From assembly GCA_900088475.1 (NCBI GenBank), contig FLMG01001670.1, forward strand, positions 62,001-126,000: DNA of 64,000 bases, read 5' to 3'. The stretch's first letter is position 1; the number at the start of each line of letters is the position of its first letter. Below, one piece after another: positions 1 through 64,000 of the stretch. The notes beneath the pieces were generated by a model, which worked only from the letters and a program-made list of their open reading frames with translations, made no database searches and had not been told where the DNA came from. This stretch comes from Hyphochytrium catenoides (taxonomy: Eukaryota > Protista > Hyphochytriomycota). A program made the position numbers and the translations under genes.

Positions 1-14
1 CCAATCCTCTAGGC

Positions 15-2109
15 TCAACTTGGCAATCCTTTGCTTGTGGCTCCGCTGCGAGGTCGCTGTTCTGGCGGCCTGTTCTCAGCATCCCTCAAATACTTGTACA
101 GGATAATATTCCTGTTCTCTTCTGCCACATCCTTTGGAGTCTTTCCTCTATTGTCCTGTTGCCTAAGATTTGCTCCATACTCGAGCAATACGTCTACGAT
201 CTGTTGGAGGTTGAGACGGGCTGGAAAGGATCCGAAAACGGAAGTTAGACAACGTACAGAAAGAAGATCAAGACACACGAGGCGTGGGATGAGTCGCAAC
301 GAGAATACCTAAGGGGATAAGTCTAAGAGGGTGAAGCGCCTTGGTAGCGCTTACGCAGGGTTTAATTGTCGAGTAGGGAGCCAAAGAAGAGACACAAAGG
401 AGCTAGCGTGTTACAGATCTGTAGCCGTCTCAAGAGTCTGGATCCTTACCAGCTGCATGAAGAGGAGAGGTCCCAAAGTTATCCTGCACGTCCACGTTGG
501 CCTGCTTCGCTACGAGGACCTTGACAGAGTTAGCAGCTTGGGCTTCCACAGCACTAAGGAGAGGAGTTTGCCCCATATGATTGCACTGCTCAATCGGAGC
601 ATTTTCAATTTTCAACATCTCGGATAGCAGATCGTCATCTCCTCTTAGCGCTGCGTAGTGAAGGGCGGTATTCCCATTACCGGGGTCTACCTCACTTAGG
701 AGAAGATCTGTCTTTTCCTAAGATTTAGGATGTGTTCAACATATGCATTAGAATAATGAAAGCGAAGCATTTGGATTATGAGAGCACGCTGAGAGAGGCA
801 GGTAGTACGCGGAGGAGAGTTAATTAAGAGCGAGAGTTTGACTGAACATACAAGCAGAAGCAAGGCGACATCTGCCCAACCATCCATGACGCTGATTATC
901 AAAACGTTTCTTCCTTTCTTGTCCCTTATCAACCTTGGGCTGCCGTAGCTGTCAAACGATATGAGTCAGGAAATAGGGTGAGCAGTCGTGTTATGGAAGA
1001 CAACCTCGCAGGCACCCAACCCTTCGTCACAGGTTCAAATACTCTTCACTCTTCCCTTTCCTTCATTCTTTCTTCAGTTTCTCCTTTCCTATCCCCTCTT
1101 GCCGTAGCATGTTCCTCCCCTGACATTATTTGAATCGTACTCGTGCAGCATGGTGCTGATCTTATCATATTCACCACATTGAACTGCCGCCAAAAAGTCT
1201 GCCTTTGAAGCTTCAGTGTGAGGGTACTTTCGGGCCTTTCCTTTGAAGATCTAAGGGCACGAGAGGGTGAGAGGAACATGGAAGATGGGAGACGCAGACA
1301 ACTTTGCTGCTCAAGAGAACAAAGAGAAAGGGGAAAGGCGGCAAACATTCTTGTACTCTGACCTGAGAGAGACCGAGTAGCGAAGGCACGAGAAGTATGT
1401 ATATAGAGCAAGCACGCTGAACCCAAGTCAAAGGAGGAATGAGAGCGTAAGCCAATAGACCTGCCAGGTCCTCCAGAGTCTGAAGATGATTGTCTCCCTC
1501 TTGAAGGGAGGTGGCTGAATGATCTCATTGACCAATAGTTGCCTGAAGGTAGAGCGATTGAGTCCGTGACGTAAGTATTTCTTCTCCCCGTCCTAGCATC
1601 AGTGAACCCTACCTAACATTTTGCTCGATCCCTTTGGCTGTCAGCTCTTCTAGACACGTCTGGCAAAGGAAATAAGTGAGCTCGTTGTGCAAGTAGGCAG
1701 CTAACTCCTTCTCGCAAAAGTGGCAGAGAGTTGGTGTCTCTTCATCTCGCTGCTCCGCCCATCGACGAGCTCTTCGTATGAGGAGATTGGTGTAGTACTC
1801 CCCCAAAGTATCTGTCACTATCCTTCTGTGCGCCTTCTTCGCTGCTCGAGCCTTTCTTTGAAATGCCCGTTTAAGTCTTAAGCGAGAAGGCAGAGTCGGG
1901 CAGAAGACGTTGCATAAGAAAGACTCTTTTTCTTTAGATGGAGGCAAACCATTGACGTACCTTCCATCCTTTACCACATTAATAGGGTTTTGCCCGTTGT
2001 GATGAGCTCCATCCTTTCTCTCACCTTCCCCAAGTCTTTCAACTTCCGTGGTCTGATTGCCCTTTGCTGGAGGACGACTATCACAGAGGGAACATGTTTG
2101 CGATGACAA
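15..2109 (-). CDS. Ankyrin-repeat protein with an upstream CxxC...CxxC (B-box-like) zinc motif; multi-exon, 5' end unresolved
   Basis: Spliced exons give ankyrin repeats (DKKGRNVLIISV..GWADVALLLL; GNGNTALHYAA; NHMGQTPLLSAV; DNFGTSPLHAA|ARLNLQQIVDVLLEYGAN..DNRGKTP). ORF 1609-2109 (CHFC..LCQTC) joins in frame via AG|gtaggg..ccttcag|G to QLLVNEIIQPP..WQ|IFKGKARK. True start not identified. Confidence 0.75.
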
Positions 2110-3282
2110 ATGGGACGCCCACCTTCTTTTGATTCTTCTTTAGTTGTGGAGAGAGATTGAGTGACAGTCAGAGGAGCTGCCACATGAACTCTGGCAAAGA
2201 AGGACATAAGCGTTGGCAGAATCCTCCCCTACCCTAGGTTTTCCTGGCGGGATCAGACACCGAAATACACCGAAATATTCCACTCAGGATCTTCTTCAGC
2301 CTTCCCAAGTCCCGTCACATAGTCTATCCCACTCTCGTCGTGATAGGCAGGGAGCTTAGTGTTGTTTGAAGGAGCTGCAGACCATCAAATGCAGCGGCCA
2401 CACACACACGGACGGAGACCTGAATCATGCTCTTCTACACCGTAGCAGCTTGAGGCAAACTTTCCATCACCATCACACCGTTGTTCACCTTATTACGTTC
2501 ATGCTGGCCTGCCACCATCCTCCTTCTTCTCTTCCGTCAGCGTCTGCAGCAGGAGAAGAGCAGATACAGACACTCCTTGCTGGCACTTCCATCAAGCTTC
2601 AAGCTTCACGGGCCTTAAGGCGGAGGAGTGCACCAGCGATGGGAGGACGAGACACCAGCTGCCCATCGTCGAGAGTGACACAGAGAACTTTTGTGCCACT
2701 GAAACGGTAGTGAGAGGTGTTACCCCTCTTGGCAAGGTGGGGGTACACCCCGGCTTATCTTTTTGGTTGGTGTCGTCGGTCTACCCAGGGTGCTGGACGG
2801 ATAAGAACTTTCTATGTTTGGTATCACTGTCTCTATTCTGGCAGGTCTATCCACTAGGCCCCTCGGACTTGAAAGCTGAAGGTTGTTCCTAACGAGAGTG
2901 TTGGTCAGAGATTCTGAAGTGTGAACGGCACTCAGGACTCAGGAGTGGCCTCTCCTCAGTGCTTGAGCGCCTTGTCAATGCTTGCTCCAGGGCACTGGGC
3001 CTGATGAGAGGCAAGGCCATCATACGAAAGCGTGAAGACTCTACTACTAGGACCTGCAGAAGAATATCCATCTGATTCCTGCGGGGCTGCAGCTCGAGTC
3101 CTTCAGTAGAGCGATCTTGCTGTCAAATGGTGGTGACGAAGGAACCGATCATGCCCAACAAAGACAATCCGCTGGGTCAATCAATGTCGTAACGGGAGAT
3201 AGCTTTGTAAAGACCGTCTCAAGTCGTAAAGCGGATTCTGACAGCGCGTAATACGCTCAAAGATTGCGCTCCAGACTCGAGG

Positions 3283-4543
3283 ATGATGGACCCAAAACAA
3301 GAAGACGATCTATCCTCTACATCCTTAGACATAGGTCGGCAGTCGGACACAAAAGAGGAGGGCGTTCCGTTTTTTTCTACAGTTGAGGATGAGCAAGGAG
3401 AAGATCAGGAAGAAGAGGTAGAGGATGTCCTCGATAATGTCCCGCAGAGGGTCTGGGGGTCTTCTGTATACCTCGGTAGCATTGATGCCGCGGAGAATAA
3501 AGCAGCGTTGGAGTCTATCGGGATCAAAGCCATTCTTAATGTTTCTCAAGAGGCGCAGTATGACATCCCTGAGGTGAGTACAATGAGGAGCGTAAGGAAC
3601 AGAATAGTGTCGTCACGCTCGTAGTAGGGCGTCCTGTATTACAAGCTACCGCTTCAAGACATCTCAATGGAAGACTTATTGGACTATGTGGTGCCCGCAG
3701 TCTTGTTCATTGACGAGGCATTGCGATTAGGGAAACACATTCTAGTACACTGGTGAGATAGATTAACAATTAAAGGCTGGCTTCGAAGAGCTGAACTCCA
3801 ATTACTCGACAGTATTGCGGGGCAATCTAGGTCTGCTGCCATAGTCATGGCATGGATGATTCTCAGGACTGGAAGATCTGCAAAGGAGGCACTGCAGTAT
3901 CTGCGGTACGAGAGGCTTGACTCCGGACGTTAAAGTTGACCCACTGATATCTTTGTTCTACAGCGAGGTTCGCCCTTGGGTTAACCCCAACGTGGGCTTC
4001 ATAAAACAGCTAAATTACTTGGAATCGCACAGAGAGGCCTTCTTGGCTGCCGTCCAAGCAACAGAACTTAGAAGTCTAGAGACCAACAATCCTCGAGTGT
4101 CCTTGAAGTCTAAAGGTGAACTTCCCGTACTTAGATTAACAAGGAAAGGTATGAGAGAGCTGAGAGCTCGGAATATGAAGTCATGTCTCACTCCAGAAGT
4201 CTCTAATGGGCACTCGGGTAAGTATGCTTCCTCCTTTGGCTATGGTCCTACCTCTGCTGCTTTCTGACCTCGCTTTGTAGGGCCAAAGCTACCGCAGGCT
4301 AAGGAGTTATGTATTGCTACCGCTGTAGAGCATTGCTTACCAGAGGAGGGCGCCTACGAATCGCTAGTGTACATTTTGTCTAGGGAACATAGGAGTATTG
4401 AAGAGGCAGACCATAGTCTCAATAACCTAGAGATCACTAAGGGAGAAGGTGGCGTTGCTGAGCTATTTCGAAGGTTATATCCTGACGTTGACTCCTTCAC
4501 AGAGGTATCTGCGTACCGCTTTATAAAGGTGATGAACTTGTAG
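3283..4543 (+). CDS. Dual-specificity protein phosphatase (DSPc), 5 exons
   Basis: VYLGSIDAAENKAALESIGIKAILNVS; active-site loop ILVHC|IAGQSRSAAIVMAW (Cys codon split by an intron); VRPWVNPNVGFIKQL; last exon GPKLPQ..KVMNL* ends at TAG 4541-4543. Confidence 0.9.
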
Positions 4544-4591
4544 GCCAGCGACGCTCTAAACCTTGTACTTGTATTTTTGAGATGCACTTCC

Positions 4592-5510
4592 TTAGGTAAA
4601 GCATCGCCTAAGGGATATACCGCAGTTGGAGGCCAAAATGATGTAGATAACCACAATCACGACTGTCGTGATGATCAATGTCATTTTCAAGTTCAGCGTC
4701 TGCATCTTGCACTTGAGCTTGTTTGAGCTTGTCTCCATTTGGAGAGCATTTTCCTCGAGTTTCTTGGTCTTGCCGACTAGAGTATCTAGCTCTTCCTGAT
4801 GGACCATCAGCTAGAAGCGTGCAGCGCCAAAGAATGTCAGTTATCCACACCTAACCATATCGGGACCTGAAGGGATCATCAAACCTTATCAACACTGTCT
4901 AAGAGCTTCTGCTTGACTTCTTCCACGCCCTCTTTCATCTCTTCGACGGCGGTGTAATGAGATTTTCTTGCCCATCTTCGAGTGATCGTCTCCAGCTGTT
5001 CTTTAAAGTCATCCATGGCGTAGGCGATCGCATGTTTCGGAGCTTCTGTGCCATACTGGACAATAAAATTTTGCTCCACCTCCTGCAAATAAGCATGCCC
5101 GACAGCGGCCTTAATATGGTCCTCCGTCATGCAAAAGTATGTCAGCCCCGATCGCACTCTTGCATAGAAGTGGTAATCCTTATCTTCGACTTTGTGGCTG
5201 AAGAGGAGCTAGGTCATAAGCAAGTTAGCTGGGTAGTATTGGGATAGATGGCTGACCCTAGTAAGGTTCTTACATCCTGATCCACCTCTGTGGGGACTTT
5301 ATTCAAGAGCAATACTGTTTGTGTCGTCAGGGAAAGGACGTTGACTTCGGCATACTGGCAAAGGACGGTGCTCCCTCGGGCTATAAGCACTACAAGGATT
5401 GGCTTTCTACGACCTGGACTGCCGCTTGGGCTTCTTTCTTTGTGCTCTTCCTCAGAGTCAGCGTGGCCCCTTTTTTCCCTCCGGCGATGACGAGAAGAAT
5501 GAGCCGACAT
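4592..5510 (-). CDS. VAMP7: VAMP7-like longin R-SNARE with C-terminal transmembrane helix, 3 exons
   Basis: Longin domain (PILVVLIARGSTVLCQY..GLTYFCMT..HAYLQEVEQNF..AIAYAMDDF), SNARE coil (EEVKQKLLDSVDK|LMVHQEELDTLVGKTKKLEENA), TM TLIITTVVIVVIYIILASNCG. Confidence 0.85.
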
Positions 5511-6441
5511 CCCGCCGCCCGCCAGCTGCTTCTTCCTAGTGGGTCCTCCGCCAGAGATCCACCTATTGGCAAGCAGCCTCACAGCTTTGCATTGGCGCGA
5601 CACCGCTGTAGGCCAAACATGCGCTTCAAGTTGTCCTTTTAGCTCTCTTTACAAGTCGCTGCTACAAAGAGCGATGCCAGAACTCATCAACCGCTATGAG
5701 CCTAGGACCTGTCTAGTCTAACTGCTGACGGCTGGACGAGCAGGTGAGACAAGACCTAGTCGTCGCTTTATTGATCAGTAGTTGCACCGCTTTATAGAAC
5801 TACCTTGCCTTATTACATCCAAATCTTCGTGCCCTCATCAAGACTTGCCGCCGATCTCCAAATAGAACTTTCTGCTCTTCGGTTATCATCAACAACCCCT
5901 AGCACAAGTCATGACCATGCTGAATATCTAACACAATATGGAAGTAATTACAGATAAGGCCGTGAACGTTTAGGATATATACTATTCACATATGCTACTG
6001 TACCCTCTGTCAACAGTGACCTTTGGAGAACGAAACCATACAGACTAAAATAAACAGAAATATCAGACAGAATAAATCTCTCCGGAGATTATCAATGTAA
6101 CCTTATTTGTATTTGCACACAAAGAGGAAAATCGGCGACATAAATTTTATCAGTTTTATTGTCCAAGAAGTTCTGAACCTCAACCTCTCACCTCTCAGAC
6201 GGCTTCCTTGTGGTCAGGAGCTCCACAATCAGCAACTGAGGCAGCCTGCAGCATGATGAGCGTGGGTATGATCTCTGAGTCGTACTCACTATCGTTTTTA
6301 TAAAAGATCTTGTCCAGCAGACTGTCAGTGCAACTTACGGCCAGGAAGAAAGGCCTCCTCTTGGCCGAGCTGTACGGGGAACGCGTGGAATTGAGCTGCT
6401 TTCCTTTGCTTACATAAGTTGGCAAGCGGTGAAGCTCCGCA

Positions 6442-8044
6442 ATGTTCAATTGGACGACCTACCCTGGCGGACTCCCTAGAGGTCCTCCTGTCAACGACTT
6501 TCAGCAGCTGTAAGTAGAACCGACCTATGCTACAGACTCCGACCCTCACTCGTGAGATGTGCATTGTAGTCGCGGTCGACAGATCGCTTCATTACACCGG
6601 GCGGTCCCAAATGTGCGAGCAATAAATCAAGATCAATCTATCTTCGATGTGAGCTTCACCTCAGTTGGCAACGTGGTGTTATTTTTGAGAATGTAAGGTC
6701 AATTACAGGGTTCTACGAGGGCCAGTGCTAACGAATCTCTGTTACTTTAGCACGTTAGGCCCAAGATTTCCCACAGATGCACCCGCCATACAGGTATCCA
6801 GTTGAATCTCTGTGTACAGTAGTAGTCCAGCACCTGAAACGCTGGCCTCCTTAGGTGCTAGGAGGTGACGTGCGCCACCCACTGTTAGATAACAATGGCA
6901 TGGTTTGCGGCCATCACGGTTTAGCGAACTGGAGCGCTCACAGTGACTTGGGACGAATAGGTCTGCAGCTAGGTTCCGTTATGATGCTTATGTTGCTTCC
7001 CTGACTCCTGCATCAACCTCCACCACAGCAAGGGAGCTTTTGGACGAGTTCCAGCGAAATCCACCTGCTGTTCCTCAGAATCCATACGCCTACGGTGCAT
7101 CACCACCTCAGCAATTGAGTAATTCTCCTCCTGTTGGGGCTCCAGTATCCTATGCTTCCCCCTCTGTGGTGTCAAGCCCTTCCGCGTTCTCTCCCGTACA
7201 GTCCGGTGAATCCGGAAGGCTATCACAGACGACAAGCACTTCTCAGCGTGTCTCAAGCACTTCTGCTAGAGTACAGGAAGAGGTAGGACAGTAGAATAGG
7301 TGGTGGGATGTGGAATTCTCACTTACTAGCCTGGCGTCATTAATGTTTCCGTATGCCAGGAGAGACTTAAAGCCGCAGCTGAAAATTTGACTAGTGCCAT
7401 CCCACCGATTCCCTCGGAGTTCCCAGAGCTACAGTCACTTAGCAAAACCGAGATAGAGCGGCTTCTTGTAGATTCAGAAGAACGTCGGGCGTTTATGATG
7501 AATCTATCCTCGGTAAAAGCATACCAAGGAATGAAAGAGGAGGTCTTCCGTTCAAACGTTGCTGCCGCCAGTACGTATCATCCTTTTCGCAGCTGAGTTT
7601 TGCATGGAAGCGTCCTCTTAGTATAACACAACGCAACTCTTAGGGAAGAATCTGGAACTCGAGAACGAGATTGAACAGATCAACAACCGGATTGATATCC
7701 TTCGAGTGGAGTTACAGAATGAGATTGACAGCTTCAGACAGAAGCAGCAGAGACAGCAGACTCTTGCACAGGTGAAGCGGTCTTTTAAGGATCGATTAGA
7801 GTCCATCATGTCCCTTGGCAGAGACTAACTGGCTGCTTCCTTTTAGCAATTCCAGCCACAGCAACTTGTAGAGCGGCTAGCAGCAGCAGCAGCAGCAGTG
7901 GAGACACAGACACGACAGCTAGATGCTGACTTCACTGACGGAAAGATAGGTGTCACAGATTTTGGCAAAGAGTATGTGAAGCTTCGCACCCTCTACTATG
8001 TGCGCAAGCTTAAAGTGGACAAGTTAAGGGGGACTGTTCGCTGA
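6442..8044 (+). CDS. VPS37: ESCRT-I subunit VPS37 with N-terminal UEV-like domain (VPS37A-type)
   Basis: Spliced N-terminus RQIASLHRAVPNVR..LFLRI|TLGPRFPTDAPAIQ|V..VRHPLLDNNGMV..LANWSAHSDLGRI|ARELLDEFQRNPP; Mod(r) domain IPSEFPELQSLSKTEIERLL..NVAAA..FGKEYVKLRTLYYVRKLKVDKL; TGA 8042-8044. Confidence 0.85.
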
Positions 8045-8203
8045 GTACTGCCATAGGATCATGACAGCACCATGAAGTTGCTGGATCTATGGGCAAATAA
8101 CTGGTGGTCCCTTAGCAACTTTTTATCGGGACAATCTTGGTCTTGTTCATATAAATAAGCAAATGTATAGCCAATAAATATTGAGGTTAAGGAATGGTCA
8201 AAT

Positions 8204-9216
8204 CTAATCATCGTCAACTCGTCGGTCGACGGGACTATTCGTTCTCCCAGGCTCTGCAAAAGGTTGTGGTTGAGGAGCCTGCGACTCCGTAGGCTGAGGA
8301 TTGAAGGGTCTGGGGCGATCAGTCCGATCGTTGGGCGCATCAGTTAACTGTTGCCTATGGCCACTGATGGGTAGCAGAGAGACAAAAAAGCCCCAAATGA
8401 TACGAATGATGAGCAAGATGAGACCCAGAGGTCCTTCCCGGGCGTTAGGATGGAGCACCACTGATGGCGGTCGATAAGCCTGCCGGTCAGATGACGCACC
8501 GCTGGGATTATCCACCCTACTTCGGCCTGCAAGCAAACAGGCTTACTTCCCTTGGCCTGACAACGTCCGGTACCAAGTAACCTACCCTGCGTCTGATGCG
8601 GTATAACCATAATAGAACTTCCAGGCTCGATCTCTGACCCTGAAGAAACCACTCGCCCACTGCAGATGACCTTGAGCGACTCTCTGATCGTGTGCATTGT
8701 CAGGGAAAAGCAGTGTAGGTTGGAGAAGCTTGTCTTACATATGGAACAGCCGCCGCAGCTCATTGAGAGGATCAGGTACATTCCATCTTGAGCACAGAAG
8801 TTCGTATATAGCTCCCATGTATCGCACCTTCCACAGTCACGCCAACTGAGCTTTAATCCAGGAAAGGGTCTTCCTTGGGGCAACACTTACCTTCACTGGG
8901 ACACGCAAGAGTTCCTCCCCGGCAAACGGAAAGTGAGATTCCTCGCGGACCAAAGAGACCTTTTCCGCACAGACTGGACACCGATTTTGAGGTGAAAGGA
9001 CACCGCAGATGCACGCTTTGCTGTGGTTCATTAGAGCAGGGATCAGAGGCTGCGAACCTTTAAGCAACAATGGTGAGATTCGTACCAGAAGCAGTGACCA
9101 CACGGCTCAGCAAAGCACATTGGTACTCCTCCAAGGTCGGACTCGCAGAGAGGACATTGAAAGAGAGATGAATCCAACTCCCTCGTGGTCGGTGGTACGG
9201 ACGCTGGTTGATCCAT
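8204..9216 (-). CDS. C3HC4 RING finger + ubiquitin-like segment + C-terminal hydrophobic helix; putative membrane E3 ligase
   Basis: CPLC..EPCGHCF(C|)KAC..RCPVC RING across an intron; VKVRYMGAIYELL..ESLKVICSGRVV..IEPGSSIMVI resembles a beta-grasp UBL; PLGLILLIIRIIWGFFVSLLP hydrophobic segment. Confidence 0.7.
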
Positions 9217-9698
9217 TGCGAATTATCCGGCTCAGTCGATCTAATGGCTCAACTTGAAAGCTGAGTGAGGCCTCCCCTTATTGAGCCTGGAAAGTAGGTC
9301 AACTCCAGCTCCAGCTCATCAGCGCAGAAGAACGTTCAAAGAACCTTTTGAAGATCAGAATCGTCATCTGCTGGCTTGAAGCGTTGGTCTCACTCAGCAC
9401 CAAACAAAACGACGGCCGCAATGTTGACTGTTCGCCTCTTGCTAGGAATGCATTGTACATCCCCCAGCAGAGACCAACGTTAACAGCTCTATCGGAAGGG
9501 TACCAGTGTTGAAAACTGCTGATCAGAACTCATCAGATTCTTACCTTCGCCACGATCAAGAGCCAACCCAGCACTCAGTCCTTCAGCTGCCGCGCTGCGC
9601 CCCACTTAATGGCAGCAAAATCTCTATAGATTGGGTCTGGGACAGTGGCGTAGAGGTGGCGTAGAGGTCTGAGATATAGTCTTGCTGAGCAGCTCGCA

Positions 9699-10576
9699 AT
9701 GACGACAACTATCTCTTCCAGAAGTCTGTCTAGACTGATAAGGCCGAGAAGATTTATATGTGGGAGCTCCTCTATCGTTGCTCGGCTGATAGGGCGTAAG
9801 AGGGCTCTAGCAATAGGTCCGCCTCACAACTTTCCACCTGTTGACAGTGTACGTATTCGCTTCATTCTCTGTAAGGGTTCACCTTTTGCATCCACCGTCT
9901 CAAAAGTGACGACTATCTAGGCTCCCTCAGTGCCGTCATGGTCCATTGAATCTCTGGGTCTTACGGGTGTCTCAAGAGAGGGCGAAGTCGCGATATCTAG
10001 AGAGCTGGTATGACTTTTCTTCAACGTTTTGCCTTGAAGAAAAGTCTGACAATCATGCGTGGATCTACCGCGCTGCATCTAAGTTTGACAAACTAGCTGA
10101 GCTGGCCCATTTAGATGCCGATGAAGAGGATGTCAACCGCTTTCGCAAGGACATAGGGACGATTATCAAGTGCGTCGACAACATTCAGGTACATTGGGAA
10201 CACGACCTGGGCGTTGCCCGCCTTATACCTTCGGTGAAATCATGCTCACTCTTCTATGTCCATGGTGTAGCGAAGCGATGCAGCAGTGGAGAGCTCTAGT
10301 ATATACACAGGCGCAGCACTGGCCACAGAGGGTGAGCATTACTTCTCACACCCGCAGACGCCCGTCAAACATGTTCCCTACGTATCTGTGATTGCCTTTT
10401 CTTACTATATTCTCATTTGTTCCTCTGTGACCTTAGAAAACTCCAAAATCATCCGACTGAAAGCTCCACTGAGGCAAGGCGATGAGCCCGCGATGTACTC
10501 CCAGGATTCAGTGCTAAAGAACGCCAGGGTCACGGATAGAGGATTCTTCGTTGTTCCAAAGATCATTGAAAACTGA
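9699..10576 (+). CDS. gatC: Glu/Asp-tRNA amidotransferase subunit C, probably mitochondrial
   Basis: Arg/Ser-rich, acid-free presequence; PSWSIESL; FDKLAELAHL..RFRKDIGTIIKCVDNIQ; C-terminal PLRQGDE..VLKNARVTDRGFFVVPKIIE motif; all junctions GT-AG and in phase. Confidence 0.85.
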
Positions 10577-10825
10577 AGTAGGTCCAAAGAGGCATTAAAA
10601 AGAGGACAACGCTAAGACTGCCCTGGAGTAACTATATATATTTACCCATTATAGCTCATGAGCTCTGTTGTCTCAGAACGCAATATAGCCTGCTCCCACC
10701 CCGGCGAATCTCTCTCAGAGGCTTGATCTCCAGTCTACGTGGGAGCTTTTAGACTTCATGCAACACTCTACCAACAGAGGCTTGTGTATCTATGCATTCC
10801 TCCCCAAGTCCTTTGAGCTGGAGTG

Positions 10826-13666
10826 TTATGGTCGCCCACCGCCCACGAAAGGATCATATGCGACCTCCACTGAGCCCGGAGGCATGGCTACACTGCCTGC
10901 CGATCGTGTTGACACGTTTCGGCTACTAGAAACTTTAGCGCTGACAACCTTTGCATTTGCGGCAAGTGCAGTGCTATGCATGAGCGTTTGCCCAGTATGT
11001 GCCGATGTTGGAGGAATAGGTGGCGCAGCTGGGTGTGCTTGCATATTAGGAGGAGGGTTTGGGGCGGCCGGAGAGGCTGGTGCTCTGTAGCTATGCTGGC
11101 CTGGCTTCTGAGAGTGTTGTCTGGAGACAGGACTATTCATGTTTGCATTTTGGGTGAGGTTGAATATGACGAGTGCGCGGTAGTAGAGGATAAAGTGGTA
11201 GCCAATAAGCTTCGCAAACCAGGCGTAGTAACCCTTGTGCGGATCTGACTCATAGAGTATGAACACAACATTGCCAACAATGAAGGGGATGTGCAAAACG
11301 GAGAGAGAGACAGCCATCGTCCAGATCCTTTCACTAAGGGTCCTTCTGGAAGGCTCTTGCTTTCTCTCCCCTCCTGCGCGGCCTATGGCGTTGATGAATT
11401 CATTCAAAGACTGGTTTGTGAGAATCTTCAGATCGCTTGTCTTCGCACTATCCGCCCACGACCTCTTTGCAGGCCCCAGGCCGCCATTCGAAGGAGAAGG
11501 TGCGGGCACAACCTTGTGTCCTCCTCCTCCTCCTACATCTATGTGTGTCGGTGAACTTGTTGCTGGGATCATTAGGCTTTCTCTTGCAGGGGGCCCGACG
11601 GAAGGGTCAACCGTGGTGCTAGCAAGTGTGGGCACATTTCGAAGGTTTTTGAAAGCTTCATCGGAACCGACCTTTGAGGCTTCTCCAGCAGTGATCTGAG
11701 GACGTTATACAGATGGTGTGAATTTAGAGTTCTACCCAGCTATCGCTATAGAGCTATGAGCCTCCTTTCAAGGTAGGTGGCGGACGACAGATAGGAAGAG
11801 GTATCAATAAGGCGGGAGAAGAGCGAAGAGTTGATATTCTCTTAGAAGAAAACTCTCTCTAGGGGGATGATGACGTCGGGTTTCGTACCTGTGCAAGCGT
11901 CCGGGGTGACATTTTGAGGCCTCCAGCTCCTGAAGCTCCTGAGAAGCTGGAGGCTCGTCTCCGACCTCTCGTTCCCTTTGTTCCTACGCTGGTAGTACTT
12001 CCTTTCCTTGACACAGGAGCGGGAGAGGTAGAACCGTCACCTTCCGCTTTCGCCTCCTCACCCACAACTCTTCCAGCAGCATGCGGGGAGCCGGGAAGTT
12101 TAGCCCGAGTCGTATGAGTTTTCTTAGCAGTTCCCAGCCCGTCGTCCCGCCCTTCCTCAGGTATGTCCGGGACACGCGAACTCGCCGCCTTAGCGCTGGT
12201 TACTTTGGCACTTGCAGCCTTAGCACTTTGCGTCTTTCTCTGAGCTCCTCTAGGCTGAACCGAGACGGAAGCCACGGACATTGCTGTGCGATTGGACTTC
12301 ACTTTTTCTGATTCCGCCAGAATCCTACTTAGTTTGGCGCCGCCAAGGAGAAGAGCTGCAGCCAGGACGAAGACCGAACCCGTGAGGACAATCGTGGCGG
12401 CAACGTCGTACTCTAAGTATGCTAAAACGGCATATAATATGCAGAAGAGTACCCCCACGCCAATTGAGAGGAGCTGGATATCTTTCATAGAGCCTACGAA
12501 GACCAGACAGGCATCCGGGAGAGAGGAAAGAGGTGAGTGGAAGTCATGAGCAAGGAAAGACGAAGGTGGAAGTAGGTCAAGGCCAAGGTTAGTCTCCACT
12601 ATCCGTTTCCCCTTTTCTGGCCCCTTGTGCCACCGTTTCTGTTGTCTCATAATCTCTGCCTCGCCGTTTTCATATATTGTGAAGTTGAGCAGCCCTATGT
12701 CCCCCTTTCACTAATAAGGCACCGAACTTACCAGCGCCATGACGCTTCATGGAACTAGCACTGGATGCTACATTCAGCCAGGTGAGGGCGAGGGAAAGGT
12801 CAGCCATTATGAGGCTGACTCCATACATAGAGGAAAGAAATGGGACCAGGTAGCGATCCATAGAAAATTTCTCATCAACATGCAATGCTGTCAAGAGATA
12901 GCAGACGTGGATCATGAAAGAAGATACAGCCCCCATTACGCCGTTCACGAGCAGAACCATTCCTTTCCCATTCGTGTATGTCAGCTGCAAGTTAAATAAC
13001 CGGCCAGTGGTTAGTTACATATTCTCTCTTCATTGCTCCGGTGCGGTTCCGGACTTATTTGCAGAACACGCAGAACTGTGCAGACGCATTGAATCCTTAA
13101 CCATACCTGTTGAGCATTAGGGCCATGCAACGGACGATTCCAAAAGACCTGGACGGTCCATCCAAAGACAAAGAGCAAAATGATAGCGTTGATGGCAGTA
13201 AAGCCTGCGCCGCCATAAGTTACCTATGAGGGTGAGCTGTTAGCCAGGATAGCACCCTGATCAATAAAATTTGGCATCCACGATACGTCAGAAAAGGCTA
13301 CAAGTCTCCAAACAAGATAAAAGTAGTACAGGAGGGGCTCACGTTGGAGGCACTGTTGCAGGAATTGCTCTCATTCCAGAACCCGTAGAACGAAGAGCAG
13401 GCGCAGGTCGTGAACGAAGACACGTTGCTAAGAGTTCCACCGAAAGTGTAGCAGCTATAGCCCCCAGAACATTCGATATTCTTGGCGCACGCTGGATGGG
13501 CGGGGTCATGTAGAGGAACAGTCTGTGTTGACTCCTTATCGTCAGCAGGCCGGTAGTCGCCGTCGCCGACGCCGCTCGTAACTAGAGGAGCGCAGACGAG
13601 AAGCAGGAGAAACCCTGCCATCCAGCCGACGACTCGGGCACGAAGGGACAAACTCATCTGGTCCAT
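10826..13666 (-). CDS. Signal peptide + 6-Cys EGF-like ectodomain + seven predicted TM helices with a very long TM5-TM6 loop (GPCR-like)
   Basis: Five exons join in frame; signal peptide WMAGFLLLLVCAPLVTSG; CAKNIEC..SC..CAC..SC; seven hydrophobic stretches (AINAIIFALCLW; VLLVNGVMGAV..; LVPFLSSMYGV..LTWL; LLSIGVGVLFCILY; ATIVLTGSVFVLAAALLL; IWTMAVSLSVLHIPFIVGNVVF; FAKLIGYHFILYYRALVIF). Confidence 0.7.
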
Positions 13667-15618
13667 AGTGACGCAAATCTATCACCTGTGCCACCCACCG
13701 CTTCGAAAGATTATCATGGCCTCGCTGATGATGTCCAGTCAATAAGAATGATGGCGAAGCTCATAGCATATTGGCGTGGGCGCAATAACTTTTCTTGGGA
13801 CGAGTACGGCGAATGTGCAACCCTATATCAGCAGGCAGAGGTCGGAATCGACTGTAGAAAGCCGGCGAAGAAGGAGTAGTCGGATCTAGCAGTAGTCTCC
13901 ATGATGTACGTGGAGGCAGACCCCTTAGGTTTCTTCTTCAAGACAAGATGAGCAATAGGAGGGAGACTCCAAAGGAGGAGGATGATCAACCTGGTCATCA
14001 CCTACCACCAACAGAACATAGCTCCGTCAGCGCCGCGCTTCTCTTGCATTGGGCGCTCTGTGGCGCCTGTCGCGCTCACAAAGCCACGCGCTTTCCAATA
14101 GAAAGAAGGCCAGCTGGAGATGAAACGGACGCTCAGTCAGGGGTCATGAGGTATCCTGAATATTAAACACTCCAAATGAGGTAGTTGAGGATGAAAGATG
14201 CATATATTCTCGATGTGTGCCTTAACCATTGCAATGGGAATGTAACGGCCTTGACAGTGGGGTTTCAGGTGATCGGAGGAATGGGATGAGCCGGCGCTAT
14301 GCCTCGACTTCGCAAGTCTCCCATCTGCTTTGCATAGAAGCAGCTCTCAGCTGCACTCTCAGTCATGGCAGACTTTACGTCACTTATCGACCTCTTTCAT
14401 TCTTCCTACAGGCACCACCACGCCCTGCTGTTGTCGTGCTTTCAGAGTCGTCTGCGTCCTACCTCTTCCTAGTTGCTAACTACCACAGGCATTGCGCCTC
14501 TTCTTGCAATAATCTTTTGGCTCTCCCACGAAGCACCTTTGCCATGCTGCTACATGGACCCTTCTCCAACCTTCGCAGTCGTATAGGATGGGGTCCCTTC
14601 GCTGTAGACATTTAAGAAGAAGGACCACGAGTATTAATGCGGATCGTGCTAAACTAACTCTCTGTTTGGACCACCTTACGGTGTGTTAGCTCAGGCAGTA
14701 GCCATGTCTAAGTGTTCGAGTTTGGTTGTAGGCTGGCTGTACTCTGGCGAAGGCTGGCCGTATGATGGGCTTTAACCAGCCCGCTCGAGGCAAGATACAA
14801 AAGGAATAGTCCACGGCAGAGTACGACGTGAGTAAAGTCAGCTTATAGCGAAGCCTCTCAACTGCAAGTGAGCAGTCAACAAGATTCTCAGGAGGTCACC
14901 TTGACGTCGACCACTTCTTACTGTCTGCAAGCCTTCTTTTCGCGATATTTGTCTAGGGCGATGGGAAAGAAAGAGCACAAGCACAACTCCTCAAGCACAA
15001 CTCCTCATAATTCTGGACGGGTTTTTGCAGCTCGTACGCATGTATGAGCTGACCTGGAATTATCCTTCCCAGAAGTAATATAATGGTGATGGAACAGTAC
15101 ATGTGACTGTTCAGCAGTGAACAATGGCGCAGAGACATGAAAAATCGCAGAGGCTTTCGATAAGAGTTGCAATCATAGCTCGTGCGTACGGAACTATACT
15201 ACTTTGGCCTCCCACTCATGTCCTGATAGATAAGATAGGACTTTGCCACTTATAATACCAATAACCTCTTTGTAATCCCTTGTCTGGCTCTGTCTCCCTA
15301 CTCTAGGGAAGACCCTGCTCCTAAAGTGCATCTATCGCGTGGCTCAATACCGGCTCTCTAAGTGACCTAAGGTAAGATGAGCCACCACCAATTGTGCACT
15401 CAGGACAGATAATGGCACGTCTTGGTGGGCACAGTATCCCAGATCAGCAAGCACCCATCAGCCGAACGGGAGTCTCAACGGTCTACTAAAGCCTGGTCAC
15501 CAACTTGTGTCCGCAATCGGTCTCGTGTTCCTACGGCAGCCTAACAAGGTCCCTACTGCCGGCCTGCCACTGCTCCTCCTGCAATGGCCAATGTTCGGTC
15601 GTTTGCCTCAGCATAACA

Positions 15619-16069
15619 CTAAGCTCTAAACTGCCAGTCCCTCCTACACATTGGGCATTGTTGCTTCGAGTTCTGTTGTGACCCGAGCCATTGCATTATG
15701 CAATGCATATGGAACGCATGATTACACTGGCCCCACACTGGATGGCAAGGTACGACGTTCGGTAAGATTGCTAGTAAATCGAGAGAATGAGGGCTTACCT
15801 GGTGGGCAGTCGTCCCCAGGAACTTTGCAGGTCGGACAGCATGCTTCAAAGGGCATTCTACAAATGCCGCAGCAGTCATCGTTCACATCCCATTTCCACA
15901 CAGCCACGCCGTGCCATCTGACCATGATTTATAAGTGTCAAATTCAGGCATGATAAGCTTTCGTCTGCTAACTCACCCTATCACCAGAATTATTGAAGAG
16001 TTCAGATAAGCTACAGCAGTATGCGATAACAAAGAAGAATGTGAGCTTACTTTTTATCTCGACCTTCAT
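15619..16069 (-). CDS. APC11: Anaphase-promoting complex subunit 11 (RING-H2); exons 16069-16051, 15977, 15917-15799, 15737-15619
   Basis: Spliced product MKVEIKRWHGVAVWKWDVNDDCCGICRMPFEACCPTCKVPGDDCPPVWGQCNHAFHMHCIMQWLGSQQNSKQQCPMCRRDWQFRA matches the highly conserved APC11 pattern. Confidence 0.95.
15977..15977 (-). other. APC11: Single-nucleotide exon (G) of APC11
   Basis: Minus strand reads ..ggtgatag|G|gtgagttag..; the upstream exon ends in phase 1 (AAA A|gtaagc) and the downstream exon starts in phase 2 (cag|A TGG); the G completes A|G|A = Arg. Confidence 0.8.
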
Positions 16070-16658
16070 TCCTCGAGTGCTTGGCTCGCACCTAATCTCT
16101 TTGATGAGCCTCTTTCTAATTTAAGTTCTTGGTTGGAGTCCGGCACAAACTCTCCACGAGTGCCAAAGACTTAAGACTGAGTACCTTTCCAGCTCCGAGA
16201 GCACCGCAGACTGCAGACGTGATGGGAAGGACCGTCAGCGAACAGACCTCAGATGAAGCTGACGGATCACGCGATGACCGATGAGGCACAACTCAATGAA
16301 GAAAAGATCATCAACAGCAAAAGAGTTAACTCTCTCTATGCGCGCCAAATTATGGCGTTCGAAAATGTAAAATGACTGTCTTTGAGAGAAAGAAAGACTC
16401 CCCTAAAGTCAGAATTACCCATTTCAAAATGTAACGTTGCGAACTTGCAAGCTACACACAGAAATCTGGGTTGATCTCTGGCTCTGCTCTCTTCTTCTTC
16501 AGAATCACATCATCAACAGCGACTTCAGAAGCGTGAAGGTCTGAAGAGGGCTAGCAGAGATCCATAGTGCGATAGATAAGAGAAGTTCAAGGACCGTCCA
16601 AGGCTGATGTGCATCAACAGCGCAGAAACCAACTACCTACAGCAGAAGTAAGCGTAGG

Positions 16659-19600
16659 ATGGAAGGCCGTGAGTCATCTGCCGTTCGGCGCGAAGGTGAT
16701 CACCATAGACCTTCAACACGACCTCCGCATGCCAGCTCAAGGCCGCAATATAGACGTCGCCGAAGTCAGGGTGCGCGAACTTTAGGGTCTGCTGGAGGGC
16801 AGGGACAGTCACCGTCTCAGCAGCACCACCCCACGCCGACCGCCACGATACCGCCAGCTGGGCGGTCCGCAGATGACTCCTCAAATGTGGGTGAGGAAAG
16901 TGATCTCCATGACGAGATCCCCGGTGCCTTTGTTGTGGGTGATGCTAGCACCCAGAGCGAACCATCAGCTGATGCTCGAGTGGTAGGAGAAGGGCATGCT
17001 GAACGTCGTGGAAGCCGAAAGTCGAATGGTATGGAGAACAAGTCATTTTCAGTTAGATCGTCTCTTGCACCGACAAGAGGTTTTTATACTGGCGTAGGTC
17101 GACATGGACGCAACCGAAGGCAGCAAGGGAGATCTCAAGGGGACACAGAGCTGGAAGCTAAGCAGGATGAAAGTGGTAGGAGATGCTTCGTTGTGTCTCA
17201 CCTACAGACCCATACTCTATGAGTAGATGTGACAGGATCACTCAACAATGCGGCCTAGCCTCTCGTCTTAACGCCAGGTCAATAATGCGAGCAGTGAAAA
17301 GCGGGAACGTAGGTGATCTCAAGGAGATACTTGGCAGCGGAGATAGAGAGATCGTGGCGAAGGAGCTAAACACACTTCAGCCTCCAGAAGATCATCAATA
17401 TCTGGGGAGACAGACACGAAACAGCAGAAGAAGACAACAACACACTCAACATGACGACGACCCACAGTCCTCTACGCCCTGCCAGTGCCCTCAGTGCCGC
17501 GGTCTTTCCCCCGATACTCCTTTGCTGTTAGGTAGGCTGTGTAGCTTACCCTATTCTGCCCTTGTCCTTCCGGCCTATAGCCAGTCGTCTTCATAATTGT
17601 TGAGTGTCCCCTAAGGATCGCTGCCATTTGGGCCATATATCTTCCTTCCTTTCATCTCTCTCTCTTCTTTCTCGTCAGTGCGGTTACTTCTTGGTTTTTC
17701 ACTCTTCGCTTGCTTTCCGCTATCACCGTCCTTCTCACGAGCCTTTCTGCCCTTGTCCTGGCTGTTTACCTAGCGGCGAGCCAGAATGACCTCGATATGT
17801 TTAAACTGCTCCTCTCCTACGGAGCCAGTATTACCAAGGTCAGCAGTCAGGGAGAGAGCTGTCTCAGCATCGCGTGTGGGTTCGGAGCGGTCGAACTGGT
17901 GCAGTTCTTCCTAAACATGGATGTAGACTTTTTGGCACTCAGGGATAAAGACAATATATTGAGAACCCCACTGTTAGTGACAGCAGGATGCAACCAGTGC
18001 GTGACAAGTATCTCAATAGCTTCTTAGTAGGCGCTTTGCGTCTCTTTCTGCCTCTCTACCGCCTCTCCTTCTAAGCATCCATATTTTCCTTGCCTAATGC
18101 TTTTCTCAGTCTTTGGGGAGCTCTCCTTCGCAATGCTTCATGGTTCTATCTACTCTCTGGCCGTCTAGTCTCGCATTCTCCCAGTTCGCATATAATCGTT
18201 TATTCAACCAATGTAGGGATCCGGCAAAATTTGCGGTGGCTCAAGAAATTGCGGACCTGCTGCTCCGACACGCTTCTAAGCAAGGGCCCGCTGCCGTGCA
18301 GGCCATGCTGGAAGCTCGCGATAGTCGTGGGTGGGGTGTTCTTCACCATTGTTGCGCAGCAGGGAACGCTGGGCTCCTGACATTTTTTTCGGAGTACAAC
18401 CTTAGGAGTGCCGAAGGTTAAGGCGTTTTCCTTTCAAGTAAATGACAAGGAACTATAGTGACACCGTTTTCGCAGGAAGTGAGGTCACCTTAAGCTACAA
18501 GGAGGTGGATTGGACGGTAATCAAGGTGATTGAAGACGAGTTCGAGCAACATTATCAGCAGCAAAATCAGCAATCGGCCACTAACTCAGGGGGTAAGGAC
18601 GCGCGGGTTGTGATGGGACTCAAAGACAGGCAGTCCTGGATGTTATGAAAATTTGGGTGTCAAAATGATCATTCACGAGGGCCATCAATCATCGACGAGC
18701 GGGTTACTTAAGCCCAGCTGGGATAACAACCTGGTGGAACCACTACAGCTCTGATGTCATGATGGACGACACTAATATGTAAATTTAGGATCAAAGAGAG
18801 GCAACAACAAGAACAAAAGAGCTAGAGCAGAGCCAGAAGAAGCAAACGCTAGCGATGAGAAAGCTATCAAGGGAGGACTGCAGGAAACGGACGGATCTAA
18901 CGTGAAGGAGGACCCCTGCCGCCGTTACTACGACTGCCTGCAGGCCCTCATAAATATTTTCGGTAGGGGTTGTGGTACCTTCATCCCAAAAAGCCTACGC
19001 TGCGTCTAGGTTTGTCTCATGGCCACAGCTTTTTCCCTTTCCCTCCTTCCGTCCTATTGCCCGGATACGAACCGTGGCGCTAAATACTCTCCTGCCTTGC
19101 ATTTGTAAAAACTACTCTGCAACAGGTTTTCGGCGCACGTTGGTTGCAGATAAGTCCCTGTCCATTTCTTCCAAACCATTGTTATTGCAAGTCTTGGCGC
19201 AGTTTGGGATCAGAGCATTCCTCAGAGAGGTAAGCACTCGTGGCAACTCCAAGAGCATAGCCCTCCGGCACAAACAACTATCACAAAGTAGTAAGACCTA
19301 CATGACGTTGCGGGCTGCTTTGCTTAGCTTAAGTCATGGGTAGCATCGTTTAGCAAGGGAGATAGAGACGGTATGACTTCCCCAGACTAAGCAAGATTTA
19401 CAGGCTTATGTGTTCTCGGATGATTTGGATGTCAGCGTGTTCCTGATGCACCTGGCCGGATCTCTTGGCAGCCTACACGAGCATCAACAGCAAAAGAAGC
19501 GCATTTTGCCCGAGTCCAAACAGCTGTGGGACAAGGTCATTAGAGAGACAAAGGACATACCAGATGTCGAGCTGAGGTAGGTTTATCTGTTCATGATCTT

Positions 19601-22600
19601 TCCTCAAACACATAATTCCGTATTCTATCGTTATAGACGATACTAGAGTCATCTACTACCTTCTTTCCATCAAATTTAAGTGTATCATGGCAGGGGGCTC
19701 GTTGGCGTGGTACTGGATCCAGGCATTCCAGAGGATCTCCTTCAGCGTTGGGTCCTCATTATAGGCGAATTGATGGCTGTGAGATCAGATAAAGGCGAAG
19801 AGATCAGAGAGGTTGACAATAGCTCCTCCTCAAATGATAACATCTTTGCAGACCCACAGCTGCATCAAGCTATTGCACTCTGTATGGCAAGACAAGGTAT
19901 GACTTGGTCTCACTTGGGGCAAAAAACTAAGTTGGCACCGTTTTTTAGTGCATGTGAGGTCTCACGTAATGTCCCCTTTGACAAGCAAACTGCTTGCTTT
20001 GTTTCATCTTTTTAGCGTATATTTGCATTATCTTGGCCTAGGTCTTCTTATGGGCCTTGGCGTACCTGATGCTCTATAGTGGCCTCACAAATCCGCCAGG
20101 CAACAAACTCCTGTTCGATCTGGTGGATGAGGACGATTCTGATGAAGAGGAAGACGATCCTGAAGGTCGTTTTGTCGGTCTCCTTGAGCTGTTTTTACGG
20201 ATCGTCATACCTACCAGCTTCAAAGCTATGGAGAGGAGAAGGAGAGGTCTCTCCCTTGACTATGTCTCTTTCTCTGCACTTCAATCTTCTTCCACGTCCT
20301 CTTACACTTCCAAGGAACACACTTCTCTATCTCCCTTGGCGCCCCTCAAAGACCTTGTCGTGCATGACAAGATTGAAAGTTTCATGAGTGTGAGCAATGA
20401 TCTTCAGCTCAAGTCTCGCTCTAGTAGAAGAAATAGAAGGAGAGGCGCAAACGCAAGAGATGGGGCCACGAGCCCTAGGGAATACTTAGATCTTATCTTC
20501 GGTCCTATGGAAAAAGTGTGGGCACTTCTTCGCATCTGCCTCTCATGCGTAGACACAGAGTTAGCAGAGCCGGAGCGCCTAGCTATACTTCTGCAGGCAA
20601 ATCACATACTAGACCAGGTGAGGTCCCGTAAGTTTGAGGCATAGTGCCCTCAGCGCGGCAGCTCCGCGTACAACTCCCTTCCCCTGGCACCTATGACACA
20701 CATACACTATCTAATAACTTGTGTTCCTATTTCTTCTGTCAAACTTTCGCATTTGGTCCGGGGGTGCTTGGATTAGGTTCAACGGATGTTATTTGACGCG
20801 TTGAAACGACAAAACTCACGGGCGAGGTACCCTCAGCAGTTGCAGAGCCTCCTGAAGGTGATGGCGGTTCCATGTGTTATTCCCTCTTGCAATCTACACA
20901 CCACTTCTACTCTCCTTTCTACAATCTTTACTGAGCCCAACCACATACCTCTCTTCTGCAGAAGCTGTCTATGAACAAGAAAGCCGTAGACCATCTTACC
21001 CGACTTTCACCGTCAAAGAAGTTCTCCAGCTTCGTTATCTCTCTGCGGGGTCCAGTCTCTAGATTGATACAGAGTGACCCTATCTTATTAGGCCAGTCTC
21101 TTGGAATGCTTCTGGCGGTGCCGGGTATGGTTAGCTTGCAAGTAAGTTGGCACAAACTCCACTCCCCCCACACATAACAGTCTGATTCTGAAGATCGTTG
21201 GTTTACTTTTCAGCGTAAGGTAGACTATATCAACCAAGAGCTTGAGTCAAGGAGCTACGAGAACCTAAACATTAGCGTCAATCGTTTGCTCACTTCCGAT
21301 ACTATTGAGTTTATCATACAGCAGGTGCGACAGCCTTCAGGGAGGGAGAATTAGCTAGAAAGGAAAAGACTTCTAATATTTTCAGGGAGAGCATCATGAC
21401 GTTGACTTTTTTCTCAAACTCGGGTTAGAGCCAAATAACTTTTCTACTATAGTTCTCACACTCACACAGAACGTTTTGCAGATAGCTAGCGCCTCACCTC
21501 GTACAATCCAGTCGGAGCTTGTCATACAGTTCATCAATGAGCCAGGAGTTGGAGAAGGCCCAGCAAGGTAAGAATACGCGCTTCAACCTCGTACCAATTT
21601 CAGAAAGCCGTTTCGGCGATACTGGGACATAGCGGGAGGCCGAGGAGTTAGCTTCGTCTGTCGATTTAAAAAGACGTACTGTTGCCCTGCCACAATTCTG
21701 CCCAGTTCGCTACCCCCTTGTCGAGTCAAAACCGGCAATTTCTTTGTTCTAAAGGGTTGCCGGTACGCTTTGCTATCTTCTTCCTGCAGGGAGTTCTTTG
21801 AACTTGTAGGGAGCTATTTCTTTTCTACAGTTGCTCCAAAGCCTGAACGCTCTGGCGCTAAAGACATGGAGAGCCCTGTCACACAGGAGCCGCCCTCGAG
21901 TGGTGTTCCAGAGTCTGTCTCTACATCGAGTGGGACATCCACGAACTCCGATTCTGCGCCAGGCTTCTCTTCAGCGGCCCCAACGACGAAGACCACAACA
22001 AGTATCGTAAACCTTTGGCTGGAGCGTGCGAGGCACGAGCTAGACAAGGCGAGAGCCAAGGCAAGCTCAAGGGCATGGCCTCTTTTTAAGACTAGTGAGG
22101 ATGGTAAGCTTCGTGTGGATCAGCTAGCATCTTACCACGCTTGGTCCACACCCTTACAAGGGGTTACTTTGATGCTTTCCCAACTCGTCATCTTCCTACT
22201 TTGCTTGCTGCGGCTAACACATTGGTTTTTGCACGTGGCTAAATGATCCATTCTCTCAGGCCTTTATCTGGTTATCCGCCCGGTCGCAACCACCGTATCC
22301 ACCTCGGGGCTTGAAGGAAGTGGACAACCGGATGAACGACTTCAGCTGTTTCAGTGTGTTGGGAGGGTGATCGGCCTAGCTATTCGTAACTACGTTGCCC
22401 TGGGAGCAAGGTTTAAGAGGGGAGCTGTCCAACTGCTTCTTGGAGGGGTGAGTAACCTTTCATCCCGCCCCACAGCTTGTCTCTTTCCCTCAGACTCTCC
22501 CTTCCTTTTTCGGGAACACCATAATCACCCGTCATAGTCCCTCCACAAATGTACAGCGCTCTTTCTCTATCTGACCTTGTTGTTGTTTACTCAGAACGAT

Positions 22601-24358
22601 TGGGAAGTCTTCGTGGATGACGATTCAGTGTTAAAGCACAGTCTTCGAACTCTGCTTGAGCTTAATCTGGAAGAGCACCAGGACAGTCTAGAGGAATATT
22701 TCACAGTCACCGGTGACCTTCTGCCCGCAACTCCCTCGTCTCACATTCATACACATTTCCAATTTTCTCCTTGCTTAGATATTCAAACCCTTATCTTCTA
22801 GCTCGTGGGCCGATTTCTTGGTGACAGATGGGTAAATTAGTCTAACATAATGGCCCCAGAGCGACATTTCGATGAGGAAAGCGGGAAGTGGAAGACAGAA
22901 GAGATTGAACTAATTCCAGGAGGATATGATATGCGAGTGACGGACAAAAACAAACGGAGATTTGTGTCTCTCAGGGCCCTGCATCACGCTTATGGAGGAG
23001 CTAAAGCCGAGTGGGAAGCTGTTAGAAAGGTAAGCTTACCAATGCACTTTGCTGAGAGAAGAATCTTGACTGGGACGGTAACCTTCATGAAGGGAGAGCA
23101 ACATTTCTTGAAGTCAAGAGGTCCATTCACTTATTGGCTCTCTCTCTTGACGCTTTAGGGCTTTACGGATGCTATTCCTAAGAGGTTTCACCGATTGTTC
23201 ACTGTCGACGAGGTAAGCCTCTCGGATTGCCTTTCCTAACTCTAAAAATCGTCGCTTTGTACCTTGCTACCTTCCGCTGTTCCCTGCCAACGTGTAGCAT
23301 GGCCCATGCGGCCAAAGAGAATGCATTGTGTCCGCATTTTCTCCTGTACTCGAACCTGTTTGAACTCCTGGGAATTCCCCTCCCTGGCCTGATCCGTTCT
23401 TGGGCCGTGCGATTGTCCACTTCTGATCTTTGTGCTTCTACTATCGTGTAAACAGCTGCAGGACCTGATATGTGGTCCTACTATCGTTGATGTTGCGGCA
23501 TTCAAGAAACATGTTGTCTATGATAGAGGGATATACAGTGAGAATCACTTCGTGGTCAAGGTACTACCCCAGCCTATCCCGCCCTGCGTCGTCTTGTCTT
23601 CTTGGTCGGGTCCTCACTACCATTTTGCGTATATTTTGAGCAAAACTATTACCCTCTTGTTCGTTCAGAATTTCTGGAGTGTATGTGAGACTATGACCCA
23701 GGAGCAGCTCCAAGCCCTGCTGCTGTTCTGGGGTGGCAGCTCCAAGCCTCCGCTTTTCCTGAATCATAAAGATGAGGATGCAGATGAGGTAGGGTGCTCC
23801 CCAATTTGCAACAAACCCCGTAGCTCTAGGCACGTTATTTGACATCGTTGTTGCGGGGCGCAGGAGTCCAGCTACTGGTACCTGGACTACCTCCCAGGCA
23901 GTGTGGAACGATTACCTCGGTCAAACACATGGTAAGCGCCACCTTTTGCAATGTTTCTCTCTATTACCTAGCTGATACTGTCCTACATTACGGTGATTGG
24001 CTCGAAATGCTGCGGTCTTCCTGTTTACAGTGAGCGGAGGTTGTTGCTACCTTCTTACTCATCACAAGAGATGCTACGGCAAAAGCTGATGCTCGCTTTA
24101 GAGGTAAGTAGAGCTTCGCTTGCCTTTGCGATCTCTCCAAGCCTTTTTCCTCTAAGGCGCGTCGGTCTATCTCTCTGGAACGCGCTCCATTAACACTTTG
24201 TGTCCATACGACTGGGACATTATGTACGCTTTCCGTCTCTATTATCCCTTTTCTTCTCTACCTAGTGGCTGCTTTTTTCTCTCTACACATACCTCCACCG
24301 TATAGAAACTGACCTCTTTACTCTCTAGTTTGGCTCTTCCGGATATGACAGAGTGTAG
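16659..24358 (+). CDS. Ankyrin-repeat HECT E3 ubiquitin ligase (HACE1-like architecture), many exons
   Basis: Ankyrin repeats (TPLLL|AASQNDLDMFKLLLSYGA; GESCLSIAC; RTPLLVTA; GWGVLHHCC); HECT motifs FINEPGVGEGPAR|EFF, VGRVIGLAI, IELIPGGYDMRVTDKNKRRFV, FWSVCETMTQEQLQALLLFWGGSS, LPRSNTC (catalytic Cys), LLLPSYSSQEMLRQKLMLALE|FGSSGYDRV*. Start codon less certain. Confidence 0.85.
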
Positions 24359-24487
24359 TCGAGAGAACCATCAATTCCCTCTTCTTGGATGACAGGGCTT
24401 ATTCGAGAGGATCATGATGCTTACACAGGCAGAAGGAGTCAAAAGAGAAGACACCGTTTAACAAAGAACTAGTTTAGGTTAAGAACC

Positions 24488-27400
24488 TCACATCCCAACC
24501 TCCACATGTACCGCATTAGGCTGCAAGTTGCCTAAGGCAGAATACAGTCTCTTGGAGACACTACTATCTTCAAAGTAAAGTGTTGTCACTTTTACATGGA
24601 ATGCCTTGTCTTGCTGGCCTGATGTTAGGAGACAGAGGTTTGGTGGTCATTTTCTCGCACACACATCGTCCATACGTTCACCAACCCTCTTCCGCTTCCA
24701 TGGAACTGGCCCCCAGCTCTGGGCCAAACTCTTAAATTAGCTGGCTACGGTATCTCAGGGAAGATCACCATGAAGTATGGCTGGCCACAAGATCTAACCT
24801 AAGTCCCGGTTCCTCCCCATCTTCTTTAAAGGCCTTTGTTGTTGTCTCCTCATGCTTAAGATCTCTCCCGCTTACCTCGGCCAGTAATTCTCTTCTCCAG
24901 CGGAGGAAGATGCCACAACGTAACGCTATCGTAAGATGGAGACAACTCTCCTGCGAGAATGTCCTCAAGGAGTATATTCCATAGGGGTGAGGGAACAACA
25001 TCTTCGTTGTCCACACAAAGCAGTCGCATATGGGTCAGCAAGAGTACCACCTACATTATTTGAGAAAAGCATGAGTACGATTGACGAAAAGTACAAAACG
25101 ATAGGCAAAGGTGTTTCCTGCATACAGAGGAACTTCGCCACACCAAGAAGCAAGAAGCCATCACTGCTGAGCTGGAGAGGGTCAGCTTGAGCCCTATCGG
25201 ACGCATCAAACTCACCCTTTTTGTAGGAAAGTGGCCACAGAACCCTTCTGTCCTATATCTTCCGAGGGCTACCCTTGAAATGAGCTCATATCCGACTGAA
25301 TCCTCGTACGAATAAGGCTGGTCCCCCAATCATAAAGAACATCCGTCGGGGAGTTCGAGTGGGATTATTGGCGAAAAATTTAGAGCGTAACAGCCCATGT
25401 CCCGGAATGCGAATTGACGAAAAGTGAGAGGGAGCCAGCAGGTCAGCGGGAAGGTAAGCCCCTAGCAGTAGGAATAGAAGTTATATTACCTGAAGCGGGG
25501 TATTCGCATGTCCAATGTGTCTTGGCGGCCGAACGCGACGGAAGAGGTGTTTAACATCCTTATCCACAGCATGACGGATAGCAGAGGAAGTGGCCGAGGT
25601 AAAGAGCAAAAGCCCAGCCAATGGGCGAACTAGGAACCCCAACAATCCTGCTGACATTCCTCGCCAAAAGCCCTGAAGCGCATAGCGAGTAAGTGGAAGA
25701 CACAGTTATGACCCAAATGCCCAGAAGACAACACCAGCTAAACGAGACGCAGCAAGAGGCAAGAGGGCTATCAAACTTTAAGTAAGCGTATCCGCTTCTT
25801 TAGGAACTTTTGTCCATGCGTGCTGATGTGTCCAGCTTTCATAGAGAGAGTAGACAGAATGCAACACAAGAGACGAAGATGGTGCGCCCTTACTCTGAGC
25901 CCTTCCTTCATGACGCCCTTCACCGGGCCCTTCACCAGACCAGAAAATCCCTGAACGGTGCCCTCCAGGAAGCTTCGAGGGGGCTTTTGTCCCGTATACG
26001 GATCCAGCCTGGAAAGATGAAGAGAGAGCATGAACTTTAGAACCAGTTATGAAGTTAAAAGAAAAGGACGCGCTAAGGAGATATATGAAAACTAAGCCAT
26101 CTATCAAGGAGAACCACGAAGGCTGCATATAAAGCAGCAATAACAGATACAGAAGCCGATTTGCGAAAAGCCATTCCTTATGATTGCTGAGCTAAGCCCC
26201 AGTGCCACGATTGCAGAGATCTTGGTCGTAGCGTTAGATATTCCAAACAACGAATTACGGATGAGAGACGCTGTCCCCTTCGTGACTCCAGCGTAGAAGT
26301 CCAGAGGGCTCTGACGAAAGTTGGTCAATTAATTTTCTATCACCGAAGGGTACAAAGCCTCTCACAACCATGCCAAAGAACGCATATGCAAAGCAGCAAA
26401 AAAGAGCCATACAAAGAACTTGCAAAATCCCATTATAGTTTAGCGGAGCAAGTATCAAGCAGTGGTACAAATGAGACAGGACCATATATCTTGAACCGCC
26501 CGTAAGGCAGTTCAAAGCCTTACCCTGGTTAGACCTTGTGCAGGTTCATAGAAAAAGTCTCTGACTCCGGCTCCCAAATGTCTCAGGAGTCCCACCGGAT
26601 TACCCAGGAGGTCAGCACTTCCTAAAATGTGGACTTAGCACCAGACAGAGTTCTACCCCTCTTGTTTCCATATCTATTTATCCCCTGTTCAGCTGTCTGG
26701 CCCAATTCTTTCTAGGCCAGGATCCACGAGGAGCACTGCCTCGAGGTACGATTGTGAATGCAAGAACATTATGGAATAGTGTCCTCAGTGGCAGCAAAAG
26801 CTATCAGCAGCTAGAAACGACAGCGAAGCGAGGAATAAGGTGACACTCCTCGGCTAGCAACCTCCTTGAACTTATCCACTACATTACCTAGAATCACATA
26901 TGCTTGTCGCATAAACTGATGTTGGTAGTGAGCAATGGCCTCCTCACTCACAAGGCTCGGGGTTGCAAAGAAGTGGTGCAAGACTAAGGAATTTAGCCTG
27001 CGCAGTGTAAGCTGCATTAGCAAAATAGGCGAGACAAAGACAAAAGTGAGGAGGCGATATCAGAGCCAGCACACACCTGATTGGGGCATTATCGATTGAG
27101 GCTATGGATACCCCCAGGGTGGCTATCAGTTCCTTTAGCCGATTTGTCCGGGCCTCTTTCCTACCCAGCTCCATGTAGTTGCTGGTAGCTTCAATGTTCC
27201 CTCCAGACAGACTAATGAGGACCTATAGTTACATTTCAGTCCGGTGCATAAGGGACCAGGATCAAAGATTACGGTGGCTTTATGGAAGACACATCTATCA
27301 TGTAACCGAAATAACGGAGCACAGGATAGATGATAAAGAATTTATAATCCGCCAGTCACCCCAGAAGGCAAGATCCGCTTAGTTGCCTCGCAACTTCAAG

Positions 27401-30400
27401 GTTCCCGCTTCAGTGAAAGGCGAAGGCTGGGAATAGCAGCCCAGAGGGAGCACTTTCAGTGCTATCTGCTTACCATGATAGGTGCAATCCTGAGCTCCTC
27501 AAAGTAGAGCTTCCGCTGCTGCGCCAAAGCTCCTGTTAGTTCTGAAATCTTTAATGCGTCAATGCTTTGATGTCTTGGGCCATCCATCTCAGAACTACCG
27601 CCGAGTCGACTCGATCCCAAGTCAGATCCTTCACCCTGTAAGAGACAAGATGTTAACAAAGCATGTAAACTGAGCCTGAGTCTCAAAGAAAAGGCTTCCA
27701 TAGATATTTACAGCTAGTAGACAGGACGAGGGGAAGGGACCACGTGCACTTTAGAGCGAAAGTGCAGCTACTACCATGGGCACTACCAGACGTGCAAGGG
27801 AGAGAAGACGCCTTTCAAGGGTTCAAGGAAAAATACTGGCTAGCTCAAAGCTATAAGCACTGCTTTTGTCACCCACTCGAGAAGCCAGAAGATCTATCCG
27901 GAAAATCCCAGGAGCGTCCACTCGCAGCTCTCCCTCTTTGCCATCTTCCAAAAACTGGCTGCTGGAGGCTAAGCTGCTCCCATGAAGGGTAAGAAGGGCT
28001 TGAGGCTAAAAGTAGACTGTCAGTATCCAGAAACAACCCTCGATTACGGCCAAGAGCTTCATTATAGAACTTGTGGGACAGCCAACCAAGAGGATCCTTT
28101 CCTTGCTACCTTCAACGGAAGAACTGATCTTTATCCTCCCTTACCTGCTGAGGACCGAGCGGCTCATCTCCCATTTCCTCGGACACGTTTAGGGCGAAAC
28201 GAAGAAGAGCGGAAAGCAGAAGACCTTCAAGGTTGAAGTCTAAAGGCAGAACCTCGATGGATAAGGTTCGAATGAAATCAAGTCCTAGAGGCGCAACCGG
28301 AGCACACGGATAGAGGGAGTTAGTGCATGGTCTAAGAAGTACTGTGATCAAGGGCCACGGGGCTAACGGGGGACAATAAGGTAAAGACACGACACATACC
28401 TTCATAACCATAGTCGTTGCGGCGCACCATATCCAGCTTCAAAAAGGGCTGCTTCTGAGATTCTCTTTCAGCATAATTGGGATGTTTGAGACCTATTGAT
28501 CATGGTGTTAGGATGGAGTCTAACAGGTTTTGGATCATATGGAATAGCGAAGTCAGGTTTAAAATAAAACAAGAGACCAGGAAGAACTTGTCCACATACG
28601 ATTCTTTGGCACGCTTCCAGCTCTACGAAGAAGAACGGGGAACGTGGCACTATAGAGCTGGTTATCAATTTGGAGATCCCCCAGTAAAAGACGATACTTC
28701 TCTGCCGGCCTTGCAGATGCGACCTACACAATTGAAAAAAAAAGCAGGCGTTATCATGTGGCTTGACTCAGACATTCCGACATGATCTCCCAACCCAGCG
28801 TCGAAGTACAAAGGGGATAGACGGAATAGTGATCTTTTCAGCGTCTTACTGGTTTCACTTGTACGAGCTCCAATGAGATGTCCAGTATTGAGGCGTAGAG
28901 CAGCTCCTGAGGTGCTCGATTCAAGAGCGACACACCGAGCCCCGCAAAGTTCAGTTTCTGTCCGACGACAAGAAAGGTAGCAAGTGTTATGTTAGCACAT
29001 CACTGTAATGAACAGTTGGAAGGTTATTTATCGACCGAGGCCATTGATGATAAAGAGAAGGCCAAGACAAAACAAGGCAGACGAAATTTGGATGACTAGA
29101 CATGAGAAGGCATCCCGACCAGGTTGAGGCTGGAAGGATGGTTTGGCATAATTTCTCGATTATCGGAGTCATCACGGCCATCCTGTGCCTCAGTGAGACG
29201 CGAATCTACTAGACGCAGTACGCGTGTTGGACCCACAGCCACTAGCTCTACATCGGAAATAGCCGAACATTAGTTAGCAGGACGTGACGATGGATGGCCC
29301 TATTATCTGATCTGATCTGCAAAGGATGAGGCCAAAGACTAGCAACTTTGGAGGGATGATCAAATAGGTTAAATCCTAGAAGTGCAACACATGCGAGAAT
29401 CACGTGGACAAATTTTGAGTACGCACCACACTTCAGTTTCCCACTGAGTGCATTCGGGAACCTTCTGATCCTATCAAGGGTGAAACTACCGACCTCCACC
29501 GGTCGTTCTCCTTCATGGGCGGAGCATACAAGTAGCACCTGTTCAGCGGTCGGCTCATCCCAGGCATATGTACAGGAATGGTATGGCAACAAGGTCTGCA
29601 TGCGGTGAGGTTTAGTTTCGGGGAGCTGAGGCCCCTTTGTTTTTCATTGTTGAGTGTTGTAAGGACTCCCACAACCCTTACCTCGTAGATCGCCACCCCT
29701 TTTTGATTTATCCGAAGAGTTTCCAAAGAGCAATTCTCCACTCGATAAGGGGGAACTTTTGGGTTTTCAGGTCGGAAGACAACGAACATAGTGTTCTCTT
29801 CTAGCGTTATGTCCACCTGAAGAGAAATTGACAAGAGAAGAACGGATTAGGCGAAGACGTAGCAGACTTTGAGTGAGAGTGCAAAGGTTGTATATTGAAA
29901 TAAGGATTGGTACAATGGTTGGGGCTCTGAGAAGTGTTCATAGCTTCAGCTATGCAGTAGTGGGCTTGATCGCAGGTGACAAAAGTGCAAAAGAGCGGCC
30001 TTACTTGAAGGATATAGACTTGACTAGAGTCGGTGTTACGTAGTTTGAGGAAGAATTCACCAGGTTGATTGATTGGAAAAGCTCCGCTCCACGTCCAGCC
30101 GTACGTTGTAAAGCGAACCTTCGTACGATTAGTTAGACCACCACCATTGCAAAGGGATCGGCTGCTAAATAAAGGCATTCTGCTGAATGCAAGTGCTTTA
30201 GTTGAGGCCCACCTGCAATAGTCGTGATCTGCCCAGATGGGGCCAATGGAAGGGACTGGCGGTGTCTGGCTTTAGAGTCAATGTCGGTTCCATTGCTTTA
30301 CTCGGGCCTATAACGCAAACCACCATGCCACCAGCGAGAGAACGTGCGCATGAACACAACAGTGAGAGAAAGCAACGGGCATCATCCAAGTACACGAGGA

Positions 30401-33400
30401 CAACTGGCTTCTAAGAAGCGAAAATAGCTTAGCAGAAAATGAAACACGAGAGAGCCATCCTATACGGACAGGCTGTCCGTAAGCAGATAGTGCCAGGACA
30501 ATGAAGAAACTGCAGTCATGGGAGAACCGAGCCTGGTACCCCTAGAGCACCTGTGGGAACGTGTTGTCTGATCTCTAGTAGGTTGCCTCCTTCTAACCCG
30601 TTCACTAACATAAACCAAGGCTTCAAGGTGACCACTTTTGTCCGCTGGAAAGGGGCTGGCGCTACCGAAACCGCCACAGACAATACGTATATTGGCCCGC
30701 TAGAGGATCCGGGGTTCTGGGAAATTATGAAGTAGAAGGAGGGGAATTGAACGGTCAAGGAATGTAGGGAGCGTCACCATCCATTCTTGTGCATGCTTCT
30801 TAAGACTAGGATCTGGGTTTTCCTGTCGAAGCCAGGTGGCTACTTACGCCTCAGGCTTCGTTTTCACATCTCTTTATTACTTTCCTGTTCGACCTTCTTC
30901 GTACCTTTTTGACCTCCACAACAGCGGATCTGGCAACCGAGTCAATCTCCACCGGGTCAGACCAGGGTCCTAACTCAAAAGCGGGAGGGGCCTTTTTATT
31001 CTGCAATTTAGCTCTGGAAGACCCCTCAGCGCCCTTCATGAGTCTCATCTTGATCTTTCCTTTCTTCCTGCTTCTGTTCGTAAAGTCCACAAGAATGGGA
31101 TCGCACTCCAAGGATGAAGGGTCTGAAAAGACGGTTTAGGGAGCCCACGGCACAAAGGAGAAGACAAACGAGCAAAACTCTGGTGAACATGGTCTGTCGC
31201 TAAAACTATACTAATGCTTTCGCTATCCCGTGGCATCCGGCTCTGTTCAACAGCGGATGCGTTCGCTACAGTATAGCGCTACCTAATGGGTCATTCCTTT
31301 CTGCCCTCCGCCACAACTATACCCCTATGGAGTAATACCTGTCGTAGCATCCAACCGCTGGCGGTTTGCGAGCTCTGACAAACCCATCACAGGTGGGATG
31401 GGAGGAATAATATACCGCTTAGTGTTCGACTGTGTTGAGTAGTGACAACGGTAGACTCAGTTGCGGTTATCAAAAAAGAATCAGGGTACCAGAAGTTAGT
31501 GATGGCCTTCAAGAGGCAATACTTTATAGGGCGAGGGAGACGTAGCTGAATATATAGTCATCAACCGCAACAAGCGGAATACACCTGTCACCGCAAGAAA
31601 ACGATGTTAAGACCTTAACGCACGTACCTTCGAAGAAACTGGCTTAGTACTCTGTTTCAACTTCTCATACAAAGCTTGTTGACCTGCGATTACGCTACAG
31701 CATCCATCGTTACAGGGCGAAGTTGATGGTCCAAAGAGAGGATGGTCGAGGTTTGGAGAAGCAACCTACCTCTCTCCCTTGCTAGCTTTTTCGATCAGGG
31801 CCGAGTCATGTCCAAGCTGCAAAGGTAGAGCTGATGCATTCACCACCCAATAGGGGGTGAACAGGGCAAGGACGCGAGTGCCACCTGGCAGAACTTCTAG
31901 CATACCAGACACAGTTAAAAAAAGGGCCATGTCGTCCAAGAGTGAAATAGATATTGCGGTGGACTCTGGGATGATCGGGAGACGATCACTAGGGTAATTC
32001 CTCTTGTGCTGGCAGCGAGGGATCAGGACGGGCTTACTCCATCCTGGTAATAAAGACACAGGTGCTTAATGGTAACTTCCCCCAAACTCTGACCATGCCG
32101 TCATAGAAAGGAACAAGTAAATACAATGCGTACGGCGCACCCGGTCTCCAGGGCCAGAAGCCGCGAGACACAGACTTTGGATCAGGCAAGGTACAATAGA
32201 GTAATAACGGAGAGCCGAGGTGCTAACAGCGTATGGACAATAGAGGATGCAAGTCAAAATTTTGAGCAATTGTAGGACATTTCGGATAAGCAAACGCAAC
32301 AGTTCCTTCCATACCAAAGCCTGGTAGCCGTATGGCTAGAAGAAGGTGTTCCAGCCAACCAGAACGGTGCCACAGCAAACTTTCACCTCTGTCAAGGTCT
32401 CCTCCAAGTGCTGTGGCATTGGACCCACCAACAATACTATTGCTACGGGCTCGGCGACCGGTGAATGAGAGCGCGTCCTGGACAAATAGCCATTGGATTA
32501 GTCATAACATAAGGCAGCTGTGTAGAGTTCGGCAGATCCAAAAGGACCACCCCAGATAGAGATTCGTCAAATGATACGCGCTAAGAGGACGGCGCATATA
32601 TTAGATAATGGACTTCAATGATATTAGTTTCCGTAAGAGCGAAGAGCGATCTTACCTCAGATGTACCCATTTCCTCAATCTCTTCCTCACCAGCCTTGGT
32701 AGCCCTTTCCGCAGAGGTGGATGGGAATGGACCCGTTCCACCCTCTGTCAACCCCATATCCGATACGTCTCCTGCAGTCTGCAGGGACAAGAATGAAGGA
32801 GCTGATTGAAGCGGACGAGAGGGAGAGGCAGGGAAAAACGCCTTCCTTCTAACAACTCTCAAGCGATACTCCATAGGGCAGGAGAGGAGGTTGGTAATGA
32901 TCAGCGGTGGGTGAAAGGATAGTAGCTGGAGAGGCCCAGTCATCCGCTGAAGAGAGAGGAGGTTAGTGCTGATTGTGATAAGATTACTCCGCGGATACTT
33001 TTTGAAGAGGAATGGGGAGACTAGCAACACGAAGGAGTATGGACACTTTCTTGGCATCAACTAGAGGGAAGCTTTTTGCCCACCTCACTTGCTGGCCCTC
33101 CAGAAAAGGCAAATGCTGCAGAAACTCCATGGTCCTGGCTCCCATTCTTGATGTCGCCTGCTAGTAGCTTCAAAGATTCGGATCCTCGAGATAGCTGCAC
33201 ACTGCAGGTGAAGTCTGGAACTGGACGGGAGGAGATAAAGGCGCCAAATGTCATAATTCTTGTTTGCTTTTTTCTTGATCCTCCCAGTCCGTCTTCGCTT
33301 GGCACGAAAGAAAGTGGCACCTGACGTCGACTGTATTGAGGTGGAGGAGCTTGATCCAAAACCCTACCACCAGTAAAAGTCAAGGAACCGCCATGGTTAG

Positions 33401-36400
33401 AGAAGTGAAGAGGATAGAAGGAAGACAGTGCACGGCCACTTAGTGGGCAGCAGGACACTGCTTCCCGACAATGCAAATCGTAGCACGGTCTCAGAAGGTG
33501 CAAGCTCTGGAGTCACTGACACCTGATAATCTCTCACGTTCGCTCAGGTATCACTACCATTCCTGTGGTGCCTTACTCAACCCATTGACATGTAATTTTT
33601 TCGCCACAATTCATATATCCCTTTGTCCATACCTCAAACCCCAGATTGAAGATCTCTTCAACACTCAAGCCTCCTCATCTCGCCTATCCTCCTTACTCTG
33701 ATCTTACCTTTCAAGCTTCGGCTGAATGAAGATGTCAAGCGGAATGGCAGTAAGATGAATAGGTATAGGACAAACTTGCTTTCTGCCTAGCGTGGTGCTC
33801 CATACGGTCCGCGAAATGGTATTACCCGGTCCTGTGGCAAGTGTGAGCATTTAGTACTTATGACAGGGCAGAGTGGATAATAGGCGCAGCTAATGTAGAT
33901 CCTGAACAGGTTGGAAAGGAAGCAGATAATCAACCCTAACTCGCGAAGAAAAGAGCACTGAAGACATTGGTGAGAGAGAGCCAGGGCCACAATAGCGAGG
34001 ACGCAAGACCAGCAATTGAGGAAGCCCTCTCCCATAAATTTCATGCCCAAAGTGAGATCGCCATCGGCACTTACCCGGCAAAGACGGCAGGGCGAATTCT
34101 ATCGACAGCGGTAGCTCGGTTAGGTTCTGCAACATCTAAAGGGACAGCGGTCCGCTTAATTAGTGCAGCCCTTCAGTGTCTCTGGTAGGACAATTATGCT
34201 GTCTGGGCTTAACCCTTTCTATTTCCGCCTTCTCTTCCTGACACTATGGTACGGCACCATGTCTAGCCAGTCCTTACGCTCAGATCCCCGACTGCGCCCC
34301 TCCTAAGCTTCATCTGGGGACCTTACGTACCTGAAGTGATCGGACGAGCACGACCTTGCAGCCATGGCGCACCTCAACGTCTACAATGCAAGAGGCGGTT
34401 GGGACAGAAAGTCCCTCTATTATCTTGGGGTCCTCGGTAACCAAAGCGTACGATTTGCTCCTCACGACGTCCACGGGAATATTAGATATGGGCTTCCATC
34501 TAGACAGTTACAAGAGGCACGAGAGGAATAAGGACCTTAGGTATAAGGCGATACGGGTTTGTATCACAAATACCAAACAATTCACAAGTTAGATTTTGAT
34601 ACTAGCGTCCTTCAGCCTGGCGTCGAGAAAGGCGTGAAGCCGTGCCAGCTAGCGCATCCTATACCTTTTCTCCCCAAATCTCTCGATAGAGATTGATATA
34701 GTAGGAATTGTCCCATCAACTGAAGGCAAGGCACCTGAAGCCGTACGCTTCACAAGTGATCCGGCTCGGGCGGGTGCTCCACGGCCACCGTATAGCCGAA
34801 CATCCAATGGAACCTTTTCGCCTGGTTCCACTTCCCTTACGACTGGGATGGAGAAACGGTAAGGGACATCGAGCAACAAGCAATAATTAGAAAGGGGTAA
34901 GTATATAGAGACCCTTGATGGACTAGAGCTTTAAAAGGCTACAGTTCTCAGACCGGACCTCACCTCTATCTGTCCCCCAATACCACAACTTCACTCCCGT
35001 CAGATTTTCCACCCAATAGAGGGAGAAGGTTGACTGGTTCCGATCTTCACTTCTCGTCTTTTGGGATGCAGACCATTGCCAGGCTCGCCGGGCACTCGCC
35101 AGAGTCTCCAGTAGTGCCTCACTGATGTTTAGGTTGAGTATGGTCTCGGAGGAAATCAGTAGAGAGGCGCCACTAGTGGGAAGTTCTCCTTGTGCATTAA
35201 CCTGAAAATTGCAGCAAGAAAATAAGAGCACTGCTGGTATGTTCCATAGCTCTTTATATCGCCATGGGATTCTGCTTTAAAGAGGTAACACCGATCTTTT
35301 TCAAGGTATATATACGTGTGGGCTCTCTCTTCATCTGAAAAAGGTTGCGTGTGATATGGCTAGCGTTAAATTCTTACCGCGATCGGCTCCTCCATTCCTG
35401 GCCTAGCCAAGTCTGATACCTCCTCTCGTACCACATGGTACACTACAGTGCAGCACCAAGGCTCTATCAGGGGTTCCCAAGCGACCAATCTGAGACTATA
35501 GTAGTTCATTTGACACGAGAGGGACATTGTCAGCCTGGTCTGTATAGGTCCTTCTCCCTCACTTAAAAGGCCCTTGCCGTGAGGGTGGTCTTCCATCTCG
35601 ATGTCTATAGGAGATATGTCCAAGTCAAGGACAGGCAAATCCTGGCCATACAGGTCATTAATCAGGAGTACTCTAACACCCTCAACGGAGAGGGTGGCTT
35701 CCACTATTCCTCTCAAATCCCTTCTCCGTATGACAGTGTTTTCGGGAACTCGTCGTCCAGGCTGAAGGTAGGAGGACGCTTCTGTCTCTTCTTTCTCCTT
35801 GACAGCCAGCAAAGGCCAGCCTTCTTTGCCCCTAAGCCTGGTGTTTTTGTTCGTTTGCTTGTTCATTCTTGCTACTTCCGCGGCTTCTATTCCGCTAAAC
35901 ATCCGCTGGAGATTTTCCATAATCTTTTCCATCATCGGAAGGTCTTGGAAGGCTATTCTGGACTCCAAATCCCCCAGCCGCCCTTCTACTTTCTGTTTCC
36001 ATCCTGCGGTAGTTATCTGCTTTCCTTCTTCTGCCATGAAAGCGACTGATGTGACAGAAAATGTGAGAGATGCGGGTCGAATTATTTGCCACATTGTCCC
36101 CTCACTCCTTTTCTGTCCTGGAGGGTCTAAAGGAAGTGAAGAAGATGGTCGCAGCGGCGGCCTCTGAACTCCCCTCGCGCTTTTGCCCGCATCGAGATGA
36201 GGGAAAAAAGAAATTCCCTGTCTGATCTCTGGAACACTAGAGAGTCTTAGGGTTTTGGGGGGCTCTTGAAGGGGAGAAGAGATTCTCGAAAAGGAAGGAG
36301 AGCCGCTTGCTTGTCTCCTAGTGGATTCTCCCGCCGAAGGTTCGAACAAGGGTGTCTGGGGCCTCAGCACTGGAGTAGATTGGCTCTCCTTGTATACAGC

Positions 36401-39400
36401 AGGGGAAGACATGAAGAAGGACGAGGAGCCGGGGGAGGTTCTGCCTACAAACGCCTCTAAGCGAGAGCAAGAGATGGTGGAAGTCTGTACCACGGCTTCG
36501 CGAAGACAACCTATATGCATACAGTTCGTTACGAGCAAGCAAAAGTGCTGACGGAATATAGTAGCAGCAAAATGATGCTAAGAGAACGGCTGGACAGAGG
36601 CATATAGATCTTTACGCACGTTAAACCAGAGCGTGGTCGAGCCCAGACCTTCGTGAAAACACAGCAATAAAGCTGTATATTGCCACCGCTTACTGTACCT
36701 TTCACATCTTCCTCACAAGGTTGTTGAACTTCAGCGGTTTTACGTATGTGAGAACTATGCAGACGAGCTGCCGGGTTGGATTTGGTTTGGATCAAGTTGA
36801 TATCAGTGACTCTCGTTTCAAGCCCGAGATCTGCCCTTAGTACCAAAGCGTGACAATACTCCTGAAGTGTCATACGTTGTATCAGGAATTACTAGCGCGT
36901 GGTCTGATATTCAACCGTGACACTAAGGACTTAGCTAGCTAGACCTACTAACCTTGTTTGGATCCTCAAGCAGCCACAGCTCTAGACTTTCTAAAGACGC
37001 TCTGATTGTCAAAGGGCTCTCCCGAGGCTCTTTCCGCATTTCCCCTTCGCTGCTCCGCGGGGATATCTGCTTCTCTTGTTTAGGAGTAGTTAGTGTGTTG
37101 CTCCCTTCCAACCCTTCGTTCGCATCGCTGTCTTCGAGAATGGAACACTTTCCGATGGCTTCAAGCAAGATTTGCGAGGGGCCTTCTACATTCGTCGGGC
37201 CACTTTTGTACCTGCCGTCCGAGGGGCCTCCCTCGACTGTTGGTTCTTGGAAATGGGATTTTGTTACCTTTCTTGCATGCTTAAGCTCTTCCAGCGCCGT
37301 TTCCCCGTAAGAGGCTATGGAGGCGTAGGTCTGTATGACAAAATCCGGGATAAGAAGACATCGCCAAGGGCCTAATTTCATCTCCAGAGAGTGTGATCGC
37401 GAGTCTTGGAACTCAAACCCTTGCAAGTGTTCTTCTCTGCGATACACACTTATCGGGGTCTCCTCATAACTGATCATCAGCTGCCGCCAGGGTAGCGAGA
37501 TTAGCAGTAGGAGGTTGGAGTTTAAAGAAGGGAACGATTGGACAAGATAATTGAGATGACCTTATCGAAGGGCTATACTAGGACAATTGTACAGAACCAA
37601 TGACAGGGCAAAAGCTCGTAACACGGTTCTGCCAAAGAAGCTGACGCTTTTCAAAGCAACCAATGGAGAAACTGGCCCTGTCGGCAATGCAGCTCTTACC
37701 TGCGGGTGTTTACGAACCAGATCATAATAGGTACTTGCACTGGTCTTTCGGCTAGTTCGTCTGTCTAAGGGGGACACTCCGGCGATCGACAGAGCTTCCG
37801 TTGATTTCCGCGCTGTGGCTAAAGGAGGGCCCAAAACCTGCGTATACCGGCCCTGGTCACACAGCAAGCGTATTTAGAATGGTGAAGGTGGGCAGAGATC
37901 GCAGTTCTAAGCATCATGGCATAAATTAAGGTACAATTACGAGATGACAAGGACCAGACGAGTGAAGAATGCACATACAGTCCTCTCTTCGTTAAGGTCG
38001 TGCAGAGCAATTCCACCGAGCATGACGCTTAGCCTCCTTAATATTCGCTGCTCTTCGTCCTGGCCAGCGATAGCCCCATTAAACTCCACCCAGGTCACAG
38101 CCAAGAGGGATATGGGTAGTATCGCAAATGAATCTTTTGTAGGGATCTTCATCAGTCCATCTTCGTCGCCGGGTGACTGTTTTATACCCATATTTGGCGG
38201 AGTCTGAGGTTTGCCCTGCTCCTTATTGTGGAAGACCGCTGAAGGGGGAATGCGAAAGGGGTCCTTCACCCTGGAGTCGTCAAAGCGGAGGTCTGAACCT
38301 GTCAATCTCAATTCTCTGGGGGTGGCTAAGCCTGCAGGAAGTCGCGACCTTGAAGTAGCCGAAGCAGGCCTGGGACTCAGCTTCAGCAGCTTGAGTGTAA
38401 CCTCTTCCAGCTGCAGACAGAACCGAAGGCCAGTTCCCTTGCTGTCGTAGCTAACAGGAATTCCGTCGACGGCGCTGACTCCTTTCACAACATGTTGCTG
38501 AGGGCAGACAAACATCAGTCGTAATGATGGGATACGCTTATTTTGCTGCGGGGAGGCAAACTAGCAGAATGGGTTAGCGAAGGCTCTTCATTTTAATCAC
38601 CTGCTGGCTGTCTCCAGTCGCCACTTCAATGACCTCCAACATGTGCAGAAACTGCAAGCTATAGACCCGCATAAGTAGGGAAATGTGCACCTCACTAAGT
38701 GACAGACGAACCTGATGGGATATGGGTGGCAAGTGGAAGTAAAAAATGAGAGTACATTAAAGAAAGCACCCTTTCACTCTGTCCTTTCTTGCAGAGTGTC
38801 CTAATACTTACTGCAGAGATTCTACCAGTAATGCAAAGACAGGGGTCGTCAGCTTGAACGTAAGGTAATGGCAGCCTTTCCGCAATTCTTGACGCTCCAG
38901 GGGGCGGTAAGCGGGCGGTAGGGAGTTGCGAAGCTGTTTTAAAGTGAGATCCCTCGTTTGCTTCCTGACCTATCCCATCTACCATATATAAGGGGTCCCC
39001 TACTCCGGTCGACTTGGAGCTCCCCACGCCCTTGATTTGATCATTGATTGGCTTCATCATCTGCAACCGCATATGGACGTCATCAATCAGCCGACCAAAA
39101 TTTCCTACTGAGCAATTAAGGGCAATGATCTCCAGCAAGAGCTTCTCCGCAGCCCAGTGCTGGCGGGAAGTTTGCTCTATTTTATCCCATCCGAATATTC
39201 CGATCGAGCGCCGCAAAGATATTCTACCGAGGTCAACAACAAGAGACTCGTCTGGATCTGGAAGTGAGCCGTTTGGTAGGACTTCAACGGCGGGTAGCAC
39301 AATCAATGGGTTGTGTATATCCACATTCACTCTAACGAAATCCGACGAGGAAGCCACAGGTGCGGAATAGACTACCCTTTCCTATTGTCATATCCAGGTA

Positions 39401-42400
39401 GGCAAGTACGGAGGTTCAAATAGAGAGGGATAGAAGAGCAAACGTGGTCAGAGACGTGAATCTCTATCTCAGTCTCTATTTCCCGAAATTTTGCAACCTG
39501 ACTCTCGTGGAAGCTCATTCTCAACCAAACCGTACCACTCACGGTAATTGTCTGCTTGCACTATGTTGCCCTTCTATTAAAATCATCCTTACCTGTCTAT
39601 CGTCACTTTCTCCCTGACCCTGGGGCCCGGAGCTTTTTAGATACCACGTGTAACAATCACCTTGTGTAAACCAGAGGTAGAGAGTCAGCAACGGGTCCGA
39701 AGAGGCCAGGCACTTGACCGAACTCAGTTTAAGCGAGACGGTACGATGAGCCGGGAGATACCCAACGTCGTCTATGTCTCTTGGGTCCACGTCTTGCTTT
39801 ATGTTTATTTTGTCCTCCTTTCTGCGGCTGGGTTCATCCTTAGCCTCCTCCGTTTTAACGCAGATGGAGAGCTCCAACAGATTGTCTAGTGACCCCTCCT
39901 TCAAGCCAAATATCTCCTTTCCTTCCCTGGTGGTCCCTCGTCTCCACTCCTCCTCGTTTCCTCCCGAGCTCTTGAGGTACTCATCGAATGGTAATCCTCC
40001 ATGAGACCCACGTTTGGGAAGTACCGAGATCCAACGAACCTGGCCAGTCAATGTCATCATGCTGTTCTAGTAGGTCTAGATAGAGAAATAGTAGAAGCTC
40101 TGTCGGCTGCACATTATCAGATTGGGTGACACGGGCCGCATAAACGCCGCGGTTTAGGCGATAAGATAGTTAGGCTCAGGAAGAAGGGCGAAGCATTGCA
40201 TACCGACAAGTTGCCCAGTCTCCCTCCAATTTCCATGTTGTAACCATCGTTCTTGAGTCTAACTGAGCTTTTAACAACCGAGATGGTGGCAATGCTTTTG
40301 TTATGAGACGAGAGGGTTATGTTCATCCGCTTCAGACCAAAAGTCGCCTGCACAACAGCCTAACGAAGAAATAGTGTCAGACGATCCCCAACAGAGGCCA
40401 GGTGTAACATAAAAGTTGACGCTGAGGAGGTGGAAATCACACCGCAAGCTACAGAAGATAATATCTTGAACTGGAGGAGGGCACAGATAGAGTGCTAGGA
40501 CACATCTTCTTGAGTAGAAGGAGGGCCAAATAAAGAGTGCCAAGAAAGTCTATTCTAGGCTAGAGTGCCATGAACAATCGTTTTTAGGTGAAGGTGGGGA
40601 AGGGCGCAGATAAAGAGTGCTAGGGAGAATATCTGCTATTACGAGGGCATTTGACAAATTTTGGCAGACAGCCGCATCGCAAACTCTCAGGTTATGGACA
40701 AAATGAGGATTCAATACCGTAGCCCACTACTTGAAACAGAGCACGCAGGCGAGTAAGGGAAATAGGTGGTTCGGACTGAGCGAACTGTGCAAATCACCCG
40801 GTGTCTGTCACTTACCCTCACTTTCGTCTCTGTTGGTGCCCCTCTTTTCTGAATTGTATTCCACTGCTCAAGCGAGGAAGCCATAGCTCTCTCTAGGTCT
40901 GCTTGTACTGAGGGTGTTAGCTGGGCTTCGAATGAGGCGGGCAGTGTTTTGACGCGAGGCAAAGGGCCGTCATGACGTTCCGGATCGTCTTCTACTTCCT
41001 CGGAAGTATTGTCGAGAGGCTCAGATGATGATGTCCCCGGCCAGGTGGAAGGAATGAAAAATACTTCAGCGACCGACATAAGAGTATGTTGGTCCAGCCA
41101 GAGATCCACGGGGTTAATCATGAAATTGACCTGTAGCAAACAGTAGGGATCAGCCTCGCCAGTACGCATTTAAAGCCCTGAAAGGAGAGAGAAGTATTGC
41201 AAATTGGAGTATAGTAAGAAGAGCTCGTTGAAGCTTACTAGATCCCCAAATGGTATCAGAAATTGAAGTCTCCACTAATCTCGTACCTTTGCCCCCACTC
41301 CTTGGTATTCGCTCATGACCTCGGGCGCTCTGCTCTCATATACAAAGCGGATAACGTCATCAGACTGCTTGCCCCTCACACCTCTCTGCGGGCTGAGCGC
41401 AAAAGATGCTATGGTAAAAAGCAGTGAGTGATGTTTGCTGAAGACATACCCTTCGGGCTCCATTACTCAGTAATGATCTTCTTTTCAAAATTTCTGCTGG
41501 CCCTCTTCTCTATCATGGGACTTAAACACTTGGTACTTTACCTTGATCTCCCTGCCTCGACTCGACCTCCCGCTCGGGGTTCTCTGACAGCGACATAGAG
41601 GAAGTAAAGGTTCGCAGTTGGGGACTTCGACGAGAACGTGGCGTTCGCTCTGGCTCGTATCCAGTGGTCGTACCTGACAGACAACGGTATGAATGATTGT
41701 AGGAAGGAGGTAGCCCAAATCTAAAGAGGTTTTAAAGTTCTTTCTTTTTCTCGCATTTAGGGCCGCGAAACTGTGGGCCAAAGACAACAACTATGTGATA
41801 CTTCAGCTCTGACTTACTTTCGGACACCCCGGGCTGTAAAATAAATCTTGGTGTGCCATTGACTCCTGCATGAAGGCAATCCTCTACGTCCAGATGATGT
41901 ACGGAGAAGGACACTGTTGGAAGGAAACACAACGAGATGAGAAGCTCATTTGAAACTGGATCTATCAGACGAGACCATTTGCGCATGCCCGGTCTGAAGA
42001 AGCCCCTTTTTACTCGCCTTTGACCCTATACCCGTGAAACCTTACTGAGCCATACTCTTACCCTTTGAAGAAAGCGACCTTTCCACCTCCTTCAACCGAA
42101 GGTTGAAAAGCTGGATTACTAGGATCCTTCTCTCTGCGACGACTAGTTCTTGGTCGAGCACATCTGCCCTGCTTTCACGGCGACTTGTTCTGATATCTGG
42201 GTTACTTTGGCTCATATCTTTCCTGCTGTCTCTCCTGTCAGAGGTGCTGTCCCTTTTTTCTCTTCCTTGACCGAGAGACTTAGAAAGTTCAAGATCTAAA
42301 ATGGCAAAGTTGGCCGACATGACCATCAACCGCCTATCAAGGGACTTTCGTAGGGTTAGTCTGAGGAAAGATTGCCATAAGTAGAAAAAAGGCCATGGCA

Positions 42401-45400
42401 ACACTTGGTGGTGACCGAACTATTTAGATAACTCTGCCACGTGACAAAAAGAGAGGTGCTGGAAGGAGGGAGGGCCTAAGAAAGAGGAACGAACAGACGC
42501 GAGTCATAGGCCCACCTTAAGCCTCTTCTTGTTGAGTGTCTGACTGGGAGTCTGTTGAGGATGTCTTGCCGCTTCATTTAGTCCAAATTTAGGCTTTCCT
42601 GGATACCATCTTGCGTCCCAGCTCTGGTCCGGGTTGAAGGGAGGGGGGGAGGTAACGTCTCCTCCCCTTCTATCTACTTCCTGTAGCTCCAAAGACTGTT
42701 TCTTGTCCTCTTGTCCTTTGATCAGCGTAAGGAGCTTTTTCTTGGCCTCTTCTAGCCTAGCCAGCTCTAATTGATGAGTGGCTATTCCTGCCTCATAAAT
42801 TGCAATCGCCTCTTCCTCAACCGCAATGGCCTCTCCCACGGCTGCAATATCCATATCTTCTGAAACACAGGTTTTAGCGAGAATTATCAAGGCATTTGTG
42901 AGAATGGGCACCCACGTTCTTCTGTTGCTAGCACAGAACTCCGGTCCCCCTTAAGGAATGCAAGACGCTCCAGGCTCGATGTAAGGCCAGCCTGCGGCAT
43001 GAGGAGAGCGAGGACAGGAATAGCATCAACAGGGAAGAAAACATTAGCCAGAGTAGAAAGGCAGTAGAATCATCTATACATCCAAGTATGGCGGAGGGTG
43101 AGAGGGCTTGAGAAAGACCAGAGACGCCGTGTCATATCTCTTCTACAGATAAGCCATTCTGGACTCTGGGTCCTATCCATGACGGCCTTCCCACTTTATC
43201 TTTATGGTCATGTCTCTCTTTGGCCCACCTGGTCAGTTGCCAGCATCTCCTCGCAACTTTGGAGCTCATTCTCCAAACGCTCCAGGGCTTGCACTAACTT
43301 TTGCATTTTCTNNNNNNNNNNNNNNNNNNNNNNNNNNNNNNNNNNNNNNNNNNNNNNNNNNNNNNNNNNNNNNNTTCTCATGTCTTGCGTCTAGTGGCAG
43401 AGGAAGCATCAAAGGAACAAAGCTGTCAGTTGATTCCCAACCGGTTGACGCTCTGAGTAACTAAATGATCCTTCCCAGCCTTCAAAGCTCAGTATAGTGC
43501 CCTATTCAACTAAAGAGAGGTGGACTATGCCCTGATTACTCACCATCCGTAGCGATAGAGTACCAGGTGTCATCGCTGGCCACACTTTCAGTTCTGGTCC
43601 GAAGAGGGCGTCTAGTCTTACCCCGTGGGCTCAGGCTTTGACCCGGATCGGCGTCACGTGCTTCAAACCAATCATCATCACTACTTGAGTCGAGACTCGC
43701 GTCACTGTCATCTGGAGTGCTGTCACCAACTCCTCTCTGCTTCCGGAGAAGACGGATCTGGGCAGCAACCTACCCGTGACAGGTAATGACGGTGGCGGTA
43801 AGATTTGGGCCGATGGAGAGAGAGAGAAACGGGATGAAAGGGGAATAGGACGGTAGATGAGCGTCACTGTTGATGGCCCTGGATCTAATGGAGCCTTGAT
43901 GTTTTAGGACAAGGACGTGAAATCAAACTAGAAAGAACATTTCCAGGCTGTTACTAAGAGCAGTTCTGTGAATAGAGGGGCAACATTGCTAAAGGAGCAG
44001 ATGAGCAAGTCTATATGCCCAAAGGGTGACGTAGTCGAGGTCTTACATCTGTGGGAATATTTCCGGTATTCGTAGCCCTTCTGAAAGCGCTCAGAACGGA
44101 GCTTTCGGCACCTCTGTACACGTCAGACGTAATTGGCGCTCCCACAGTTAGCCAATCAGCGAAAGTGGCCGGCTGAGATTGCTGGGTATAGCCCTAGAAT
44201 AGGTAGTTCATGGTGTTTATATACGCAAAAGCAGTGGTGAGCGAAGCATGGACAATGAAATCATAAGCTCCACAGAACACAATAGGCACATTAAGTAAAG
44301 TTACTGAGACAAACTGCAACAAGATCAGCGATATCTCTCGATCTCTATAGCAGGGTGCCTCTATCATGACCAACCTTCCAGCCACTGGCTGCCAAGCTCG
44401 ATTCGTGGCCTGGCGCGATACTAGAATGGAGCGATGGGTAGTCCCATACCGCTGAGCGCGACAGAGGCTAGTGAAAGGGAAGAGCAAACCAATCTATCGT
44501 TAGTCACAACAAAATGTGAAAGCTTGAACCGGACTACACGGGAACTGGGGCCCAAAGGGGAGTGATAAGATGAGGGTCTCACCAGAAGTAAGGTTCTCTA
44601 CAGGTCTTCAACAAACAAAGATTTGGGAGGGGACTCGAATGGCACTTGATCTGAGAGTGAAGCTGAGCTGGCTTACCTCTTCTGCCACAGGGCTGGGTTT
44701 CAGCCTCTTTAAAGTCTCGCTGAACTTGATAAGCTGGTGGTATTTGGCGTCGGAAAGGTGGAAGCGGAGAGGAGAGAACTCTGCATGCAAGTATAATCTG
44801 GTAAGAGTATGATCTTGCGGTAAAATTGAGCTCTTGAGGTCTACGGAGATGTCAAAGCGGTCGAGAAGTGGCATCTTCTGCCTGGCTATCTCTTGCGGGG
44901 AGCGCCAGCTATTGGGAGCTCCATCTTTACAAAGTAAGACCTAAGGACACCCGGCAAGAGGAGGAGGCATAATTAGCATATGGTAAGTCTGCCGTTCGCT
45001 GAACAGGGCTAATCGTAGTGATGGGAAACAGCAAAACCAATGGTATGTGTGCATGCGCTACGGCATGATAGCCGATTGATACCTCTAGGTGCAGCGCCGT
45101 GGCAACGGTATTACAGATGAAGTTACTGCAGGCTAGATGAGAAGGACTTACCTGCACTTTGGAAATCTTCAAGAAGAACTTGTCATAAAAACTCTTTTCC
45201 AAATTGCTCGTCGATTCACTCGGCTCCTCGAGATCGAAGGACATAGGCCCATCATCGCTTAAGAATGAGTAACTGCGCATTGTCTTACTAGGAGACGGTG
45301 ACCTTGGGCTGGCTCTAGGGGAGCGATTTCCTTCTTCCCGGGCTGATGGAGGACTTGAAGGGGTATAGACTGGCCGTTGTCTTGGCGTCATAAGTGGAGG

Positions 45401-48400
45401 AGAAGCATTGGGAGAAGGGCTCGGTGACTGTGGAGAAGAAAGGGACTGGGCACGCAGCGGGGCCCCATTGAAAGAGGATGCAGGTCGTTCCGCGTCCTCC
45501 AAACTCTTAAACTGGCCCAACCTCTCTGTCGTGAGGTTGACATTTCCAATATCAACTACTATCCTGGAGCACAGGTCATCCCCATCATCCCTGGGAATAA
45601 TGATAACTGGACTCTACCAGAAAGGGCGGTCCACATTAAGAAAGGCAGTTAGTGCAGAGACAATAAATCAAGCACCCCCCAGACCTGGGTCTAGTAGAGG
45701 GTCTTGTACTAAATAATATCTCACCATTATCTCTATATTGAGCGCCATAGCGAATCTGTTAGCCATGAGGTACTCCAGCTTTGCTTGGGTTCGAGCCTTG
45801 AGATTCTCGAACTGATTCATCGCTTCAATCTCCAGATCGTGCCACATGCCTAGCGAGAAAACAAATCGTAGCTCAATGAAAGAGGACTGTTATCCAAATC
45901 GTCCCCAGAGTGACTACGAAGTGCGTTCCAGAACAGAGCTAGGATCAACATGAATCATAAGCAGGCAAAGTGACGGAAACAGTTATCACTCCACTTTAGG
46001 AAATGCGGTCATGCCGGCGGACGCTTATTCTGCTGATAGAAGCAGCAGAACGGCCAAGAAGCAGAGCTACCACGCTTAAAACTCTTGGGCTGATGGGTCG
46101 CCTATGGGCGGATGGGTGGCCTTTGACTGTGTCCTTACCTAGTGAAGCCGGAGCATCGAAAAAGATAGACAACGCCTCCCAACATCTTGAAGTTGGGGAG
46201 TAAAGAATTTCCAGTGGCTGAATAGCTACTTGGAGAGACGCATCAGCCTCTGGAAGATAAGAAGGTTTTGTCTCTAGCTTCAGGACAAAGATCTCTTTGT
46301 GAGCCTTGGAAGGAGAGCCCAGTAGTGCTTCTAAGTTTCGCAGTGATGACGAAGGCGACAGTTTCTCCGCTGCGTTCATTGCAAAAAACAAAGAGATGCT
46401 AAGTATCGGCAGAGTGGACGCATTTGATGGTTAAGAAGAGCACATTGCAAAACCGAGGCTAGGTGACGCCCTGGAGAAGATCACTATCGTCATCGCAGCA
46501 TAAGAAAGAGAACAACGGCTCATTTAATCACTTATCCTTACTCTTCAGTGAGAGCATTCGCGAAAAGAGAAAGTTCCGAATGCACTTATCCAGCACATCG
46601 ATCGACTCCAACGAAGCGGTCACCTATAAGTCAACAAAAGAGTGAGTACACTTCAGCATTCTCGGAGTCTTCACATTTGCTGCGAAGGAAAGAAGCTCTA
46701 GCATATATGACAGTTTTCTCCTGACAGCTGCAACAGCCAGTACACGGAGGCTTGGCGGGTAGGTCTCATACCAGACCCTCAGTTGGGTTCTGACACAATT
46801 AGCCGAAGGCGGAAAGGGAGCTAGGGAGTTGTAGCCTCATACGGCTAGGAGGTCTAGCGGCTTACCTCCGTGGTCCCTCCTGCCCTGGATCGTATGCTTG
46901 TCTTCAGATTGTCCCAGTAGACCTGGAGAAAGGAACCTCTGCCTCCACGATACTCTCTCTCTGCGTCACCAATAGCCAGACGGAGCGAGCCCTTGAGGAA
47001 GTCCAACTTAACCAGTGTCTCCACGTAGTCTGCGGGGTATAGTGGAGCTCCCGAGGATAGCAAATTCTCTCTTGAGTCCAGTGCAAGCACCTTGAGAGGG
47101 GAAACCCTGGTTAGAACTACAATGGAGACGATTCTTCCTCCGCCCAATCTAGGAAAGCCGAAGCTACTACTAGTAAGGCGTTAACGAAAGAGAGCATTCA
47201 ATGCCGACTTTAAAGCCTCTAGACAAGGAGCCAAGATTAATATACCTTGAGCAGTTCTTCCTGCTCCCTCTGAGAGACGTTGTAGCCTTCGCTGCCTCCT
47301 AGCGAGGCTACTGAGCCCATCAGCCACTTTGTCCATCCCACTACACGATGCTCGGCTAAAAAACCTCGCTTCGTCCTTGCCTGTTCCGCGGCTTCGACCT
47401 GCAAGAGACATTACCCATTAGATTGTGCTTCCCTAGAAGCACAGCTGATCTTCGTCTTCACTTTGTTGGGGCAGTATTTGCCCAGATTGACCCTCTCTCC
47501 ATATCGCACTAATGCTCAGGGTCCTTTTGGTTAGTTCACCCGAGTCAGCTTTCAGGTATCTCTCTTCGTTCGCTCAACCAGCTTGTCATTTTTCTTAGCT
47601 TACTTTGAGTTGAGCCTCCGCTAGACTGCGAAAAAGAAGGATATCCTCAACAGTATATTTGTCCTCCAGCTGCTTCAGCCTCTCCCTTTCTGTTGGAGCA
47701 AGCGCCAGATAATAAGGGAGATCTGGCTCAGAAGATTTGGGATTCTCCTCGATTGCATCAGACTGGCTCGTTTGTAGTCCAGCTTGCTGGCTGAGAGGCG
47801 TCTTTCCCACATCGGGTGATGGCGGAATTCTCTCAACACCAACAATGTGCCTCTTCCACAGATTTATATATTCCTTTCGGGCTGCCCGCCTCTCTCTAAG
47901 ATACCTCCATGACCATTTCTCATTCTTCTCCTTAATTGGCATGAGCGTGGCAGTGATAGAGTACTTCCACCACGCCCTGGGGCTGGTAAGCACCGATACT
48001 CTAGGACGCAGACGGTAGAACTTCTGTGTAATCTCGGAGCTTGTCCACGAGGCCACCAGGTAAAGAAGATCCCGATACTATGTGGGGCAGGGGTTAGTAC
48101 TAGCACAGAAGTAGCGTCTACCAAGTTAGAGCTCCAGAAGGCATATAGTCCAGGAGGTTTACTCCCACATGCACCGTAGTCGCGTGATGTCCAATAGGGA
48201 AGACGATCTCCACCAGCGGCTAACACGACAGACCAAGACAGGCTTCTCAACTTGTCATTACCTGCGTCTCCTCGAGGGCCATTGCCACGTCTTCCCACTC
48301 CACCTTAATAAGTCGCTGGGGACTCTTGGTGTCGGTCAGGTCATGGTTAAGCTTGAGCTTCACGTTGGCATTTACTGGCCGGAGGATGAAATGGTGCTTG

Positions 48401-49813
48401 GGAAGGTGGATTTTCTCCGTTCCCCGACGAGTAATGCCACTAGGGATATCAAAGTAGCAGTTGCAGAAAGGACGAGAATCTCAAGCTCTATATGTGCGGG
48501 TGCAAATGATTGAGAAGATCTCACTCTCATACAGCAGAGATTGGGCAACTGTCAGCCACATTGAGGAACTGAAAGCATGCAGAAGTCCGGTGTACCCAGG
48601 CTCGAGCATTGGTAGAAGGGAATGTGTACGTCTGACCAGAATGTGACCCTAAAGATGTCTCAGTCAATACCTTTGAAAAGCCGCCTCCAGCTCGTCCAAG
48701 GACATTTTGAGATAAGAGCCAGAATCATGCCCTCTTCCACGCTGCCGGTATTGGCAATCATAGTTTAGATAGATCGCCATCTGATACAAATTCAAGACCT
48801 TATAGATAAACTTGGCCGTGCCCTTAGCTTTGCTCAAGTCTATGTAAGCGGGCCGCCACTGTTCGTCCGTGGACTGGGAGAGGAAAATGTGATGAATCCG
48901 CGTTATCTTTCCGCTTGGTGTTCCCATTCCTTAACCCCAGCCCTTCTCTCGATTTCACAAGCAGGCGGCAGAGATGCGGCGTCTCTCTTTAACCATCCGC
49001 TGTCATCCGATATCGTAACATAGAGACTATATGCCCTGCCCACACCCATCTACCGGCCCCTCTATCATCGTCACACCCTTATCGCCCGCTAGACACAACC
49101 TGCCTCTCCTTCACCTCTATGATTGGTCAGTTTCTAACTCACCTGCATATGGAGAGATTCTATGGTCAGGCCTAAGGAGAACGGCGACTTAGGGCTCGAG
49201 ACACGGTCTTCGTAGCGGATGTGGACGTTCCGGATCGTGAGCTGAAGGAGAAGGTCAACGTAAATAGCATTGATGGTGACGTGGAAATCCTCCTACTTTT
49301 CCTACCTGGAGGTTGTCAACAATTTTGTTGATGAGACGGGATGTGAAGCCACCATCGTCCCCTCCTATTCTAGACTTGGATGCGGCCAGTTCAGCTGCTT
49401 CTAGGACTTTCCTCTTGGCAATCAAGGTTATCTTTTCTGAAGCCGCCACTTTCTCATCATAGTCCTGAATGGACTCGGCCAATATGTAGAGACCATCTAC
49501 GGTTATCTTGACAGGTTCACTAGCCAGGCGATTCCATGGGATGGATATGGTAAGTAGCTTCACGAATCCACGGTGCAGGGAGATCGGTAGCTGGAGCTGT
49601 TCAAGGACATCTCTCTTTAGCTCCGCTTTCTCCAGAGAAATATATCCTAAGGTGCGTTTTGATTGGCAAGGTGAGATTATATTGAAAGACAACCATGTGA
49701 AAATACTGACCGTGCCAGACTCCGACTTGGATTTTCTCCGAGCTGAAGCAGGCCGGATGGATGTAATTTCCTAGAAGGCTAGTGAGAAATTGCGCAACCC
49801 AGCCTTCAAACAT
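24488..49813 (-). CDS. VPS13: VPS13-family bridge-like lipid transfer protein (Chorein-N, RBG repeats, VAB/SHR-BD, ATG2_C-like, terminal PH-like), dozens of exons
   Basis: [24 protein letters not shown]|[36 protein letters not shown]|[12 protein letters not shown]; PRAWWKYSI; [10 protein letters not shown]; [15 protein letters not shown]; LQIDNQL; [22 protein letters not shown]; RVRPPRHI. 3' terminal exon (..[13 protein letters not shown]) inferred. Confidence 0.93.
40476..40637. repeat. Degenerate ~40-bp minisatellite inside a VPS13 intron
   Basis: Four copies of the core AGAGTGC(T/C)A, three of them preceded by a GAGGGC/AAGGGC..A(G/A)AT block, at roughly 35-50 bp spacing. Confidence 0.6.
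43312..43374. other. Assembly gap (63 N) within a VPS13 exon
   Basis: Run of N bases. Confidence 0.99.
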
Positions 49814-50691
49814 CCTTCCAGGTTTGAGAGTGATTGCCCTGGACCCCACTCTCTTGGTCTAGTTCGTCAACACTGCTGAGAGGAGTCGAATTGCATAGCC
49901 ATCATAGACTTTTCAAGACAAGGGGGAGGGGTTCTCCGCGATAGAGGCACCAGATCTCCATGCACATTGTCGAGTGTGCTTCAAAAGTTGCATAAGCCAG
50001 AAAATAAAGGCTGCGGCATCTGACCGACGGCAGGAATTGTGAAGCTTTGTTGAAGGCTGCGGCGACCAAGGAGACCTCAGGAGACCGATGAAGGACGGCG
50101 TTCGCATAGTTGAGAAGCCTGAGCTTCCGCGCTGGTTTGCCCTTTTGTCTGTTCCGATGACGTACCGCTAACGGCTACCACTGATAACTACCCTATAGTC
50201 TGTTGTACTGATTCTGATTCTGTTGTCCGCCGCCAGCACAAGACACGAAGATAAAGAATGAGGGAAGTGGAACAGCAATAATAACTTCCAAGTTAAAAAA
50301 CGCAGGAAGAAAGGAGGTAGGCAATGCTGGCGGCCCACTGGTGACATCAACTGCTAGCAGGCAGACCTGAATGGGCAAGTTCAGCCATTGCTTGAGATTG
50401 TATCGCTCTTGCCACCTCTCAGGCGGCAGCTGTTGAAGCATCGTAGTGGCCAGACATTCAAGGAGATGGAGCCAATGATTGAGGAAGCTGAAGGACTCCA
50501 AACTGGAAGCTGAATCTGCTCGGCCAAGTTGTTATTCTAAGCGATGGGAGGGCCCGACGATTCACGATCGTCTCTCATCTCTGGAAAGCAATTTCGCACC
50601 GAAAGAGAAGCTGCCACACAGCTGGCTGGATAGATGGAATGCTTCTTCTCCAAACTGATGCTGGTGCGGCGCAGCTAAGGTTTGTGGCAAG

Positions 50692-53600
50692 ATGAGCCAG
50701 CTGGTGGAAGATGACTTCAAGTGCATTGTCTGCCTTGATCTGCCTCGGGCAGTGCGTTTCATGCCCTGCAGTCATGCACTTATGTGCAGGTAGGTTACTG
50801 CTTTCCGCTCTTACTCTCTCAGCTCCCAATTCTCATTAGCTCTAGCAGTGCTGACGCCAATCAGTGGATACATCGAAATGGGAAATGCCCAAACTGTCGA
50901 GCTGCCATTGAAGGCTTTGTACTCATAGAGAACCGGGATCCTAGACAGACCTTTGTCTTGACAGACGAAGACGATAAAAGGGAGTTCCACCGCCTTATTG
51001 AGAGCTCTCACCGGTCAAACGATGGGGAGACTCTTTGGAATCCGGCGCCTTATGTTGACGCTCAGCTGCGATTAGGATCCGGATCAGCAATTCAAGCTCT
51101 CATTAGGGATAACCAAGCTGCTCTCTCGGCCGCACAGTATGCTCGAGCACTAGCGAGAGAGAGGACTCTCCCACCTGAGGACACTGTGGGGATCATCTTA
51201 ACGATGATGAACGAGAATATCGACAGCACCGTTCTTCAGGAGGCGGGATGTCGGTGAGTCTTTAGGTCGTAATTTGCACTGCATTAAGCGCCTTCTCCAA
51301 CTTTGTACTTAGTGCCCTAGGTGATCTGGCCCACTCCAATAAGATCTATCAAACGTTGGTCCTACGGCAGGATGGCCTTAGAATCGTCAGTGAAGTTATC
51401 GAGAGAAACAAAGCCCAGATAGGTATTCAGAAATGGGGATGCTATGCCATTGGTCTCCTAGCAGCAGGTCAGGTCCTTCCAGCATCTGGTCTCTATTCAC
51501 TTTGATGTCTCACCTCTATTCTGATCGTTGCGCTGTACTGGCCCTCGGGTAAATGATGTAGGTTGTCCTGAAAATCAGCGGGAGCTTGCAAACCGCGGTG
51601 TGATTGGGACGATCCTAGAGACTATGGTCCAACTGATAACGTTGACTGACTTGCACCGGTGGACTTTGTTCGCACTCGGCCAACTTTGCTTTAGAAATAC
51701 GGAGAACCAGAACCTAGTGAAAGCGCTTGGGGGGATCAGCACGATTCTCTATCTTGTCTCGTCAAACCTCTATAACCCAGATATCCAACAACAAGGTAAA
51801 GAGTTGAGCAAATGATAAGGTCATAGGGTATTAGTTAGAGATACAAACGCTTTCGGAGTTCGTAGACAGTTACCATCGTGAAAGGTGGAAGAGTCATATT
51901 GGGCCTTGAATGCTGAAGCCAGGTTTTCAATCCTTCCTAGCCTTATGGGTTATAGGAGAGCTTGCAGAAGGAAACTTGGAGACGCAAGTGACTTTGCAAG
52001 AGGAAGGCGTGGTTGAGACTATAATGGAGTCGATCCAGAGCCATCTTCTCAACAAAGATGTCCAACAATGGGGTTGTTATGCCATTCGAAGACTGGCAGA
52101 GAACAACCTGTCCCTTAAACAGAACTTTATTGATGCCGGTGCCCTTGATGCGGTGAGCTCCTTTTCCTTCCTTTTGGCCCATAACTCTGGTCCTGAGATA
52201 CTCTTAGCGCCCCTTGTTATCCGTGACTCCTTGGTCTCTCTTTATCTTTGACAACATGCCGACGTCATCTTACCACGCACTGTTGGGATTTTCGGCCCTG
52301 ACTCTCTCTCCTACTATCTCTTTGCCTCAGGTAGCTACAATCCTCAAGGCTAGTCGAGAGGAGATGGAAGTGGCGCGAAGGGCAATGTCTGCTCTGGGAA
52401 AGCTTCTGACGGACAATCAGGGTTACCTTGCTTCCCTACAAGATGAACAAACGATCTTAGTGCCTCTTCGAATCATGCAGGCGGGGGAGGAGGATGTGAA
52501 CCTTACTATAGAGGCAGTCGCTCTAGTGTCGAGACTTATTTCCACGGGCGACGCGCAGATATGTAGCAATTTTATGAAGTTGGAAGGCCTGCAGGCAGTG
52601 ACAGACGCGATTGTCTCTGAGAGGTAGGAAAATCAAATAAGTGCAGATAGCTGACTGGATGCATGGTCTTCTCCCAGCTCCATTTACGGACAAGCAGTTC
52701 TTTATGTTGCTCCTATTTGTTGGTTACATGCTAGCTTCCCTTCGATGTTCTAACGGGACGCAGGCCAGTATAGCTGCCTAATGCATAGAGTCTAACGGCG
52801 GGCTATTTCTTTTGATAAATACTACAGGGCGGATGCTACCTTGCACATGTGGGCTTGCTACCTGTACGGCAAGCTCTCGGAAAAGTCCTTCTCTGGAGAT
52901 CAGTTTCTACCTGAAATACTTGCGTCCGGGCTTAATGCAGTCACAAAAATTTTGTTGAGAAGAGGGGAAGATGAGCATGTCGTTAAAAAAGTATGCTATC
53001 TTTTCTCAAAATTCTGGATGCACCGCAAGATTTTCCACAAAGCTGTAAGACAGCTGGATCGAGAACAGATAGAATCTCTGTCAACCTCGTTTGTCAGCAC
53101 TCTAACAGCCTTGAAGGACAAGCACTGCGTGACCAGGGATACTTTACAATTGGTTGGTCGCCTGGCAGGTGTAAGCCCAGTTTTCAGTGCTTTTCTTGTA
53201 CAGAAAGGTGCGTTCGAATCTGTTTTGAAGGCGATGGAATGCTGTTCGGACAGTGAAGAAGTACAGCTGTATGGTTGCTCTTGCCTTGCTAAGCTAGCTG
53301 AGGGAAGCAAGGAAGCTCCGGAAATGTTCTTCAGCTCTCCAGGTAACCCTTTCCTTCCTTTCCTTTGCGTTACTGTGACATTTGTCCAAGAAGATCCGCT
53401 TCTGCTCCGCACAAACTTCTTCAAGGTGCATGAACAACTCTTTTTTGAATCCAAAATATTTAGCTAATCCTGTCTTACAACGTCATCCCGGCCCGCTGAT
53501 GGTACCTCGCCGCTTTGGTTCCTATGTGATGAAAATTGCCCCGTGTTCTCCTTTCCCACGCTCTCTTCTCTTATGCATATGTAGGGTCACTACCCCAAAT

Positions 53601-54926
53601 CATCTCTGTCATGAGGCGCTACTCGAGCCACAATGGGATATGTTCGAAGGCCTTAACCCTTCTCATAGAGCTCAATCCTGCCGGCGAGCGAGAGCGACAA
53701 GACCTTTATTTGACGGCGGGAGTACTGGAAGCTATCGGTTCCATTCTTCCTGGACTCAGTTCTCCTGAAGTGATACAAAAGAGCTGCGGTGTCATCACCC
53801 GTGCTGCTCGAAACAATGAAACTGCTCAAGTGAGACTGGCAAACCTTCTCACTGTTCCCAAGATAGTGCTAGGCATGCGACGCTTTGAAGACAACAAAGA
53901 TTTGCAACAGTCTGCCTGTGCTGCCCTAGCACAGCTTGCTGACCGCTCTTTAGAAAACCAGCAACAGATCTTGTCGCAAGCAGAGGAAGGACGGGTCAGT
54001 GAAGCCGTCGCTGCTATTTTAGGGGCGATAAAACGTCATGCTTCCTCTGTCAGCGTTATTGTCAGCGCCAGTGCTGCACTGGGAAATCTTGCCCGAGGTT
54101 CCACTGTTAACCAAGAAGCGTTACGTACATCGGGGTGTTTGCCTCTTCTGCTAGATGCCTTGAAGCAACATGTAAATATTGCAAAGCTGCAAGAGAAGGT
54201 CTGTTGGGCGCTCTCACTTATCGCAGATGACAATCCTGCGGTCAAAACTGACATTGGACTCTTGGGCGGAATTGAGTCGCTTGCCCTCTCTTTCAAGATC
54301 CACAAGCTTAATCCCCGCGTAGTGATGGAAATTTGCTACTGCCTTGCAACGCTGTGTGACTATCATCCAGAGAATCAGAGCGTGATCCTACTGACCGATG
54401 TGGTACCTCTGATATCGGAGAGCCTCGAGCTGCACTCGGGCCACACCGACGTGCTGCAATGGGGTTGCTATGCCATTGGGAAGATGTGCAGTGCGAACAT
54501 GGATGTGCAGGAGGTGTTTCTGAAGCAAGGTGAGGCCATTACTCTGCACATTATGTGGCTTCGTTCATATTTTGACGTGACGATCTTTTTGGAGCTTACC
54601 TCTTGTTATCCCCACTAACAAGAGCTCTCTCTCTTGTATGCCCTCTATTTGGGGCTCCTTTTTGTATCTGGCGCTCACGCCCATTGGCTGGCTTAGGGAC
54701 GACAGTGAAAGTGGTGCAAACAATGCGTCTTCATCCACAAGATGTTGAAGTACAGCGGAAGTGTTGCTATGCAGTTGCCTCCATGGCGCTGGCCAATGCC
54801 GACGCGCGGAGAGACGTGGTTGATGCGGGAGGACTCACGTGCATCGAGGAAGCTCTCAAGAATCATGAGAGCAATGAGAGGATTCGACATGTGGCCAGGG
54901 AGACACTGGCGCTACTGAAGAAGTAG
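50692..54926 (+). CDS. N-terminal RING finger + long armadillo-type repeat array; putative E3 ligase
   Basis: MSQLVEDDFKCIVCLDLPRAVRFMPCSHALMC|SAD..CPNCR, followed by ~40-aa repeats such as VQQWGCYAIRRLAENN, VQLYGCSCLAKLAEGS, LQQSACAALAQLADRS, LQEKVCWALSLIADDN, VLQWGCYAIGKMC, VQRKCCYAVASMA. Confidence 0.85.
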
Positions 54927-55454
54927 GTAGAGAGGCACTATGGAAGGAGAGATGCTGTAGCTCTCCATGCCTATTAGAGGCTGTCCCAGAGGCGGTGTCT
55001 TACTAAATAGGCAAGGCGATAGGTAATGTGCAAGGAGCCACCCCACTGCAGTGTGTTAGGTAATAGAGGAGTGAGAGAAGGAAATTGTGACTACGAGGCC
55101 GAGGAAAGGCGACATATTTATTTGGGCTCTTCTGAAGATGTAACATCATGGAAGAGCTGGAGGACACCTATTCTAAGCACAAGATTGCTCCTTTGAATCG
55201 ACGATCTCAGTTCACCACCTTACAGCATTGTCCTTGGCGGTCGTCGCTCTCTTCACTTAGAATGTAGAACCTTCAAAACAGTGGCCGGTGCGTGTCCACT
55301 GCGTTTCTCTCGATACCAAGAAATTATGAAGGATTACCCTAGGCGCCATAGGCCAGTAGGGAGACACTCAGAACCTACGTCTTTTTCACAGAGTCGTCGC
55401 CATCGACATCATGTCAGTGCCTCTACCTCCAAAGACTGCCATCTTTCTTTTCTT

Positions 55455-60043
<4,589 letters not shown>

Positions 60044-60114
60044 CCCTCCTTGCACACTTTAATAAAAAACCGCAGGAGCTCTCTCACGAAAGATGAAGGC
60101 GTCACTCAATCGTC

Positions 60115-60315
60115 TTATTGCTGATTGAGTCCCTTCTTCCTCTTTGCAGAGGCGGTAGCGCGAAGAAGATTCATCAACAAATAGAAAGCCAGCCCGACCA
60201 AGGAGAAACTCCAAATGCGGAGGCGAGGAACTCTGGTAAGAATCTTCAGAATTCTCGGCGGCAGCGCCTTGGACAGCCTGCCGTGACCGCCAACACTCCT
60301 CACCAAGAGCGACAT
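60115..60315 (-). CDS. Possible small single-TM protein or upstream ORF of the GMC gene
   Basis: 66-aa ATG ORF, basic N-terminus, hydrophobic IWSFSLVGLAFYLLMNLL, basic tail; no homology recognised. Confidence 0.25.
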   Translation of the reverse strand: MSLLVRSVGGHGRLSKALPPRILKILTRVPRLRIWSFSLVGLAFYLLMNLLRATASAKRKKGLNQQ

Positions 60316-60914
60316 TATTCTAAATTAGCGGTGGTTACTTTCCACAAATAAGGGAACATGTGTTGATTGATTCAAAATCGGAGACTGCCGCCCGTACACT
60401 GCACATGCACTTCAACTTGCATAGGTCAGATCATCTTCGGCATGAGGTAGAATGATCAAGGCCGCCACACCTCTGAAGTAGTGGGAGCTTTACTAGCGTG
60501 CCCAGGCAGTGTCTCAAGTCTCTTAACAGCTTCTTATTGTGGGCGTACGTGGGCCACGTAACGTTGCGCAGTTCTTAGACCTTTAGTGCAGCAATGCAAG
60601 CTTAGCGCCTGCCAGCATCATCTACAGCGCCAGTTCACTTTATAACGTACCTATCTCCCGCCAGGATAGGCAAAAGAAGATTCATATAATATGCGCACAT
60701 AGATTTGTTTCAACCCAGAGTTGCGACCTCAATGCACGGTGTTGACTGGCAATGCAGAGATTTATATTATAGGTCTTACCATCACCTTGATGGCATTGGA
60801 GTTACCTACCTAGAGGCATGTTGTTAGAAAGAGGAAGTTCCTTCTATTTCTATAAGGATACCAGTCTAGGGCATCTTCTGACCCAACTGATGCGTGAAGA
60901 AACCCGTCCTTCCC

Positions 60915-63244
60915 CTACAGCTGCGGGTAGGTGACCAATGTGGGGTAGCGCATTCTCCAGGCATTCGCAAGATCGTGATATAGCTCGGGATGGTGCATCG
61001 CAAAAGCCGCAGAGTCCTCCGCAAAGCAAACGAAGATTGTATCAACTGCCGCTCCCAGCACGGTGAAGAAGACGGCTGCCCCCGCTGCAAAAGCGGCACA
61101 AATGCAAAGCGAGGGTCGGTTAGGACGCCTATGGCTGTAGGCCGCAATCGAAGTTGAAGGTGAACTAGTGTAACACAAGCCAGATATTCTGAACGGCGGC
61201 AAGGGCTTCAAAAGGAGGGATGTCGTTCACTCACCAAGGCCAAGAAGGAAGCCTCCAACGCCCAGCGTGTATATGGCGCCGTCTGACTTGGCCACATCCA
61301 GCTGCGCCAAAACGACGCCGATAACAGCACATAACCCACCAATCAAGACGGAAAACATGAACAGGACGTTGCCCACCAAGTCGTCAGAAATGATAGCGCT
61401 CCAGCCTCGAGCCTTAAACAGGTTGAAGACACTTTTGCAGGCATCGATGTAGCCCATGCCATAAAGCCCTACAACGCAGAGTATAATAACAGAGCACAAC
61501 GAGAGAAAAGAGAGTGAGTGACGGTTAGACAAGCAAGCACGTATGTTTCATGGCGAGGAAAGCACGAGATTGAATAAGTCAGCTCAAGCCACTATGCTCA
61601 CCGACGTAGACAAAGCCCCATTTGTTGATGTACTCAACGATGGACTCCAGGCAGGCCAGAATGCACTGGGCGATGCAAGCAAGAAGGATTGTGATGACTG
61701 CAGTAAGAAGGATATGAATAAAGGTATGTTAGATGAGACGAGACTACGCGACGCACAGTGTGCACGCAGGACGAACCACACATACAAGTCTAACGTCAAC
61801 ACACAGAGCCAGTCAGCTTGATGACGATTCAGATTCTAGCCAGAGAGGCTTTACGCGGCAATTGGAGAGTTACGTCTCAGTGAAGAGCTACGTTTCAACG
61901 AGAAAAAAAGACTGTGGATGGACTACAGCATAAGAAAACGGTGCGAGCTTCAAAGAAACCGAAGCAGATTAAGGTTGTGAAAACGCTTACATCCATTGTC
62001 ATCATCTGTTTGAGCCGAATAAGCCAGCTGCCGAAGTGTACTAATAAAGGCCAACACGAGCGAGCCGAAAGCCACCGAGCCCAAAGATGTAGTGACGGAC
62101 CGGATGAACGCCGACATCGAGGTGTTCTTATACCCGCTGTTGTACCAGAAAGAGCCCATCACGCCCGCCGTGGTCACGGTGTTCAGACTGCGAATGGTGT
62201 AGGCACCGAAGTAGAAGGCAAGTAGCAAAAAAAAACCGCTGACTCCCAGCCATGTATTCTCACTCGAGTCGGAGCCAGGCTTGGTGTACTGTCTGTCGCT
62301 GTGATTGTAGACACCCAACACCGCTATGATCCATAGGGCGGTATAGGCGAAAAGAGCCACAGCAAGGACAACTGTTGACAAGTAAATGCCCCAGTACTTG
62401 TTTAATCCAGCGAACGCAACCCTAGGAGCACCACATAAAAACATGAGAGAGAGAGAGTGATGAAGATGGTGAGGGAGAGAAGAACCAGAGACACGAGCGG
62501 CCCTAGAGAAAGAGTCGTATAATGCGCCACATAACATCGTACAAAGAAAAAGAAGCTCATGCGAGAATATCGGCAAGGCCATTGGGCTTTGAGCGTTGGT
62601 AGGTGCAGTAGAGTTTGGCCATACCTGAATAGTGCGGCAGCAAACGGAATGAAGCTTTGGACGGCCTTAAGATAGCATAACGCGATAAGGGCGAAGATGC
62701 CGAAGATTATGGCACCAATGTACTGGCCAACGGAGGCGTAGAGGACAGCCACCGCGATAAAAAAGGCCACCTCAAACCACAGGGCCACTTTGATAAAAAC
62801 CTCTGGCTTCCAGTTCAGCAGAAACAAAGATGCCATGGACAGCAATCCAGCCAGTACCATGAGACCAACGAGACATATTAGCTCGTTGATCTGAAAATAA
62901 TCTCCAACGCCGCTATCTGGCCGGTCCAGCTCGTTACTGACGGCTTCAAAGCCCCATATGATGGACAGAGCGATAATGGCCCCGACCGTGATGGCAAAGA
63001 GCGCTGCAAATATGGGATCTCTGGTAATGCAAGCATCATAGGCAGGGGAAGACAATCAATACGCAGACAATGAGTACACCTCTCATGACCTAATGAGAAA
63101 CTGCACGCTTTACCTGCAGCCTGGCTTCTGCGCCTTTCGCTGCTCTACGGCGGGATCCTTGTATGCCTCCTCTTCCATCATCATCCCTGGTGATGCGGCA
63201 CCCATTTGCTGTTGCTGTTGTGGGTTATAATAGTTGTCCATCAT
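60915..63244 (-). CDS. Choline transporter-like (CTL/SLC44, PNS1-type) multi-pass membrane protein
   Basis: CR|DPIFAALF; IPFAAALF; VTTAGVMGSFWY; RSVTTSLGSVAFGSLVLAFISTLRQL; CILACLESIVEYINKWGFVYVG|LYGMGYIDACK; RGWSAIISDDLVGNV; AVDTIFVCFAED are CTL/PNS1 family motifs. Confidence 0.9.
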
Positions 63245-64000
63245 GCTGCTCTTTAGCAAAACTAAACACAAATGTTATATAGAAGAGAGGTGCGAGCCTC
63301 ACAATGCTAAGGTGATCGACTAGTCTGCACAGCAATCTGGAAAATGGAGCTTCAAGCTCTAGAAAGGCTCCAAAGCACGTCTCTCAGACCTTGATTTCTT
63401 TTCTATGAGTACGACTGCAGAGAAACGGAAGAAATGGTGGGCACGAGATGGAGGACTCTGATAAAGTCTGCCAATAGGCTCCAACCCCAACGCCGCCGGC
63501 ACAAACACAAACACAGGCTTTTCTGGTGGGGAGGGTAGGAAAGGGAAGGTTCAGGTCGTACAAAGGGGGTCTGCACACAAAATGAGAGACAGAGAGCGAA
63601 CAGAGAGCCAGAGTGGGAATGAGAAAGAGAAAGAGCACGAGAGAGGGAAGGTAGGTGGGGAGATATCATGGCACAGTTGGGAGACAGAGAGGAGAAGAAA
63701 GATGAGGCACAAGGAAGAGAGGACCTAGTGGGGAAAGATGACAGAACCGGCAGACACAACAGGGAAACAAAGAGCAACAGAACAAGGAAGAGCGGCCACA
63801 CTGTACGGTAGTGTTTCGGCACCACGGAAGTATTACTACGTCTCCGCTGTTATGACGCTATCCCATAGTTTCTGATATTATTACTCCCGATCAGAGGGAG
63901 AATCAGATTGTTATTGTTTACACAGAGAAAGTCAAACCAGCTGAGATGCCCTACTTCTTACTACTCGTAATATACGAGCTGGAGCACAAGGAAAGCGGAT

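Follow-up and report, generated by a model that had tools for sequence, protein, structure and literature searches.

In the window, by which we mean the whole 64,000-nt stretch of DNA analysed here, the APC11 gene very probably contains an exon of a single nucleotide. The minus strand predicts a mature mRNA that reads GAGATAAAAA-G-ATGGCAC and encodes MKVEIKRWHGVAVW, in which G15977 would stand as a single-nucleotide exon between two canonical U2-type introns. A complete intron with an AG end lies upstream of this base and a complete intron with a GT start lies downstream of it (GTAAGC..GATAG / G / GTGAGT..GTCAG). The base is needed for the reading frame as well as for the conserved protein sequence. 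Literature searches for one-base exons in nuclear genes returned only land-plant APC11, VPS55 and Fusarium CYP621A, and no report of a one-base exon in APC11 outside plants was found in them. The window gene appears to be a new case of such an exon, either ancient or recurrent in evolution. If this is true, the smallest possible exon would be an extremely old conserved feature or one that has been reinvented repeatedly.

The APC11 locus in the window

The locus is the gene for the RING-H2 subunit APC11 (ANAPC11). The spliced protein matched the Pfam family zf-ANAPC11 (PF12861) at 1.7e-31 with 108.5 bits (cut-off 25), and its residues 1-84 aligned with residues 1-83 of human APC11 (4ui9_B, 5g04_B; E = 1e-37). 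The N-terminal part of this alignment is gap-free from Met1 (MKVEIKRWHGVA in the window, MKVKIKCWNGVA in the human protein), and the alignment is ungapped once intron 3 is taken out. The family match and the ungapped alignment bear out the identification of the gene in the initial annotation of this DNA. The closest APC11 protein matches came from stramenopiles. No protein with more than 76% identity was found in a collection of 5.8 billion proteins, from which the window gene itself is absent.

Direct reading of the minus strand reproduced, base for base, the anatomy described in the initial annotation, with an exon 1, a 73-nt intron, one G and a 59-nt intron (Table 1). The exon that follows opens with A TGG CAC.. 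at 15917. When G15977 is included, the coding sequence specifies 85 amino acids with the N-terminus MKVEIKRWHGVAVWKWDVNDDCCGICRMPF; without it the frame is lost and the translation runs as MKVEIKNGTAWLCGNGM to a stop after 17 codons.

Table 1 Features of the APC11 locus with their positions in the window
Feature	Position	Strand	Description
Exon 1, coding part	16051..16069	minus	ATGAAGGTCGAGATAAAAA, 19 nt; MKVEIK and first base of codon 7; phase 1
Intron 1	15978..16050	minus	73 nt; GTAAGC...GATAG; U2-type GT-AG; phase 1 in codon 7
Candidate single-nucleotide exon G	15977	minus	middle base of codon 7; A/G/A = Arg7
Intron 2	15918..15976	minus	59 nt; GTGAGT...GTCAG; phase 2 in codon 7
Exon 3	15799..15917	minus	third base of codon 7, WHGVAVWKWDVNDDCCGICRMPFEACCPTCKVPGDDCPP, first base of Val46
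Intron 3	15738..15798	minus	61 nt; GTAAGC...ATCCAG
Last coding exon	15619..15737	minus	ends with stop TAG at 15621-15619
In-intron ATG, rival start	15923..15925	minus	MVRWH... on retention of intron 2 or with a downstream transcription start

All GT...AG combinations from the ATG to the Trp codon were enumerated, the minimum intron length being 35 nt. Within this exhaustive enumeration no single GT-AG intron restored the APC11 frame, and four two-intron GT-AG solutions were in frame. Only one of the four, 16050-15978 / G / 15976-15918, yielded MKVEIKRWH, the sequence that had been put forward as family-typical. The same solution is the only one which combines two strong donors with the invariant K2-x-I-x-x-W8 spacing. 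Between exon 1 and the Trp exon the motif AG-N-GT occurs once, at G15977. Given the frequencies in the window itself, 0.016 occurrences of AG-N-GTRAGY would be expected per 120 positions, and the looser motif YAG-N-GTR arose in 9% of the shuffles of the intervening 133 nt; a chance occurrence of AG/G/GTGAGT is unlikely.

Both donors, GTAAGC of intron 1 and GTGAGT of intron 2, are as strong as the initial annotation had stated. Its companion statement, that the intron lengths are typical for this genome, could not be upheld, as the genome-wide intron lengths obtained by three ORF-joining heuristics gave noisy and unusable distributions. The published Hyphochytrium genome would fit the window organism in its introns per gene, giant-virus (NCLDV) capsid genes and SNPs. 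In view of the noisy distributions and, should the organism be Hyphochytrium-like, of the published mean of 208 nt, intron length provides no argument for or against the proposed structure. The window donors GTAAGCTC and GTGAGTTA do not fit the U12-type 5' splice site RTATCCTT. No special RNA structure bridging the splice sites was detected in the APC11 intron region (z = -0.40).

Introner-like or otherwise repeated copies of introns 1 and 2 were not present in the window. The similarity between the two introns was marginal (p = 0.03-0.05), and a tandem duplication was dropped as their source for this reason. When intron 1 is retained, the frame stays open through all 31 codons to the second donor (16069-15977, minus strand) and the RING domain then follows out of frame; this open frame is probably a coincidence. 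Elsewhere in the window, an exon-sized ORF on the plus strand (52841-54618) matched ARM/HEAT repeats of the LRRK2-type ARM, and another on the minus strand (61950-63055) a choline-transporter-like protein (PF04515, 2e-23). The longest ORF of the window (35366-36538, 390 amino acids) had no detectable homologue.

The assembly was checked on Logan contigs, not raw reads, of two DNA runs from two samples. The APC11 stretch is present in three DNA runs, which represent one organism and two samples, and a short piece of it in one soil metagenome. A search of sequencing runs for RNA gave no match, the other runs found being tiny unclassified ones that lack the stretch, and no splice joints appeared in the contigs. 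All contigs covering G15977 carry this base, and together with every splice dinucleotide it agrees between the contigs of both samples. No contig showed an indel in the A-run of exon 1 or at a splice dinucleotide. The extra A in this run, which the initial annotation had considered as a possible assembly error, was not encountered, and exon 1 has the same length in both haplotypes.

The two haplotypes were resolved across exon 1 and the first donor (15997-16166). In the surrounding non-coding DNA (window positions 14800-17200) they are about 5% apart and differ by several small indels. Introns 1 and 2 hold three haplotype SNPs each, none of them at a splice site. The coding differences amount to two, ATA to ATT at 16055 in exon 1 (Ile5) and TGC to TGT at 15827 in exon 3 (Cys37). 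Since both are synonymous against a non-coding divergence of about 5%, the APC11 gene of the window looks constrained. In a soil metagenome from 2025, 151 nt of APC11 exon sequence recurred without a mismatch, which indicates that soil is a habitat of the organism or of a very close relative.

Alternative readings of the locus

The protein could in principle start at the ATG at 15925, inside intron 2, as MVRWHGVAV..., with exon 1 not productively used and surviving as a relic or an upstream ORF. This ATG, which had been pointed out in the initial annotation, is indeed present, and the stretch ATG GTC AGA TGG shares the reading frame of the RING domain. Moreover, one synonymous change within a 19-nt exon is weak evidence for constraint at a haplotype divergence of about 5%. 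We nevertheless regard such a start as unlikely. Exon 1 retains its ATG, the MKVEIK codons and a strong donor, and it is identical to the exon 1 of a Nannochloropsis-like locus in 19 of 20 positions. The internal AG/G/GTGAGT would have to be a coincidence (p ~0.016-0.09), and one that recurs in Dictyostelium and in an amoebozoan-like contig, and the KxIxxW N-terminal strand is kept by all full-length APC11 proteins retrieved. It is very unlikely that we are dealing with a pseudogene or a mis-assembled copy in which one G of an ancestral AAAAAG/GT has been lost, the functional APC11 lying elsewhere. The window sequence does look like that of the ochrophyte orthologues, which have AAAAG/GT and a 20-nt exon 1, minus one G. 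However, the 19-nt form is found in both haplotypes and in the assemblies of two samples, and the rest of the coding sequence is intact, with synonymous differences only against the non-coding divergence of about 5%.

A single long intron would remove the need for an exon of one base. The mature junction alone cannot prove the one-base exon, because a non-canonical single intron (GT..CA at 16050-15919 or TA..AG at 16049-15918) gives the identical mRNA, as follows directly from the sequence. Alternatively, canonical removal of 16050-15918 could be followed by a -1 ribosomal slip on A AAA AAU, which this removal creates and which conforms to the heptamer pattern X XXY YYZ. However, the spliceosome is not known to use CA acceptors or TA donors, there is no sign of a stimulatory RNA structure (z = -0.4), and inefficient frameshifting is implausible for an essential housekeeping subunit. 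The strong internal donor directly after AG-N would also be left unexplained, and we attach very little weight to this possibility. Hardly any weight is given to the nearest rival in the enumeration, a 34-nt micro-exon (16010-15977) that would follow a first intron of 40 nt and lead to MKVEIK-TYLNSSIILVIG-WHGV. Such an exon is in frame, free of stops and bordered by GT-AG introns, but the 40-nt intron is far shorter than the other three introns of the gene (59-73 nt) and its sole branch-like motif is 9 nt away from the donor. The insertion of 11 residues also breaks the invariant spacing between Lys2 and Trp8. The single G at 15977 is the reading that we follow below.

Codon 7 introns in other lineages

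In APC11 genes of other lineages, codon 7 is interrupted in different ways. A phase-2 intron alone, preceded by a 20-nt exon 1 ending in ..AG/GT, was found in the Nannochloropsis-like locus L001, Tribonema, Phaeothamnion, Acytostelium and the contigs L010 and L012. Chrysoparadoxa was assigned to this state from the acceptor alone. A phase-1 intron alone, after a 19-nt exon 1, was found in L022/L013, two contigs of one organism, and in L030, a dipteran-like contig that is 88% identical to mosquito APC11. Phytophthora and several marine contigs have no intron in codon 7. The position of window intron 2 is that of the single intron of ochrophyte and Acytostelium APC11 and is also occupied by an intron in plant APC11.

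Both introns with a candidate one-base exon between them occur in the window (A/G/A) and in three further loci. These are Dictyostelium discoideum (L029:601-800; A/G/A; tatatag/G/gtaaat; introns of 91 and 86 nt in an interval with 17% GC), D. purpureum (L031:733-900; A/A/A) and the amoebozoan-like contig L009, which has its best match in Echinamoeba (A/G/C). A 19-nt exon 1, a unique YAG/N/GTR and a phase-2 acceptor are common to these three loci and Magnolia. In shuffled intervals YAG-N-GTR arose at frequencies of 0.02 (D. discoideum), 0.036 (D. purpureum) and 0.045 (L009). Contig L009 was initially taken as a clean second case and is now treated as supportive, given that a single-intron alternative exists which uses a GTATCC donor and places the Trp at position 9.

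For D. purpureum APC11, which is annotated as 'partial', the enumeration gave no single-intron solution. The curated D. discoideum APC11 (Q54L48, MKVTIKSIW) is probably mis-modelled. In this model the second GT of GTATGT serves as the donor (GTTTCT) and the Trp falls at position 9, with the junction ATTAAAAGTAT-ATGGAAC, as opposed to ATTAAAA-G-ATGGAAC in the one-base reading. The latter would encode MKVTIKRW, which equals the N-terminus of Heterostelium and is similar to that of Acytostelium; the exact D. discoideum MKVTIKRW variant is absent from the collection of 5.8 billion proteins. The expectation in the initial annotation that gene finders miss such sites agrees with the odd SIW model of D. 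discoideum and with the 'partial' status of the D. purpureum and Magnolia entries. These gene models are likely wrong, and the missing APC11 in the window genome would belong to the same category.

Two further observations concern the structure of APC11 loci. The first APC11 intron of Tribonema (L025, minus strand), 1208 nt long, contains two degenerate partial copies of the Trp exon at 2343-2408 and 2525-2623, with amino-acid identities of 77% and 85% (tblastn). The metagenome contigs L013 (360-640) and L022 (890-1076) differ by a tandem duplication of about 120 nt, which covers the end of APC11 exon 2 and the start of the next intron and reflects either an artefact of assembly or a true polymorphism.

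The phase-1 and the phase-2 positions in codon 7 each occur in several supergroups, and the one-base layout is distributed over land plants, the stramenopile-like window organism and Dictyostelium or other Amoebozoa. In this comparison the phase-2 intron is an old one with a wide distribution, and the additional phase-1 intron, which lies one base upstream, may be either equally old or derived from splitting or rescue of the phase-2 intron. The exact repetition of the position favours an ancient origin. The one-base exon would then be very old, possibly of LECA age, and not an invention of plants, with one or the other flanking intron lost elsewhere; we hold this to be possible, though with a chance clearly below even. 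Loss of a flanking intron would have produced the phase-2-only state of ochrophytes and Acytostelium and the phase-1-only state of the dipteran-like and other contigs, and the one-base exon would be the natural intermediate of an 'intron sliding' by one nucleotide. Conversely, the phase-2-only relatives which adjoin the bearers of the one-base exon in both stramenopiles and dictyostelids favour a recurrent origin. In that case an ancestral AAAAG/GT may have lost one base, or an old phase-2 intron may have been split, and a cryptic AGGGT would have rescued the frame. The deep conservation suggested in the initial annotation thus gains from the same layout in Dictyostelium and the amoebozoan-like contig, while the phase-2-only relatives fit a repeated origin too.

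In either case, a concrete route for one-nucleotide intron shifts would be at hand. Genetically tractable systems with short introns, for example Dictyostelium with its introns of 91 and 86 nt, would become available for the study of how two spliceosomes deal with splice sites that lie one base apart.

Splicing and comparison with known systems

In the proposed structure the 3' splice site of intron 1 would overlap the 5' splice site of intron 2, as U1 would pair with positions -3 to +6 around G15977. We infer that the two introns are most likely removed sequentially, given that the U1 footprint on the intron 2 donor covers the acceptor of intron 1. If intron 1 were excised first, the product would be AAAAAG/GTGAGT, the one-intron configuration of ochrophyte orthologues (AAAAG/GTGAGT in Phaeothamnion). 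If intron 2 were excised first, a normal acceptor GATAG/GATGG would result. Skipping of G15977 would shift the frame and lead to a stop after 17 codons. This premature stop is at most what could be cited for the splicing checkpoint on APC/C that the initial annotation had envisaged, an idea for which we found nothing in support.

The nearest known counterpart is the APC11 gene of land plants. Arabidopsis APC11 (At3g05870) has a constitutive 1-nt exon, 'A333', which was proven by cDNA sequencing and mutagenesis (Guo & Liu 2015, PMC4674806), so that the precedent named in the initial annotation is well founded. Experimental proof exists for Arabidopsis and soybean (PMC4674806, PMC8831610), and the microexon is conserved across land plants as 'Cluster 1' and is described as having 'evolved in early plants' (Yu et al. 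2022, PMC8831610). The annotated Arabidopsis exon was 10 nt too long and lacked 1 nt (PMC4674806), from which it follows that the phase arithmetic in Arabidopsis is that of the window. At the APC11 locus of Magnolia sinica (L003), exon 1 (ATGAAGGTTAAAATACTCC, 177-195) has 19 nt and ends in phase 1, and the Trp exon has the phase-2 acceptor tacag/A TGG. The best internal candidate there, aacag/A/gtatgt at 874, would give C/A/A = Gln and MKVKILQWH. The initial annotation had asked whether the position is shared, and in Magnolia the candidate indeed occupies the second position of codon 7, directly in front of Trp8, as does the G in the window.

The window gene and land-plant APC11 therefore agree in the gene, the middle base of codon 7, the 19-nt exon 1 and the phase-2 acceptor /A TGG, and in both the frame depends on the base, which was overlooked by annotation. 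They differ in the base itself, a G (Arg) in the window and an A (Gln) in plants, and the window organism is stramenopile-like and not a plant. The intron pairs measure 73 and 59 nt in the window, in contrast to 333 and 88 nt for the Arabidopsis pair and 678 and 2170 nt for that of Magnolia. The plant exon is backed by cDNA and mutagenesis, whereas the window exon is predicted from the genomic sequence. A further difference concerns the upstream intron, which has the U2-type donor GTAAGC in the window and the U12-like GTATCCTTAT in Magnolia.

The Magnolia intron opens with this sequence (L003:196-205), a near-perfect 5' splice site of the U12 type recognised by the minor spliceosome, and a CTCTTAAC element lies about 37 nt upstream of the candidate one-base exon. 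A link between U12 splicing and the plant APC11 intron was not found in the literature search. If the Magnolia U12-type site is real, two different spliceosomes would act on the introns at either side of the plant one-base exon.

A stwintron comprises an external intron whose donor, acceptor or branch site is disrupted by an internal one; the external intron can function only once the first excision has taken place (PMC5587772). The APC11 introns of the window do not overlap; each is complete and canonical in the unspliced sequence, no splice signal is split, and the G would be kept in the mRNA as an exon. The stwintron-like arrangement considered in the initial annotation was not confirmed on these grounds. 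The evolutionary logic of the [D1,2]/[A2,3] stwintron with its 1-nt intron shift (Fekete et al. 2017, PMC5587772) is nonetheless the same as in APC11. In such a shift the loss of either adjacent intron leaves canonical introns one nucleotide apart between species (PMC5587772), and the lineages with phase-1-only and phase-2-only APC11 introns display this pattern.

Recursive ratchet points, the zero-length AG/GT exons of Drosophila and vertebrates, resemble the window structure in that an acceptor is followed near-immediately by a regenerated donor. The regeneration of a donor almost directly after the acceptor implies stepwise removal, as discussed for the plant exon (Guo & Liu, PMC4674806). 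Ratchet points retain zero nucleotides and lie in very long introns, whereas the window APC11 retains one base between very short introns.

The 1-nt exon of Fusarium CYP621A belongs to another gene and another lineage and has RNA-seq support, which sets it apart from the window APC11, where the exon is predicted from the genomic sequence. The two share the AG/G/GT core (AGGGT), the transition from a phase-1 to a phase-2 boundary and the location inside a conserved motif. For CYP621A the proposed origin is the loss of one base at the exon end and rescue by a cryptic intronic AGGGT (Nelson & Syed 2026, PMC12940212), and an origin of this type would fit the window APC11 when it is compared with the ochrophyte AAAAG/GT.
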